Source of the DNA: Candidatus Latescibacterota bacterium
GTDB lineage: Bacteria; Latescibacterota; UBA2968
Reading direction: 5' to 3'
Assembly (NCBI GenBank): GCA_965222605.1
Contig: OZ244960.1
Span: 1,440,001-1,504,000 of the forward strand
Length of the DNA stretch: 64,000 nucleotides
In this document: positions 1-64,000 of the stretch, piece by piece
Layout of the letters: every line of letters starts with the position of its first letter
How positions within the stretch are numbered: position 1 is the stretch's first letter
Position numbers and translations under genes: made by a program
Notes under the pieces: generated by a model
Seen by the model: the letters and a program-made list of their open reading frames with translations, nothing else
Databases searched by the model: none
Told to the model about the DNA's origin: nothing

Positions 1-1295
1 TTCGCCTGATTCAAGTTGTCGCTGATCAGGTCTATGAGAACCCGCAGGACATCATCATATCTACCACAGATCAGCAGATTACTTTTGAGTACAAGGGCAT
101 GAGCTTTTCCACCCATCCCCGCGACATGCTCTATGTCTATCGCCTGAAGGGATATGACTCTGACTGGCAATCAGCGACCCGAAAGATGCGGGCGCATTAC
201 CGGGACTTGCCATTGGGAGCCTACACCTTTCAGGTCAGGGCTATAGATCGCGACCTCAATTACTCAGAGAAAGCGAAGGTGCAACTCTGGGTAGAGCCGG
301 ACCCGCGTATCGAAGCATTGACGGACGTAATCAACCGTCGAGGAAGCCAAAAGTTTATCGGGCATAGCCCTGCTCTGCACCAGTTTCAAACCAAACTCAG
401 GGAGGTAGCATCCACTGATATAACCGTGCTGATTCTGGGTAAGACAGGGGTGGGCAAGGGGTTGGCTGCTCGGGCGCTACACGCGCTGAGTGCCCGTAGC
501 GATGGACCTTTTATAGAGGTTAGTTGCGGAGCATTGCCCGGGACGTTAATCGATAGCGAACTGTTTGGTCACGAGGAAGGGGCTTTTTCCGGTGCAGTTT
601 CCCGCAAACTAGGCAGGGTGGAACTGGCGAAGGGCGGTACGCTCTTTTTGGATGAGATCGGCGATATGGCACTGGACACGCAGATCAAGCTGTTGCGCTT
701 GCTGGAAGAAGGCACGTTTGAGCGGCTTGGGAGCAGCGAGACGCTGAGGGTGCAGGCGCGTATTGTGGCCGCGACGAATCGCAATCTTGAGGAGGGGGTC
801 AGCACGGGTGCTTTCCGGGAGGATCTGTATTACCGCCTCAATGCCTTTCCGATGTATTTGCCGTCGCTGCGCGAACGGAAGGAGGATATCCCTGAGTTGG
901 CCGAGTTTTTCAAGCATCGCATGGCGACACATCTGAACAAGCAAATAGATCCTTTGACGATAGAGGTGATAGAAGCGCTGCAAGCCTGCGATTGGCCAGG
1001 CAATGTGCGAGAACTGGAGCATAGGATAAACCAAGCAGTGATCGTGTGTCAGGGTTCTCGAATTGAAGTTGGGGACATCGGCCTGATAAACAGCAGCGCT
1101 CCTGTTTCTCCAGACAGCGAAATCGTGCCAATGGCTGAATTTGAACGCCTCTATATCCTGAAAGTGCTCAAAGCGACCAACTGGAAAATAAAGGGCATCG
1201 GAGGAGCAGCAGCATTGCTGGGACTAAACCCTGGGACGCTGTATGGGAAAATGAGAAAACTGGGTATCAAACGCCCGGATAAAGAACATATATGA
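1..1295 (+). CDS. sigma54-dependent transcriptional activator with Y_Y_Y domain (5'-truncated by window edge)
   Basis: Frame is open from base 3. Y_Y_Y-like segment ([12 protein letters not shown]...[17 protein letters not shown]), Walker [14 protein letters not shown] loop, Walker [17 protein letters not shown]-terminal Fis-type HTH. Confidence 0.93.
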
Positions 1296-1388
1296 TCTTT
1301 TAGGACCATATATGTTCTTTTATTATTAAAGTACTATTATTAAAATACTTAAGAGTCAGACTGATTATTTTTGGGATCATATATATTC
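1284..1388. promoter_or_regulatory. three palindromic sites (GAnCATATATRnTC), candidate upstream activator sequences
   Basis: gaacatatatgatc 1284-1297, gaccatatatgttc 1304-1317, gatcatatatattc 1375-1388; 100-200 bp upstream of a sigma54 promoter in AT-rich DNA. Confidence 0.6.
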
Positions 1389-1486
1389 TCAAAAATAAAA
1401 AAATAAGTCTGGCTCTTTTTTTGATAATAATTCTATCCTGATTAAAAATAACATCTTACGAGTATGTGTTTGGATTCCACTCACAG

Positions 1487-1501
1487 TGGCACACTTTTTG
1501 C
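1487..1501 (+). promoter_or_regulatory. sigma54 (-24/-12) promoter
   Basis: TGGCAC-ACTTT-TTGC matches the TGGCAC-N5-TTGC consensus with GG-N10-GC spacing, next to a sigma54 activator gene. Confidence 0.85.
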
Positions 1502-1658
1502 GCTATATCTAAACCTTTAGTGCCATAAAGGAGAAGATTTAGACATCAAGCATTGATGGTTGCGTTTAACTGGGAGAGGAAGGCGTTATCCCGTTTTGGA
1601 TGCAGTTGCCGAATTCTGCTCCAATTCAACGAAACACAACTTACTCAAGGAGGCATCT

Positions 1659-2792
1659 ATGTGGAACCGTATGATCTTAACCATTTGTCTGGTGTTTGTG
1701 TTGACAGGTCCGGCATCGACTGGAGACATGACCCACATCCCGGACAGGGACTTCGATACGCTACGCGCCGCAGGAAACAGAAACCCCACAGGGATCTGGT
1801 CGGACGGGACAACCATGTGGGTGGTGGACAGGAGCGCTAAGATTTATGCCTACAACCTGAGGACCAGAGCACGTGACCGAGGCAGGGACTTCAATACGCT
1901 AAAAGACGCCAGAAACGAATCCCCTGGAGGGATCTGGTCAGACGGAACGACTATGTGGGTGGTGGATCATGCTGACGGTAGGATTTATGCCTACAACATG
2001 AGATCTAAAGCTCGTAACCGGGACAAGGACTTCGATCTCGCCGTAGAACACGACGTCCCTGAAGGAATCTGGTCGGATGGGACAACCATGTGGGTGAAAG
2101 AAAGCTCTTACCAATTCGATAAGATTTATGCCTACAACATGAGATCTAAAGCCCGTGATCCGAACAAGGACTTCAATACGCTAACAGACGCCGGAGAACA
2201 AAGCACTGACGGGATCTGGTCAGACGGAACGACCATGTTGGTAGCAGACGGATATCGGCATAAGATTTATGCCTACAACATGAGATCTAAAGCCCGCAAC
2301 AAGGGCCAGGACTTCGATCTTGCCGCAGGAAACACCTCCCCTACGGGTATCTGGTCAGACGGAACGACTCTGTGGGTAGCGGACTACGGGGGCTACATTT
2401 ATGCCTACGGCGGCCTGGGCGCCACCAGTGAGCAGGACATCCAGGACTTTTCAATAAAAATCAGAGGCTCGACGGGAAGCCTTAAAGTTTGCGTGCGAGA
2501 CCACGAGTGCGAAGATGGCGATAAGATCCGCGTTGAGGTAGATGGCAGGAGCATATTTTCCGGAGAAATTGACAACGACTGGGACTGCTACACGCTGGAT
2601 GTGTGGGCAGGAGAGAGCTATGCGGTAGAATTGACAGCCCTCAACGGTACGGGATACAAGGGAGACTGTAGCTACAGAGATGAAAACACGGGCGAAATCC
2701 GCGTTACCGGAGAGAATACAGAAACGCAGGTATGGCGTCATCGCGGTGGTGCCGGGTCGAAAGCGCGAATTATCGTTGAAACAGCCCGGTGA
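1659..2792 (+). CDS. exported protein with five GIWSDGTTMWV repeats (probable beta-propeller) and a Cys-containing C-terminal domain
   Basis: AGGAGG RBS before ATG 1659; signal-peptide-like N-terminus; five ~46-aa repeats. Confidence 0.85.
   Translation: MWNRMILTICLVFVLTGPASTGDMTHIPDRDFDTLRAAGNRNPTGIWSDGTTMWVVDRSAKIYAYNLRTRARDRGRDFNTLKDARNESPGGIWSDGTTMWVVDHADGRIYAYNMRSKARNRDKDFDLAVEHDVPEGIWSDGTTMWVKESSYQFDKIYAYNMRSKARDPNKDFNTLTDAGEQSTDGIWSDGTTMLVADGYRHKIYAYNMRSKARNKGQDFDLAAGNTSPTGIWSDGTTLWVADYGGYIYAYGGLGATSEQDIQDFSIKIRGSTGSLKVCVRDHECEDGDKIRVEVDGRSIFSGEIDNDWDCYTLDVWAGESYAVELTALNGTGYKGDCSYRDENTGEIRVTGENTETQVWRHRGGAGSKARIIVETAR
1741..2410 (+). repeat. intragenic tandem repeat, 5 units of about 135-147 bp
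   Basis: atctggtc(a/g)ga(c/t)gg near 1794, 1932, 2068, 2214 and 2349, each followed by atttatgcctac. Confidence 0.9.
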
Positions 2793-2825
2793 TAGCAGAC
2801 AAAAATTGATGAGAGGAGAGACAAG

Positions 2826-3647
2826 ATGTATCGTCACTGTATTTGTATATGTGTATTAATTCTTCTGAGCCTACCCCTTTGGTCTCAACAGGACACCGGG
2901 AATAGTGCGCCTTCACCAGGAGAGACTTTTCAAGACTGTGATGAATGTCCCGAGATGGTTGTCGTGCCATCGGGAATTTTCACGATGGGATCACCCGCGC
3001 GTGAGGGAGGTGATGATGATGAAAGACCGATGCGCAGGGTGCGTATAGATTACCAGTTTGCGGTGGGTGTATATGAAGTGACATTTGACGAATGGTATGC
3101 CTGTATAGATACAGGAGGTTGTGGAAGCTACGTTCCGGATGATGAGGGCTGGGGCCGCGGGAATCGTCCTGTGATCAATGTGAGTTGGGACGATGCCCAG
3201 TCTTATGTGCGCTGGTTGTCTGACAGGACGGGTAAAACGTATCGTTTATTGAGTGAATCGGAATGGGAGTATGTGGCACGCGCGGGCACAGAGACAGCAT
3301 ATAGCTGGGGTGATAGCATCGGTGTGAACCGTGCCAATTGCGATGGATGCGGCAGTCAGTGGGATAATGAGAAGACAGCACCAGTGGGATCATTCGCTGC
3401 CAATGGTTGGGGCGTTCACGATATGCACGGCAACGTAGAGGAATGGGTGCAAGATTGTAGGAACGAAAATTACGAGGACGCACCTACTGATGGAAGTGCG
3501 CGGGAGTCTGAGGAGGGATGCTGGCGTGTGCAGCGTGGTGGTTCGTGGCCCCGCGAACCGAGGGGCTTGCGTTCGGCGTATCGCGACGATAGTCCTCCCT
3601 ACTTTCGGTACAGCTTCTACGGTTTTCGAGTTGCCCGGTCTTTTTAG
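2826..3647 (+). CDS. FGE-sulfatase (SUMF1-like, C-type lectin fold) domain protein, exported
   Basis: CPEMVVVPSG.F.MGS, RPVINVSW, YRLLSESEWEY.AR, DMHGNV.EW, RGGSW...GFRVAR; the FGE catalytic Cys pair is absent. Confidence 0.92.
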   Translation: MYRHCICICVLILLSLPLWSQQDTGNSAPSPGETFQDCDECPEMVVVPSGIFTMGSPAREGGDDDERPMRRVRIDYQFAVGVYEVTFDEWYACIDTGGCGSYVPDDEGWGRGNRPVINVSWDDAQSYVRWLSDRTGKTYRLLSESEWEYVARAGTETAYSWGDSIGVNRANCDGCGSQWDNEKTAPVGSFAANGWGVHDMHGNVEEWVQDCRNENYEDAPTDGSARESEEGCWRVQRGGSWPREPRGLRSAYRDDSPPYFRYSFYGFRVARSF

Positions 3648-3683
3648 CTCCTGATTCTTTACAGAAACACCAACGAAAGGAAG

Positions 3684-4865
3684 GTGTGTCATGCAGAGCA
3701 TAATCAAAGGCATTCTTTTTCAGTCTTATTGGGATTTTTCACGGTTGCAGTAGCCGAACAACTGTCGCCAGAAGACCTGATAGATAAATACATGATTAAG
3801 GCAGAACTGTTACGTGACGCAGGAAAACACAAGGAAGCCCTTAAAGTGATGAAGGACTCGGTCCTCACGCTGACAAAAGAGGACAGCCTTAAATTTAAAT
3901 TGCCAGACGATTTTCACTTCAAGTATGCCCTTGTCGCCCTATCAGTAGATTCATTCGATGTCGCTAAAGATTCAGCAAAGAAGTATATAAAAGCGAAAAA
4001 AGAGGAAAAGGGACAGTTCTACTATGATGCACTGAGGTTGTTGGTTGAGGCTGAAAAGCAAGAGAAGATCACGCCTGTGAGCTTTTCTGACAGGTTTAGG
4101 GCAGATAAACATTTGGTTTTGGCAGAGCAGTTATATGCCGCAGAATACTATGTGGAGGCTTTCAGCGTGATGAGGGACTCGATATGGCAAAAAAGGGACA
4201 ACCTTACACTTATATCGCCAGACGAATTTCCCTTCAAGTATGCAGAGATGGCCCTAGCAGCAGATTCCATCAAGGTCGCGCTTGAGACACTGGAAGAATA
4301 TCTATCAAAAAAGGAAAAGGGACAGTTCTACGAGGACGCGCTGGTGCTGTTGGTCGAGATCGAAAGGCAAGAGAATATCGTGCCTGTGGGTTTTCTTGAC
4401 AGGCTTATGAGCCCTCTTGTCTGGTTTAAGGGTCTTCTTTATTGGTCTATGGATATTGTTACAAGGTTTTATGTTGAGGCTCTTGGTTTTATTATTTGCG
4501 TTGCTCCATTTGCTCTACTTTTAATATGGGGCATTGGTAGGATACCACTTGAATACAAAAAATACAAAAAAACTATTTCTTCTATACTTTCAATCGTAGC
4601 AGGGGGCGGCCTTCTTCTTTCCTTCAATTATTATACAGTCTATTCTTCTACCAATAACGTATTCAAGGAGCACACAACGAATCGTTACATACAACAAATG
4701 GACTCGCCGGCACTCAAAGAAATGCAGAAAACTATTGTGGACTCAATGCAAGTAAGAGAGAGGCGTCTTGATAGTAAAATAAAAAACCTGCAAAATTCGG
4801 TACGCGATCATTCAGATAGACACCTTCGCCTTATAAAGGCGGAAATCGCAAAACCTGGCCGCTAA
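3684..4865 (+). CDS. membrane protein with two copies of a helical (TPR-like) domain and C-terminal TM helices; start probably ATG 3691 with a 1-nt frameshift
   Basis: Duplicated PD(D/E)F(H/P)FKYA...KGQFY.DAL.LLVE unit, also found at the N-terminus of 4902..5957; two hydrophobic segments. Confidence 0.75.
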   Translation: MCHAEHNQRHSFSVLLGFFTVAVAEQLSPEDLIDKYMIKAELLRDAGKHKEALKVMKDSVLTLTKEDSLKFKLPDDFHFKYALVALSVDSFDVAKDSAKKYIKAKKEEKGQFYYDALRLLVEAEKQEKITPVSFSDRFRADKHLVLAEQLYAAEYYVEAFSVMRDSIWQKRDNLTLISPDEFPFKYAEMALAADSIKVALETLEEYLSKKEKGQFYEDALVLLVEIERQENIVPVGFLDRLMSPLVWFKGLLYWSMDIVTRFYVEALGFIICVAPFALLLIWGIGRIPLEYKKYKKTISSILSIVAGGGLLLSFNYYTVYSSTNNVFKEHTTNRYIQQMDSPALKEMQKTIVDSMQVRERRLDSKIKNLQNSVRDHSDRHLRLIKAEIAKPGR

Positions 4866-4901
4866 CCAAACAAGCAGTGACCTGGTAAAAGGAGACACAC
4901 C

Positions 4902-5957
4902 ATGCGAATGCTTATTGCTTTTTTCATTGTGGCCTTATTGGGATTCTTCACAGTTTCAGCAACCGAACTACCCCCGGAAATCGTGGCTGATAAATTTCAG
5001 CAGCGGGCAGATCAGCTTATAGACAAAGGAAACTATGAGAGTGCATTCAAAGTGATGAATCATATTATCACATTGCAAAAGGAACACAATCTCACCTTGC
5101 CAGAAGAATACCATTTCAAGTATGCCCAGGTTGCTTTGAAAGCAGACTCGCTTCCGACCGCGCTTGACGCGGTAAAGAAGTATCTATCGGCAACGGGGAA
5201 AGAGGGACAGTTTTACAAGGAGGCGTTGGCGTTGTTGAATGAAGCGGAACAGATGCTACCGCCTGTGCATGAGATGGTGGTGATACCTGCGGGTAGTTTT
5301 AAGATGGGCTGCTTGTCGGGTATAGGCTGCTCGAGCTATCAGGTGCCTGTGCATGAAGTGAGGGTAGAATCGTTCGAAATGTCGAAGTATGAGGTGACGT
5401 TTGAGGAATACGATGCCTTCACAGACGCGACGGGACGCGAGCGGGCAGACGATAATGGTTGGGGACGAGGTCGGCGTCCCGTGACCGAAGTTTCGTGGCG
5501 TGATGCGGTAGCCTATGCGCGTTGGCTATCGTCTCAGACAGGAAAGCGCTATCGTTTGCCGACCGAGGCGGAGTGGGAGTATGCTGCGCGTGCAGGGACA
5601 ACAACGGCGTATAGCTGGGGGGATAGTCCTGGATTCGACCGCGCCAATTGTGAAGTCTGTGGCAGTCAGTGGGATGATGAGCAGACAGCGCCAGTGGGCT
5701 CATTCGAGGCCAATGGCTGGGGCCTTCACAACATGCACGGCAACGCGCAGGAATGGGTGCTCGATTGTTGGAATGACAATTACGAGGATGCACCGACAGA
5801 TGGTTCTGCATGGACGCTTGGAGACTGCTCTAAGCGCGTGGTGCGTGGTGGTTCTTTTAACTTCTCTCCGAGGATCTTGCGTTCGGCGTATCGCTACAAG
5901 TGGTCCATCAATGTCGGTTGGAGCTGGCTCGGTTTTCGAGTTGTCCGGTCTTTTTAG
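4902..5957 (+). CDS. exported helical-domain + FGE-sulfatase (SUMF1-like) protein
   Basis: AAGGAG RBS, signal peptide, YRLPTEAEWEYAAR, RGGSF...GFRVVR. Confidence 0.92.
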   Translation: MRMLIAFFIVALLGFFTVSATELPPEIVADKFQQRADQLIDKGNYESAFKVMNHIITLQKEHNLTLPEEYHFKYAQVALKADSLPTALDAVKKYLSATGKEGQFYKEALALLNEAEQMLPPVHEMVVIPAGSFKMGCLSGIGCSSYQVPVHEVRVESFEMSKYEVTFEEYDAFTDATGRERADDNGWGRGRRPVTEVSWRDAVAYARWLSSQTGKRYRLPTEAEWEYAARAGTTTAYSWGDSPGFDRANCEVCGSQWDDEQTAPVGSFEANGWGLHNMHGNAQEWVLDCWNDNYEDAPTDGSAWTLGDCSKRVVRGGSFNFSPRILRSAYRYKWSINVGWSWLGFRVVRSF

Positions 5958-5972
5958 CTCTTGAAAATCGCC

Positions 5973-6056
5973 TTACGCATCTAACAGATGCTGAAATGCT
6001 TCAAGGCTGGCCACCTGAATCGCCGCGCGGTGCAACTGCTTGAGGCGATGCAGATC
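5973..6056 (-). pseudogene. remnant of an Rpn/DUF4351-like C-terminal tail (copy 1)
   Basis: Reads DLHRLKQLHRAAIQVASLEAFQHLLDA*, near-identical to the 3' ends of the ORFs ending at 6950 and 9137; no start codon. Confidence 0.75.
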
Positions 6057-6075
6057 CAGGATACGACATCCTATA

Positions 6076-6558
6076 TTAAACCGTTTCGCCCACCGCCTGT
6101 GCAGCCCTTTGGATGACGCGGTCTCCAATATAATAACCATTCTTTTTCATATTTCTCAGAAGGGGAACCACTTCCCGAATCAACTGTTTTCTTTTTGCCT
6201 GAACAAGAACACCCGCTGAGCCAATAATTTCCAAATTCAGGTCTTCTGCTACCCTTCTCGCCCGGTGATCATCCAATAACAAACGCGAATTGGGCAATTG
6301 CCTGGCCAATTGAATCGCTTCGATTTCTCCAGACCCCAGTGCAATGGAAATCAATTCTGATGTTTGTTCCAATGTCCAGTGTTCAAGCCATGAAACGCGA
6401 TCTAAAAAGTTAAGGCCAGAGGCTTTTTGGCCTCCGGCCAGAATTTCATCTATTACAGCGGATGGTGCAATAACGCGAGAATACAATCTGGGCAATAAGT
6501 TGAGTCGGTTCACGCCCGCCAATGCAATGAGTGGACTGGAATCTGCGATCAGAAACAC
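6076..6558 (-). CDS. PIN-like toxin, DUF3368 family
   Basis: ADSSPLIAL, GEIEAI, LLLDD.RARR.A, IGSAGVL; GTG start immediately after the antitoxin stop. Confidence 0.88.
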   Translation of the reverse strand: MFLIADSSPLIALAGVNRLNLLPRLYSRVIAPSAVIDEILAGGQKASGLNFLDRVSWLEHWTLEQTSELISIALGSGEIEAIQLARQLPNSRLLLDDHRARRVAEDLNLEIIGSAGVLVQAKRKQLIREVVPLLRNMKKNGYYIGDRVIQRAAQAVGETV

Positions 6559-6559
6559 G

Positions 6560-6811
6560 TCATTTATAACCAAATTCTGTGTCGAGTTGATCATCATCCA
6601 GATCAACAACAGGGATGTTCAATGCACTGACCTTTGCGAGAAACTCGGGCTTGCTTAAACCGGATAGCTCCGCGGCTTTTCCAGCAGAAACCCGGCGGAG
6701 TTCAAAGAATTTCAAAGCCAATAGAAAGCGCGCTTCTCGTTCAAATACTTCGGGTTCTTGCCCGGTGATCAAGAGCAGGTCTTCAGAATATGGTATATTC
6801 AATGTTTTCAT
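6560..6811 (-). CDS. UPF0175-family antitoxin
   Basis: LALKFFE.RRVSAGKAAELSGLS..EF pattern; directly upstream of DUF3368 gene. Confidence 0.88.
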   Translation of the reverse strand: MKTLNIPYSEDLLLITGQEPEVFEREARFLLALKFFELRRVSAGKAAELSGLSKPEFLAKVSALNIPVVDLDDDQLDTEFGYK

Positions 6812-6878
6812 ATTTTACCCTGTCAGATCGGACATAAGACTAAAAAACATTTAGTTACTCGAAAATGGCAATATCCCA

Positions 6879-6907
6879 ATTATATCAAAAAGGCCCTGTA
6901 TTATCAA
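6879..6907 (-). promoter_or_regulatory. sigma70 promoter of the TA pair
   Basis: TTGATA-17 bp-TATAAT with extended -10 TG. Confidence 0.75.
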
Positions 6908-6949
6908 GGGCTTCTTGTTCGGCACCAACTCCCCTTTCTGGAAATCGCG

Positions 6950-7468
6950 TCATTCATCTAACAGATGCTGAAATGCCTCAAGACTGGCCACCTGAATCGC
7001 CGCGCGGTGCAACTGCTTGAGGCGTTGTAGATCGTCAATAGCGGCAATGCGAGCAGATAGGGGATCTGTCTTGAGGAGATCAAATCGAATCTCCAGCACG
7101 TCGAGAATACTTTCCCGGAGTCCTTGCTCTATGCCTTGTTCAATTCCTTTTCTTTGCCCATCCTGGAAGCGTTTTTCAAGATATCTTTCAGTCTCAGCAC
7201 GGATTTTTTGAACTGGGACGATCATGAGATTTACCCCCTCTATAATGAAGAATGCTAAAGTGATAGCAGAGAGACCTATGGATCCTATAATACTGATTAC
7301 CGTAATAATTGCATCGTAATCAGGTTTAGTAATTTTGTACCAATTGTACCAAAGGACCAGTGCCAGAGAAGAGACAAAGAACAGTACTGCTAAAGCTATC
7401 AGCCATGTTCTTTCTGTATCTCCGGTGCTCCAAATCGACACCCTTTCTTCGTCTGTTTTCTCCGCCAT
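6950..7468 (-). CDS. two-TM membrane protein fused to an Rpn/DUF4351-like tail (copy 2)
   Basis: Two hydrophobic helices, then GIEQGIEQG...LEIRF...LKQLHRAAIQ; start could be GTG 7486. Confidence 0.75.
   Translation of the reverse strand: MAEKTDEERVSIWSTGDTERTWLIALAVLFFVSSLALVLWYNWYKITKPDYDAIITVISIIGSIGLSAITLAFFIIEGVNLMIVPVQKIRAETERYLEKRFQDGQRKGIEQGIEQGLRESILDVLEIRFDLLKTDPLSARIAAIDDLQRLKQLHRAAIQVASLEAFQHLLDE
7146..7386. repeat. 241-bp direct repeat, copy A (copy B at 9550-9790)
   Basis: Near-identical by eye, about four substitutions. Confidence 0.92.
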
Positions 7469-7508
7469 TCTGTTGTGCCTTTTCACTTCGATATACTTCC
7501 CTAATATA

Positions 7509-7537
7509 AGTATAGAGAAAATAGATTTCTAATGCAA
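7509..7537 (-). promoter_or_regulatory. sigma70 promoter candidate
   Basis: TTGCAT-17 bp-TATACT upstream of the ORF starting at 7468. Confidence 0.6.
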
Positions 7538-8150
7538 TTTCGGCCTGGGTATGGTTTCAATGTCTGCCATAAGAGATGACTCAGGTCTGAGAGTTGGTCG
7601 TACTCTGGACGAACGCAACAGTCAGAACCCAAGCAAATATCAGGCCAAAAATGCAAACATCACAAAATTGCGCGATAAAAAGGCTCGAAAGAAGTTCAGG
7701 CACCTTTATTATGCTGTACTGTGCTCTTGTTCACAACTTGAATTTAAAAATCGCCTGTTGAAGCGGGGCTCAAGCATTGGCGGCAAAAGTGTATATTTTG
7801 AGCAATAAATGAGCGGTATGGTGAAAGAATTGTCCCTTGAGTCAGGAAGAAAAGTGCCAGGGCGCGATTGAGATGACAGGCAAAACCTGTGAGATAATAT
7901 CAGAAAATATTTACAGACGCTATATTGCTCCGTGTATTCAATTTCCTTATATTGATTTGACTCAGGCAAGTTATTGCCCAATTCCGCTGATTGGACGATG
8001 GATAAAACGGCTATTGAGGAAAACCTGTGAACACCACGATTCATACGATAGAATATTTCGTTCGCATTCGGGGCGATAATTCTGAGTGGCCTGATGTGCC
8101 GCGTGATATGAACTCGCACTCAAGAAGGTAAATTAGAGAAAGGTTGTGAC

Positions 8151-8378
8151 GTGAAAAATCAAGAAATTACAATTTGCGTAACGCCAGAGGCTGCTCGTGT
8201 TTATCAGTCTGCATCAGTACAAGATCGGCAAAAATTAAATGTTTTGTTAAGTCTGCAATTGAGTGGTTTGAGAAAACCGGCACGTCCAATTGAAGATATT
8301 ATGCGCGAAGCCAGTGAAGAAGCGCGAAAAAATGGTTTGACGCCTGAAATATTGAAAGAACTGCTTAATGAGAAATAA
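8151..8378 (+). CDS. putative antitoxin
   Basis: 75-aa ORF ending EEARKNGLTPEILKELL, overlapping a PIN toxin gene. Confidence 0.75.
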   Translation: MKNQEITICVTPEAARVYQSASVQDRQKLNVLLSLQLSGLRKPARPIEDIMREASEEARKNGLTPEILKELLNEK

Positions 8379-8790
8379 ATCGCGCTATGTATTCGATACG
8401 AATGTCATTGTTAGTGCTCTTCTTTTTGCCCAATCAACATCTGGTCGTTCATTAAAAATTGCGCTGAATCAAGGTGCGTTACTTCTTTCAGAGGCAGTCG
8501 CCGAAGAATTGGAAGAGGTGCTTCGAAGGGATCGTTTTGATCGCTATGTGAAAAGAGAAACACGCGAAGAATTTCTTCAATCACTCATTCAAAGCGCAAC
8601 ATTTATTGAAATAATAGCGCACATAGAGATTTGTCGAGACCCCAAAGACGACCAGTATTTGGAACTGGCAGTCAATGGTAAAGCGGACTGCATTATCAGC
8701 GGCGATGCAGATCTCATTGTTCTAAGTCCTTTTCGAGGAATTGACATACTGCCACCTCATGAATTTCTAATGACGCTCGGTCCCAAGTAG
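8368..8790 (+). CDS. PIN-domain toxin (PIN_3/VapC-like)
   Basis: VFDTNVIVSAL, CRDPKDD.YLELA, IISGDADL. Confidence 0.9.
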   Translation: MRNKSRYVFDTNVIVSALLFAQSTSGRSLKIALNQGALLLSEAVAEELEEVLRRDRFDRYVKRETREEFLQSLIQSATFIEIIAHIEICRDPKDDQYLELAVNGKADCIISGDADLIVLSPFRGIDILPPHEFLMTLGPK

Positions 8791-9080
8791 AGCACCTACC
8801 TCACATCTCCTGATATTGTGGGCGGGACTGCGGTCGTGATTCGTTTTTTTATCTCTGGTCATTCTGGGCCAATCATCCGTTGAGCGTATTTTGTCAAGCT
8901 ATTTTTCGTAGAATTAACGGACGAATCACAATGATGAAGTGCTGGCGCACTTGTACACCGCTCCACTGCCCATATCGCCTTGAGCGATATGCCCAATGCT
9001 AAAGCACCACACCATAAAACCAGAAGCCCTTCGCCATGCGACCCACACCTGAAGGATGTGGATTTTACGGGCTATTTGAT

Positions 9081-9119
9081 AAGAACGCCCCGGCATTTTT
9101 GATGCTGGGGCGTGTTCTT
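9081..9119. terminator. hairpin, probable intrinsic terminator
   Basis: acgccccggcat-ttttg-atgctggggcgt just downstream of the minus-strand stop at 9137. Confidence 0.55.
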
Positions 9120-9136
9120 TGTGTTGGGCAATTGCG

Positions 9137-9410
9137 TCACGCATCTAACAGATGCTGAAATGCCTCAAGACTGACCACCTGAATCGCGGCGCGGTGCAAC
9201 TGCTTGAGGCGTTGCAAATCGTCGATGGCTGCAATGCGAGCAGATACAGGGTGTGACTCGTGCATATTAAATCGAATCTCTAACACTTCGAGGATATCTT
9301 CGAGCGTGCTTTTTCTTTCTCCTTGCTCAATGCCCTCCTCCCTGGCTTCCTCTCTGCTTTGTTGGGTAAGGGATTGAAAAAGAGATGATTCATTCGCGGA
9401 TGAGGTCCAT
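9137..9410 (-). pseudogene. stand-alone Rpn/DUF4351-like small protein (copy 3), frameshifted by a 4-bp duplication
   Basis: AAGGAG RBS + ATG 9410 reads MDLIRE then GAATGAAT; removing one GAAT gives MDLIRESSLFQSLTQQSREEAREEGIEQG... Confidence 0.7.
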
Positions 9411-9440
9411 GTGGGCTTCTCCTTGTAAAGTGTTTTATAC

Positions 9441-9790
9441 TCACTGACCGTTTGTTGTACTCCCATTTTGATCTTCTAAGGTAGCGCGTATGGCTTCTAT
9501 GTCAATATCCGGATGCATTTTTTTAACGATAGCAATGGTTTCCTCATGGCCTTTTCTTTGCCCATCCTGGAAGCGTTTTTCAAGATATCTTTCAGTCTCA
9601 GCACGGATTTTTTGAACTGGGACGATCGTGAGATTTACCCCCTCTATAATGAAGAATGCTAAAGTGATAGCCGAAAGACCTATGGATCCTATAATACTGA
9701 TTACCGTAATAATTGCATCGTAATCAGGTTCAGTAATTTTGTACCAATTGTACCAAAGGACCAGTGCCAGAGAAGAGACAAAGAACAGTA
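9441..9790 (-). pseudogene. 5'-truncated paralogue of the membrane protein at 6950..7468 with a different C-terminus
   Basis: Identity to copy A stops abruptly at 9790; tail is HEETIAIVKKMHPDIDIEAI. Confidence 0.75.
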
Positions 9791-9930
9791 GCGACTCCAA
9801 ACGCTATGGCGGCAGCAACATGGGCAATCTCGGCACCGTCCAAACCGAACCCATCGCAAGTCACGGTCATCCGCAATCCCTGCAAATCACCCTCCCCCCA
9901 CTCGCTGCAGTCATATTCAAACCTGAGTAA
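9791..9930 (+). pseudogene. glgB: 3' fragment of 1,4-alpha-glucan branching enzyme
   Basis: SDSKRYGGSNMGNLGTVQTEPIASHGHPQSLQITLPPLAAVIFKPE* matches the conserved GlgB C-terminus (YxGSNxGN...HG..xSL.LTLPPL). Confidence 0.8.
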
Positions 9931-9948
9931 ACGACATACATGTTCTCC

Positions 9949-9977
9949 TTGCACATGAAGCATAACGTTAGTAAAAT
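9949..9977 (+). promoter_or_regulatory. sigma70 promoter candidate for the R-M operon
   Basis: TTGCAC-17 bp-TAAAAT. Confidence 0.5.
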
Positions 9978-10102
9978 ATCGACATAGAAAACTATATTGC
10001 GCTGATCTCTGTACTGTTTCAAACAATCTCTCCCCACAGTATCTCTTTCGTCATATAAAATTTTATTTTTTCTGGTTCCATACTCATAATTTGGGGGATA
10101 CA

Positions 10103-11152
10103 ATGTCCAGAAGTGCGAGCTTTCAAATCGCGGATGTAATGCTATTTAACCAGGATGTTTTGGAATTATATGATAGCTGGAAAACGCCAGATGTGATTGT
10201 TTCTGATGGAGTTTATGGTGTATCCGGCTTCAAGAAAGATGCCAAAGAGCCTTCAACACTAACAGCCTGGTATCAACCACACATTCAAGCCTGGTCCCAA
10301 CATTCTAGACCAGGTACGACACTCTGGTTTTGGAATACAGAAATCGGATGGGCTACAGTACACCCTCTTTTAGAACGCTCTGGATGGGACTATGTGTGCT
10401 GCAATATTTGGAATAAGGGCATACAGCATATAGCTGGAAACTGCAATCTTCCAGCTCTAAAAGGTTTTCCAATTGTCACAGAAGTCTGTGTACAATACGT
10501 TAGGCGTCCAGAATTTCAAGTTGACGACCAGATATTGACCTTGAAGAGATGGTTGCGATTTGAATGGGAGAGAACCCAACTCCCTTTATACAAAACCAAT
10601 CAAGCATGTGGCGTTGCCAATGCTGCAACACGGAAGTATTTTACAAAAGATCATCTATGGTACGCACCACCTCCCGAACTTTTTGCAAAACTGGTGTCCT
10701 ATGCAAATCAACACGGCGAGGAAAGTGGTAAACCTTATTTTTCCGTGGATGGAAAGGAACCGCTTACCCAAAAAACGTACGAACATTTCTTTGCGAAATT
10801 TAAGGGCAAATATGGTATAACCAATGTTTGGGAGCATCCTCCGCTTCACAATAGTGAAAGAGTCAGATTGCCAGGATCGTCAAAATATGCCCATCTAAAT
10901 CAGAAGCCGCTAAAGATAGTAAAAATGCTGCTGGAAGTATCGTCTGAGCCTGGTGGCATTATTTGGGAGCCATTTGGAGGTCTATGTACTGCTGGATTGG
11001 CTTCATATCTTACCGAAAGACACGCTTACTGCGCCGAAATTGAAAGTGAAATTTACCTGATAGCCGTTGATCGAATAAAGTCACATTCCATCCCACTACT
11101 TGACGTACAAAAAAATAAGACAAACAGAGGAGCCGTAGATGCCTATGCTTGA
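10103..11152 (+). CDS. site-specific DNA methyltransferase (N4-C/N6-A, beta-class motif order)
   Basis: N-terminal motif IV-like SDGVY; C-terminal HLNQKP and motif I WEPFGGLCT. Confidence 0.88.
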   Translation: MSRSASFQIADVMLFNQDVLELYDSWKTPDVIVSDGVYGVSGFKKDAKEPSTLTAWYQPHIQAWSQHSRPGTTLWFWNTEIGWATVHPLLERSGWDYVCCNIWNKGIQHIAGNCNLPALKGFPIVTEVCVQYVRRPEFQVDDQILTLKRWLRFEWERTQLPLYKTNQACGVANAATRKYFTKDHLWYAPPPELFAKLVSYANQHGEESGKPYFSVDGKEPLTQKTYEHFFAKFKGKYGITNVWEHPPLHNSERVRLPGSSKYAHLNQKPLKIVKMLLEVSSEPGGIIWEPFGGLCTAGLASYLTERHAYCAEIESEIYLIAVDRIKSHSIPLLDVQKNKTNRGAVDAYA

Positions 11153-11240
11153 TGTTCCGATAAAGTTTGAACCAAACCCCGAATGGCCCCACTTCAAGAT
11201 GTGGGAGCGAATAGATGATATTATCTACTCAATTCCCGCT

Positions 11241-12707
11241 GGTCAAGTGCTATTTTTAGTTGAAATAATCGAGGCCGGTGGTTTCAATCAGCAGCAAGCG
11301 CGTCTTGCCAGTCTGTATCGAGTTTCAAGTCCTTCTGCAGTGCGCGCCTGAGCTTGGGCAGGCTTCGGAAGCCTTTAACCCTTCGCAAGCGCGGTTCAAT
11401 ATCCAACAGCGCAGTGGCTAACCAGCGTGTGCGTTGATTCGAGTTTGTCCATCGCTTCACATGAACGTGTCTGGAAAGCGACACGTTGTACACCATCCCT
11501 GGTGAGTTGTGCCACCATAGAGTTGAGGGACTCAATGCAGTTAGTGGTACGGAAAGACTGCTTCAACTGCGGCATGAGTCTTAGGCGATGCAGGCTCAGG
11601 GTTTCTTCAAGACCTTCTTCAAGGCTTTTTGTCGCGTCTTCGTTGATCAAAGTCAATTCAGGTTTAAGGGCATCAAGAGCAGCTTTAGCTTCCCGATAGG
11701 TGGGCAGATCGTAGGCATTTTGGAGGGTCTTTTTGATCTCATCTTGCTTTCCTTTAGGCAGATAGGAAATGACATTCTCACGTTTGTGCCATTGGCAACG
11801 CTGAATGACCACATAGCCATCAAGTGCCTTTGTAAGGGCAGCATACAAGCCTTTTGAGCCGTCAATAAGACACAGCAGGCCCTTGTGATAGACCAGATCA
11901 CGCTTTAGGAGGGACCGTATAAACTGTCGGCAGACACGCTCGTTCTCGGTCGCAGCCTGGACAAAGCCGAGGGGGATTTTGTCTCCTTCTATCGTTACGC
12001 CAAGGGCAATGATCATCTCCTGATCCGCAAAGGTCTTTCCATCTATAAATAGGGCGACGAGGTCATACTGTGCTAAAGAGCGTTCCTTGAACTGTTTCAA
12101 CTTTTGTGCCGACGCCTTGATAAAGCGTCTCGATACGGTAGATGAGGAGAGCCCAAAGGCTTCGGGTATCGCCTCAGCACAGGCTTGATAAGCGCGTGTG
12201 GCAATGCCTTTTATCATACGCAGGAGCAGCCCTTCATCCATCCTGCGGGGGTGCTGAAGATGATGATAGGTCTGTAAGGAGACTTCCTCATCGGTCACCA
12301 CATTACGTATCCTGGGAACAGGTATGGGCACTTTCTGATCGGAGAGATACACAGACCCTTGTTGACTGCCCCACCGACGATTGGGGTTTTGGGTGTCTTT
12401 GCGTGTGTATCTGTGACCTGCCAAGCGGGTCACTTCTTCTTGCAATTCTTCTGCCACGGCGTCTAATCCTAATGGGATCAAGGGCTAAGTCAACGCGATG
12501 CGTGTATCCAGTGCGCCCACTTCTTCTTCAAGGGGTGTCTCTGGCGTTGCATCGTCTTTGTGGATGGCCTTGACTTTGGGGGCTTTGTGCGATACTTTTT
12601 TCATCACGGGCTCCTTTGGTTGAGGACACAGCGTTTTCACGGTTGAATCTGCTGTATCCAATTTACATCGGAGCCTCTACTATTTCAACTAAGATAGGCA
12701 CATCGTC
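11241..12707 (-). mobile_element. IS256-family insertion sequence, 1467 bp
   Basis: 8-bp target duplication TTCCCGCT (11233-11240, 12708-12715); imperfect ~35-bp terminal IRs sharing ttagttgaaata...gaggc. Confidence 0.93.
11284..12604 (-). pseudogene. IS256/Mutator-family transposase, disrupted
   Basis: LFIDG, LIDGSKGL, QRCQWHKREN, TTNCIESLN; in-frame TAG at 12485-12487 and a 34-bp frameshifting insert near 11464-11497. Confidence 0.88.
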
Positions 12708-13626
12708 TTCCCGCTCACTTCGAAACAGAATTGCTCATAAAAGGAATCAATGTCACTGATATATTTTCCGTTGGCAGCGCGTTTGCTTCAATTGTCGAAA
12801 ACCAAGTTGTAAATATACTCAATCGTTTGCGGAATATATGGGACCCGGATAGCGAATATGCTGATTATGCATTTGTTAGACAATCTCAGACTTTTCCCGA
12901 TGTTTTGCTGAGAGGTCTTAGAGATGAAAATGAGATACTATTCGGTATCGAACTCAAATCCTGGTATGTACTCAGCAAAGAAGGTGAGCCGAGTTTCAGA
13001 TATCAGGTGACGCCTGAAGCATGTGCTACTGCTGATTTCATTGTTATTATTCCCTGGCTATTGTCAGAAGTAATTTCAGGTACACCCAGACTTCTGATTC
13101 CGTACAAAGAATCGGCCAGATTTGCTGCTGAATACCGAAATTACTATTGGCAAAAATCACGCCAAGAGCGGGATCAAAATCCCGACATCCAAGCACCACC
13201 TGAAGAGTATAGACATCCTTATCCGAGCAGCAAACAAGAATCGTCTGATAAAGCCGCGGCAGATAAGGGTGGGAATTTTGGCAGAATTGCTAGATCAGGG
13301 ATTCTCGATGCGTTCGTAAACAAGATCAAATCGCTTGATTATTTGGGAATAAAAATTGGCCATTGGATTATGTTTTTAAAGGCGATTTCAGAAACCAGTA
13401 CAGACGAACAAATTGGCAAAAGACTACAAACACTAAAATCTCACATTCAGACTGATATAAGTGAATCTGAACAAGATAAAAAGAGCTTTGAGTATAAAGA
13501 GTCGTTCTTTGATTTAATACAACAACTTGAAGATCTATGGCAAAAATCTTCGTGAAACAGCCGTGGGTTCATCAAACGAGAACCCAATCTGATCGAACAA
13601 ACATCTCACATTCAAAAGAGGCTGCG

Positions 13627-14871
13627 ATGAACAACACCGCCACAATACACACCCGTGCCTGGGCGAGCGATGAAGCCCTCACTCTCACCTTTCCCGAAGG
13701 CTGGACTGTCGAGACCTTTGGTCCAAAGGAATGCTCTCAAGTGACCGCAGACCAGATCCAAACCGCCTTTGACAACCCCATCGGTACACCCCGGATTTCA
13801 GAACTCGCCAAAGGGAAAAACAGCGCCGCAATTATCGTAGATGACTTAAGCCGTCCCACACCGGCTGCCGAACTCATCCCTTACGTCCTCAAAGAACTCG
13901 ACGCAGCGGGCATTCCCAAAAATCAAATCCGCTTTGTCGTAGGTGGAGGGTCTCACCGTCCAATCGACCAGGAGGAAATCGACAAAAAAGTGGGGACTGA
14001 TATCGCCCGCGCGTATGAAGTCACGAACCACAACTTCATGAGCGGCGACCTTCGCGCACTGGGCAGTCTGGACAGCGGCCTGCCCATTTACATCGACAGA
14101 GTTGTCGCAGACGCCGACTTTAAGCTCTGCCTTGGCGGCATCTATCCCCATGGCAATGTGGGTTTTGGCGGCGGTGCCAAGCTCATCGTACCGGGCGTCT
14201 CGGGCTTTGCCACCATGTTCTACTTTCACACCTTTTACGCAAGTCGGGGACACGCCAATATTGAACGACAGGGCGACGAACCTGACCATCGAGACGCCGC
14301 CGAATCAGTCGCAAAAGTCCTGGGCCTCGATACCGTCGTCAACGTGACACTCAATCGCAAACGCCAGATCAGCGGTGTTTTTGTGGGCGACTTCATCCAG
14401 GCGCAGCGCACCGGTGCCCGATTCGCGCTAAAAACCTACGCAACCCAGGCACCAGAAGCAGAGCCTGATCTCGTCATTGCCAACTGCTATCCGCTCGACT
14501 ACGACCCCATTCAAACCGGCAAAGCACTCTGGCCGCTTCGGCTGTTCAAAAACGCCTACAAAGTCGCCATCAATCCAGCCACCGATGGGATATGTCACCA
14601 CGGATTATTCGATGAAATAGACTACGCGCGGTTTTGCAATCTGAAATCAGAACAGCCGCAACAAGAACTCCCCGAACCCAAAATCGAAGGCACGCACCAG
14701 ACCCTGATGTGGTCTGAAAACTTTCCGGTTGACGACTTTTACAAACGCAACCCCGACGGTGTCCTCTTCCGCGACTGGGACACACTCCGCAATCAACTCA
14801 TTGAAAAATTGCCCGATAATGCCCGCGTTGCCGTTTTTCCCAATGCGGCCATTCAAATTCCCAAAAAATAA
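13627..14871 (+). CDS. lactate racemase LarA-like (DUF2088) protein
   Basis: IVDDLSRPTP, GGGSHR, PH..VGFGGGAKLIVPG. Confidence 0.85.
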   Translation: MNNTATIHTRAWASDEALTLTFPEGWTVETFGPKECSQVTADQIQTAFDNPIGTPRISELAKGKNSAAIIVDDLSRPTPAAELIPYVLKELDAAGIPKNQIRFVVGGGSHRPIDQEEIDKKVGTDIARAYEVTNHNFMSGDLRALGSLDSGLPIYIDRVVADADFKLCLGGIYPHGNVGFGGGAKLIVPGVSGFATMFYFHTFYASRGHANIERQGDEPDHRDAAESVAKVLGLDTVVNVTLNRKRQISGVFVGDFIQAQRTGARFALKTYATQAPEAEPDLVIANCYPLDYDPIQTGKALWPLRLFKNAYKVAINPATDGICHHGLFDEIDYARFCNLKSEQPQQELPEPKIEGTHQTLMWSENFPVDDFYKRNPDGVLFRDWDTLRNQLIEKLPDNARVAVFPNAAIQIPKK

Positions 14872-15034
14872 GGGTCTAAAACGCAGAATTTTTCTTTTTT
14901 CAACGCGCCTATCATGCTATATTGGGCCAATGCAATTATTCAAAAAAATCACGCAAGAGAACGGGGAGGCATAAGGACCGGGGGAGATCCTTGTAAATCC
15001 CTTGTTCTCTTGCGTTATTATATTGGAGGTCACC

Positions 15035-15835
15035 ATGCTGACACAAGAACAAATCGACTTCTACCGCGAAAACGGATATCTCAAATGCGAAGCACTCTTT
15101 ACCCCTGAAGAGACCGCTGAACTCGGCTCGGAAATGGTTCGCATCATTGAAAACTGGGGCAATGAGTCCATTGGCTGGCGGGGACCCTGGCGCGATCGAT
15201 ACTTGCCCGAAGACGAACGCCTCAACACCAAAGCGGTCTTTATGCACAATCCCCACTTCTACTCCGCAACCTGGGGGCGCGCCATCTTTAACGAACGGCT
15301 CGTGGCCTGTGTAGAAGACCTGATCCGCGACACCGTTCAGTGGCACCACACCGTGCTCCATGCCAAACCGCCAGAACTCGGCACGCCATTTCCCATGCAC
15401 CAGGACTATCCCTTTTATCCTCACGACGGCCCCGATTTTGTCGATTGCTTGCTACACCTGGACGACACCCCAATAGAAAGCGGGTGCTTGCGCGTGGTGC
15501 CCGGCAGCCACAAAAAAGGCCCGCTCGTTCACGTCCTGGGTCCAGACACCTCTCCTCATCTGCCGCCAGACGAGTACCACCCCGACAAAATCGACTCCAT
15601 CTTAATCCCGGCAAAAGCGGGAGACGTCATCTTCTTTAGCTATCAGATCATTCACTGGTCCGATTGCAACCGCACCAACGAGTGGCGAAAATCCGTTCGC
15701 TTCGGCTACCACAGCACCCAAATGCAACCCGTGGGCCGCGCAGAAGACGATCCCTATCGCATCGACTCCAACAATATTTTGGAACGCAAAGACAGCACCA
15801 TTGTGTCCGGCTTTAGAATGAATGAAGTGAATTAA
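15035..15835 (+). CDS. phytanoyl-CoA dioxygenase (PhyH) family protein
   Basis: GGAGG RBS; HQD...GCLRVVPGSH...IHWS Fe/2OG motifs. Confidence 0.92.
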   Translation: MLTQEQIDFYRENGYLKCEALFTPEETAELGSEMVRIIENWGNESIGWRGPWRDRYLPEDERLNTKAVFMHNPHFYSATWGRAIFNERLVACVEDLIRDTVQWHHTVLHAKPPELGTPFPMHQDYPFYPHDGPDFVDCLLHLDDTPIESGCLRVVPGSHKKGPLVHVLGPDTSPHLPPDEYHPDKIDSILIPAKAGDVIFFSYQIIHWSDCNRTNEWRKSVRFGYHSTQMQPVGRAEDDPYRIDSNNILERKDSTIVSGFRMNEVN

Positions 15836-15846
15836 AGGGTTTACAT

Positions 15847-17115
15847 ATGAATAAACCCAACATCATCATCGTACTGGCCGACGACATGGGCTATGGCGAT
15901 TCCAGTGCGTATGGGGGCTGGATTGACACGCCTGCGATGGAACAAATGGCTCGCGAAGGACTCAAATTCACCGACTTTCACTCCAGCGGTGCCGTTTGCA
16001 GCCCCACGCGCGCCGGGCTACTCACCGGACGCTACCAACAACGCGCAGGCGTGCCCAAAGTGATCAGCGCCGACCCCAAAAACGCCGACTACTATGTGGG
16101 ATTGTATCCCTCTGAAATCACCTTTCCCAAACTGCTCAAAAAAGCCGGCTACACCTCGACCATCTTTGGCAAATGGCACCTCGGGTACGACAAAAAATTC
16201 AATCCCATGCACCACGATTTCGATCGCTTCCGCGGGTACGTCAGCGGCAACATCGACTACATCTCGCACTACGACCGAATGGAAATTTACGACTGGTGGG
16301 AGGGCCTTGAACACATCGAAGAAGGAGGCTATACCACACATCTCATCACCCAACATTCGGTACAATTCATCAAAGACCATAAAGACACGCCCTTTTGCCT
16401 CTACGTTGCACACGAAGCCGTACACACCCCATTGCAAGGACCCGACGACCCCGCCATTCGCGGTCCGGAAAAAGCGAACTTTCATCCCGACGATCCCAAA
16501 GAGACCTACTGCCAGATGATGAAAGCCATGGACGACAGCCTGGCTGAAATTATGAGCACAGTGCGAGAACTCGGCATTGAGGAAAACACCCTGGTCTTCT
16601 TTTTTTCCGACAACGGCGGCACCCGTCAAAATCCCGAATCCAATGCACCGTTGCGCGGGAACAAGGGCACAGTATGGGAAGGCGGCCACCGCGTGCCCGC
16701 CATTGCATGGTGGCCCGGAACAATTGCCCCCAACAGCGTCACCGACCAACTCGCCATCAGCCTCGACCTCTTTCCCACCATGTGCGACCTCGCCAATGCA
16801 TCTGCGCCCGACAACCACTTTGACGGCATCAGCCTTAAATCCATCCTCCTGAACGAGAGTGAACCAAATCCACGACAATTGTTCTGGAATGGCCTTGCCA
16901 TGCGCGACGACAACTACAAACTCGTAATCGACAAAGGCACACCGCATCTATTCGACCTATCCCCTGACATATCGGAAAGCAATGACCTCGCATCGCAACA
17001 ACCCGATCGCGTCCGGCAAATGTGCCATGCAATCGATGCCTGGAAACGAGACGTAGCCGATGGCGCAACACCGCAACCTGAACGCGATGCGAAAGCGAAC
17101 GCAAGTATAGTATAA
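15847..17115 (+). CDS. sulfatase (Cys-type)
   Basis: PNIIIVLADDMGYGD, CSPTRAGLLTG, GKWHLG, SDNG. Confidence 0.95.
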   Translation: MNKPNIIIVLADDMGYGDSSAYGGWIDTPAMEQMAREGLKFTDFHSSGAVCSPTRAGLLTGRYQQRAGVPKVISADPKNADYYVGLYPSEITFPKLLKKAGYTSTIFGKWHLGYDKKFNPMHHDFDRFRGYVSGNIDYISHYDRMEIYDWWEGLEHIEEGGYTTHLITQHSVQFIKDHKDTPFCLYVAHEAVHTPLQGPDDPAIRGPEKANFHPDDPKETYCQMMKAMDDSLAEIMSTVRELGIEENTLVFFFSDNGGTRQNPESNAPLRGNKGTVWEGGHRVPAIAWWPGTIAPNSVTDQLAISLDLFPTMCDLANASAPDNHFDGISLKSILLNESEPNPRQLFWNGLAMRDDNYKLVIDKGTPHLFDLSPDISESNDLASQQPDRVRQMCHAIDAWKRDVADGATPQPERDAKANASIV

Positions 17116-17190
17116 TATGGAGTGGATCATGGTCCTGAATGCACTCGCCGCAGGCGATACAGAGACAGTGCTCGCGGTGTAGATGGCGCA

Positions 17191-17220
17191 TTGACTTATT
17201 GAGAGAGTCAGCGTTATATT
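17191..17220 (+). promoter_or_regulatory. sigma70 promoter candidate
   Basis: TTGACT-18 bp-TATATT upstream of the AAA ATPase. Confidence 0.45.
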
Positions 17221-17265
17221 CCACCATCTCAAAACTTTCGCCACAAAAAAAGAGGTAATAACGCT

Positions 17266-18444
17266 ATGTCCCAAGAACGACTCGGCAACCAACTGCACCT
17301 TCCGAGCCTGTCTATAAAGGGATTTCGGGGGATTGATGCGCTTACCATTGATCGGTTGGGCCGCGTAACCCTGATCGCCGGAAAGAATAGCGTCGGCAAA
17401 ACGACCATCTTAGATGCCATTCAGGTCTATGCGGCACGGGGGCATTATGATATTCTGTCTCAACTCCTAACAAGCCGCCAGGAAGTCTCTATTGCTACCC
17501 TCTCGGATGTCAGCGATCAAAGAAGATTTGTACCCGATTTTCCTGCCCTATTTCACGGACGCGATGCGTCGGAATGTGCCCGCATCGCAATTGGCCCGAA
17601 AAACGACACGGACCAACTCAGGATAGAGGAGAGTTTGCCGAGCGATAAGTCGGCTTATCAAATCGAAAAATATCTATCTCGGTCTGTTGCAAGAGGCTAC
17701 ACGCAAACATTCCGTGTCGTCTTTCAAGACACAGAACAGATACTTCCCTGGATACTCCCTATCCAGGGATCGGATGCGGCCAGAACCGTAGAACGTTATA
17801 GCGTTAGCGCGTGCTTATACTTAGAGAGGTTATTGGACGAAGCTAAATGGTCGTCTCCAATAGGATGTCAATTTTTGGGACCGGGCCTGTTGAGCGACGA
17901 AGAAATTGTACGATCCTGGAATGCCATTGCGCTGACGGAAGATGAGGACCGAGCAGTGCAAGCCCTTAGGCTGATCTTCGGCAACGACCTGGAGCGCGTT
18001 GCGGTGCGCCGAGATGAAATATCATCTAGTAAAGAATATGTCCAGCGAGTGGTAGCAAGGATCCGCGGTCAAACCCGTCCAGTCCCTTTGCAAAGTCTTG
18101 GCGATGGGGCACTGCACCTGGCTGGCGTCGCTCTGGCACTGACCAATAGCCGCGACGGTTTCTTGCTCATTGATGAAGCGGAAAATGGCATTCACCATTC
18201 TGTACAACGCGATTACTGGCGCATGGTATTCGAGACCGCAGAGGCAAACAACGTACAGGTTTTGGCGACAACGCACAGCTTTGACTGTCTGCGCGGCTTC
18301 GCACAAGCGATGATCGATTGTGAGGAGGTTGATGGTGCGCTCGTGCGCCTTGAACGGGAAAATGGTACCCTTCGTGCAGTTGAGTATTCAGAACGCAATA
18401 TCAAGGCCGCTGCGAAACAAAGCATTGATATTGAGATGAGGTAG
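17266..18444 (+). CDS. ABC-type AAA ATPase (AAA_15/AAA_21-like)
   Basis: IKGFRGI, GKNSVGKT, LGDG signature, LLIDEAENGIH, ATTHS. Confidence 0.92.
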   Translation: MSQERLGNQLHLPSLSIKGFRGIDALTIDRLGRVTLIAGKNSVGKTTILDAIQVYAARGHYDILSQLLTSRQEVSIATLSDVSDQRRFVPDFPALFHGRDASECARIAIGPKNDTDQLRIEESLPSDKSAYQIEKYLSRSVARGYTQTFRVVFQDTEQILPWILPIQGSDAARTVERYSVSACLYLERLLDEAKWSSPIGCQFLGPGLLSDEEIVRSWNAIALTEDEDRAVQALRLIFGNDLERVAVRRDEISSSKEYVQRVVARIRGQTRPVPLQSLGDGALHLAGVALALTNSRDGFLLIDEAENGIHHSVQRDYWRMVFETAEANNVQVLATTHSFDCLRGFAQAMIDCEEVDGALVRLERENGTLRAVEYSERNIKAAAKQSIDIEMR

Positions 18445-18448
18445 GTGG

Positions 18449-19054
18449 ATGGATAATAATGACTGCGTTCTTCTCGTCGAAGGGACAGACGACGAGCATG
18501 TCGTCAGACATCTTTGTCATGGACATCAACCAATGCCAAAATTCAGTATTCAGAACAAAGAAGGAATAAAAAACCTTCTCGACGACATTGGCCTGGAAAT
18601 TTTAGCTCCCAGCCGCAAAGCTATCGGTATCATCGTGGACGCGAATGACGATTTGGACGCCCGCTGGCATGCTGTGGCAAACAGGCTTCGAGAAGAGAAC
18701 ATTGAAGTGCCCAGCAGTCCAGAACCAACCGGCACGATTATATTCAGCACCCCTCGCGTCGGCTTATGGTTGATGCCCGACAATACATCGCCAGGCGAAC
18801 TCGAAAATTTCGTCTCCGAAATGATTCCCGACGACGATCCGATATGGCCGCGGTCCCAGTCCTACATTGACGGCATTCCAGAGTCGGACCGAAAATTTAC
18901 CGAAAAAAAGATATTGCGAGCCAAGGTCCACGCCTGGTTGGCGACCCGAAGGGACCCCAGGCCGATGGGCACCGCCATTCGCGCACGAGATTTGCACATA
19001 GATGGAACACTCAGCACAACATTCGCAAAGTGGCTACGGCAGCTATTCGAGTGA
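18449..19054 (+). CDS. TOPRIM-like DUF3226 family protein
   Basis: LLVEGTDD, IIVDAND, WLMPDN..PGELENF; 4 bp after the ATPase. Confidence 0.8.
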   Translation: MDNNDCVLLVEGTDDEHVVRHLCHGHQPMPKFSIQNKEGIKNLLDDIGLEILAPSRKAIGIIVDANDDLDARWHAVANRLREENIEVPSSPEPTGTIIFSTPRVGLWLMPDNTSPGELENFVSEMIPDDDPIWPRSQSYIDGIPESDRKFTEKKILRAKVHAWLATRRDPRPMGTAIRARDLHIDGTLSTTFAKWLRQLFE

Positions 19055-19171
19055 GCAAAATTTCCGCTTCGCGTCTGCTTTTTTGTGATTTGAATTGGCT
19101 ATCGCCAGTTTTACCCCGCTTGCGCTTTTTTTGGCAATTCGATTTTGATTTTTTAAACAAAAGGTGGATTA

Positions 19172-20713
19172 ATGTTAGGATTACACGCGCTGGACTTTGC
19201 GTCACTCGCCATCTATTTAATCGGCATTATGATTGCCGGACTCTGGGTCGCCCGCAAAATCAAAAACACGGGCGACTATTTTATGGGTGGACGCAGCTTT
19301 GGCAAAGCATTTATGATCATGCACGCCTTTGGCACCGGTACCCACACCGATCAGGCCGTCACCGTTGCAGGGGCATCCTACAAATTGGGCATGGCGGGAA
19401 TATGGTATCAGTGGCTCTATTTATTCGCCACCCCCTTCTACTGGCTCATCGCGCCAATATGGCGAAGACTGCGCTACCTCACCATCGCGGACTTCTTTGA
19501 AGACCGATTCAGCAATTCGCTCGGTTACTTCTACGCCCTCTATGGCCTGCTCTACTTTGCCATACAAATTGGCATCATGCTCCTGGGCACCGGCAAAACC
19601 GCCAGTGCCATGACTGGCGGTGCGATCTCTCCCGAACTCGCCATCGGTGTTATGACCCTCCTCTTTCTCTCCTACGGTCTGTTAGGCGGCCTGCCCGCGG
19701 CCATCATCACCGACTTTATTCAGGGCATCTTCATCATCGTCCTCTCTTTTCTCCTCGTCCCCTTTGTTATCGACAGCGTCGGCGGCTTCACCGGCCTTCA
19801 CCTGCAAGTGCCCATTGAAAAATTTAGCCTCGAAGCCCCCGGCGACCCACCGCCCGGATACGACCGCATCACGCCCTTCTTCATTGTGATGGTCGTCATC
19901 AACGCCCTCGTCGGCATCATTGCCCAACCCCACCACATGGAAATTGGAGGCGCGGGCAAAACCGAACGCGAAGCCCGCGTGGGATTCACCTACGGCAACA
20001 TGATCAAACGCCTCTGCACCGTGGCCTGGGCATTTACCGGCGTGGCCTGCATTGCCCTTTATCCCAATATTGACGACCCCGAACACGCTTTTGGGCTGGC
20101 CTCGCGCGACCTCTTGCCCATCGGCCTCGTCGGCGTCATGCTCGCCTCAATGATCGCCGCGGTAATGTCCACCTGCGATTCATTCATGGTCGATGGCGCC
20201 GCCCTTTTTGTCGAAAACTTTTACAAACCCCTCTTCAAACCCGAAGCCGACGACAAACACTACCTCGCCACAGGCCGCATCGTCGCCCTCATCCTCGTCG
20301 TATTTGGCATTATTATCGCGCTCTATTTCACCTCGGTCGTCGCGATTATTCGCCTCTCCTGGTCGCTCGTGGCATTCTTTGGCATTGCATTTTGGGGAGG
20401 AATTCTCTGGCGCAGGTGCAATGCGCCCGGTGCCTGGGCGGGCCTGCTCGTCTCGGCATTGTTATTCGCCATATCCGGATCAGAAATCATCAATTGGGAA
20501 AGCCTCGGCATCTCCATTGGTGGCCTCAACTGGGAATTGCCCTATCGCTACGTGCTCTACATCACAGGCGGATTTGCCGCACTCATCATCGTAAGCAAAC
20601 TCACCAAACCACAAGACAAGGACCGTCTCGACCGCTTTTACACCTTGCTCCACACACCCGTTGGACAGGAGTACAAATTGCGCGAAGCGGGCATAAAAGT
20701 TGTTCTGGAATAG
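19172..20713 (+). CDS. sodium:solute symporter
   Basis: About 13 TM helices; DYFMGGRS, GGL.AAI.TDFIQ, AAVMSTCD. Confidence 0.95.
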   Translation: MLGLHALDFASLAIYLIGIMIAGLWVARKIKNTGDYFMGGRSFGKAFMIMHAFGTGTHTDQAVTVAGASYKLGMAGIWYQWLYLFATPFYWLIAPIWRRLRYLTIADFFEDRFSNSLGYFYALYGLLYFAIQIGIMLLGTGKTASAMTGGAISPELAIGVMTLLFLSYGLLGGLPAAIITDFIQGIFIIVLSFLLVPFVIDSVGGFTGLHLQVPIEKFSLEAPGDPPPGYDRITPFFIVMVVINALVGIIAQPHHMEIGGAGKTEREARVGFTYGNMIKRLCTVAWAFTGVACIALYPNIDDPEHAFGLASRDLLPIGLVGVMLASMIAAVMSTCDSFMVDGAALFVENFYKPLFKPEADDKHYLATGRIVALILVVFGIIIALYFTSVVAIIRLSWSLVAFFGIAFWGGILWRRCNAPGAWAGLLVSALLFAISGSEIINWESLGISIGGLNWELPYRYVLYITGGFAALIIVSKLTKPQDKDRLDRFYTLLHTPVGQEYKLREAGIKVVLE

Positions 20714-20725
20714 GGAGAAGTCGTC

Positions 20726-22282
20726 ATGCGCCTCAGGGCCATCTTGCGCCAACTTATTATCGTCGTATTCTACGCGAGTTTGGGGTATTCCCCCCAAGCT
20801 GCTGACCCTGCACTGCATCTAAAAATTGACCGCAGCAAGACGCAAACCCTCCCCAAAAGCCTCTATGGCTTCAACACGAACATGATGAGTGGTGACTACG
20901 GTTATCTCGACTCCAACTTCGTCGCGCTCACAAAAGACCTGCAACCCCAAATATTGCGTTTTCCCGGAGGCACAATCGGCAATTTTTACCATTGGGAAAT
21001 GGCTGGATTTATCCAAAATGAAATGAGTTCAACCAGCAACGAGCAACTCAACAGACGAAACAGAGGCTATTTTGTCAGACTAAAAAAAAGGAGAAACGGG
21101 AGACTTGCATTTGACGACTTTATGCAGATGTGCAACGCGATAAAAATAACGCCCATCGTAGTCGTCAACCTGTGGACGGGAAGCCCGGAGGAAAGTGCCG
21201 GATGGGTTCAATACGCAAAAAACAAGGGATATGAGATCGCGTATTGGGAACTCGGCAACGAGTATTATCTGCCGTGGTACGCGGACAAATATCCCTCTGC
21301 CGAAACCTATATCGCGCAAGCCAAAAAACATGCGCAGGCGATGAAAGCCGTTGATCCAACTATAAAAGTCTCGGTTTGCGCAAGCCCGGTTGCCTTCCAC
21401 AAGAACGGCTTTGAAAAAAACGTGGATCAACGCAAATGGGATAGTGCATTGGCGGCTGCAGATCAATTTTACGACGCCTATACCGTTCACGTCTATGCTT
21501 ATCGAACCGCTCGGCAAAAAGAAATAGAGGAATATCGGGGCTATCTCTTTGGTTGGATTCACTGCGATTTCGATGATGCCGTGGATTACTATAAAAAGTT
21601 ATTCTCCAGCAAGGAAATGTGGATAACAGAGTGGAATATCGCCAACCCCGCAAACCGGGTCGCCAATACGCAACTCCACGCCATGTACGCGGGCGACTTC
21701 TTTTTAAAAATGCTCACGCGACCGCGCATTACCCATGCAAATTTTCACGTAATTGCTGGCCTCGGCAAAGGATTTCCCGCATTTTCTCCGATCACTCCTC
21801 CATCGCCGAGAACCAATTGGAAATACGGAGGTGAACCAGAGGCGGATTATGGAAAAACAATTCGGCGCGCTGCCTACTATCCCCTTCAGTTAATTGGAGA
21901 AGCATTCGCGCAATCAGACTCGAAATTCGCCCTCTCCATCCAAAATCCACCCATCCTGGACGGACAACTCGAATACGAGGGAAAACAAATACCGGGCATT
22001 CAAGCACAGGCGGTCGGAAATGCCGCGCACCTTTTTGTCCTCATTAGCAACCGCACTGCAGACGACCTGTCGCCAAACCTCACCATTGATGATAAAAAAT
22101 TTAAAGGTACGCTCAAATATCGCTACGTAGCCCATGAAAGACTCAATGCATCAAACGGAGGCAATGCGGAAATGGAAGGCGCGGGCAAAATAGAAGTCGC
22201 GATCCGCGAATGGTCTGGTGCCTGCACTAATCTCTTGATTTCCAAAAACAGTTTTGGCATTTTAGAGTTGTCGCTCAAATAA
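20726..22282 (+). CDS. exported clan-A glycoside hydrolase (GH51/GH79-like)
   Basis: Signal peptide, LRFPGGT, WELGNE acid/base, ITEWN nucleophile. Confidence 0.8.
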   Translation: MRLRAILRQLIIVVFYASLGYSPQAADPALHLKIDRSKTQTLPKSLYGFNTNMMSGDYGYLDSNFVALTKDLQPQILRFPGGTIGNFYHWEMAGFIQNEMSSTSNEQLNRRNRGYFVRLKKRRNGRLAFDDFMQMCNAIKITPIVVVNLWTGSPEESAGWVQYAKNKGYEIAYWELGNEYYLPWYADKYPSAETYIAQAKKHAQAMKAVDPTIKVSVCASPVAFHKNGFEKNVDQRKWDSALAAADQFYDAYTVHVYAYRTARQKEIEEYRGYLFGWIHCDFDDAVDYYKKLFSSKEMWITEWNIANPANRVANTQLHAMYAGDFFLKMLTRPRITHANFHVIAGLGKGFPAFSPITPPSPRTNWKYGGEPEADYGKTIRRAAYYPLQLIGEAFAQSDSKFALSIQNPPILDGQLEYEGKQIPGIQAQAVGNAAHLFVLISNRTADDLSPNLTIDDKKFKGTLKYRYVAHERLNASNGGNAEMEGAGKIEVAIREWSGACTNLLISKNSFGILELSLK

Positions 22283-22298
22283 TTCCCGAGGAGGCAGT

Positions 22299-22418
22299 AT
22301 GTTTGGCCTTGAAATTCGCAAACCATCCAAAGAAACGGTCATCGGATTCATCGTCACATGGATCTGTGTAATCGGCATTATCTTTCTCACACTGGCCCTC
22401 GTCCGCATCGGTGCGTAA
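22299..22418 (+). CDS. 39-aa single-TM small protein (absent from ORF track)
   Basis: GAGGAGG RBS; MFGLEIRKPSKETVIGFIVTWICVIGIIFLTLALVRIGA; fills the gap between two operon genes. Confidence 0.75.
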   Translation: MFGLEIRKPSKETVIGFIVTWICVIGIIFLTLALVRIGA

Positions 22419-22430
22419 AGGACTATCCCA

Positions 22431-22910
22431 ATGATCCGACAATACCGCTCTGAAGACCTCGACGCCCTCAAAGAAATCACCGTTATCTGCTTTGATGGGG
22501 TATCAATTGACCAAAATATTGAAAAAAATTTCGGACAATTTGCCGACACAGATTGGAAAACCCGCAAAGCCAAACACATAGACGCAGACGTTGCTGCCAA
22601 TGCCGAAGGCATATTTGTTTGGGAAGACAACGGCAAAATCGCGGGCTACATCACCACGCGCATTGACCATGAAAGCAAAATAGGCGGCATACCCAACCTC
22701 GCCGTCTTGCCCGAATACCAGGGCAAAGGAATCGGCAAAGCATTGATGACAGCCGCCTTTGATTACTTTGAAGAACAGGGCATGGCCGTGGCAAAAATCG
22801 AAACCCTCGACCAGAATCCCGTTGGACAGAACTTTTATCCGCGCTCGGGCTTTACCGCAGTCGCCCGACAAATCCACTACGCAATGCCCATGAAAGACCG
22901 CAAAGTGTAA
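22431..22910 (+). CDS. GNAT acetyltransferase
   Basis: LAVLPEYQGKGIGKAL acetyl-CoA motif. Confidence 0.92.
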   Translation: MIRQYRSEDLDALKEITVICFDGVSIDQNIEKNFGQFADTDWKTRKAKHIDADVAANAEGIFVWEDNGKIAGYITTRIDHESKIGGIPNLAVLPEYQGKGIGKALMTAAFDYFEEQGMAVAKIETLDQNPVGQNFYPRSGFTAVARQIHYAMPMKDRKV

Positions 22911-22913
22911 AAG

Positions 22914-22978
22914 CGTAAGACGTGAGACGTGAAAGGGGTAGGGTGGTCCTCTCACCTCTTACGTCTCACCTCTCACCT
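22914..22978. repeat. inverted clusters of 7-bp repeats between convergent genes
   Basis: cgtaaga cgtgaga cgtgaaa ... ctcacct cttacgt ctcacct ctcacct. Confidence 0.7.
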
Positions 22979-23763
22979 GCCTTCTGCCACACCGTTGGAA
23001 AGTGTTCCCCCCGCAAAATCTCGCCATCTTCCACGGTTACAAACTCTTTCATCACGTGATTACCACTCGCATCGTAATACGTATCCTGCGTCATGTAGTG
23101 AATCGCAATCGCACGTCGAGGTCGCTTGCTGCGATTGTCGTGCGAACCGTGCCAGGTCAGTGCGTGATGATAATGCACCTCACCCTTTTTTACTGGTCGG
23201 CGCACCACAGATATGGGACGGCCTTCAAACTTTGACGGCATAGCGTCAAAATCCTTTACCTGTCGCACAAACGCAATCTGATTGCCCCACTTGTGCGAGC
23301 CTGGCACCATACTCATACACCCATTTTCCACATCCACATCATCCATCGCCACCCACGCGCTCACCTCTGTCATCGGTCGAATAATCGGCCACAGCGGCGC
23401 ATCCTGATGCCATCCGGTCGTCCCCCCAATTTCAGCGGGCTTGTACTGAATCTGATCGTGCCAGATACGCAACTCCGTCGCCCCGGTCAACTGCGCCATC
23501 TCCTCTACAATCTTTCCTGAATACATCAAATTCTTAAACGGCGCGCTCGCTTCCCAGATATTCACAATCTGCCAGACCGGCGCCGAATCATTACCGCCCA
23601 AATTGCGCAACAAAACCGGCTGCGACACATCATCGCGATCTTTATTTTTAATCACCCGGTACAATTCCTCGCGCAACACCTCAACCTGTGCGCCGTCCAG
23701 CACCGGACCCCCATTCAAAAACCCATTTTCGTGAAACTCCGCCACTTGCTCTTGTGTCAGCAT
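22966..23763 (-). CDS. phytanoyl-CoA dioxygenase (PhyH) family protein
   Basis: WHQD, NGCMSMVPGSH, TWHGS..N.S..PRRA. Confidence 0.92.
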   Translation of the reverse strand: MLTQEQVAEFHENGFLNGGPVLDGAQVEVLREELYRVIKNKDRDDVSQPVLLRNLGGNDSAPVWQIVNIWEASAPFKNLMYSGKIVEEMAQLTGATELRIWHDQIQYKPAEIGGTTGWHQDAPLWPIIRPMTEVSAWVAMDDVDVENGCMSMVPGSHKWGNQIAFVRQVKDFDAMPSKFEGRPISVVRRPVKKGEVHYHHALTWHGSHDNRSKRPRRAIAIHYMTQDTYYDASGNHVMKEFVTVEDGEILRGEHFPTVWQKAGER

Positions 23764-23784
23764 AATTCAGTCTCCTGTCACTCT

Positions 23785-25017
23785 TCACACCAAATTCCCC
23801 TCCGCCCGGCTATTTCTTCCCACAACAGCAACAGCCTTATCCATCCCTACACACAGATTGCTACTAATCAAATTATAGTCGCTCGCGCCACTTTCCTCAA
23901 TACCCTTCAACTGCGTCGGCTTTTCCTGATCGTCTGCACACCGATTGCCCTGCACAATCGAATGGGTCAAATCATGCACGCGGATACCGGGATATTTCCC
24001 CTTTTCCGCCCGGGAATTGCTCAGCAGCAAATTCCCCGTAATCACCTGCTCATCCCCTCTATTTGCATCTATACCACACATCCCATTGTACGAACACACA
24101 TTATTACTCACAATATTGTGGTGATCCCCGCCATTTGCCACACCGCCAATCCCGTGTTGTCCATTTTCGGAAAACACGCTATCGCTACACACCGAATGAT
24201 GCACCCGCGCGCAAAAATAATACCCATCACCTCCATTCCCCTTCCCGATATTGTGCGACCACACACTTCGCGCCAACCCCGTTCCGGGATGAAACCCATG
24301 CCCGCGACACCCGTGTGCCTGACAATGCGCCACCTGGGCATCACAACCGCGCTGAATCCCAAACCCATCGCTGGGCCATCCAAACACCGAACAATTCAGA
24401 ATGCGCACGCGCTCACAACCCACAATATGCATTGCCGAATACGTAAAATCCCACCAATCACCCTCGTAATCTTCAGGTCCCTTAATCGTCAAATCTCGTA
24501 TTTCAATATCCGTCTCACCCTCTGCCCATATACCGGGAAACAGATTCACCACCCGAGCATTGTCACGCGCCAACAATCGCCGATTAAACGGCACACTCAT
24601 CCACACGCGATTGCCCACAACCCGCTCGACCTCCCCATGCGTACCCCACCACCCCCTGTGCTTATCGTCGCAAACCCCAATCCCCTCACCCACGCGGAAA
24701 GGCGGCTCAGTCTCGCAGGTCAACACCCGACCACCTTTGCGAATATCTTTTGATAAATACGCGACTTGCAAAGGCCGAATCCTCAACACCGTCGCTGGCC
24801 CATCGCCGACCAGACTCACCCGACTGGGCACGTACAGCGTCTTGCGCAACAGATATGTCCCCGACGGAACACGCACCCGGCCACCGCTCTCTGGCAATGA
24901 TGCAACCGCATCTTCCAAACCGCATGTCATCGACTCTCGATCAAAAAAATCCGCTGCATTCACCTCATCTCGCGGCGCGTCGGGCAATGGAATTTCTCTT
25001 GCTGGCATTGCAGGCAT
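23785..25017 (-). CDS. right-handed parallel beta-helix protein
   Basis: GGRVRVPSGTY and repeated N..GI/GN motifs; GGAGGG RBS before ATG 25017. Confidence 0.85.
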   Translation of the reverse strand: MPAMPAREIPLPDAPRDEVNAADFFDRESMTCGLEDAVASLPESGGRVRVPSGTYLLRKTLYVPSRVSLVGDGPATVLRIRPLQVAYLSKDIRKGGRVLTCETEPPFRVGEGIGVCDDKHRGWWGTHGEVERVVGNRVWMSVPFNRRLLARDNARVVNLFPGIWAEGETDIEIRDLTIKGPEDYEGDWWDFTYSAMHIVGCERVRILNCSVFGWPSDGFGIQRGCDAQVAHCQAHGCRGHGFHPGTGLARSVWSHNIGKGNGGDGYYFCARVHHSVCSDSVFSENGQHGIGGVANGGDHHNIVSNNVCSYNGMCGIDANRGDEQVITGNLLLSNSRAEKGKYPGIRVHDLTHSIVQGNRCADDQEKPTQLKGIEESGASDYNLISSNLCVGMDKAVAVVGRNSRAEGNLV

Positions 25018-25050
25018 GGTATCACCCTCCCGAAGACATCCCACTCAAAT

Positions 25051-25770
25051 TTAAGCACTCTCCAAAAAGACCGTCACTCCCATATCGGCGTATTTCTCGC
25101 GCGTATCAGGCGTCCGGTTGCGATGACAGACCGCCACGCCAGTCCCTTCCAAAGACTTACACAAATACGCGATCGTATCATCCACAGATTTCAACCAGTG
25201 CTGCGGATGTGCTTTAATGCTCATAGACAAATCTGTCGGACCCATCGACAAACAATCCACACCCGCCTTCGCGAGCAAATGCCCGCGCGTTGCGGCCTCT
25301 ACCGACTCAATTTGCAACCACAAAACCCCAAAGCTATTCCACCAATCGGCGTATTCCTCCGGGCTTTGGTCTCCCGCGCCTCGCCGGTGTCCCCCGCCAA
25401 AACTGCGTCCCCCAGCCGGTGGATAATAAAAATAGTGCAATGCATCATCAACCGTCTCTTCCGTCTCGGTCTGCGGAATCTCGATCCCGCACGGTCCCAA
25501 ATCGAGATAATTGCCAATCAAATAGGCATTGCGCGTGTGTTTGATCCGAAACTGCACGAACACATCGCGCTCGGCAGCCATATCGCAAAACGCCGCGACG
25601 CGCTCTTCGCTCAACGGCGTATGCTGGCTGTCAATAGACACGAAATCGTAATCATCTCGATCCATAATCTGGTCAAACCGATCCGGCGGCGTATTCGGTG
25701 CCATAGACACGCCAACAATGCGTTCACCATTGCGATATTTCTGTTTTAGTCCAATTGCATTTTCAAACAT
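25051..25770 (-). CDS. HpcH/HpaI aldolase family protein
   Basis: IDSQH, YPPAGGRS, QIESVEA, MGPTDLS. Confidence 0.88.
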   Translation of the reverse strand: MFENAIGLKQKYRNGERIVGVSMAPNTPPDRFDQIMDRDDYDFVSIDSQHTPLSEERVAAFCDMAAERDVFVQFRIKHTRNAYLIGNYLDLGPCGIEIPQTETEETVDDALHYFYYPPAGGRSFGGGHRRGAGDQSPEEYADWWNSFGVLWLQIESVEAATRGHLLAKAGVDCLSMGPTDLSMSIKAHPQHWLKSVDDTIAYLCKSLEGTGVAVCHRNRTPDTREKYADMGVTVFLESA

Positions 25771-25781
25771 GATCATCTCCT

Positions 25782-27035
25782 TTAGCTGTGATTGCTCTTT
25801 TCCCATTCCCGAAGTTTATCTGCATTTTCGCGCACCTTGACAAATGCGCGCGACATATCCCGCATTCGCGTTTCAGAAGTCAGCAAAGCCCTCTGGCTTA
25901 TCGACAGCCGTTCCCTGCAATACTGCTCGACCTTTGGCAAGTGCAACGAGCGATAATCCTGCGCCGTATCTGTCCACGCAAAGGGCGTGTAATCACGAGC
26001 TTTCCAATCCTCTTGAAAAACCGGATGTTTGTAAACCGGCGTCTCGTATCCCGTGCTCACCGGCACCCCTTCAGCGCGTATCGCCTTGACAAATGCATCG
26101 CGAGAAACGCCCTCAAACGCCTCGGATAAATACCTCGCACCATACACATGCCAATTGACGCGGGTTGCATCTTCCAACCGGTGAATCGGCTCAATACCCT
26201 CAATCTCCGACAACGTGCGCGTCAACATCGCCCCATTTTGTTCGCGGATCTCCGTATGCTCGGGAATGCGCTTCAACTGGCACAATAAGACCGCAGCGAC
26301 AAATTCCGTCATCCGGTGGTTGCCGCCCCATTGTCGAGATTCCTCCGTACGACCATACCGCGACCGCCCGACATTGACCGCACAGCCAATCGCATCGGCA
26401 ATTGCCTCGTCATTGGTCAGGGCAATGCCCCCATCTCCCCCCGTCATATTTTTGCTCTGCTGAAAAGAAAACCCCGAAGCCAGTCCCCAACTGCCCAGTC
26501 CACGATCCTTATAGGCCGATCCCCACCCGTGCGCCGCATCTTCTAAAATCGCGAGATTGTGTCGCTCGGCAATATCCAACAACCGCTGGAGATCACACGC
26601 CAACCCACCAAAATGCACCGGCATAATCCCCTTCGTGCGATCTGTAATGAGATTTTCGACCTCCGCCACATCGAGATTATTGGTCTCCGGATCTATATCG
26701 CAAAAAATAACCGTAGCACCTGCTTTTAGAATCCCCGAACACGTCCCAATAAACGTATAAGCACTCGTAATCACCTCATCGCCTACCCCAATGCCCGCCC
26801 CGCGACAAATCATTTCCAGCGCCACAGTGCCACCCGTACATGCGATCCCGTATTTCGCATTTTGAAATGCCGCAAATGTCTCTTCAAATTCCTGGCACTT
26901 CGAGGAATTGTACCACGCCCGACTCTCCAGCACTTCAACAAGCGCATCTCTTTCGGCCGCATCGTACATCGGCCATAAAATATCATCCTTTTCTTTCACC
27001 TCACGCTCGCCACCCAACAGCGCTAACTCTGCCAT
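25782..27035 (-). CDS. DegT/DnrJ/EryC1/StrS PLP aminotransferase
   Basis: PVHFGG, EDAAH, FSFQQSKNMTGGDGG. Confidence 0.93.
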   Translation of the reverse strand: MAELALLGGEREVKEKDDILWPMYDAAERDALVEVLESRAWYNSSKCQEFEETFAAFQNAKYGIACTGGTVALEMICRGAGIGVGDEVITSAYTFIGTCSGILKAGATVIFCDIDPETNNLDVAEVENLITDRTKGIMPVHFGGLACDLQRLLDIAERHNLAILEDAAHGWGSAYKDRGLGSWGLASGFSFQQSKNMTGGDGGIALTNDEAIADAIGCAVNVGRSRYGRTEESRQWGGNHRMTEFVAAVLLCQLKRIPEHTEIREQNGAMLTRTLSEIEGIEPIHRLEDATRVNWHVYGARYLSEAFEGVSRDAFVKAIRAEGVPVSTGYETPVYKHPVFQEDWKARDYTPFAWTDTAQDYRSLHLPKVEQYCRERLSISQRALLTSETRMRDMSRAFVKVRENADKLREWEKSNHS

Positions 27036-27051
27036 ATCATCCTCCTTGAAT

Positions 27052-27540
27052 TCAGTCCCGCTGCAAACATTCGACCAGCAAATCTAATGCCGCCTGGGCG
27101 AACAATTCCATATTTTCGCCCCGGTTCTCGCTGCCCGTTGCGATCGCAATCGCTTGCTCGGTATCTGGCCCCACAACGCCGATACACGTATGGCCCGGCG
27201 GATCGCCATACCGATTTCCCGTCGGACCAGCCGCACCCGTCTCGCCGATACCCCAGTCTGCCCCCAAACGTTCGCGCGCAGCGCGTGCCAGATGCAGTGC
27301 ATGCGTTTTTGTCGCAGCCCTCGCCTCGCCCATTGCCACATCTGAAACAGCCATCAATATTTGCTTTGAGTCACCCGTATAACACACCCCACCACCCTTA
27401 AAATAAGCCGAAGCCCCCGGCACAGCCAAAAGTGCTGCTGAAATAATTCCACCCGCCGATGACTCGGCCACCGCCACTGTCTGCCCGTTTTCTTTGAGCA
27501 ATGCACCCACATCTGTAGCCATTGTCTTAAAATCCGTCAT
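27052..27540 (-). CDS. CinA C-terminal domain protein (NMN deamidase-like)
   Basis: AVAESSAGG, PGASAYF.GG, TGAAGP. Confidence 0.88.
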   Translation of the reverse strand: MTDFKTMATDVGALLKENGQTVAVAESSAGGIISAALLAVPGASAYFKGGGVCYTGDSKQILMAVSDVAMGEARAATKTHALHLARAARERLGADWGIGETGAAGPTGNRYGDPPGHTCIGVVGPDTEQAIAIATGSENRGENMELFAQAALDLLVECLQRD

Positions 27541-27614
27541 ATTAGACCCCTGAATTTTTTCTATTGAATGTGTGCTGATGGCACAACAAATCGAGAATAC
27601 AAGTCGCACAGCCT

Positions 27615-27689
27615 GCGTTCATCTGCGCCATCTGCGGATTATTTAGCCTTTCATCTGCGTTCATCTGTGTTCATCTGTGGTTGCTTTTG
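27615..27689. repeat. 10-bp repeat cluster (ATCTG(C/T)GTTC type)
   Basis: tcatctgcgt tcatctgtgt tcatctgtgg ttgctttt; the same motif recurs at 40195-40230. Confidence 0.75.
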
Positions 27690-29445
27690 ACCTTCTATCT
27701 CCCACTGGAGCCTCAACGCGAATCGTTACAATATCCGTATCGTGATACTGCTGGTGGCGCACAGACGACGTGAAATGCTGAAGCAGTCGCAGCGAGATTT
27801 CATGCTCTACCGGCATCTCGTCTGTATGTTCTCTAAGATAGGCCATGCGATCCTCAATATTTCCCTCACCAGTCGAAGCGATAAACTCGAGTTCTGCGCC
27901 ATGACTTCCATCGCTGCACACAATGAGAAGCAGGCGTTTCTCCGCTTGTTCGCCCTCCCCCTGTTGAATGAGAATCAGGAGGGTTTCTTCCGCAGATAGA
28001 CAGAGACGATTTGTCATCCCGGCATCCCAGCCCCTGCGCGAGGCGAATTTTTCAAGGAAAGTCATGATCTCTGGCAAAGCCTCGACAGTGAGCACTGTCT
28101 CAATGCGCTGGCGGCGCGGTGCTGTCAACTCCATAAACAGTGTCAGGAGAATCGCCGTGAGGCCGCCGGCCGTCATCCCATTGCCGAGCAGCGCCCCCCA
28201 CCACTCGCCGAGATATTCCGCGAAGATGGCTTGATCCTGGAAACCCACCCCAATCCAGAACGCGACCCCTGCGATCATCCCCTTGCGATAATCTACCCCA
28301 TCCTGGACGACGATCCGCATACCCACGACAAAGAGAAGTGCCAGCAGCACCGTCACATAGGCTCCGACCACGGGATTGGGAATTGCCAGAAGGAGTGCCG
28401 ACACCTTGGGAAGAAAGGACGCCGCCACAAATACGATGCCAATACACACGCCGACGCCGCGTGCGGCAACGCCGGTGAGATCCGTGATTGAAACACTTGA
28501 CGAGTAGGTCGTATTTGGAACTGTCCCCGCAATACCAGAAAGCAAATTGCCCACACCGTCTGCGGTAACTGCGCCTTGTACCGCGCGAAAATCGGGCGCG
28601 TGGGACGTGCGCCACGAAACCTTCTGGATAGCGATAGCATCGCCTATTGTTTCGATAGCACCGACCATGGTCACAAATATGAAGGCGGGAAGAAGCGACC
28701 AGAAAACAGGACCAAAGCCGAGGTCAAAACCCGGCCAGCCGCCTGAGGGAACGCCAACCCAGGGAGCTTCGATAACGCGCTGGATGTCGTACAGCCCAAA
28801 AAGCGAAGCGACAATACACCCCACAATAATCCCGATGATCGGCACCCAGAGACGCCACATACCCGAAACCCGCAGCGCGAGCACTACGATGACGAACAAG
28901 GTTGCGATGGCACTGGCTGGCGCGGCGGGCGGCGGCGTTCCCTCGGGCACATCTGTCAACATATTAAAGACAATGGGCATAACGGTTACCGCGATCAACA
29001 TGATCACCGTTCCAGCCACGGTTGGCGTAATGATTCGCCGCAGCAGCGAGAGCCGAGTCGAGAGCGCGAATTGGAACAACGACGAGATAATGACCAGAGT
29101 TGCGAGCATCGCTGGCCCGCCCTCGACAAGCGCCGTCACGCAAACCGCGATAAAAGCGCCAGAAGTGCCCATAAGGAGAACGTAGCCAGCACCAATGCGT
29201 CCGACGCGCACAGCCTGCAACACCGTGGTCAACCCGCTAACTATAAGCGCGGCAAAGACCACCCACGATATATAAGGCTCGCCCCCGCCCGCGGCTCTCA
29301 CTACGATAACAGGCGTGATCGCAATGGGCGCAATACAAAGCATGGCAGCCTGAAATCCGAGTGCGAAAGTGATAGTGTTTGGAGGCCGCTCGTCGGGTTC
29401 GTAAAGCACATTTTGGTCGCGGCGGTCAGACTCAGATTGCATCAT
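27661..29445 (-). CDS. NCS2 xanthine/uracil permease with an extra C-terminal soluble domain
   Basis: ETIGD, ADGVGN, PNTTYSSS...LTGVA signature; about 150-aa hydrophilic extension. Confidence 0.88.
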   Translation of the reverse strand: MMQSESDRRDQNVLYEPDERPPNTITFALGFQAAMLCIAPIAITPVIVVRAAGGGEPYISWVVFAALIVSGLTTVLQAVRVGRIGAGYVLLMGTSGAFIAVCVTALVEGGPAMLATLVIISSLFQFALSTRLSLLRRIITPTVAGTVIMLIAVTVMPIVFNMLTDVPEGTPPPAAPASAIATLFVIVVLALRVSGMWRLWVPIIGIIVGCIVASLFGLYDIQRVIEAPWVGVPSGGWPGFDLGFGPVFWSLLPAFIFVTMVGAIETIGDAIAIQKVSWRTSHAPDFRAVQGAVTADGVGNLLSGIAGTVPNTTYSSSVSITDLTGVAARGVGVCIGIVFVAASFLPKVSALLLAIPNPVVGAYVTVLLALLFVVGMRIVVQDGVDYRKGMIAGVAFWIGVGFQDQAIFAEYLGEWWGALLGNGMTAGGLTAILLTLFMELTAPRRQRIETVLTVEALPEIMTFLEKFASRRGWDAGMTNRLCLSAEETLLILIQQGEGEQAEKRLLLIVCSDGSHGAELEFIASTGEGNIEDRMAYLREHTDEMPVEHEISLRLLQHFTSSVRHQQYHDTDIVTIRVEAPVGDRRSKATTDEHR

Positions 29446-29464
29446 TCAAATCCTTTTATTAATG

Positions 29465-30463
29465 TTATGCCAGCAACTCATCCCCATAAGCAAATAGCGC
29501 AGGCGTTCCACCCGTATGCACAAACACAACCGTTTGATCCCTACCATACCACCCCGCGCGAATATGCTCAATCATTGCGCCATAAGTTTTGCCTGCATAA
29601 ACGGGATCGAGCAACAGCCCTTCGGTTTGCGCGACCAACAACACAGCATCTCGTGCCTCCGGCGTCAATACACCATAAGCCGATCCTGCGTATTTGCCAT
29701 AACTCTCAAAATCATCTGCCGTAAAATTCAGATCCAAATTCAGAATTTTGCACACCTCATTTGCCACCTCGGCGAGTTGCACATTCTTTTTTACATCGTC
29801 CTGTGGACTTGGACTTATGCCAATAATCCGCATATCAACACCCAATGCTCTTGCCCCAACGACAAGCCCGGTATGCGTATGCACGCCCGCACACACATAT
29901 ATTGCATCGGGGGTCACATCCATGGCCTGCACCTGCTCCCACAATTCCAAAAACCCATCCACATAAGACACGCTGCGATAATAATACCCATCCGAGCTCG
30001 TGTTATAGACCCTGTGTCCATCGGCCTTTAACTTTTCAATAACAGCTTTCTTCTCCTGCTCGCTCTCAATCAAATGCACCTCTGCGCCAAAAAGATGCGT
30101 GAGCAGCAAATTGCCATTCACGGGGTCTGCATGATCATCCTTGCGCCCCACCATCACCGCCTTCAGACCCAGCCTGGCCGCAACCGCCGCGGTCAACCGC
30201 GATTGATTCGACTGCGATGCCGCGCCGTGAAGCAACACATCATACCCTTCATCCACAGCGGGAGCTACGGAATATTCAAACTCGCGCACCTTATTCCCCC
30301 CAAACGCCAACCCCGTCTGATCCTCGCGCTTGACCAGAATGCGCGGCCCGCCCAACTTCTCTGCCAACCTCGGGCAATCCGTCAACGGCGTGGGCAAATC
30401 GGCAAGCGATAATCGGCTGCACGTTCCCAATGCCTCTCTAACCTCTCGAATTGAATAGCTCAA
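29465..30463 (-). CDS. D-cysteine desulfhydrase/ACC deaminase family PLP enzyme
   Basis: KREDQTGLAFGGNKVR, QSN, LDPVYAGK, VHTGG. Confidence 0.92.
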   Translation of the reverse strand: MSYSIREVREALGTCSRLSLADLPTPLTDCPRLAEKLGGPRILVKREDQTGLAFGGNKVREFEYSVAPAVDEGYDVLLHGAASQSNQSRLTAAVAARLGLKAVMVGRKDDHADPVNGNLLLTHLFGAEVHLIESEQEKKAVIEKLKADGHRVYNTSSDGYYYRSVSYVDGFLELWEQVQAMDVTPDAIYVCAGVHTHTGLVVGARALGVDMRIIGISPSPQDDVKKNVQLAEVANEVCKILNLDLNFTADDFESYGKYAGSAYGVLTPEARDAVLLVAQTEGLLLDPVYAGKTYGAMIEHIRAGWYGRDQTVVFVHTGGTPALFAYGDELLA

Positions 30464-30479
30464 GGATATCGCTCCTCTT

Positions 30480-31526
30480 CTAATGTTCTATCTCCACTGC
30501 CTGAAGCAGGGCTTTGATGAAGCCAAATTGGAAGGCAAATGCCTGTTCGAAATGCCCTTGCGCCTCGTGGCCGGGCGCGTGATCGGGAACGATCATGTGT
30601 GGATAGCCAACTTCTTTGAGCGCTTTCACCAGGACAAACATATTCATATCGCCTTCATCGGGATAAACTTCCTGAAACTTGTTGCGCCCACCCGTAATAT
30701 TGCGAAAGTGGATGAGGTGAATTTTTTTTCGCTTGCCAAAATAGCGAATAATATCCGCGACCTCATTGCGCGGATCCACAACGCTCTCGGCCATGCAACC
30801 CAAGCAAAGATTGAGGCCGTGATAAGGACTTGGACAAATATCGATAAAACTCTTGAACCCATCGTACCCACCCAGCACGCGATCAACACTCTTATACCCC
30901 GGCGGCAACCAGGGATCGCACGGGTGACAGGCCATACGCACCTTGCATTCGGTGGCAACGGGAATGACGCGCTCTAAAAAGAAAGTGACATATTCCCAAT
31001 TTTGTTCCGCTGTAACGGGTTCATCATACCGCGGGATATCCGCATCGGCTTTGGACAAATCCCATGTGGAATAGCGTATGCCCCCCCGCCCGAACGGAAC
31101 GCTTTCCGTGCGCTGATTTTCCATTTCGCACAGAAAATACTTCAGCGCGGGAATACCCGCATCTGCGGTAGCGCGAACCATATCGCAGGCGATCTCGATT
31201 TCTTTTTCGCCGTCTTTCATATTGCCGCGCATAAACTCGGGCACAAAACTGCCATTGACATTGAGGTGTTGCACAGGCAATGCCACCATTTCCACGGTGA
31301 TGCCGTGTTTTGCAGCTTTTTCTTTTTTCTCAACGAGTTCTTCAACCGTCCAGCCGCTACTTGGATCTGGCGTAATTTCCCTGGCATCGTTGATCGCCAT
31401 ATTTGTGACACCACATCGCGCGAGAAATTCGAGATGTTCATCCGACGTGGAAAAACGCTGTGTGCCAATGTGCATACGCGGGTTTTCCGGATCCCATTCT
31501 GCACCTGCATACATTTCGGCAGCCAT
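30480..31526 (-). CDS. uxuA: mannonate dehydratase family protein
   Basis: CHPCDP, GLNLCLGC, IHFRN, YPDEGD, VPDH. Confidence 0.8.
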   Translation of the reverse strand: MAAEMYAGAEWDPENPRMHIGTQRFSTSDEHLEFLARCGVTNMAINDAREITPDPSSGWTVEELVEKKEKAAKHGITVEMVALPVQHLNVNGSFVPEFMRGNMKDGEKEIEIACDMVRATADAGIPALKYFLCEMENQRTESVPFGRGGIRYSTWDLSKADADIPRYDEPVTAEQNWEYVTFFLERVIPVATECKVRMACHPCDPWLPPGYKSVDRVLGGYDGFKSFIDICPSPYHGLNLCLGCMAESVVDPRNEVADIIRYFGKRKKIHLIHFRNITGGRNKFQEVYPDEGDMNMFVLVKALKEVGYPHMIVPDHAPGHEAQGHFEQAFAFQFGFIKALLQAVEIEH

Positions 31527-31552
31527 GGTCAAATCTCCTCACTCTTCACACT

Positions 31553-31578
31553 TCTTGTGTCTTTGTGTCTTTGTGTGA
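31553..31578. repeat. 8-bp tandem repeat (cttt/cttgtgt)
   Basis: tcttgtgt ctttgtgt ctttgtgt gag. Confidence 0.6.
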
Positions 31579-31594
31579 GGCCCTCTCACGCCTT

Positions 31595-31623
31595 ATGATA
31601 ATGCAAGAATTTCTGCATAGCAA
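31595..31623 (-). promoter_or_regulatory. sigma70 promoter candidate with palindromic spacer
   Basis: TTGCTA-17 bp-TATCAT; the spacer region atgcaagaatttctgcat is quasi-palindromic. Confidence 0.45.
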
Positions 31624-31715
31624 CATGATTGGGGATTGTGAGAGGTGTAAAATTGTGGTATCTTCTCACTCTTCAAACCCACCCTTAGAAGCTGTCTTAA
31701 AAACTGGAGCTTTTT

Positions 31716-32966
31716 ATGCGAGTCGAAATCAACAAACATGCCCTGGATCGCGTGCCACTATCGATAATTTTTGATGACTCGACCGTGCTGGTAAATCTGA
31801 ATTATTTTTTTATGCGAGATCGCCAGGCTGTAGATGGAACGGATTATCGCTGGGAAGATGTGCCCGTAGTACATCCCGAATCGTTCACGCGCGAATTTGC
31901 CGAGTTCTGTCTGGAACACGATGTAAAGGGCAAATTCAGCGTGGTACCTTGCCCCGCCGCACTTGGGAGAATAGATCACGGACTGTCCCTATTCTCTAAA
32001 GCGCAGCAAGAAAGCTGGTTGACAATGTGTCGGGAACTGATTATGCCCAACTACGACATCACGCCGGAAATGATCACACACACCTTTGTGGTTGACCTTG
32101 AGACATTGCAACCCATCGATCCAAATTTGTGGGAACAATGGGGATGGAACAATTTGCCGACCGATAAAGAAGAGCTGGTAACAAATTATATCGCGCTGGC
32201 GTGTGAGATCCTGCACAATGTGGGCCTGACACCTGCAGGTGTGACAAGCCCAGGGGGATTTGGCAATCCAATAGACTTTTATGCCAGATGTGCGGAAAAT
32301 GCCGTGCGAAGGATAACGGGTAATCCAACACCGTATCTGTTTAAGCGGGTGTCGTCCAGCGGTGCGGTAGATTGCCCGGTGTGGTATCCCAAACCCGAGC
32401 GCGGCGAGGCAATGGGTGAAGTGATTGCCGCGACGGGTGATCGCACGGGATCGTGGACCGGATATGGCGAAGTAGATGTAGATTATTACATCACATCGGA
32501 CCTTCAGGGTGGACGTTTGCCCGAAGTCATCGACGCGGGCGACCCGGCCGTCATGATCAGTCACTGGCAGGGATTTTACGGGATTCACAATGAGGATAGG
32601 CGTGGCTTTCGGGCATTTCAGACCATTGTGCGGCGGCTCAAAGAACGCGATCCCAATGGGGAGAAATCTCAGTGGCGCAAATGCAGTGAAATTACCAATT
32701 ATGCCATAGCGCGCGAAATGGCTGATGTCAGGATAGAAGAACAAATAATAACACTCGATTTACCCGTGCAAGTCCCCGAATTCACATTGCGATTGCGAGA
32801 TATAACAGTTGCAGGCGTAAAGATAAACGGCAAACCCCTGACACCCGCGCTGACAAAAGCGGCCTTTAGAGATGGTACATTTTATCGAGATGGCGATGTA
32901 ACGCTGGTGGCCTTTACGCCCGAAGACCGGAATATAAGAGTTGAGATAGAAAACCGCGAGACGTAA
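31716..32966 (+). CDS. hypothetical protein (possible deacetylase-like barrel)
   Basis: 416-aa ORF with GGAG RBS; IIFDD, GKFSVVP, GVTSPGGF motifs. Confidence 0.75.
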   Translation: MRVEINKHALDRVPLSIIFDDSTVLVNLNYFFMRDRQAVDGTDYRWEDVPVVHPESFTREFAEFCLEHDVKGKFSVVPCPAALGRIDHGLSLFSKAQQESWLTMCRELIMPNYDITPEMITHTFVVDLETLQPIDPNLWEQWGWNNLPTDKEELVTNYIALACEILHNVGLTPAGVTSPGGFGNPIDFYARCAENAVRRITGNPTPYLFKRVSSSGAVDCPVWYPKPERGEAMGEVIAATGDRTGSWTGYGEVDVDYYITSDLQGGRLPEVIDAGDPAVMISHWQGFYGIHNEDRRGFRAFQTIVRRLKERDPNGEKSQWRKCSEITNYAIAREMADVRIEEQIITLDLPVQVPEFTLRLRDITVAGVKINGKPLTPALTKAAFRDGTFYRDGDVTLVAFTPEDRNIRVEIENRET

Positions 32967-32980
32967 AAGGAAAAAGATAC

Positions 32981-35062
32981 GTGATTCCAAAAACAGTAAA
33001 ACTCAAAAAAGAAATCGGCTTACTCGGCGTTTATGCCATAGCGACGGGCACGACCTTAAGCGCGGGATTCTTTTTATTGCCGGGGCTGGCTGCCGAACAG
33101 GCCGGCGCTGCAATTGTACTGGCGTATATCGTTGCCGCCGTTCCACTCGTACCGGCGATGTTCAGCATTATTGAACTGGCAACTGCAATGCCCCGCGCAG
33201 GTGGCGTGTATTATTTTTTAGACCGGTCGCTCGGACCGTGGATGGGCACGCTTGGAGGCGTTGGCACATGGCTGGCACTGGTATTAAAAGTATCATTCGC
33301 ACTCGTGGGCATGGGGGCATACATCGCGCTTCATGTACCCGAGTTGCCAATAACCCCTGTGGCAGTCGCAATTGCAGTTGGCCTGGGCATACTGAATCTG
33401 TTGGGCGCCGAGAAAAGCGGTGGGTTTCAAATGGCGCTGGTGCTGGGGTTGTTGATGATTCTGGGAATATTTATCGGGGGAGGCGTACCCAATATTGAAC
33501 GCGTGCGATTGAACGCGATATTTGAAGTAGATACCCAAACGATTTTATCCACAGCAGGACTGGTCTATATCAGTTATGTCGGCGTAACAACCGTAGCGAG
33601 TTTATCAGAAGAAGTAAAACATCCCGAGCGCAATTTGCCTGTGGGCGTCATCTTCTCATTAATTACGGCGGTTCTGGTCTATGCTTTGGGCACAGGCGTC
33701 ATGGTCGGTGTATTGCCGCTCGAGCAGTTGGTGGGTGATTTAACGCCTGCAGCTTCGGCGGCCAAAGCCGTATTTGGCGATTGGGGTGCCATAACCATCT
33801 CTGTCGCTGCCCTACTCGCCTTTACATCGGTCGCCAATGCCGGAATGCTTTCGGCTTCTCGCTTTCCCCTCGCCATGAGCCGCGACCACATGATGCCGAG
33901 ATTTTTTCAGCATTTGAATACCAAAGGCGCGCCCGTTCAAGGGGTATTGGTGACCATGGGCGTGATTATTTTAATCCTCATTTTTCTCGATCCAACCAAA
34001 ATTGCCAAATTGGCCAGTGCTTTTCAATTATTGATGTTCGCACTGGTGTGCCTCGCCGTAATTGTCATGCGCGAAAGCGGATTGGCTTCCTACGACTCGG
34101 GATATCATTCACCGCTATACCCGTGGATGCAGTTATTCGGCATGGTATCTTCGTGTACGTTAATTGTCCAGATGGGCTGGTTATCATCCCTGTTTTCTGC
34201 CGCGCTGATCCTGCTGGGAACGATTTGGTACTTTAAATTTGCCCGAGACAAGGTCAACCGCGACGGTGCGATTTATCACATGTTTGAACGCTGGGGGCAA
34301 AAGCGGGACACCGGACTGGATGCCGAACTGCGGGGTATCTTGAAGGAGAAGGGATTGCGCGATAAAGATCCTTTCGATGAGATCGCGGCGCGAAGTCTGG
34401 TCATCGATCTGGATCGTCCGGCTGAGTTTGAGGCGGTTGTGCAGCAGGTATCGGAATGGTTATCGGGTCGCGTTCCGCATACCATGGATGAAATCGAGAA
34501 ACAATTGCTGGACCGTACGCATATTGGATCGACACCCGTGACACACGGCGTGGGATTGCCGCATCTGCGGATTGACGGAATTGAACACTGCGAAATGGTC
34601 CTCGTGCGATCACTGCCGGGCATTCACATCCAGTTTACAGATCCACTGACCGGGCACGAGGTAAAAACGCAGTTGACAGCGATCTTTTTTTTATTCAGTC
34701 CAGAACGCGATCCGTCACAACACCTGCGTATTCTCGCACAAATTGCGCGGCGTGCAGACGATGAAAACTTCTTGCGCGAATGGCACTCCGCCAGCGATGA
34801 AGTTGAATTGAAAGAAGCCCTGTTGCGCGACGAAGCCTTTTTATTATTAACATTGCGCCGCGATCATGCAACCGCCGATCTCATTGGCCATGCGCTGCGC
34901 GAGACAGATTTTCCAGAAGGCTGTCTCGTGGCGATGTTGCGCCGCGGCGGGCGCATGGTGATTCCCCGCGGCGATACCGTGCTGCGAGAAAATGATCGAT
35001 TGACAATTTTGGGAAACAGTAAAGGATTGCGCGTCCTCGAAACGCGATATGGCGGGCGGTGA
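32981..35062 (+). CDS. APC amino-acid permease fused to PTS EIIA-like and TrkA-C (RCK_C) domains
   Basis: 12 TM helices with P.AGG.Y; GSTPVTHGVGLPHLR and HLRILAQIAR; RRGGRMVIPRGDTVL..NDRLTILG. Confidence 0.88.
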   Translation: MIPKTVKLKKEIGLLGVYAIATGTTLSAGFFLLPGLAAEQAGAAIVLAYIVAAVPLVPAMFSIIELATAMPRAGGVYYFLDRSLGPWMGTLGGVGTWLALVLKVSFALVGMGAYIALHVPELPITPVAVAIAVGLGILNLLGAEKSGGFQMALVLGLLMILGIFIGGGVPNIERVRLNAIFEVDTQTILSTAGLVYISYVGVTTVASLSEEVKHPERNLPVGVIFSLITAVLVYALGTGVMVGVLPLEQLVGDLTPAASAAKAVFGDWGAITISVAALLAFTSVANAGMLSASRFPLAMSRDHMMPRFFQHLNTKGAPVQGVLVTMGVIILILIFLDPTKIAKLASAFQLLMFALVCLAVIVMRESGLASYDSGYHSPLYPWMQLFGMVSSCTLIVQMGWLSSLFSAALILLGTIWYFKFARDKVNRDGAIYHMFERWGQKRDTGLDAELRGILKEKGLRDKDPFDEIAARSLVIDLDRPAEFEAVVQQVSEWLSGRVPHTMDEIEKQLLDRTHIGSTPVTHGVGLPHLRIDGIEHCEMVLVRSLPGIHIQFTDPLTGHEVKTQLTAIFFLFSPERDPSQHLRILAQIARRADDENFLREWHSASDEVELKEALLRDEAFLLLTLRRDHATADLIGHALRETDFPEGCLVAMLRRGGRMVIPRGDTVLRENDRLTILGNSKGLRVLETRYGGR

Positions 35063-35077
35063 GTTTCGGCAACGAGA

Positions 35078-36628
35078 TCACCCGTAGAGGCGGTTAACAG
35101 CCTCGGGGTGTTGGCGGGCCTCGCGCATGAGGCGATTGCCCCAGGTTGTGGGATATTTGCCCGTGACACATCCCAGGCACAGGGTATCTGTTTCACATCC
35201 AATGCTGGTACCCAAATCGGAAACATCGAGGTACTTCAGGCTATCGACATCGAGTTCGAGAGCCATTTTTTTTTGCGTTTGTTCGCTGGGTAAACCGCGG
35301 TATCGCACGGGAACGTGTTCGGGAGCAAAAAGTTCGTCCAGGGTGGACATATCAATGCCATAAAAACACGGCGCGACAATGGGCGGACAAGCCACGCGCA
35401 CATGAACTTCGGCCGCACCGCCGATATCGCGCACCTGATGGGCAAGAGTGCGAATCGTAAGGGAGCGCACAATAGAATCTTCGACAAGAAAAACGCGCTT
35501 TCCCGATAAAACAGAGGCCAATGCCGTGTATTTGCTCTGGGCACTCTGCGTGCGGGTGGTTTTGGGCTGGATAAAAGTGCGCCCCACATAGCGGTTGCGA
35601 ATCACGCCTTCCATGCAAGGCATATTCAGATGATGGGCATAGGCATCGGCTGCTGCTTTGGCAGTATCGGGAACGGGCACAACCACACACGAATCGTCGA
35701 TTTTCTGGCTTTCTTTCTCGGCCAAAATACGACCGGCATCAGCGCGAGAAGTATAAACGCTGATGCCGTCAATTTCACTGGCAACATTAGAAAAATAGAC
35801 CCATTCAAAAAAGCAGCGGGCTGTTTTTTTCGGATCCGCATAGCGCGCAACGCGCAGATCGCCATTTTCGACGATTACCATTTCGCCGGGTTCGAGCCAT
35901 TTGACATCGCTAAAACCGAGATTGGAAAGAGCGGTTGATTCATTGGCGGCGGCAAAGAGGCGGCCTTTTTTTCCCCAGCACATGGGATGCACCCCGAGCG
36001 GATCCCGCGAGACGAACATGCGTCCTGATGCATCGAGAAATGCAATATTGTAAGCACCGTCAAAATCGCGGGAAAGCGAGCGCATCACATCGTCCAGGTC
36101 GGGTGGATTTTCACCCTTCAACCGATACGCCAGGGTATGCATGATGATTTCAGTATCGATATTGAGGGTAAAGTGATACCCGCGCTTGGACAACAGGCGT
36201 TCGCGCAACTGCGTGTAATTGGCAAGGTTGCCATTAAAAGCCAGGCTAAACCATTTCCAGATACGCCCGTGCTGCCGTTCAAATGGCTGTGCATATCGCA
36301 CATCGTCTTCGCCACTGGTGGCATAGCGCGTATGTCCAATAGCGGCGACCCCTGCATATTCGTTGATAATGGACTGGTATTTGCCGGGATGCGACATGCG
36401 AAAGGCTTCGGTAACGCCGCCCAGATCTTTGAAGGTGTTTAGAATGTGATCGCGGTTGGGGTTATAGGAACAATACCCCGCGGCGAGTTGTCCCCTGTTT
36501 TGAAGGTCGAGCAACATGCCCGGCATAAATGCTGCAACATTTTTAAAATCATCGGCATCGGCATTGCCGTTTTCTTTGAGCCAGTAGAGGGCTGCCACGC
36601 CGCATTCGTGACCAATATCTTCGCTCAT
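35078..36628 (-). CDS. purF: amidophosphoribosyltransferase
   Basis: ECGV, GHTRYATSG, VPVPD, VEDSIVR, PCFYGIDM, CLGC. Confidence 0.95.
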   Translation of the reverse strand: MSEDIGHECGVAALYWLKENGNADADDFKNVAAFMPGMLLDLQNRGQLAAGYCSYNPNRDHILNTFKDLGGVTEAFRMSHPGKYQSIINEYAGVAAIGHTRYATSGEDDVRYAQPFERQHGRIWKWFSLAFNGNLANYTQLRERLLSKRGYHFTLNIDTEIIMHTLAYRLKGENPPDLDDVMRSLSRDFDGAYNIAFLDASGRMFVSRDPLGVHPMCWGKKGRLFAAANESTALSNLGFSDVKWLEPGEMVIVENGDLRVARYADPKKTARCFFEWVYFSNVASEIDGISVYTSRADAGRILAEKESQKIDDSCVVVPVPDTAKAAADAYAHHLNMPCMEGVIRNRYVGRTFIQPKTTRTQSAQSKYTALASVLSGKRVFLVEDSIVRSLTIRTLAHQVRDIGGAAEVHVRVACPPIVAPCFYGIDMSTLDELFAPEHVPVRYRGLPSEQTQKKMALELDVDSLKYLDVSDLGTSIGCETDTLCLGCVTGKYPTTWGNRLMREARQHPEAVNRLYG

Positions 36629-36637
36629 AAAAATCTC

Positions 36638-37741
36638 CTATCCCAACGCCTGATTCTGCATATATTGAATCCCCGCAACGATTTCTTCGCGCGGCACATC
36701 ATCTCGCGGCACAATTTTTCCGATCCGCTCGGGCAATACAAATCGGATGACACCATCCCGCGCTTTCTTATCGCTCATCATCCGCGTCAACACCTCATTG
36801 ACCTTCAAATCCGGCACACCTTTGGGAATGCCCAGACGGGTAATAAGTGCATTTTGCCGCTCAAATGCATCCTGCGACCACATCCCCTTTTGCACAGCGA
36901 TATACCCTGCGGCCAACATCCCCAAACACACCGCCTCACCGTGTTTATAATAGTCGTAATGCGTCACCACTTCCAGCGCGTGTCCCACCGTATGGCCATA
37001 ATTCAAAATTTCGCGCAAACCCTTCTCGGTTTCATCAGCAGCCACAACCCCAGCCTTGATGCGACACTGTTGGGCAACAAGCCAATTGATCTGATCCGCA
37101 GACAGGCTTAAATTTACGGCACCTTCAATATGCTCTTCCAAAAATGCCACCAGATGGGAATCGCGTATAATCCCGTGTTTGATCACCTCCGCCATACCCG
37201 CTCGCACTTCGCGTTTGGGTAAGGTATCGAGTGTAGCTGTATCGATCAACACCAACTTTGGCTGGTGAAAAGCACCGATCATGTTTTTTCCCAAAACGTG
37301 ATCCACAGCTGTTTTGCCCCCCACACTCGCATCGACCTGCGCTTCCAGCGTTGTGGGCACCTGAACAAAATCAACACCTCTCAAATACGTCGCAGCGACA
37401 AAGCCTCCCATATCGCCAACCACACCACCGCCCAATGTCACAATACAGGATTTGCGATCCAATCCCGCCGCGATCAAATCGCCGTAGATCTGCGCGGCCG
37501 TCTCAAATGTCTTGTATTGCTCGCCATCTGGCACAGTTACGACCACAACCTTCACACCGGAGCGCGCGAGACTTTGCTGAACCGTATCGAGATAGAGCGC
37601 GGCAACTGTCGGATTGGTCACAATCGCCGCTGTTTCTCCCAACCCGCGTTCCGCATACAGATCGCCCAAATCGCGCAAACAATCGCGACCGATCAAAATA
37701 TCATAACTTCGGTCACCTAAATCAACCGTCACCGTTTCCAT
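36638..37741 (-). CDS. aroB: 3-dehydroquinate synthase
   Basis: GGGVVGD, VPTTL.AQVDASVGGKT, LNYGHT.GHALE, HGEAV. Confidence 0.97.
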   Translation of the reverse strand: METVTVDLGDRSYDILIGRDCLRDLGDLYAERGLGETAAIVTNPTVAALYLDTVQQSLARSGVKVVVVTVPDGEQYKTFETAAQIYGDLIAAGLDRKSCIVTLGGGVVGDMGGFVAATYLRGVDFVQVPTTLEAQVDASVGGKTAVDHVLGKNMIGAFHQPKLVLIDTATLDTLPKREVRAGMAEVIKHGIIRDSHLVAFLEEHIEGAVNLSLSADQINWLVAQQCRIKAGVVAADETEKGLREILNYGHTVGHALEVVTHYDYYKHGEAVCLGMLAAGYIAVQKGMWSQDAFERQNALITRLGIPKGVPDLKVNEVLTRMMSDKKARDGVIRFVLPERIGKIVPRDDVPREEIVAGIQYMQNQALG

Positions 37742-37749
37742 TATCAATC

Positions 37750-37863
37750 CCAATCAGGATGTAAGGATTTAAGGATGTTCAGGATACCCATACTCCGCCA
37801 CCCAAAAACTGGGGTGTGGGGTATCCTGTGATATCCTGAAAATCTTGTCAATCCCGATCCAGA
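37750..37863. repeat. palindromic element built of 9-bp AGGAT/ATCCT repeats
   Basis: caggatgta aggattta aggatgttc aggataccc...ggggtatcctg tgatatcctg aaaatcttg; contains the aroK stop. Confidence 0.75.
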
Positions 37864-38396
37864 ACGCGCTGTAATTCAATAAGAGCTGTCTCTGCCGTGT
37901 CTTCGGGCGTACAATCATTTGTCGAAGTTGCAAACGCATCTGCACGCGCATAAAAACGCTCTCGATCCGCCATCATCTCTTCAATTTTGTTTTTCAAACC
38001 CTCGTCATCCAGCCCCGATAGCAAGGGCCTTTCATCGCGCTTGCGACTGACCCGTTCAAAAATCGTATTGACAGAAGCGCGGAAACACAAACACACGCCG
38101 GTTTTGCGAATGACCGCCCAATTCCGCTCCTGAGTGATGGCACCACCGCCGAGAGAAACGATCACATTGCCCATCTTCGATGCCTCGATAACCGCCTGGT
38201 GTTCCAACTGGCGAAATGCGGTTTCACCACCTTCCTCAAAAATTTCCGGAATTGTTTTTCCAGCAGCATCGACCACCAATTCATCTGTATCGACAAAGGT
38301 CCGCTTCAACCATCCGGCCAAAATGCGCCCGACTCTGGTTTTCCCCGTTGCCATAAAACCGGTGAGGAATATGGGTTTATCAGGTAGATCAAACAC
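37848..38396 (-). CDS. aroK: shikimate kinase
   Basis: GFMATGKT, GE..FR.LE, SLGGG, RPLL. Confidence 0.96.
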   Translation of the reverse strand: MFDLPDKPIFLTGFMATGKTRVGRILAGWLKRTFVDTDELVVDAAGKTIPEIFEEGGETAFRQLEHQAVIEASKMGNVIVSLGGGAITQERNWAVIRKTGVCLCFRASVNTIFERVSRKRDERPLLSGLDDEGLKNKIEEMMADRERFYARADAFATSTNDCTPEDTAETALIELQRVLDRD

Positions 38397-38418
38397 AGTG
38401 CTCTTCCACGATACAGTA

Positions 38419-40125
38419 TCACATCTGTTCTGGCGCTTTCATCCCCAGCAAACTCAGGCCCGATGCCAGCACCGTCTTAATCGCATAAACCAGTGCAACG
38501 CGGGCAGCCGTCAAATCCGCTTGTTCAGAAATAACCTGATGGGCATTGTAAAATCGATTGGCGACCGTACACAATTCAATCATAAGCGTTGTCACCACAG
38601 AGGGTTCGTATTCATCCGCAGCCTTTTGAATCTGCCCTGGAAATCGCGCAAGACATTTGACCACTTCAATAGCTTCTGGCTCATTTAACAACGCAAAATC
38701 AACATCCCGCGGCGGCAAAATGCCGTCATAACGCCGCAACACACTGCAATATCGCGCGTGGGTATATTGCAGATATGGACCGGTTTCGCCGTTGAAATTT
38801 AGAATCTCGTCCCAATCAAACACAATATCGCGCGTCCGTTTGGAATCCAGATCTGCAAAAATAATCGCACCAATGCCCACATCTCGTGCAATCTGCTCGC
38901 CATTTGGCAAATCGGGATTTTTATCGGCAATGATTTTTCGCGTCAATTCAATCGCGCGATTCAGCACATCTTCTAAAAAAACCACATTGCCCCTGCGCGT
39001 TGAGGCCCCACTGCCATCTTTGAATCGCAGCCGCCCAAATTGCACATGCGCGCATTTTTCTCGCCAGTCATATTCCATCAATTCCAACACCTGAAACAAC
39101 TGGCGAAAATACAAAGATTGCGCCACATCCACCACATAGAGCAGTTTTTCAAAGCGATATGTTTCCCACCGATACTCCAGCGCGGCCAAATCGCGCGTAC
39201 CGTACAATGTCGCATCGTCGCTTCGCAATGCGATCAAAGGCGGCATATCCCATTTTTCCAAATCCACAATCGTCGCGCCTTCACTCTCGGTCAGCAAACC
39301 CTTTGCTCGTAAGCGATCCAAAGTCGCGGGCATCTTATTCTGATAAAAACTCTCTCCAGCAATCGACTCAAATCCAATGCCCAGCATATCGTAAACGCGA
39401 TCAAACTCCTTAAAACTCACATCCACGCACACCTGCCACATCCGCACGGCTTCTTCATCGCCGTCTTCGAGGCGGCGAAACCAATCGCGGGCTTCTTGTT
39501 CGAGTTTGGGGTTGTCCTCAATCTCTTCGTTAATGCGAACATAGAGTTCCAGCAACTTCTGAATGGTAATATCCGCCGTCAATTCGCCATCACCCCAGTA
39601 ATTCCACGCCAGAATCAATTTCGCAAACTGAGACCCCCAATCGCCCAGATGATTCACCCCAACCACTTCGTAGCCCAATGCCCGATAAATATTTCTCAAG
39701 GCATTGCCAATGACCGTTGATCGCAGATGGTGAATGCCAAATGGTTTGGCAATATTGGGATGCGAAAAATCGATCACAACCGTCTTTCCAACACCCTGAT
39801 CTCCGCGCCCGTAATCCGCACCATGGTCGAGAATCGCAGAGAGTGTCTCCCCGACCAAATTGGCCTTTGGGACAAAAAAGTTGAGATAAGGACCTGCTGG
39901 ACGCACCTCGGCTATGTGGTCTCCCGTCGCAATTTGTGCAGATAGGTCTTCGGCAATTAAATGGGGTGCTTTGCGAAAAATTTTAGATAGAGCAAAACAC
40001 GGCAAAGCGTAATCGCCCATCTCGGGTTTTGGCGGCGTTTCGATCAGTGCCATTACCTCATTAGAAGACATCTCGGTCGCTTTTGACACCTGCAATACAA
40101 TTTCATCGACAAAAGGATTAGTCAC
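38419..40125 (-). CDS. argS: arginyl-tRNA synthetase
   Basis: DFSHPNIAKPFGIHHLRST, HLGDWG, GETGPYLQYTHAR. Confidence 0.96.
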   Translation of the reverse strand: MTNPFVDEIVLQVSKATEMSSNEVMALIETPPKPEMGDYALPCFALSKIFRKAPHLIAEDLSAQIATGDHIAEVRPAGPYLNFFVPKANLVGETLSAILDHGADYGRGDQGVGKTVVIDFSHPNIAKPFGIHHLRSTVIGNALRNIYRALGYEVVGVNHLGDWGSQFAKLILAWNYWGDGELTADITIQKLLELYVRINEEIEDNPKLEQEARDWFRRLEDGDEEAVRMWQVCVDVSFKEFDRVYDMLGIGFESIAGESFYQNKMPATLDRLRAKGLLTESEGATIVDLEKWDMPPLIALRSDDATLYGTRDLAALEYRWETYRFEKLLYVVDVAQSLYFRQLFQVLELMEYDWREKCAHVQFGRLRFKDGSGASTRRGNVVFLEDVLNRAIELTRKIIADKNPDLPNGEQIARDVGIGAIIFADLDSKRTRDIVFDWDEILNFNGETGPYLQYTHARYCSVLRRYDGILPPRDVDFALLNEPEAIEVVKCLARFPGQIQKAADEYEPSVVTTLMIELCTVANRFYNAHQVISEQADLTAARVALVYAIKTVLASGLSLLGMKAPEQM

Positions 40126-40144
40126 AAAATACCTCGCAAAGGTC

Positions 40145-40230
40145 CCTCTCCTGCGAGGAGAGGAAAGTTAAGGGATAAGTAATTCTCCCCTTTTATCTGT
40201 GTTTATCCGTGTTCATCTGTGGTTGCTTTT
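40145..40230. repeat. cctctcct/aggagagg hairpin plus 10-bp repeat cluster
   Basis: cctctcct-gcg-aggagagg (40145-40163); atctgtgttt atccgtgttc atctgtggtt gctttt. Confidence 0.65.
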
Positions 40231-40240
40231 TGTTTCTCAC

Positions 40241-40705
40241 TTATTTCAAAATATCCAAATCCAAAATTTTCTGCACATCGGCCTTCACCTGCGCGGGCAC
40301 GCGAAACCTATAGCTTTTTCGTTGAGAAATGAGTTCTAAATCGCGCTCTGTGCGCCACACATATCTCGAAAAACGCTGCCAGGGCATGTAACGCATGCCC
40401 ATCAGCAATCCGCGCGCACTCATAGTTACGCGAATAGTAGCATAAGCGATATAAAAAAATTCAAGAGAAAGCAAAAAACCGAACAATTGCGGCACGAATC
40501 CCACGCCATCTGAGATCGCAGCCCCCCGAAACAGCACAATGCCCCCCGTCACAATCAATAGTACATCCCATCGCTTCTGCAAAAAAACCACCACAGGCTC
40601 TTGTGTATTGGACACATGTCGCCGCAACCGCCAATAGGCCACAATAGACGCGCCCAGTAAAAGGGGAGCGAGAACCAACACGATTTGTATAAGTGTCAAA
40701 GACAT
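40241..40705 (-). CDS. hypothetical membrane protein
   Basis: Three hydrophobic segments and a short beta-rich tail; 1 bp after the ubiE stop. Confidence 0.7.
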   Translation of the reverse strand: MSLTLIQIVLVLAPLLLGASIVAYWRLRRHVSNTQEPVVVFLQKRWDVLLIVTGGIVLFRGAAISDGVGFVPQLFGFLLSLEFFYIAYATIRVTMSARGLLMGMRYMPWQRFSRYVWRTERDLELISQRKSYRFRVPAQVKADVQKILDLDILK

Positions 40706-40706
40706 A

Positions 40707-41465
40707 TTACGATTTCGACGCCAGATAAATAGTTGCAATCCCAAAGCTCAACCGAACCGCCTGTATATTGACAAATCCCGCATCGGACAACCGCCGGCAA
40801 AAATCATCACCTTCGGGAAAACGCATCACAGATTCGTACAAATAGCGGTAGGCATTTGGGTCGCGGGAGACCATGTGTCCAATACGAGGCAAAATACGCT
40901 GAAAATAAAAATTGTAAAGGCCGCGAAACACAGGGGTTCGCGGCCTCGAAAACTCCAGCACAGCCACGCGCCCACCCACCTTGAGCACGCGACACATCTC
41001 ACTCAGAGCCGTTTCCAACTCGGCCACATTGCGAATGCCAAATCCGATTGTCACGCCGTCAAATGTCCCCTCACCAAACGGCAGACACTCCCCATCGCCA
41101 CACAGAAACGCGACCGGATTTGCTCGCGACCCATTTTTTTTTTCGCCCTCGCGCAACATCGGCACCGAAGGATCGACACCAATCACCTGAATATCGACAG
41201 CGCGTTTGCCGCATTCAAACCCCAAATCGCCCGTGCCCGTAGCCAGATCTAAAATTCGCCAGTTCGGCCCGGGTTGCAATTGATCAATAGTCTTTTTTCG
41301 CCAAACAATATCAATACCCATGCTCAACAGGTGATTGAGCAGATCGTATCTGTGGGCAATCCCGTCAAACATCTGCCGCACAAAAGCGCGCTTAGCTTCA
41401 GGTTCAAGCAGCACATCGCGCGCGATACCTGTCGATCGTGGGCTATGCTTGTGCTCACCTCTCAT
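40707..41465 (-). CDS. ubiE: UbiE/MenG quinone C-methyltransferase
   Basis: MFDGIA.RYDLLN.LLS.G.D..WR, LDLATGTGD, FGIRNV, Y.YL.ES; start uncertain. Confidence 0.93.
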   Translation of the reverse strand: MRGEHKHSPRSTGIARDVLLEPEAKRAFVRQMFDGIAHRYDLLNHLLSMGIDIVWRKKTIDQLQPGPNWRILDLATGTGDLGFECGKRAVDIQVIGVDPSVPMLREGEKKNGSRANPVAFLCGDGECLPFGEGTFDGVTIGFGIRNVAELETALSEMCRVLKVGGRVAVLEFSRPRTPVFRGLYNFYFQRILPRIGHMVSRDPNAYRYLYESVMRFPEGDDFCRRLSDAGFVNIQAVRLSFGIATIYLASKS

Positions 41466-42333
41466 TTTTTGTGCCGACCCGTTTGACAACGACATTTTTC
41501 ATCACATCAGTCGGTGGCTCAACACCCGTCCAGATAGCAAAAGATCGCGCCCCTTGAAAGACCAGCATATCCAGTCCCCCAAAAGCCGGCGCACCAACCG
41601 ATTGAAACGCGCGCATCAACTGCGTTTTCAGCGGATTGAACACCGTATCGTAGAGCACCAAATCCAGATGGACAGCGCGCACATCGGCAAGAGGCGAAGC
41701 ATTGACCTCGGGATACATCCCCAGCGAAGTGGTATTCACAACCACGCCCGCATCGGCAAACGCCCGGCATTGTGTATCGGCATCCAGCGCGCCCACATCC
41801 ATTTTTGTACCCGTTATTTTTTCCATATCCATCGCCAGAGCCTCCGCGCGCTTGATCGTGCGATTCAAAATCGTCACCCGCTGCACACTCTCTTGCGTCC
41901 CCAGCGCATACGTCACAGCGCGGGCAGCCCCACCGGCGCCGAGCACCACGCAATGTGCGGGAAATGTCTTAATCCCCGCAATATCGCGCAACGCCGTCAA
42001 GACGCCATAGACATCCGTATTATATCCAACCAGCTCACCATCTTCGCGCGAAATAGTATTAACCGCACCCACAGCCAGTGCTTCTTCTGAAATGCGATCC
42101 ATGTGTTCCATCACCGACAGCTTGTGCGGAATAGTCACATTTAATCCGCGAATATTCAATCCGCGCAACCCCTTCATCGCCTCGCTCACGCGGTCGGGCA
42201 ACACGTGAAAAGCCACATAACAATAATCCACATCTAATGCGGCGATTGCGGCATTGTGCATATCGGGAGAAAACGAATGAGCCACCGGGTCACCAATAAC
42301 GCCCAGTACCTGACTTGTTGCGCGAATATTCAT
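41455..42333 (-). CDS. aroE: shikimate dehydrogenase
   Basis: HSFSP.MHN, NVTIPHK, GAVNT, NTD, GAGGAA, GLDMLVFQG. Confidence 0.96.
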   Translation of the reverse strand: MNIRATSQVLGVIGDPVAHSFSPDMHNAAIAALDVDYCYVAFHVLPDRVSEAMKGLRGLNIRGLNVTIPHKLSVMEHMDRISEEALAVGAVNTISREDGELVGYNTDVYGVLTALRDIAGIKTFPAHCVVLGAGGAARAVTYALGTQESVQRVTILNRTIKRAEALAMDMEKITGTKMDVGALDADTQCRAFADAGVVVNTTSLGMYPEVNASPLADVRAVHLDLVLYDTVFNPLKTQLMRAFQSVGAPAFGGLDMLVFQGARSFAIWTGVEPPTDVMKNVVVKRVGTKNER

Positions 42334-42488
42334 CAAGATTTCCGATTGCCATCCAGCAAATCATTCACAAACTCATCGGCAATATCAAAACTTTCCTTCC
42401 ACGAGCAGTCATAAGTATAGCGTATAAACGCCACACCGCCCAGGATCATCAAAATCGCACACATCGCGAGCTTAAAAAGTATTCTCAT
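42333..42488 (-). CDS. 51-aa single-TM small protein (absent from ORF track)
   Basis: GAGGTG RBS; MRILFKLAMCAILMILGGVAFIRYTYDCSWKESFDIADEFVNDLLDGNRKS; TGATG overlap with the aroE start. Confidence 0.7.
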   Translation of the reverse strand: MRILFKLAMCAILMILGGVAFIRYTYDCSWKESFDIADEFVNDLLDGNRKS

Positions 42489-42491
42489 ATT

Positions 42492-43142
42492 TCACCTCTT
42501 TTGTTGAACAAGGTTCGATAAACACGCAAATAACCCGGCGAAATCGCGGCACATATCACCCGTATTTGACACCTGAGTTTCGCCCTCGGCTGCCAATCCT
42601 GCCAGTGCAAAGGCCAATCCCGTACGGGCATCGCCGCCGGCATCGACCTCTGTTCCCTGAAGGCGCACAGGCCCCTGCACCACCAGGCCATCGGGCATTT
42701 CGCCTACCTTAGCCCCCATTTGACGCAAATTTTGAATCACCAGTGACAGGCGGTCGATCTCCCCCTGTCGCAAGCCCTCTCCATCTCGAATAACCGTTTC
42801 GCCCGCGGCCTGCGTACCCAGCACAGCGAGAAAAGGCACTTCTCGAATAAATAAATCGGTCTGCTCGCCCCCTATGCGCGTGCGCCGCAATTCAGACCCC
42901 TGGACTTTAATCGTACGCGTCACTTTTGCCTTTGATCGCGTCACCTGAATGTCCAATTGCGCATTCAACCGCCGCAACAAATCCAATGCGCGTCGGGTCT
43001 TCCAATCGTCGCCCACGCAGTGAAGAGTCAAATCCGACTGCGATAACATCGCCGCAACACCGAGCAAATACAGCGTGGTCTCGGGATCTCCCGGTACATC
43101 GCATTCCCCAATAAGCCCACGCGCTTCTTTTACCTCATACAT
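42492..43142 (-). CDS. half-length EPSP synthase (AroA)-like protein, 216 aa, degenerate active site
   Basis: GECDVPGD runs straight into the AroA C-terminal half (AAGETVIRD, E.DR, GGD.R..LAFA.AGL.A.GET). Confidence 0.8.
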   Translation of the reverse strand: MYEVKEARGLIGECDVPGDPETTLYLLGVAAMLSQSDLTLHCVGDDWKTRRALDLLRRLNAQLDIQVTRSKAKVTRTIKVQGSELRRTRIGGEQTDLFIREVPFLAVLGTQAAGETVIRDGEGLRQGEIDRLSLVIQNLRQMGAKVGEMPDGLVVQGPVRLQGTEVDAGGDARTGLAFALAGLAAEGETQVSNTGDMCRDFAGLFACLSNLVQQKR

Positions 43143-43152
43143 ACTGCTCTCC

Positions 43153-44262
43153 CTAACGCAACCGCACTTGATAACCCGCATCTCGCAAAATTTCGACAGA
43201 CCGCTCGGCTTCCTCCTGTTGCCCAAACCCCATCCGAATCGTCCCCCCTTCGCCCTCGCGCACTTTCAGGACTTCAATATCTTTGATATTGATCCCCTCG
43301 GCAGATAGACGCGATGCAACATCGGCAATAATACCAGGTTTGTCTTCTGCCACCAGCAAAATTTCGTGAAGCGGATGCAAAAAACCCTTGGAATCTCTGG
43401 GAATCTCCCCCCGAATGCGATTGGCATAGTCAAAATCTTCCGATAGTGCTTCTCGATCCACCTTCTCTCGTATCGCCGCAAGCGCGTCGAGATACGCATC
43501 GATCATCTCTCGAATAGGACCGGCATTCGTCTGACAAATATCTCGCCACATCGCAAACGGACTGGAGGCAATGCGCGTCAAATCGCGGAACCCACCCGCT
43601 GCCATTTGCAGGGGGAGACCATCGGCCTCATTGAGCCTGCCCACCAATCCCACGAGAGTGGTAGCCATCATCTGCGGCAAATGACTCACCGTCGCCGCGA
43701 CCCGATCATGCGTCTCGGCATCCATACGCATAGAACGCGCCCCAATGCATTGCACCAGTGCTGCAAGCGCATCCACAATTTTGTTGGGAACACCGCTTGC
43801 GGGCGTGAGAACATAAAGCGCGTTTTCAAACAAAAAGGGATCGGCTGCACCCACGCCGCTCTTTTCCGATCCCGCCATAGGATGCCCGCCCACAAAATGG
43901 ACATCTTCACGCGCGACCTGTTCTGCACATGCGACAATCGCGCCCTTTGTGCTGCCCACGTCTGTGATAATGCAACCCGGCGAGGCCGCTTGTACGACCG
44001 CGGACAACTGCTCCAGAATACGCACAATGGGCGAACACAAAAATACCAGATCTGACCGTTTTACGCCATTGTCCATTTCGTCGTATTCATAGCCACTGTC
44101 AATCACATCGAGCGCACGGGCCTCTCGCAGGGTCTCCGCGCGGCTAATACCAATAATCTCGCGCCCAATACCCAGTCGCTTAAACGCCAACCCCAATGAC
44201 CCGCCAATCAACCCCACACCCACAATGGCAATCGTCGCATCTCTAAATAGAGGATCGTTCAT
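43153..44262 (-). CDS. tyrA: prephenate/arogenate dehydrogenase with ACT domain
   Basis: GVGLIGGS, DVGSTK, HPMAGSE, HD...A.VSHLP, GFRDLTRIA, DKPGII. Confidence 0.95.
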   Translation of the reverse strand: MNDPLFRDATIAIVGVGLIGGSLGLAFKRLGIGREIIGISRAETLREARALDVIDSGYEYDEMDNGVKRSDLVFLCSPIVRILEQLSAVVQAASPGCIITDVGSTKGAIVACAEQVAREDVHFVGGHPMAGSEKSGVGAADPFLFENALYVLTPASGVPNKIVDALAALVQCIGARSMRMDAETHDRVAATVSHLPQMMATTLVGLVGRLNEADGLPLQMAAGGFRDLTRIASSPFAMWRDICQTNAGPIREMIDAYLDALAAIREKVDREALSEDFDYANRIRGEIPRDSKGFLHPLHEILLVAEDKPGIIADVASRLSAEGINIKDIEVLKVREGEGGTIRMGFGQQEEAERSVEILRDAGYQVRLR

Positions 44263-44594
44263 ATTGGTGACCCAATTTCTAAATCCAAGGCAAATAAGAT
44301 AGCGTTTTTGATCTCTCTCATCACATTATCTGAAAGTTTGCCAAGCCTTCTTTCAAGCCGAACTTTCGGTACAGAACCGAGTCCCTGTACATTGGCATAA
44401 GAATCTTGATTCAGAAACCTCAACTTTGGCAGTACCACTTCGTAGGGACTTTCCCTGTATTGGGTTGTTAAAGGGATATAAGTTATCATAGCTCGTGGTG
44501 GGTCTGAATCGTAGCGAGATACCACGAGAACAGGTCGTGTTTTTGCAGCTAAACCGAGATCCGCTAGCCAGATCTCACCGGGTTGTGGGTTCAT
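44259..44594 (-). CDS. PemK/MazF-family toxin
   Basis: GEIWLADLG..AKTRPVLVVS, IPLTT. Confidence 0.9.
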   Translation of the reverse strand: MNPQPGEIWLADLGLAAKTRPVLVVSRYDSDPPRAMITYIPLTTQYRESPYEVVLPKLRFLNQDSYANVQGLGSVPKVRLERRLGKLSDNVMREIKNAILFALDLEIGSPI

Positions 44595-44760
44595 CGAGTA
44601 GATTCAAAACCTCCTGTTCTACGGAACGCGATTGCATTATATCCAGGACATCCTGGTCTGCGAGATCGATAATTTCCGCAATGCGTTCCCTAACTTCCAC
44701 TACAGTATTGGGTTTCCATTCGCGTAATTTTGCGTCTAATTTTTCAGCTAACACATCCAT
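44575..44760 (-). CDS. putative antitoxin
   Basis: 61-aa acidic ORF with GGAG RBS overlapping the toxin start. Confidence 0.7.
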   Translation of the reverse strand: MDVLAEKLDAKLREWKPNTVVEVRERIAEIIDLADQDVLDIMQSRSVEQEVLNLLDEPTTR

Positions 44761-44773
44761 TGCCTTTCCTCCA

Positions 44774-45061
44774 TTAGGCTGCTTGCGGTTTGACGTAAAC
44801 TTCGACTTGCATCCCCGCCAGCGTCAGCATATTAATCAATTTATCCACGCTAAACCGACGAATATCTCCCTGCATTAAATTACTAATGCGCGGCTGGGAT
44901 TCGCCAAAAAATGTAGCGGCTTGACTCTGGGTCCACCCCTTCGTTTCAATGTACTTTCTCAAGTCAAGCATTAAATCAGCCCGAACTTTTAAGCTCGCGG
45001 CTTCTTCCCGATCAAAACCGATATCTTCAAATACATTATCGCTTCCTTGAGTCACTTCCAT
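44774..45061 (-). CDS. XRE/HTH_37 (HigA-like) regulator
   Basis: GSDNVFEDIGF, TQ..AA..FG.SQPRIS.L..G.I..FS.DKL. Confidence 0.88.
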   Translation of the reverse strand: MEVTQGSDNVFEDIGFDREEAASLKVRADLMLDLRKYIETKGWTQSQAATFFGESQPRISNLMQGDIRRFSVDKLINMLTLAGMQVEVYVKPQAA

Positions 45062-45085
45062 AACGTCGTATCCTGTTCATTGGTT

Positions 45086-47489
45086 TTATGACGCTTCTTG
45101 ACCGAAGTCATTGGCAAAAATCAGAAAGTCACCAAATCCAATCACGCCATCGCCATCCAGATCAAACCGCGCGTCATACCCCTCATCGCCCCGACTTAAT
45201 CCGAACTGTGCTACAAAAAGCAAAAAGTCAGCAAAGCCAACAACACCGTCGCGATCAAAGTCGGGATTGGGGATTTGAGGAGCGATGTTAGACGACATAT
45301 CCCACAGCAAAACCGTGCCATCGTCTGCCCCCGAAGCGAGAGTTGTACCATCGGGCGAAAACGACACTGAACGGACCCAACCATTATGTCCAGCGAGGGT
45401 GGCGATATTTTCTCTTGTCACGACATCCCACATCAAAATCGTGCCATCGTTTCTCCCATAAGCGAGAGTTGTACCATCGGGCGAAAACGACACTGAGAAG
45501 GCCAAATTAGACGGAAGTGTGGTGATCTGTGTACCCGTCGCAACATCCCACAGGATGATCCCATCAGTATGCCCAGAAGCGAGAATTCCATCGCGAGAAA
45601 ACGAAAAAGAAAGCGGCCGCCCAAATCCAGTCTTTCTTGCGCTAAGGAGGGTATTCGTGCCTGTCGCCACATCCCATAGATTGAAGTCATGACCAAACCA
45701 CCCGGAAGCGATGGTTGTGCCGTCGGGTGAAAAAGCCACAATTTCAATTTCCTTCGGATTAGGTCCAAAGCTGGTGGATATTCGTCCCGTTTTCACATCC
45801 CATAGCTTAACCGTGGCATCGCTTGACCCGGAAGCGAGCATCGTCCCATCGGGCGAAAACGACACCGAAATGACCTGACTTGCAGTAGGTAGCAGCGCAA
45901 GGACACGAGACGTCGTCACTTCGTACAGCCACACGCCAATACCACTTGCCACAGCAAGGCGTTGCCCATCAGGCGAAAGCGTCACCGACTGACTGCTCTC
46001 GCCCAGGAGTCCTTTTCCCAAACTCAAGATTGCTCCATCGGGTAAATGCCATTTCTGAAGATCACCGTCCTCGCTTGGCGTAGTCAGCGTTCCAATACCC
46101 TTCGCATTAAATGTCACTGGCTCACGCCCAGCGATAGTTACTTCAACGATGTTTGCTCCCGGATTAGTACCAAGAGTAAGAATACTCTCTGCTCGACCAT
46201 TGGCATTGGTCGTTGTTTGCTCAAGGGAGAACTGACCGCTGAGTTTCCCATCGCCGGTGGTAACCATGAAGGTGACTTGTGCATCTGGTAGAGGGTTGCC
46301 GGACTGATCTCTGACTTCCACGATCAGGGGATGGGCCAACGTCGCCCCGGGCCTGGCCAGCTGCTCGTCGCCGGAGACTTTCATAATCGTTGGTAGCTCA
46401 GATGCATCTTCCGATAGTTTAAAAAATTCTAAGTTGATATTCCCGGCCATATCAACTGCTAAAACAAGGAACGGACAATTAGGAATTTGGGGAAAACCCG
46501 TAAAGCCAGAAAACCCAAAAAAACCCTTATAATCGAAAGTAACGACGGTATTTTTTTCTTCCATAAATCCACGACACTCCACCATCGCGGAGTATCCGTA
46601 GAAAGAAGATAGTAACACTTGATAAAGCCCATCTGAATCGCTGACTTCGAGTTGAATGGGGACGCTCTTTGAGCCTACTGAATACTCACGCGGTGAGATA
46701 AGTTTGATAGTGGGTGGTGGCGTCTCTTCAATTGGGATATCGGGATTGAAGTAGGGATGCACGGCCAAAAATTTGGCATGACAGGCAGATAACTGTGATT
46801 GACTCAATCCCAGGCCCCATACGACATGAGGTACGCGTTATCGCGGAAATCGTGATACAATCCAAAGGCATGCCCAAATTCATGTGCCGTTATATGTGTT
46901 ACATCCTCTACATATGCAATATAACGATGGGCAGGCATCGCGGCGAATCCACCAATTTTTCCCTGCGGCCTCCCCGCGGCGTGAACACTCCACTATTGTC
47001 AATGGCAACAAAGTAAATGTTTGCCTGTAGATCAAATACCTGTCCAATCTCCTCCTGTACAGTATAAAAAGGTTCGCCAAAATAGCCGCTATTGGGGTGT
47101 TGACCATCCACGCGATGAACCACCGGTTCATCCTGAGCATCGGTTTCAAAGCGAAAGGTCTTGCTCCCATACCCATGCGCCTGCATCTGTTCCGCATAAA
47201 AGGTCTGAACTCGGCGAATCGCAACTTTCATAGAATCAACCACTTCCTGACGAAAAGGACGATCATTGGGCAAGAAGTAGATCAATCGCACCGTGCGAGG
47301 TTCGCCTACGTTCAGATTCGCCAGTCGCTTGGCGGCAGGGCGCGGATGATCGCGCCGCCACTGCTCGTAATCGAACGGCAGACAGAAATGCACGCTATCG
47401 GCTGGTGAAGAAGCATAGACGGCAGCCATCGGCGAGAGCACGAGGATGACCAAGACAAAAAAGGCAGGATGAATAATGAATTTTTTCAC
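45086..47489 (-). pseudogene. exported metzincin peptidase + Ig-like + WD40 + EF-hand-like protein, split by two frameshifts
   Basis: The frame between the two listed ORFs (about 46815-46960) reads HEFGHAFGLYH...LMSY; WD40 repeats FSPDG.TLASG..D.TV.LWD; DFDRDG.VGF.DFL tail. Confidence 0.8.
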
Positions 47490-47515
47490 GAGTCTATTAT
47501 CCTATATAACTTCGG

Positions 47516-48541
47516 TTAAACCAAACCCGCCAATTCCTTCACAAACACTTCTGTATCTTCCCACCCCAGGCATGGATCAGTAATCGATTTCCCAAATATC
47601 CCCTCTTCGGGTTTTTGCGCGCCTTCCTCCAGATAACTCTCCACCATCAACCCGCGCACCACATTGTGAAGAAGCGAAGAATGGCGTCGGCTGCGCATCA
47701 CCTCCAGGCCAATGCGCGGCTGTTCGGAGAACGTTTTATTTGAATTGTTGTGATTGGTATCCACAATAATCGTCGGATTGCTCAGCTTCCGCGCCAGATA
47801 TTGCCCGGCAATATGGACCAAATCTTCGTAGTGATAATTGGGAAGACTTCGCCCGCTATATGCCACCCCGCGCAACACCGCATGCGTCAGCGAATTGCCC
47901 GACGTGCTAACTTCCCAACCATTGTGAAAAAACACATGCGGAATTTGTGCTGCATAAATGGCATTGAACATCACATCCAAATCCCCACCCGTTGGGTTTT
48001 TCATACCCGCAGGCACATCGACACCGCTAATAGTCAAGCGATGATTCTGATTTTCAACAGACCGCGCCCCCACGGCAATATAACTCAGCAAATCCTCCAC
48101 ATAAGGCAAATTCGAAGGATAGAGCATCTCATCGGCAGCCGTCAAATGCGACTCGCGAAAAGCGCGAATTTGCATCTTTCGAATGGTCTTAATCCCAACA
48201 ACCATATCGGGCGTACCTTCGGGATCGGGCTGGTGGGCCATGCCCTTATACCCCTCGCCAGTCGTGCGCGGTTTATTGGTATAAATCCGCGGCACGAGCA
48301 CCAATTTATCCACCACCTGCTCTTGAAGCCGCGCCAGGCGATTCACATATTCACACACCGCATCGACATTGTGGGCCGAGCACGGGCCAATAATCAACAA
48401 AAACTTATCGCTCTTGCGCTCAAAAATAGTCCGAATCTCGGCATCGCGTTCTTCTTTCTTAGCCTTCAAATCATCGGGCAGAGGCAAAGCGTCTTGGATT
48501 TCTTCCGCGCTGGGAATGGGCTGAATCCGTTTGAAACTCAT
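47516..48541 (-). CDS. aroG: DAHP synthase class I-alpha
   Basis: IGPCS, KPRT...YKG, GARS.ENQ.HR, KNPTGG, GLMVES, SITDPC; isoenzyme (aroF/G/H) not determinable. Confidence 0.92.
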   Translation of the reverse strand: MSFKRIQPIPSAEEIQDALPLPDDLKAKKEERDAEIRTIFERKSDKFLLIIGPCSAHNVDAVCEYVNRLARLQEQVVDKLVLVPRIYTNKPRTTGEGYKGMAHQPDPEGTPDMVVGIKTIRKMQIRAFRESHLTAADEMLYPSNLPYVEDLLSYIAVGARSVENQNHRLTISGVDVPAGMKNPTGGDLDVMFNAIYAAQIPHVFFHNGWEVSTSGNSLTHAVLRGVAYSGRSLPNYHYEDLVHIAGQYLARKLSNPTIIVDTNHNNSNKTFSEQPRIGLEVMRSRRHSSLLHNVVRGLMVESYLEEGAQKPEEGIFGKSITDPCLGWEDTEVFVKELAGLV

Positions 48542-48561
48542 AAGAATACCTTTTTTACGAC

Positions 48562-48750
48562 CTGATGTTACGCATGTCTCGCGTTTCTGTCATGCTGAGG
48601 CGGGCGCAATGAATCTCCTGCGCCCAACACCCGATAGGCTGACGAAGCATCTTTTACCTATGCATATCGTTCAGGCAGCAGATTCTTCGACTCCGCTGCG
48701 CTCCGCTCAGAATGACAGGCGCATTATATTGTGCCTATGCGTAACGTCAG
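48562..48750. mobile_element. MITE-like element with nested inverted repeats
   Basis: Outer 14-bp IR ctgatgttacgcat/atgcgtaacgtcag (1 mismatch); inner 13-bp IR ctgtcatgctgag/ctcagaatgacag (1 mismatch). Confidence 0.65.
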
Positions 48751-49032
48751 TTACGACTCTGAATCTGCGTGATCTTCTTCCAACCGCAATGACTCATCGA
48801 TAATCTGTCTAAAAATGCGTTGCGCTGCTTCGTGACTCAAAGGACCGCCATTCAATTCGCGAATGCGGTTGAGAATCAGGGTTTCCCGTTCGGGGGCATG
48901 CAGGGGCAAACCCGTGGTACGCTTAATTTTTCCCACAGACAGGGCACACCGGGCACGCTCATTGAGCAACTCGAGAATCTGTTCATTTAAGGCATCGATT
49001 TTCTCGCGCCAGAAATCCAGATCCTTCTCCAT
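48751..49032 (-). CDS. chorismate mutase (AroQ type)
   Basis: R.KID.LN.QILELLNER...VG.IK...P.RE. Confidence 0.92.
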   Translation of the reverse strand: MEKDLDFWREKIDALNEQILELLNERARCALSVGKIKRTTGLPLHAPERETLILNRIRELNGGPLSHEAAQRIFRQIIDESLRLEEDHADSES

Positions 49033-49035
49033 AAC

Positions 49036-49839
49036 CTACACACCTTCTCTCAAAGGGCCGATCAAAGACCCGACAAAAGCACCGACCTTTGAAACCAGAT
49101 CGACATCGTTTTGGTACTCTCCCACACGACGTACAATCGCGCTACCAACCACAACCGCATCGGCATACCGCGCAATTTCCGACACATGCTCAGGCGTTGA
49201 AATACCAAACCCAACGGCGATGGGCATATCTGTATGCTCGCATATCGCAGACACCTTATTTTGAATTTCATCGGCCAAAAAATCGCGTTCTCCCGTCACC
49301 CCGGTGCGCGATACATAATAGACAAAACCCCTGGTATGCGACACAATCATCTTCATCCGATCATCGCGCGTGGTAGGCGTCATGAGAAAAATCGTATCCA
49401 GCCCGTGTACATCCATCTGCGCTTTGTAATCGTCGCCCTCTTCCGGAGGCAAATCCAGTATCAGTACGCCATCTACCCCCACATCTGCGGCGCGTTTTAC
49501 AAAGCGCTCCACCCCATAGCGATGAATCGGATTATAATACGTAAACAGCACAATGGGGATTTCGGTCTCAGCCCGCAACTCTGCAACCATAGACAACACG
49601 CCCTCGAGCGTTGCACCTGCGGCCAAAGCGCGTTGTGACGCCTCCTGAATCACGGGGCCATCCGCCAAAGGGTCGGAAAAGGGAACACCCAATTCCAGGA
49701 CATCCACACCTCGCCGATCCAATTCCAATACTACCTGATGCGTAGTATTTAAGTCCGGATCGCCCGCCGTAATATACGCGACAAAGCCCGTCCTACCCGC
49801 TTTTCTCAAATCTTTAAACCGCTGTCCAATCCGCGTCAT
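49036..49839 (-). CDS. trpA: tryptophan synthase alpha chain
   Basis: [30 protein letters not shown]; ATGA overlap with trpB. Confidence 0.97.
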
Positions 49840-51041
49840 CTCATTCCTTCTATAAATCGCGCCGCTTGTTGCACATCTTTGTCCCCACGTCCCGATAAAT
49901 TGACAATCACAATCTGATCTCGACTCATCTCGGATGCCAACTTGCAAACATGCGCAATAGCGTGTGAACTCTCCAAAGCGGGAATAATCCCTTCGGTATG
50001 ACTGAGCAACTCAAAAGCACTGAGTGCTTCCTCATCCGTCGCATACGTATAAGCCGTGCGCGCCATATCCCGCAAATAACAATGCTCTGGCCCCACGCCC
50101 GAATAATCGAGACCCGCCGATACCGAATGCGTCAATGCGATTTGTCCATCATCATCTTGCAACACATAAATGCGCGCACCGTGCAAAACCCCCAAATCGC
50201 CACCATTAAACCGCGCAGCGTGCTCGCCAGACGCAATACCGTGACCGCCGGCCTCCACACCGATCATCTGCACATCGGCATCATCCAAAAAAGCGTGAAA
50301 CAACCCGATAGAATTGCTTCCCCCGCCCACACAGGCGACGAGCACATCGGGCAATCGGCCTTCTCTCTCCAAAATTTGAGCGCGGGCTTCAACGCCAATA
50401 ACCCGCTGAAAATCGCGCACAATCATCGGATACGGATGCGGTCCCAAAACCGAACCAAAGATGTAAAACGTATCCTCCACATTGGTCACCCAGTCGCGGA
50501 TGGCCTCATTAATCGCATCTTTCAGCGTTTTGCTACCCGAATGGACGCCCGTAACTTTCGCACCCAAAAGTCGCATGCGAAACACATTGAGCGCTTGCCT
50601 TTCCATATCTTCAACACCCATGTAAATTTCGCATTTGAGACCGAACATCGCCGCCACAGTTGCCGTTGCCACGCCGTGTTGACCGGCACCTGTCTCGGCA
50701 ATAATCCGCGTTTTGCCCATTCGGTTGGCGAGCAAAATCTGCCCCATGGCATGATTGATTTTATGCGCGCCCGTATGGGCGAGATCTTCGCGCTTGAGAT
50801 AAATTTTAGGCCCGCCGAGTTCTTCTGTCAACCGCTCGGCAAAATAAAGCGGCGTGGGTCGTCCGACATAATCGCACAAGTATCGATCCAGTTCAGCCCA
50901 AAACTCCGGATCGCGCTTTGCCTCCCGATAAGCCGCCTCCAGGTCTTGCAACAGCGCCATAAGCGTTTCGGGCACATACTGCCCACCATAAGGCCCAAAA
51001 TGCCCGCGCGCATCGGGCAAATCACTCGCGTTTACAGCCAT
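49836..51041 (-). CDS. trpB: tryptophan synthase beta chain
   Basis: [35 protein letters not shown]. Confidence 0.98.
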
Positions 51042-51054
51042 ATTGTATATCCCC

Positions 51055-52032
51055 TTAAATATCGCTAACCACACGGTCGTAAAATGCCAAATACTGCTCG
51101 CGGTCATCACCATCGAGCAATGCCATTGCCTCGCGGGGATGCTGGTTGTGCTGGCCGGTGATGTTATAGGGAACCAGAGGCCCCCACTTCATTTCTCGGC
51201 GCAACTTGACAAAATGATCCTCCAACAACCTATAGACCGGACGGATCTTAAACTTGGGATTCCGCAAAAAACCGAGCAACAATTCCATGGGACAATTGCC
51301 GGCACCGCGCCCCAATCCATCCACTGTGGCATCGACCCGATTGGCCCCTAAAATAATGGCCTCAATAGTATTGGCAAATGCCAGTTGCTGATTGTTGTGC
51401 GCGTGAATACCCACCTCTTTGCCCGTGCCTTTGGTTGCTTCCATATATTTTCGCACGAGCATATCAACTTGCTCGCGGTACAGAGCACCAAAACTATCCA
51501 CAACGCAAATCGTGCCCACAGGGGTTTGCATCAACACTTCTAATGCCTGATCAATCTCGACATCTTGCACAGTCGAAATCGCCATAATATTACAACTCGT
51601 TTCATACCCCTTCTCATGGGCATCGAGCAACATTTCAACCGTCTCGGGAATCTGCTCGACATAACACGCCACGCGCACCATATCGACCACACTCTCACTG
51701 GATGGCAGAATATCTTGAGCCCAATCGCTCTTGCCCGCATCGGCCATAATTGCGAGTTTCATCCCCGTCGCTTCGGGGTCGTGATCTCCCGTAATTTTGC
51801 GAATATCCTCTTCATCGCTGTGGCGGAACGTACCAAAATCTCTTTTGGGGAACATCTCCTTGGAATTTCGGTACCCAATTTCCATATAGTCAACACCCGC
51901 CGCGACACAGGTTTCATACACGGCTTTCACAAAATCATCATCAAAATGATGGTCATTCATCAAACCGCCATCGCGGATTGTACAATCGAGTACCTTGAGT
52001 TCCGGGCGGTAGGTAATCCAGGGTGCTTTCAT
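51055..52032 (-). CDS. DRE-TIM/HMGL-like aldolase (4-hydroxy-2-oxovalerate aldolase-like)
   Basis: [31 protein letters not shown]. Confidence 0.88.
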
Positions 52033-52134
52033 AAAAAAATCCTTCCTTTGGGGTTACGTAGTTGATCCAAATAAGTTCAGTGATCTGGCTCGTCAAAAAT
52101 CTGTCTTCTTTTGCCTATTGTAGCACCTACCCAG

Positions 52135-53418
52135 TCACACCAACCACCTCACCAAAAAGTAGCGGCGTTTGCCGCGGCGGATGACCAGATATTTTCCAGC
52201 CAGTCTTTCATCAGGCGTTAAGAGCCCGTGGCCCTCTTGCCAGCGCTGCCCATTGATATAAATGGCACCATTCCTGATATCTTCGCGCGCCTGCCGCCTG
52301 GACGATGAAATCCCGGCTCTCACGAGCAGATCAATCAGAATCACGCCACCTTCAGCATACAGAGTGCCTTTTCTTTCAACTTCATAAGACGGCACATCGC
52401 TACCAAATGCTTCTTCGATCTCCTGTTCATTCAAATCCTGCAAATTGCCGTAAAACAGCGCCTCGGAAATATGCACGGCGCGGGCCTTTGCGGCTGCACC
52501 GTGGATAAACGTCGTCACCTCTTCGGCCAGCACGCGCTGTGCCTCGCGCTTTTCGGGTCTCGCCTGCACTTCTCGTTCCAACTCTTCTATGCGTTCACGG
52601 CTCAAAAAAGTGAACAATTTTAAAAATTTCACCACATCGCGATCTGCTGCATTCACCCAAAACTGATAAAATTGATAGGGCGATGTCTTCTCGGGATCGA
52701 GCCATAATGTTCCCGTCTCGGTCTTCCCAAACTTTGTCCCATCCGACTTTTCCAGCAACGGGAAAGTCAACCCATACACAGTCTTATTGAGCATGCGCCG
52801 GCTCAGCTCTATACCCGCCGTAATATTGCCCCACTGATCGCTACCCCCAATCTGAAGCTCACAGCCATACTGTCGGTACAACTCCATAAAGTCATACGCC
52901 TGCAAGACCATATAACTAAATTCGGTAAACGAAATCCCGGTAGAAAGACGCGACGCCACCGACTCTTTGCCCAGCATATACCCCATTGAAAAGTGTTTGC
53001 CCACATCGCGCAAAAACTCAATCGTACGCAACTCTGAAAGCCAGGTATAATTGCTCACCATCTGCGCCGGATTGTGCACAGTCTCAAAATCCAAATACTT
53101 TTCCAACTGCTCCCGCTGACGCTCTGTATATCCCTGCACCACCTCCAATGAATTCAACTGTCGCTCTTCTGCTTTCCCACTCGGGTCGCCGATCAATCCC
53201 GTACCACCGCCCACGAGTGCAATGGGCTTGTGCCCCGCATCTTGAAAGCGGCGCAATCCCATAATAGGAACCAGACTGCCCGCATGCAGACTATCGGCTG
53301 TGGGATCAAATCCGCAATACAATGTCATCTGCCCCTCTGCCAAACGCCTGCGGAGCTTATCTTCATCTGTCATCTGAAAAATATAGCCACGAAATGCCAA
53401 ATCGTCTAATACATCCAC
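52135..53418 (-). CDS. tyrS: tyrosyl-tRNA synthetase
   Basis: YCGFDPTADSLHAG, QIGGSDQWGN, KFGKT, S4 domain. Confidence 0.98.
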   Translation of the reverse strand: MDVLDDLAFRGYIFQMTDEDKLRRRLAEGQMTLYCGFDPTADSLHAGSLVPIMGLRRFQDAGHKPIALVGGGTGLIGDPSGKAEERQLNSLEVVQGYTERQREQLEKYLDFETVHNPAQMVSNYTWLSELRTIEFLRDVGKHFSMGYMLGKESVASRLSTGISFTEFSYMVLQAYDFMELYRQYGCELQIGGSDQWGNITAGIELSRRMLNKTVYGLTFPLLEKSDGTKFGKTETGTLWLDPEKTSPYQFYQFWVNAADRDVVKFLKLFTFLSRERIEELEREVQARPEKREAQRVLAEEVTTFIHGAAAKARAVHISEALFYGNLQDLNEQEIEEAFGSDVPSYEVERKGTLYAEGGVILIDLLVRAGISSSRRQAREDIRNGAIYINGQRWQEGHGLLTPDERLAGKYLVIRRGKRRYFLVRWLV

Positions 53419-53439
53419 GTTTTTATCTCCATATTCATA

Positions 53440-54048
53440 TCACGCCTTTACGCGCGCCAAAAAATCCCTCACTTTTTTGTGATCCTTCTTCCCCGGCTCG
53501 GCTTCTACGCCACTACTCGTATCCACCGCATAGGGACCAACTCGCTCAATCGCCTCCTGAACATTATCCGGATTTAGCCCACCGGAAAGAATAATGCGCC
53601 CATACCCTTTTGCCTCCACCGCCTTTATCCAGTCAAATGTCTTTCCCGTACCGCCGTAAGAACCCGCTCTCTCTGTATCCAATAAGAATGTATTGACCAG
53701 ATATGATCGCATGATCTGCACATCAAAATCGCGTCCCACGCGAAGCGCGCGAATCACAGGAACCGCATGCCCCAGACATGCTTCGGGAGGTTCATCCCCG
53801 TGCAATTGAATCGCCCGTAGCCCCGCCAACTTCACGGCAATATCAATCTCCCGCTCCGACGCATTCACGAACACCCCGACGGGCGTCACAAACGGCGGCA
53901 AATCAAAAACAATTTCTCCTGCTTTTTCGGGCGCGATATAGCGAAGACTCTTCTCATAAAAAATAAACCCCAGAGCATCTGCGCCATTATCAATCGCGCA
54001 TAGCGCATCATCCCGATTTGTAATCCCGCAAATTTTAGCTCGTACCAT
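53440..54048 (-). CDS. trpF: phosphoribosylanthranilate isomerase
   Basis: KICGIT, QLHGDE, GGTG.TFDW, GGL.P.NV, SSGVE..PG.KD. Confidence 0.97.
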   Translation of the reverse strand: MVRAKICGITNRDDALCAIDNGADALGFIFYEKSLRYIAPEKAGEIVFDLPPFVTPVGVFVNASEREIDIAVKLAGLRAIQLHGDEPPEACLGHAVPVIRALRVGRDFDVQIMRSYLVNTFLLDTERAGSYGGTGKTFDWIKAVEAKGYGRIILSGGLNPDNVQEAIERVGPYAVDTSSGVEAEPGKKDHKKVRDFLARVKA

Positions 54049-54829
54049 ACCCTATCAACTCCTGCAACTTGGCGGCAATATCCGATTCGCGCATCAAACT
54101 CTCGCCCACCAGCACGGCATCTGCACCCGCATCTCGAAGTGCGACAACATCCTCGCGCGTATAAATACCACTCTCGCTCACCGTCAACACGTCATCGGGG
54201 ATGTGATCGATCAACCCATAAGTCATATCCAGAGACGTATCAAAAGTTTTCAAATTTCGATTATTAATTCCAACAATCTCCGCACCCGCATCGAGCGCGA
54301 CCATCAGTTCTTCCCGCTCATGCACCTCCACCAGTGCATCCAGACCCAGCGCACGGCTCGTCGCTATAAATGAGGACAATTCTTCGGGCGTTAAAATCGA
54401 CACAATCAACAACACAGCCGAAGCCCCAATCGCGCGCGCTTCGTAAATCTGATAGGGATCAATCGTGAAATCCTTTCGCAAAATGGGCCGATCAACAACT
54501 GTTGAAATCTGAGTTAAATAATCCACCGAACCCTGAAAAAATTTCTCATCCGTCAATACCGAAAGCGCCGAAGCCCCATTTCTCACATAAATTTTCGCAA
54601 TACCCACCGCGTCAAAATCCCCGCGAATCACGCCCTTAGACGGCGATGCTTTTTTTACCTCGGCGATCACAGCAATATCGTCCCCATCTATCAGCCCATC
54701 AAAAAACGAAGGCGATCCTGGCGCATCTTCCGCCAACCGCGCCATCTCCTCAAACGGTGTCTGCGTCATACACCTGGCGAGGAACTCGCGTTTATACGCC
54801 ACAATTTTATCGAGAATATTGCTGGCCAT
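54035..54829 (-). CDS. trpC: indole-3-glycerol phosphate synthase
   Basis: IAEVKKASPSKG, SVLTD, LRKDF, GINNRNL, SESGI. Confidence 0.97.
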   Translation of the reverse strand: MASNILDKIVAYKREFLARCMTQTPFEEMARLAEDAPGSPSFFDGLIDGDDIAVIAEVKKASPSKGVIRGDFDAVGIAKIYVRNGASALSVLTDEKFFQGSVDYLTQISTVVDRPILRKDFTIDPYQIYEARAIGASAVLLIVSILTPEELSSFIATSRALGLDALVEVHEREELMVALDAGAEIVGINNRNLKTFDTSLDMTYGLIDHIPDDVLTVSESGIYTREDVVALRDAGADAVLVGESLMRESDIAAKLQELIGYGTS

Positions 54830-54854
54830 AAAGTCCCACCATCCTCAGACAGGG

Positions 54855-55919
54855 CTAAAGCCACGACCGCGGGTCGGGAACAGACACCCATCCATTTTCG
54901 CGCACCGCCTGCAACCCCGCAATACCGGGCAGTGTCATATCCAGCGCCTGCATCAAATCTATCGGTGGTGGCGATCCATTCACAATCGCCTGCACAAAAT
55001 CCAAAACAATGAGCATACTCGTTTTGCCATGCCCCGCACCGAGCGCGCCCGAAAACTGGGGCAACTCGGGATGGCAACATTCTTCTCGCGTCACCTGCTC
55101 CTTATCGTCCAGAGAATAATAACACACCGTTCGTGCTTCGCGAAATCGCCCCGTCTCGAAAGAACCTTCATCGCCATAAAAACTCAAAAAATGGCTCATC
55201 CCATGCACATTCTGAAACGAATTTGTCAACCTGAACACCGCGCCGTCTGCAGTACGGAACAAAGCCGTCTGCACCCAGTCTGCTTCATACCCTTCTAAAA
55301 ATTCATCTCGCCCTGAAGCCGAAACAGCCATGACCTCAACCAAACGGTCGCCCGTCATCTTCAAATACGGCGATGTCCCATGTGTCGGATAAATAAGGGG
55401 TTGTAAACTATTCCGCCAGGTGGGTCGCCCATCGGGATGTCGCCTCAACGCTTTTAGACCGTGAATATACTCGGCCTCGGCATAGTAAATACGCCCCAGT
55501 TTCCGCGCTTCAAAAAGTGACCTGGCACGCACCACACTGGGTTCATAGATCCAATTCTCCGCCATCATATAAATGCGGTCACTTTTTGAAACGACCTCAA
55601 CCAATGCCTTTGCTTCATCCATTGTCAGCGCAGCGGGCACGGCACACAAAACGTGCTTACCAGCCCGAATCGCTCGAATCACATGTTCTGCATGAAGCGG
55701 CGCGGGAGTAAAAACAGCCACCGCGTCAATCCGTTCATCAGCGACAAAATCATCAAAAGCCGCATAACAAGCATCGACACCCAACAGCTCTTTCGCCTGA
55801 CCGCGTCTCTCCTGCTGGATATCACAAATAGCGACCAAATCAGTCTCGGCATACGCATCAAATACCCGCGCCCAGGACATGCCAAATCGCAAACCCGCAA
55901 CACCTACCGAGAGACCCAT
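54855..55919 (-). CDS. Gfo/Idh/MocA-family oxidoreductase
   Basis: Rossmann start, TPAPLHA, AGKHVLCAVP (variant of EKP), YMMAEN. Confidence 0.88.
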   Translation of the reverse strand: MGLSVGVAGLRFGMSWARVFDAYAETDLVAICDIQQERRGQAKELLGVDACYAAFDDFVADERIDAVAVFTPAPLHAEHVIRAIRAGKHVLCAVPAALTMDEAKALVEVVSKSDRIYMMAENWIYEPSVVRARSLFEARKLGRIYYAEAEYIHGLKALRRHPDGRPTWRNSLQPLIYPTHGTSPYLKMTGDRLVEVMAVSASGRDEFLEGYEADWVQTALFRTADGAVFRLTNSFQNVHGMSHFLSFYGDEGSFETGRFREARTVCYYSLDDKEQVTREECCHPELPQFSGALGAGHGKTSMLIVLDFVQAIVNGSPPPIDLMQALDMTLPGIAGLQAVRENGWVSVPDPRSWL

Positions 55920-55942
55920 TTTACCTCACTCCATCTCGAAAA

Positions 55943-56956
55943 TCATTCCTGGCTCGCTTCTTTCAACCCTTCCAACTTCTCCAACGCCTTGCCCGAATCA
56001 ATCACTTCAGCCGCGACCTGCACACCTTCTTGTAAATCACGCGCCTTATCTCCCGCCACAATTGCCGCAGCCGCATTCAACAACACTATATCGCGCCGAG
56101 GACCTTCTTCGCCATTCAGAATCGACCGCGTAATCTCTGCATTATAATCGGCATCCCCTCCTTTTAGCGCGTCGGCTGTGGCTTGTCCCAGCCCAAAGTC
56201 CCCAGGTGATACGTCATACGTCGAAACCGATCCAGCCTTCAATTCGCTCACCTTCGTTGGACCTGTCAACGTCATCTCATCCAAACCATCCAAACCGTGA
56301 ACGACAAACGCGCGCTCAGATCCCAGAGTTGCCAAAACACCCGCGAGTGTCTCGGTCAATGCCGCGCTGTAAACGCCGACCACCTGCCGCTTTGCACCCG
56401 CCGGATTGCTCAGCGGTCCCAGCGCATTGAAAATTGTCCGCGCACCAATTTCCCGACGCGGCCCAATCGCGTATTTCATCGCCCCGTGCAATGAAATGGC
56501 GAACAAAAACCCGATACCCACATCGTCCAGACACCTGCTCACCGTCTCGGGCGATGCCTCAATATTCACACCCAATGCACTCAGCACATCCGCACTGCCA
56601 CTTTGACTCGTCGCCGCGCGATTGCCGTGTTTGGCCACACACAAACCCGCCCCAGCCGCGACAAATGCCGCCGTTGTCGAAATATTAAATGTGCCCGAAT
56701 GATCGCCCCCCGTGCCACAAGTATCGACAATCACATCGTGCTTTGTCACAATAGGCGTCGCCTTCTCGCGCATCACAGACGCTGCCCCGGCAATCTCATC
56801 AACACTCTCGCCCTTCACGCGCAACGCAATCAAAAACGCACCAATCTGCGCGTCCGTCGCCTCGCCCGACATAATCTGATTCATCGCATCCGTCATCTCA
56901 CCTCGGTGCAAATCTTCGCCTTCGATCACTTTTGCAATTGCTTCTTGTATAGTCAT
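55943..56956 (-). CDS. trpD: anthranilate phosphoribosyltransferase
   Basis: DTCGTGGD..TFNIST, KHGNR, SGSADVL, DGLDE. Confidence 0.97.
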   Translation of the reverse strand: MTIQEAIAKVIEGEDLHRGEMTDAMNQIMSGEATDAQIGAFLIALRVKGESVDEIAGAASVMREKATPIVTKHDVIVDTCGTGGDHSGTFNISTTAAFVAAGAGLCVAKHGNRAATSQSGSADVLSALGVNIEASPETVSRCLDDVGIGFLFAISLHGAMKYAIGPRREIGARTIFNALGPLSNPAGAKRQVVGVYSAALTETLAGVLATLGSERAFVVHGLDGLDEMTLTGPTKVSELKAGSVSTYDVSPGDFGLGQATADALKGGDADYNAEITRSILNGEEGPRRDIVLLNAAAAIVAGDKARDLQEGVQVAAEVIDSGKALEKLEGLKEASQE

Positions 56957-56978
56957 GCTCAGCTCCTCGGGTAACAAA

Positions 56979-57542
56979 TCACGTATCGAGAAAGTTTTGC
57001 AGCAAATTCTTACCTTCACCCGTCAAAATCGATTCGGGATGAAACTGCACGCCATCTATCGCCATATCTCGATGGCGCAAACCCATAATCACGCCATCAT
57101 CGGTCTCAGCCGTAATCTCCAGACAAATGGGAAGACTTTTCCGCTCCACCACCAGCGAATGGTAGCGCGTGGCAATAAACGGATCGGGTAGTCCCTCAAA
57201 AATAGACTGCCCTCTATGATGAATCTCCGACACCTTCCCGTGCATAATTGTCGGCGCGCCCACAATTTTCCCGCCAAATGCCTGCCCAATGGACTGATGC
57301 CCCAGACAAACCCCTAAAATCGGAATTTTCCCCGCAAAATGCTGTACCAAAGCCACGGAAATCCCCGCTTCATTTGGTGTGCATGGCCCGGGAGAAATAA
57401 CGATCTTCTCGGGCGCGATATCCGCAATCTCTTCAAGTGAGATTTGATCATTGCGATGCACCACCAACTCCGCACCCAGTTCCCCGAGATATTGAACGAG
57501 GTTATAAGTAAAAGAATCGTAATTATCAATGACGAGAATCAC
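56979..57542 (-). CDS. trpG: anthranilate synthase component II
   Basis: [27 protein letters not shown]. Confidence 0.95.
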
Positions 57543-59014
57543 AACAACTCTCCTCCTTCAGCCATTTCTACCGCCCGAAACAGTGCCCGCGCTTTGTTCA
57601 CAGTCTCCTCATATTCGTATTCCGGCTCTGAATCGAACACCACGCCACCCCCTGCCTGCACATACGCTTTGCCATCCTTAATCACCAGCGTGCGAATGGC
57701 AATACACGTATCCATATTGCCCGCAAAATCGATATAACCCACCGCACCGGCATAAGGCCCGCGGCGCGTTGACTCCATCTCGTCGATAATCTCCATCGCC
57801 CGAATTTTTGGCGCGCCCGACACCGTGCCAGCCGGATAACAGGCAAAAAGCGCGTCCAGCGCATCGACACCCTCGTGCAATTCGCCGCGCACATTCGAAA
57901 CAATATGCATCACATGCGAATAGCGTTCAATCGACATCTGCTCGGTCACGCGCACCGTATCAAACCTGGAGACACGCCCCACATCATTGCGCCCCAAATC
58001 CACTAGCATAATATGCTCGGCGCATTCTTTTTTATCGGCCAACAAATCCTCTGACAGCACCTGATCCTCTGCCTCTGTTTTGCCGCGCCACCGCGTACCC
58101 GCAATGGGCCGCACCTGCACCACTCCGTCCTCTACCCTGACGAGCAACTCGGGCGACGCACCCACCAATTGATGGTCCTTCAAATCGACGTGAAACATAT
58201 AAGGCGACGGATTCACCGTCCGCAACGCCCGATAAATATCCAGCGCATCCACCGTCACATCCATTGCAAAGCGCTGCGAAGGCACCACCTGAAAAATATC
58301 ACCGGCCACAATGTATTCCCTGCAACGCGCCACCACATCCATATACGCTTCTTTGCTCGTATTTGAAGTCACCTCGCACGAACTCGTGCCCGATTTCAGA
58401 GACGCATCCACCGGTTGCGCCAGTGCCTCAATCAGTGTATCAATCCGTTTGACTGCATCTGCGTAATTCGCCTCCAGGTCGCCCTCTGTATGCACATTGG
58501 TCATCACATGCACTTTGTGCGTCACATTGTCAAAAGCCAGCACTGAATCGTAAAATGACAAAAATATATCGTCCAGACCGAGATCGTCTTCAACCGTCTC
58601 GGGAATGCGCTCAATCAAACGCACGGCATCATAGCTCACATAGCCCACCGCACCACCCGTAAATCGAGGAAACCCTTCTACGTGTTGCGAGTGGTATTTT
58701 TTTAACAACCCGCGCAATTCCTCAATTGGCTTCCCATCAAATTTTCGCACCTCACCCGTCGTCGTATGTTCAATCGAAATTTTTGTTCCGCGCGAACGAA
58801 AAATCAGAAATGGATCCACGCCCAAAAACGAATACCGCCCAATCTGCACACCGCCCACCACACTTTCAAACAAAAACGCATGCGATGATCTGGCGCGAAT
58901 TTTCAAATAGGCCGAAACGGGCGTCTCTGTATCCGCGAGAAGTTCTCTTGAAATGGGAATCAGACCACAGCCTTCGCTCAGCTTCTTCACAGTTTTGAAA
59001 TCGGGTTGAATCAC
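57539..59014 (-). CDS. trpE: anthranilate synthase component I
   Basis: [37 protein letters not shown]; AAGGA RBS before GTG 59014. Confidence 0.96.
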
Positions 59015-59026
59015 TGGAAAATCCTT

Positions 59027-59066
59027 AAAAAAATAAAAAAGGTCGTGAGCAGTTTGCCCACGACCT
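59027..59066 (-). terminator. attenuator terminator
   Basis: AGGTCGTGGGC-aaact-GCTCACGACCT then TTTTTATTTTTTT, 13 bp before trpE. Confidence 0.9.
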
Positions 59067-59092
59067 CGTACTTTCATTCACTTACATCACAC

Positions 59093-59197
59093 TTAACACG
59101 CAGGACAAACCACACTCTTGGACGGGCGGCGATAATAATAATATCGACCGTCAAATCGACGCCAAAAATACCAAAAATGGGTTGCAAAAGCGTTCAT
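59093..59197 (-). CDS. attenuator leader peptide rich in Phe/Trp/Tyr (34 aa)
   Basis: MNAFATHFWYFWRRFDGRYYYYRRPSKSVVCPAC*; AAGGA RBS; lies between a promoter and the terminator. Confidence 0.88.
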   Translation of the reverse strand: MNAFATHFWYFWRRFDGRYYYYRRPSKSVVCPAC

Positions 59198-59238
59198 CAC
59201 ACCAAATTCCTTAAACAAGAGTTATGTCAGATGCGCCA

Positions 59239-59268
59239 AAGATAACAAATTCTAAAACAAATTGTCAA
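59239..59268 (-). promoter_or_regulatory. sigma70 promoter of the trp/aro cluster
   Basis: TTGACA-18 bp-TATCTT with extended -10 TG. Confidence 0.7.
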
Positions 59269-59277
59269 GTAGGAAGT

Positions 59278-60048
59278 TTATTCGTGGCCGTCAATCGTGC
59301 CCACCTCAATTTTCAACTCATCGCGGTCAATAATGCGATCTACGCGGCCATCGCGCACCCACACCACGCGGTCGGATACCGACAGCATCTTGTGATCGTG
59401 CGTCGCTGAAATCACGGTCACGCCCGACTCCTCGTTCATCCGGCGCAACAACTCAATAATCTCCCGCCCCGTATTCAAATCGAGATTTCCAGTCGGCTCG
59501 TCAGCCAGAATAATCGCTGGATCGTTGGCAAAGGCCCGCGCAACAGCCACGCGTTGCTGCTGACCACCTGAAAGCTCATAAGGCTTGTGCATCACGCGCT
59601 CGCCCAGACCGACCTGTGTCAACAACCCTACGCCCTTGTCGCGCGCCTCGTCGCTCGTCAGCCCGGCAAACACCATCGGCAGGGTCACATTCTCAAGCGC
59701 CGTCATCACCGGAATCAAATTATAAGATTGAAAAATATAACCGATCTTTCGGCAGCGCAACCACGCGAGTTCATAAGCGTCGAGTTGGGCGACATCTACA
59801 TCGTCGATATAAACCTTGCCTTCGGTCGGCTTGTCCAATCCACCCACCATATTAAACAGAGTACTCTTCCCCGAACCAGAAGGTCCCATGATGGACAGGT
59901 ATTCGCCCTGCGTCACTTCCAGATCCACTCCTCTGAGTGCGTGAATCTGCTCTTCGCCCATTATGTACACCTTCTTCACATCTTGCGTGCGTACAATAGT
60001 TGCCTGTTCGGCCTCTGCATTTGTTTCTGTTTTTTCTTCGGCAGCCAT
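59278..60048 (-). CDS. ABC transporter ATP-binding protein (LolD/MacB-like)
   Basis: GPSGSGKST, LSGGQQQRV, LADEPTGNLD. Confidence 0.95.
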   Translation of the reverse strand: MAAEEKTETNAEAEQATIVRTQDVKKVYIMGEEQIHALRGVDLEVTQGEYLSIMGPSGSGKSTLFNMVGGLDKPTEGKVYIDDVDVAQLDAYELAWLRCRKIGYIFQSYNLIPVMTALENVTLPMVFAGLTSDEARDKGVGLLTQVGLGERVMHKPYELSGGQQQRVAVARAFANDPAIILADEPTGNLDLNTGREIIELLRRMNEESGVTVISATHDHKMLSVSDRVVWVRDGRVDRIIDRDELKIEVGTIDGHE

Positions 60049-60074
60049 AAAATACCTCACAATCAGTTTGTCAT

Positions 60075-60746
60075 TTAAACTTCCAAAGACATCGCATCAA
60101 CCGGCTCCATCTTGGCAGCGCGATAGGCCGGCAAAATGCCACCAATCAGCGACAAAAAAGAACCAATGACAATAGCTTTAACACCATCTTGAAGGATTTG
60201 AACCATGGGAAGATGATCGAAAATCACCGTACCAAAACTCGACATATTGAGCAATGCAGTCAGCAAAAACCCAACGATCACGCCAATAACCGTGCCCGCT
60301 GCACCCATAAACGTCGATTCGAGAATAAATAACTTAATAATAAATCCGTCCAATGCGCCCATACACTTCATAGTGCCAATCTCGCGGAACCGCTCCGTAA
60401 CAGACATCAGCATGGCATTGGCAATACCCACCAGACACACGAGCAGCGACAACACCACCAGCCATGCATCTTTTGACCGTTGCTGGATTGCGGCGGCACT
60501 ATCGGGATCAATTTCAACGCCCTTTTGTTGCAAGATCAAATTGATCTTGGGATCACTGGCAGCCATCAAACCGTCAATAATGGAATTGCCTGCCCAAATC
60601 GACATCAAAAAAGCGATGGCAAGCACAATACCACTCACCGTAATCAAAGACCGGCCAAATCGGATCTTAACGCTATTAAAACTGATCTCAACCGCTTTGG
60701 AAAGCGGAAGAGATATCTGGGTATTGAGTTCGCGCTGCTCTGCCAT
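60075..60746 (-). CDS. FtsX/MacB-like ABC permease with short periplasmic loop
   Basis: GIANAMLMSVTERFREIGTMK..GA, PAYRAAK.EPV.A. Confidence 0.9.
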   Translation of the reverse strand: MAEQRELNTQISLPLSKAVEISFNSVKIRFGRSLITVSGIVLAIAFLMSIWAGNSIIDGLMAASDPKINLILQQKGVEIDPDSAAAIQQRSKDAWLVVLSLLVCLVGIANAMLMSVTERFREIGTMKCMGALDGFIIKLFILESTFMGAAGTVIGVIVGFLLTALLNMSSFGTVIFDHLPMVQILQDGVKAIVIGSFLSLIGGILPAYRAAKMEPVDAMSLEV

Positions 60747-60787
60747 AAACGCCTCCAGTTTCAAAAAAATTGCACAAACCGCTGCTC

Positions 60788-60816
60788 AACATAAAAGCCA
60801 ATTGCCCCTCTGTCAA
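60788..60816 (-). promoter_or_regulatory. sigma70 promoter candidate
   Basis: TTGACA-17 bp-TATGTT. Confidence 0.6.
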
Positions 60817-60831
60817 GCCAAAATACCAGAC

Positions 60832-61551
60832 TTATTTATTATCGGCGTTGCCCTTTTTTCGCAAAAAATAGAATGTCAACAATTGCTTCATAAACAAATA
60901 GTACTCAGTCCAGTTCAATTTGCTGCTACTATATTGCCGGTTGCGAAACACAAAGGGCACCTCTATAAAAGACTTATAATGCCCCTTGACCAGAATCTCC
61001 AGCAAAATTTTATACCCCGGGGAAGTCAATGCCATGTTTTTAATAACGCGCCGATGCAAAAAGAAATAGCCCGCCAGTGGGTCTTGCACGCCAGTTAATT
61101 GCCGGGCGAGAAATACTCCCAATTGAGAAATAATTCTGCGGTACCAGGCCCATTGTTCGACGTGACTATCCGCATCAAATCGGCTGCCAATAGCCAGATC
61201 GTGATCTCGCAACCCGTAAATGAGCTGAGGCAAAACAATGGGATCGTGGCTCAAATCGGCATCTATCACCCCCAAAAGATCCCGCTCTGCCCGCTCAAAC
61301 CCCGCCATCACAGCACTGCCCAATCCCAATTTTCCTGCGCGGTGAACCACCTGCACCGGATAGCGATCCACGAGTGATTCGGCCACCTCTCCCGTGCTAT
61401 CGGGCGAATTATCATCAACCACAATCAATTCGAGATCGATGTCGGGATAGTCTTTCAGAACGTCGAATATTTCTTCCACCAATAAAGAAATATTCTCGCG
61501 CTCGTTATAGGTGGGCGTAATCAGAGAAATGTGGAGTTTATTATCAGACAT
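60832..61551 (-). CDS. GT2 polyprenol-phosphate mannose synthase-like glycosyltransferase
   Basis: PTYNE.EN, VDDNSPD, DADLSH, GSR, GYKILLE. Confidence 0.92.
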   Translation of the reverse strand: MSDNKLHISLITPTYNERENISLLVEEIFDVLKDYPDIDLELIVVDDNSPDSTGEVAESLVDRYPVQVVHRAGKLGLGSAVMAGFERAERDLLGVIDADLSHDPIVLPQLIYGLRDHDLAIGSRFDADSHVEQWAWYRRIISQLGVFLARQLTGVQDPLAGYFFLHRRVIKNMALTSPGYKILLEILVKGHYKSFIEVPFVFRNRQYSSSKLNWTEYYLFMKQLLTFYFLRKKGNADNK

Positions 61552-62440
61552 AGGTATTAGCGATCTTGTGAAAAACGCCCTTTAGTTGTCTCAAATTATG
61601 CTCAAAAGAGGCAGGTACAATATCACATAATGTTCTGGCGAGTGCGGTTGTCAACCCGGCTCGCAGCGGGCGCTGTGCGAACTGCCCAAATTCTGCAGAA
61701 GTGATGGCAGACACCAGCGAAAAATCAAGCCCCATCACCGCACAAATCTGCTCAACCATTTCAAAACGCGTCAAAAAATCCGCCCCGCCAAAATGCACCA
61801 CACCGCGGAAGTCAGTGCGGCAAAGTTTTAAGATAAATGCGGCAAGCTCATCGACAAAAGTCGGATTTGCCCACTCGTCTGTCACCACGCGAATCGCCTC
61901 TCGCTCCGCCAGCGATGAAATGGCCCAGGTCACAAAATTGGGCCGACAAGACGGGTGAAAACCGTACAGTACCGCCGTTCGCACCACAATGCCGGGGCAA
62001 AGTGCATTCAATAGAATAACTTCGCTTTCTAACTTGGTCTGCCCATACACATTCACCGGGTGTGCTTCATCGACCTCGGCATAAGGCCCTTTCTTTCCAT
62101 CAAACACGTAATTGGTCGATAAGTTTACCAGACCACATCCAACTCGTTCACACGCTTGAACCAGATTGCGCGTTCCATCGACGTGTATCGCACGCGCAAG
62201 CGCGGGATTTCGCTCGCATCCATCAACGCTTGTCATAGCTGCCGAATTGATCACCCACTGAGGGCGCACCTGTGCTACCACCTCGTGTACCGAAGCGGGC
62301 TGTGTCAAATCTACGACGAGATGACCCTTTTGACCGCTACGCGACGCAGGTGTCCGCTCCCAATCATCGCAGGATACATCGCAAAGTGCGTGTCCCAAAA
62401 AACCCGATACGCCGACAATGAGCAACCGGTTATTAGCCAT
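61544..62440 (-). CDS. dTDP-4-dehydrorhamnose reductase (RmlD)-like SDR
   Basis: GVSGFLG, AAMT.VD.CE, ST.YVFDG, YGQTK; TAATG overlap with the upstream gene. Confidence 0.9.
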   Translation of the reverse strand: MANNRLLIVGVSGFLGHALCDVSCDDWERTPASRSGQKGHLVVDLTQPASVHEVVAQVRPQWVINSAAMTSVDGCERNPALARAIHVDGTRNLVQACERVGCGLVNLSTNYVFDGKKGPYAEVDEAHPVNVYGQTKLESEVILLNALCPGIVVRTAVLYGFHPSCRPNFVTWAISSLAEREAIRVVTDEWANPTFVDELAAFILKLCRTDFRGVVHFGGADFLTRFEMVEQICAVMGLDFSLVSAITSAEFGQFAQRPLRAGLTTALARTLCDIVPASFEHNLRQLKGVFHKIANTYV

Positions 62441-63987
62441 TAGTTTTCGCTTTCCCGCACAAATAATGCCAATGCGCGATTCAGAGCACCGGCATATCCA
62501 ATACGATCTATATTGGGTGCAATTAGAGCTGTCAAAATCGCCTCGGCTCGATCTCGATAGCGCGGCATTTTTGTATGCACAAAAAGCCGCATAAAAACCT
62601 GCGCCGCCACGCCATTTCCCGAAGGCAGCCACCGATCAATAGCGGGCGAACTCGCGACCTCTGCCTCCGGCGTTCGATCTCTCAAAGCGCCCGAAGAATC
62701 GGCAAAAGCTGTCATCACCCGATCTGCATGCGTCCGCGCAAATAACAAATCGGCCTCGCGTTTCTGCACCTCAAACAAATCGAGGGCCGCGCGAATGATT
62801 AAAACCTGATCCAGCAAAAAATGGGGCGTATTTAAAGATCGCGCGTGGGCAAACAGGCTATCGTCCTGTACAAATCGCGTCTTAACCTCTTCAAAAATTC
62901 GCCGCCCAGCATCTAAAAAACGCGCCTCTCGAGTTTCGAGAAACGCCGCGCACAAACCCGAAACCGCCAGTGCATTCCAGCCCGAATAAATCTCTGCATC
63001 CCGCAATATATTTCCCGCCCGATCTTTAAAACCAGCCAGCCCGGCCCCCAACAAAACATTGCCAGATACGGCAAACTTTTCGAGCATCGCATCGGCCAGA
63101 TCGCGGGACAAATTTACCCGTGCAAATGCCCGCAATAATTGGGCATTGACCGCCATGTGCTTTTCCGAATCAATCACAGGCCCGCGATGTGTTAATACCC
63201 CCAACACATAAATGCCATCTGTATCGCGCCGTGCGCTGTGTGCAAAATTGACCAAAGGCGAATCAATACCCGCTTCTGCAAGCGCAAGAAGGCCTTCGGG
63301 ACCTGGATCAAAGCCGCTTTTTGCTACCGATTTTAAACTGTCGCGCACGCGGTGCAAAAGCGCTGCGTTGGGTTTGATACCAGGGCGCAGATCTTTCTTT
63401 TTATCGAATTCTACTCGCCGCTTCAACTCTGACCGCTGCACCTCGAGCCTGACGAGCCTATCGGGATTGTCGTACAAAATTTGCACCCACCGCAACAGAT
63501 CTATCATATCATCGGGATCGAGATAGGTGCTGCCCGTAATCCATTGTCCATCGGGTGTCAAAAAAGAGAGCGATGGAACCCCGCCCAGACCAAAACGCTC
63601 AAACAAATCGGGCCGTTGATCAGCATCAACCCATATCGGCAGGGTGTAACGGGCAATCGCCCGCGCAATTTCTGAATCTTCAAAACACCGCGCTGCCAGA
63701 TCGCGACACCAAACCGATCGCTGCGTGTACAAAAACAACAAAATGGGGCACTCGGTAATTCGGGCAGAATCTCTTTGGCTCCATGTCCGCCAGCTTATTT
63801 TTCCGCCATCCAACGCCATTACATCTAATTTGGTCGTCTTATCTCCCCCACCACATGCTAAAAACCCAAACACGAGCGCGATCCAGATATTTTGCCGCAA
63901 AACGACCCGCAAGAGACCACTATCACACAAATTTTTTAAAAAAAAAACATGGAACTCGCTGCATGGGAAAACGTCTAAACCAAACAA
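62440..63987 (-). CDS. DUF255/YyaL-like thioredoxin + alpha/alpha-barrel protein, possible lipoprotein; true start probably near 63900
   Basis: FLACGG lipobox-like, VDADQRPD, GG.PSL.FLTPDG, SGWNAL, PSGN.VAA. Confidence 0.75.
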   Translation of the reverse strand: MFGLDVFPCSEFHVFFLKNLCDSGLLRVVLRQNIWIALVFGFLACGGGDKTTKLDVMALDGGKISWRTWSQRDSARITECPILLFLYTQRSVWCRDLAARCFEDSEIARAIARYTLPIWVDADQRPDLFERFGLGGVPSLSFLTPDGQWITGSTYLDPDDMIDLLRWVQILYDNPDRLVRLEVQRSELKRRVEFDKKKDLRPGIKPNAALLHRVRDSLKSVAKSGFDPGPEGLLALAEAGIDSPLVNFAHSARRDTDGIYVLGVLTHRGPVIDSEKHMAVNAQLLRAFARVNLSRDLADAMLEKFAVSGNVLLGAGLAGFKDRAGNILRDAEIYSGWNALAVSGLCAAFLETREARFLDAGRRIFEEVKTRFVQDDSLFAHARSLNTPHFLLDQVLIIRAALDLFEVQKREADLLFARTHADRVMTAFADSSGALRDRTPEAEVASSPAIDRWLPSGNGVAAQVFMRLFVHTKMPRYRDRAEAILTALIAPNIDRIGYAGALNRALALFVRESEN

Positions 63988-64000
63988 AAAAGGCTTGACA

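Follow-up and report, generated by a model that had tools for sequence, protein, structure and literature searches.

Most known cases of leader-peptide attenuation come from Proteobacteria and Actinobacteria, and a leader usually serves a single amino acid. The enterobacterial ilvGMEDA (Leu, Val and Ile) and thr (Thr and Ile) leaders are multivalent and have undergone experimental tests. The aroR leader of C. glutamicum, upstream of aroF, carries the codons Phe-Tyr-Phe and is described in the review PMC11802643 as responding to Phe and not to Tyr (Neshat et al. 2014); this organism has a separate, Trp-only trpL. The Tyr codon of aroR means that the presence of a codon is no proof of sensing. 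Aminoacyl-tRNA synthetase (aaRS) genes have leader-peptide attenuators too, among them pheM-pheST in E. coli and those of trpS and leuS in Streptomyces (PMC1262725). In the model of Elf and Ehrenberg (PMC1183508), a leader of mixed codon types becomes less sensitive to each of its amino acids.

Our literature search, in which subscription journals were largely outside the coverage, returned neither leader-peptide control of tyrS nor a tri-aromatic leader. None of the papers listed for tryptophan attenuation mentioned Latescibacteria, and the phrase 'multivalent attenuation' did not occur in the literature searched. The preliminary description of the present locus had set it against leaders that sense mainly one amino acid, a contrast that overlooks the multivalent ilvGMEDA, thr and aroR leaders. 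Multivalent leaders are thus already known, and the mixed-aromatic idea is less novel than first proposed.

We analysed a 64,000-nucleotide stretch of DNA from a Candidatus Latescibacterota bacterium (the window), in which a leader precedes trpE. This leader is very probably a classical ribosome-mediated leader-peptide transcription attenuator. We also think it probable that the attenuator controls a trp-tyrS-aro supraoperon, its control region having been retuned to more than one aromatic amino acid.

The leader and its operon

The elements of the control region are:

59268-59239, (-) strand: sigma-70-type promoter, with TTGACA at 59268-59263, an 18-nt spacer and the -10 box TATCTT at 59244-59239; match 10/12
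59212-59208, (-) strand: Shine-Dalgarno sequence AAGGA, 10 nt upstream of the leader ATG; kept in the genus alignment
59197-59093, (-) strand: leader ORF, 34 codons plus stop; ATG 59197-59195, TAA 59095-59093
59185-59171, (-) strand: strand 1, GCAACCCAUUUUUGG; pairs with strand 2 in minimum-free-energy folds of untranslated RNA
59176-59162, (-) strand: first regulatory block, codons 8-12, UUU UGG UAU UUU UGG (FWYFW); overlaps strand 1
59152-59121, (-) strand: internal hairpin of the minimum-free-energy fold, GACGGUCGAUA...UAUCGCCGCCCGUC, with Tyr codons in its loop
59143-59132, (-) strand: second regulatory block, codons 19-22, four UAU (YYYY), in the loop of the small hairpin
59121-59099, (-) strand: strand 2, within codons 26-33; its 5' part pairs with strand 1
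59067-59039, (-) strand: intrinsic terminator, with strand 3 at 59067-59055, loop AAC and strand 4 at 59051-59039; 13 bp, -20.7 kcal/mol
59038-59027, (-) strand: T tract of the terminator, from the sequence and the terminator search

A TG dinucleotide precedes the -10 box, and in the genus alignment the promoter is kept in members having the same upstream ABC-ATPase gene. The putative transcription start lies near 59232-59225 on the (-) strand, and transcription would begin about 35 nt upstream of the leader ATG. The leader peptide is MNAFATHFWYFWRRFDGRYYYYRRPSKSVVCPAC. Promoter, ribosome-binding site and a 34-aa ORF with 11 aromatic residues (4 F, 2 W and 5 Y), as given in the preliminary description, are all seen in the sequence; the aromatic codons fall within codons 4-22. 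The ORF listing finds the same frame, opening at an upstream TTG (59218). Aromatic codons make up 7.6% of the 6528 codons in 20 genes of the window, and the binomial P for at least 11 aromatic codons among 34 is 2.8e-5, uncorrected for the number of small ORFs. That the leader is beyond chance is decided instead by its conservation, as described below. An Rfam cmscan of 56000-62000 with E up to 10 returned no leader family, RF00513 included, and gave three chance-level matches, all to unrelated families. For annotation, the locus points to a small gene of 34 codons and to a regulatory RNA, which gene callers and Rfam overlook.

The structural genes are:

59014-57539, (-) strand: trpE, first structural gene; GTG start, RBS AAGGA at 59026-59022; TIGR00564, E 7e-179
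57542-49036, (-) strand: trpG, trpD, GFO/IDH-type oxidoreductase, trpC, trpF, tyrS, HMGL-like, trpB and trpA, with short gaps or overlaps
53418-52135, (-) strand: tyrS, between trpF and the HMGL-like gene
49032-48751, (-) strand: chorismate mutase, PF01817
48541-47516, (-) strand: DAHP synthase aroF, NF009395/TIGR00034

The operon copy of tyrS is the genome's only one above the family cut-off. A spacer of 209 nt separates chorismate mutase from aroF, the order of these two genes is kept across two families, and both may be co-transcribed with the trp genes. Past aroF lie tyrA, aroA and aroE; the operon is without a Phe-specific gene. Profile matches bear out the gene content first read from the translations, namely trp genes, tyrA, tyrS, chorismate mutase and shikimate genes. 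The terminator ahead of trpE likewise stands as a single strong stem, although the gap to the gene is 12 nt rather than the 13 first given. With 12 nt between T tract and trpE, RNA polymerase has to pass the terminator for the operon to be transcribed.

Alternative helices and their conservation

The RNA from 59235 to 59015 has a minimum free energy of -66.4 kcal/mol (z -3.34; 0/200 shuffles as stable), and its fold includes a 1:2 helix and the terminator. The 1:2 helix with its enclosed hairpin accounts for -24.6 kcal/mol. Both this helix and the hairpin over the Tyr codons had been read by eye and are present in the fold, and the 3:4 helix is the 13-bp stem returned by the terminator search. 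Strand 2 resembles the 3' arm of the terminator (strand 4), and its 3' part, GGUUUGUCCUGCG (59111-59099), pairs with strand 3 to give the antiterminator.

We masked the ribosome footprint codon by codon on RNA cut before strand 4. Under these conditions the third pairing proposed by eye, 2:3 (GGUUUGUCC.GCG with CGU.GGGCAAAC), forms at -11.1 kcal/mol. In silico it is present with the ribosomal A site at codons 1-25 and gone from about codon 27 to the stop. Because strand 2 sits in the last codons of the ORF, it is left free by stalls on codons 1-25, the Tyr block among them, and covered by a ribosome at the stop. When the whole terminator is included, equilibrium folding favours it at every masked position (probability about 0.97), so that a switch here would have to work kinetically, like the textbook example. 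Such equilibrium folding cannot show a kinetic switch and was replaced by the folding of cut RNA. We also discarded the mean probability that the terminator 5' arm pairs upstream, taken over 60 leaders, since shuffled controls reach 0.4-0.65; its only consistent signal was a drop with the ribosome at the stop codon.

A leader ORF with terminator was accepted at 65 of 87 trpE upstream regions across the phylum, by a filter that demanded a Trp codon. Acceptance was 28/29 in class f1, 20/21 in f2, 3/3 in f4, 10/14 in f3 and 4/20 in other classes. Five genus members retain the leader next to a different upstream gene. All 20 genus members keep F8-W9 and YYY, and 13 of them YYYY; Y10 is kept in 18/20, F11 in 19/20 and W12 in 18/20, and F4 is replaced in 6/20. 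Throughout this alignment, every insertion or deletion from codon 1 to the Tyr block is 3 or 6 nt long and leaves the frame intact. In one member a 6-nt deletion removed W12 and a new Trp codon stands five codons on; at least two Trp codons are kept in 19/20. In another (L017) the C-terminal frame is altered, yet the RNA strand GGUUUGCCC and a stop right after it are preserved. Within the order, every genus mixes F, W and Y codons rather than losing the ORF or keeping Trp codons alone, and a W-[YW]-W core recurs in leaders phylum-wide.

The terminator is paired in 97.4% of cells over 50 sequences, 7 of its 10 pairs are changed on both sides, and 0/500 shuffles reach its covariation score. The antiterminator is paired at 80.5% and 81.4% in two alignments, compared with 28-55% when the partner columns are slid. 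Its pairs changed on both sides number 1/10 (A2) and 4/9 (A3); within the window's own order (1/10) the core is invariant and the covariation measures are not clearly above shuffles. MAFFT sets strand 2 of family f3 about five columns out of pairing register, so the two groups were counted on separate alignments, without a joint covariance model. Between families, strands 2, 3 and 4 shift jointly, from UGCCCAC / GUGGGCA / UGCUCAC to GCGUCC / GGACGC / GCGUYC. A leader's own strands 2 and 3 pair at -17.7 kcal/mol as against -14.7 kcal/mol for cross-family pairs (0/5000 permutations), and for the window alone the own pair (-13.5) is no better than the foreign-pair mean (-13.4). All 22 genus representatives have a strand 2 equivalent at the 3' end of the ORF, and in only 14 of them does upstream sequence sequester at least 60% of it in the free fold. 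Folds of other genera have similar small Arg-codon stems around the Tyr codons. One guess is that the internal hairpin makes RNA polymerase pause.

RNA contigs near-identical to the window come from runs labelled as sponge metatranscriptomes; these are assembled contigs only, from runs with small shares of the sampled words (0.13-0.19). Contigs of two studies stop at the terminator's foot (59067, 59070 and 59072), where no loose end is listed, and none of the three runs concerned covers the hairpin. One 155-nt contig covers 59072-59225 with no differences, and a contig from a relative of about 92% identity bridges 58654-59400. Contigs cannot show ends or levels, and we therefore counted none of these observations towards termination or the start site.

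Leader codons and synthetase genes

The gene tyrS follows trpF in 12/12 context loci of families f1, f2 and f4-g13, whereas in 9/9 loci of the sister family f3 a trpS match takes its place (five confirmed as TIGR00233). Leaders of the tyrS group (11 genus representatives) contain 12.9% Y, 4.6% W and 10.1% F codons; leaders of the trpS family contain 5.5% Y, 9.9% W and 4.9% F. The codon background is 2.8% Y, 0.8% W and 4.1% F, which for the tyrS group amounts to enrichments of 4.6-fold, 5.9-fold and 2.5-fold, respectively. Family f4 holds both a tyrS-bearing genus with FYYYWRFY and a genus without an aaRS gene with AYWWE. Both TAT and TAC are in use across genera, and this synonymous variation means that the amino acid is conserved rather than the letters. 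What appears to be new here is that the codon content of the leader follows the tRNA-synthetase gene of the operon. Since the families differ jointly in cargo (tyrS or trpS) and in leader codons, they offer comparative evidence for a function of the extra codons. The link comprises about two independent contrasts, few because relatives share ancestry. Some aromatic codons are unrelated to cargo, as leaders before the trp-only operons of family f8 still hold a lone Tyr codon amid Trp (W-Y-W). One leader of a trp-only operon (L183) has 4 Phe codons. In the genome that holds the window, the leaders ahead of a trpS-like gene have Trp as their only aromatic codon type, and by eye no leader was found upstream of the main trpS, pheA or pheS. 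A crude genome-wide scan for leaders before terminators brought out no His, Leu, Thr or Phe leader, although, lacking gene calls, it was too noisy for this to speak against their presence.

These patterns bear directly on a real switch that reads Trp alone, its Tyr and Phe codons being incidental or kept for peptide properties or for RNA structure, through U-rich codons and the UAU-bearing hairpin loop. We regard such a switch as rather unlikely. Trp codons are constant in all 65 accepted leaders, though the filter required one, and W-Y-W and several Phe codons stand even before the trp-only operons. The small hairpin holding the Tyr codons is conserved and recurs in other genera, so that Tyr codons might be kept partly for RNA structure; Phe content fits cargo poorly in the few leaders whose operons lack an aaRS gene, and the aroR Tyr codon goes without a Tyr response in the review PMC11802643. 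Against this, Tyr exceeds Trp, at its 4.6-fold enrichment, only where tyrS is in the operon, and is 2-fold enriched with trpS. Runs of 2-4 Tyr codons stay in frame across genera with both synonymous codons, and in masked folding a stall at the Tyr block leaves strand 2 available for pairing. With Trp as the only signal, moreover, the sole tyrS of the cell would depend on Trp supply alone. A second alternative makes the nascent peptide the sensor or effector, either through TnaC-like arrest on a free amino acid or as a trans-acting peptide, which peTrpL of Sinorhizobium is reported to be. In TnaC, conserved W, D and P residues are spaced in a fixed pattern, the stop comes directly after Pro, and the catabolic operon downstream is induced by excess in a Rho-dependent manner.

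Conservation of R-W-[YW]-W-R-R-F at the amino-acid level across families would suit a sensing peptide, as would the enrichment of Arg: it reaches 2.2-2.3-fold in leaders that go with tyrS or trpS, and a non-significant 1.5-fold in those without an aaRS gene. The W12-D16 spacing is that of TnaC, and trans-acting leader peptides exist (PMC7298713). The D and P positions, however, are lost outside two genera, to which the W12/D16 spacing is confined as a coincidence, and the C-terminal peptide is unconserved as protein, the frame change in L017 keeping the RNA. The logic of TnaC is also opposite to the needs of a biosynthetic operon, and an intrinsic terminator with strand 2 at this site is what the classical race model expects; peptide sensing is very improbable. 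Arrest of the TnaC type in particular was rejected, as Pro is at position 25 with nine further codons, the motif is absent in f2 and the operon is biosynthetic. We give almost no credence to a third reading, in which the hairpin does no more than end transcription of the upstream ABC-ATPase gene and the ORF is a chance frame. The hairpin does lie downstream of that gene (stop at 59278), and one RNA-library contig spans from the ATPase gene through the ORF. But the 12 nt from T tract to trpE afford no space for a separate trp promoter, a strong promoter stands between the ATPase gene and the ORF, and ORF and terminator accompany trpE beside another upstream gene and phylum-wide. In-frame indels and the mimicry between strands 2 and 4 would be unexpected for a chance ORF. 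Neither a mapped trp promoter downstream of 59027 nor a close relative that has lost the ORF was seen.

Amino acids sensed and relation to known attenuators

The sequence data show the elements and how they are conserved, the covariation of the terminator and the association of leader codons with operon cargo; stalling, the switch itself and the identity of the sensed amino acids are what we infer for the classical attenuator. A shortage of charged tRNA-Trp or tRNA-Tyr, and perhaps of tRNA-Phe, would stall the ribosome at codons 8-12 or 19-22. Strand 1 would then be covered or held away, strand 2 would pair with the terminator's loop and 5' arm, and transcription would continue into trpE...tyrS...trpBA, and probably into chorismate mutase and aroF. 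With all three tRNAs charged, a ribosome at the stop would cover strand 2, allowing the 13-bp terminator to form and transcription to end 12 nt before trpE. On an untranslated leader, the 1:2 helix and the terminator would both form.

Sensing of Trp together with Tyr is likely from the sequence comparison, because leader codons track synthetase cargo and the window's only tyrS lies within the operon. Phe sensing is less well supported; the Phe codons of the leader are scattered, not consecutive. The original proposal of one switch integrating Phe, Trp and Tyr has its best support for Tyr beside Trp, with leaders Tyr-rich alongside tyrS and Trp-rich alongside trpS, whereas its Phe component is the weakest. 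More tentatively, one ribosome-stalling switch could read all three charged-tRNA pools, its codons having been reprogrammed in evolution to the cargo of the operon. If so, lineages whose trp operon acquired tyrS and DAHP synthase would have gained the Tyr runs and Phe codons, and the sister family with trpS would have retained or enlarged its Trp runs. The cell's sole TyrRS gene would then be the first known tyrS governed by leader-peptide attenuation, and these leaders would form a natural series in which changes of attenuator specificity can be followed. Confirmation would show how such specificity is retuned as genes join an operon, and would offer synthetic biology compact, portable sensors of aromatic tRNA charging. 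The leader would extend leader-peptide attenuation across the uncultured phylum Latescibacterota, and it brings Phe, Trp and Tyr codons together ahead of a joint trp-tyrS-aro operon.

Among its closest counterparts is trpL-trpE of E. coli and Salmonella (RF00513), with which it shares a short leader ORF where Arg comes after two Trp codons, alternative 1:2, 2:3 and 3:4 helices that exclude one another (general scheme in PMC1183508), an intrinsic terminator directly before trpE and a strand 2 that is covered by a ribosome at the stop. It differs from trpL-trpE in its 34 codons, with 5 Tyr and 4 Phe beside the 2 Trp, and in the further hairpin that the 1:2 loop encloses; the operon adds tyrS, chorismate mutase and DAHP synthase, and the host is an uncultured member of Latescibacterota. 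As in aroR, which attenuates a common aromatic pathway gene, the leader mixes aromatic codons; aroR has three regulatory codons and precedes aroF, whereas here all three codon types stand before trpE of a joint operon.

The ilvGMEDA and thr leaders are alike in mixing codons for related amino acids in one peptide, so that here, too, one switch may serve several charged-tRNA pools. The family in this case is aromatic rather than branched-chain or Thr/Ile. Finally, as in aaRS attenuators, where a gene is controlled by stalling at codons for its own amino acid, tyrS is found with Tyr codons and, in the sister family, trpS with Trp codons. Unlike in those systems, the aaRS gene lies in the middle of the operon and shares the leader of the biosynthetic genes.

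Leader architecture and operon

A 34-codon ORF and a terminator precede trpE on the minus strand, and together they very probably constitute a classical leader-peptide attenuator. Read along that strand from 59268 to 59012, the order is promoter, ribosome-binding site (RBS), ORF, hairpin, T tract, RBS and trpE.

59268-59239, minus: promoter-like site, TTGACA, 18-nt spacer, TG-TATCTT
59212-59208, minus: AAGGA, leader RBS
59197-59093, minus: leader ORF, 34 codons, ATG at 59197 and TAA at 59095-59093
59067-59039, minus: terminator hairpin, 13 bp, AAC loop
ending at 59027, minus: T tract
59014, minus: trpE start GTG, preceded by AAGGA
49032-48751, minus: type II chorismate mutase, after trpA

The leader peptide, MNAFATHFWYFWRRFDGRYYYYRRPSKSVVCPAC, contains 4 Phe, 2 Trp and 5 Tyr, the tally reached in the preliminary description, and all 11 aromatic codons fall within codons 4-22. 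Even with the E-value limit relaxed to 10, Rfam yielded no family that matches. RNA data were assembled contigs only, from metatranscriptome runs with small shares of sampled words; such contigs reveal neither ends nor levels and are not counted as evidence here. A 155-nt contig without differences spans 59072-59225; contigs from two studies stop at 59067-59072, and the terminator is bridged by an RNA contig of a relative.

Downstream on the same strand lie trpE, trpG, trpD, a GFO/IDH-type oxidoreductase gene, trpC, trpF, tyrS, an HMGL-like gene, trpB, trpA and chorismate mutase, followed by DAHP synthase aroF, an insertion, and then tyrA, aroA and aroE. A LolD-like ABC ATPase gene is the upstream neighbour. 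TrpE relatives with 86-93% identity come from Candidatus Latescibacterota, and the operon tyrS is the sole copy above the family cut-off in its own genome.

Among 32 loci, the GFO/IDH/MocA oxidoreductase gene between trpD and trpC (54855-55919) occurs in the window only, while the HMGL-like (aldolase-type) gene between tyrS and trpB (51055-52032) is also found in two genera of relatives, g9 and g6. The aroF-tyrA gap (44259-47489) holds ~3.2 kb extra relative to the same place in the relatives compared, encoding a putative metallopeptidase-like ORF, a 573-aa TolB-like beta-propeller protein and a PemK/MazF-type toxin ORF (44594-44259); aroF and tyrA adjoin each other in other genera. The 209-nt chorismate mutase-aroF spacer carries a 38-nt element, TGTCATTCTGAGCGGAGCGCAGCGGAGTCGAAGAATCT (48680-48717, minus), present in 10 copies genome-wide on both strands with at most 5 substitutions, a small dispersed repeat within the supraoperon.

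Folding of the proposed switch

The attenuator RNA comprises strands 1-4, with alternative helices 1:2, 2:3 (antiterminator) and 3:4 (terminator). Three elements proposed from the sequence, namely the 1:2 helix, the terminator and a hairpin enclosing the Tyr codons, all appear in the transcript's minimum-free-energy fold (z-score -3.34; 0/200 shuffles equal). Fold energies are -20.7 kcal/mol for the terminator alone and -24.6 kcal/mol for the 1:2 helix with the inner hairpin. Equilibrium folding with the entire terminator favours termination structure at any masking; the decision must therefore be kinetic, as in the textbook case. For this reason the RNA was folded only to the terminator loop, starting behind a ribosome footprint. 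Under these conditions strand 2 (GGUUUGUCC.GCG, codons 29-33) forms a helix of -11.1 kcal/mol with CGU.GGGCAAAC, which belongs to the terminator's 5' arm and loop. The preliminary description had envisaged this pairing and its check by ribosome-masked folding; in cut RNA only, the 2:3 helix forms with the A site at any of codons 1-25, weakens from codon 27 and is absent with the ribosome at the stop codon. By this folding, a stall at any of the 11 aromatic codons would free strand 2.

The Tyr codons form the loop of a small hairpin (59121-59152) whose stem comes from flanking Arg codons (CGA...UCG), and similar Arg-stem/Tyr-loop hairpins (CCGG UAUUA CCGG) recur in folds of other genera. This hairpin, which the classical model does not account for, may be a pause site or ribosome brake.

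Over 50 sequences, terminator pairing reaches 97.4% (slid controls, 33-49%), and 7/10 of the pairs show two-sided changes. Antiterminator pairing is 80.5% in families f1, f2 and f4 and 81.4% in f3 and other classes (slid, 28-55%); its core in f1, f2 and f4 is invariant, just 1/10 pairs covarying. Between families, strand 2 changes from UGCCCAC to GCGUCC, strand 3 from GUGGGCA to GGACGC and strand 4 from UGCUCAC to GCGUYC, a joint change indicating that each lineage has a strand 2 that mimics its strand 4. Each of the 22 genus representatives has a strand 2 measuring 7 nt or more, in most cases ending a few nt before the stop. The free fold forms the terminator in 21 of them, and in 14 upstream sequence sequesters 60% or more of strand 2. 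Cognate 2:3 duplexes in these representatives average more stable than cross-family ones (-17.7 vs -14.7 kcal/mol; 0/5000 permutations), an advantage not seen for the window's own pair.

Conservation and operon cargo

Aligning trpE upstream regions of relatives had been suggested as a check, and the leader and terminator were recovered in 65 of 87 Latescibacterota loci. Acceptance required an aromatic-rich ORF with Trp, then a hairpin and T run; 5 doubtful loci were put aside, 15 had nothing that passed this filter and 2 were too short. Accepted loci numbered 28/29 in f1, 20/21 in f2, 10/14 in f3, 3/3 in f4, 1/1 in f7, 2/4 in f8 and 1/2 in f11, with none accepted by the filter in f6 (2 loci), f9 (2), f10 (8) or f14 (1). 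The 20 sequences of the window's genus show almost no variation in ORF or terminator, and every indel from codon 1 to the Tyr block measures 3 or 6 nt. All 20 members retain F8-W9 and YYY, and 13 retain YYYY; in one member a 6-nt deletion removed W12, and a new Trp codon stands five codons further on. Five members retain the leader despite a different upstream gene. At L017, a relative's trpE locus, the peptide has a different C-terminal part owing to a frame change, yet the RNA strand GGUUUGCCC is retained and is closely followed by a stop, so the 3' part of the leader is conserved as RNA, not protein.

Gene order was compared in 31 context loci and the window. tyrS follows trpF in f1 and f2 (5 genera each) and in f4 genus g13, with a second TyrRS type in three genera. 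The f3 clusters (9 genomes, 7 genera) have a trpS match after trpC, 5 confirmed as TIGR00233, and are without trpF, trpBA and DAHP synthase; no synthetase gene lies in the operon in f4 genus g16, f7 or f8.

Table. Aromatic content of leader peptides by operon cargo (genus representatives)
Operon cargo; W; Y; F
tyrS (11); 4.6%; 12.9%; 10.1%
trpS (6); 9.9%; 5.5%; 4.9%
no aaRS gene (5); 8.6%; 5.7%; 7.9%
background, window proteins; 0.8%; 2.8%; 4.1%

Within f4, the leader reads FYYYWRFY in the tyrS genus versus AYWWE in the genus lacking a synthetase. The groups are clades, which leaves perhaps two independent contrasts; W-Y-W is present even in leaders of trp-only operons. Both synonymous Tyr codons occur across genera. 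Rare-codon tuning was ruled out, TAT and TTT being the genome's preferred codons.

The TyrRS slot after trpF holds two different types across genera (L073 5123-6346, L077 8380-9591, L078 5052-6575, all relatives' loci); both pass TIGR00234, and the slot enzymes share only 28-34% identity with the window's TyrRS. These sequences suggest that the synthetase gene was replaced in place while the Tyr-rich leader stayed.

Elsewhere in the same genome is a trpS-like gene with a 248-aa frame matching trpS model positions 2-187 only. It is preceded by three tandem terminator-like hairpins and by two small ORFs in which Trp codons are the only aromatic ones (...RGWWSAVWVC and ...GGRWWWTGAMGDVCPPP...), an arrangement noted at G000:C1:1203430-1203860, minus. 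In the second ORF, base pairing joins the UGG run to the 'VCPPP' codons, and no stop precedes the terminator, pointing to a differing mechanism or an assembly error.

Amino acids probably sensed, and known systems

The codon-cargo split, the f4 contrast, the use of both Tyr codons, the sole tyrS and the Trp-only trpS-like leaders together make it likely that the Tyr codons are functional. A caveat is their position in the small hairpin that recurs in other genera. On this comparative evidence, the leader probably senses Trp and Tyr. The preliminary description had claimed one switch for Phe, Trp and Tyr: Tyr is likely beside Trp, codon content tracking tyrS and trpS, while Phe fares less well, its codons being scattered, F4 replaced in 6/20 genus members, and the operon without a Phe-specific gene. 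Sensing of all three is accordingly put forward only tentatively.

Classical examples of mixed-codon leaders are those of ilvGMEDA and thr. Our literature search, with subscription journals mostly outside it, found no Latescibacteria attenuator, three-aromatic leader or leader-peptide-controlled tyrS. According to the review PMC11802643, aroR (Phe-Tyr-Phe), a mixed aromatic leader before aroF of C. glutamicum, has a Phe response and no Tyr response. Among aaRS genes, leader-peptide control is established for pheST and was predicted for trpS and leuS of Streptomyces (PMC1262725). PMC1183508 argues that dilution of regulatory codons lowers sensitivity; the general scheme of trpL (E. coli type), as set out there, is common to the window leader. 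The mechanism is textbook, and the variant, a mixed aromatic leader with an embedded sole tyrS and cargo-tracking codon content in an uncultured phylum, has no published precedent within the range of our searches.
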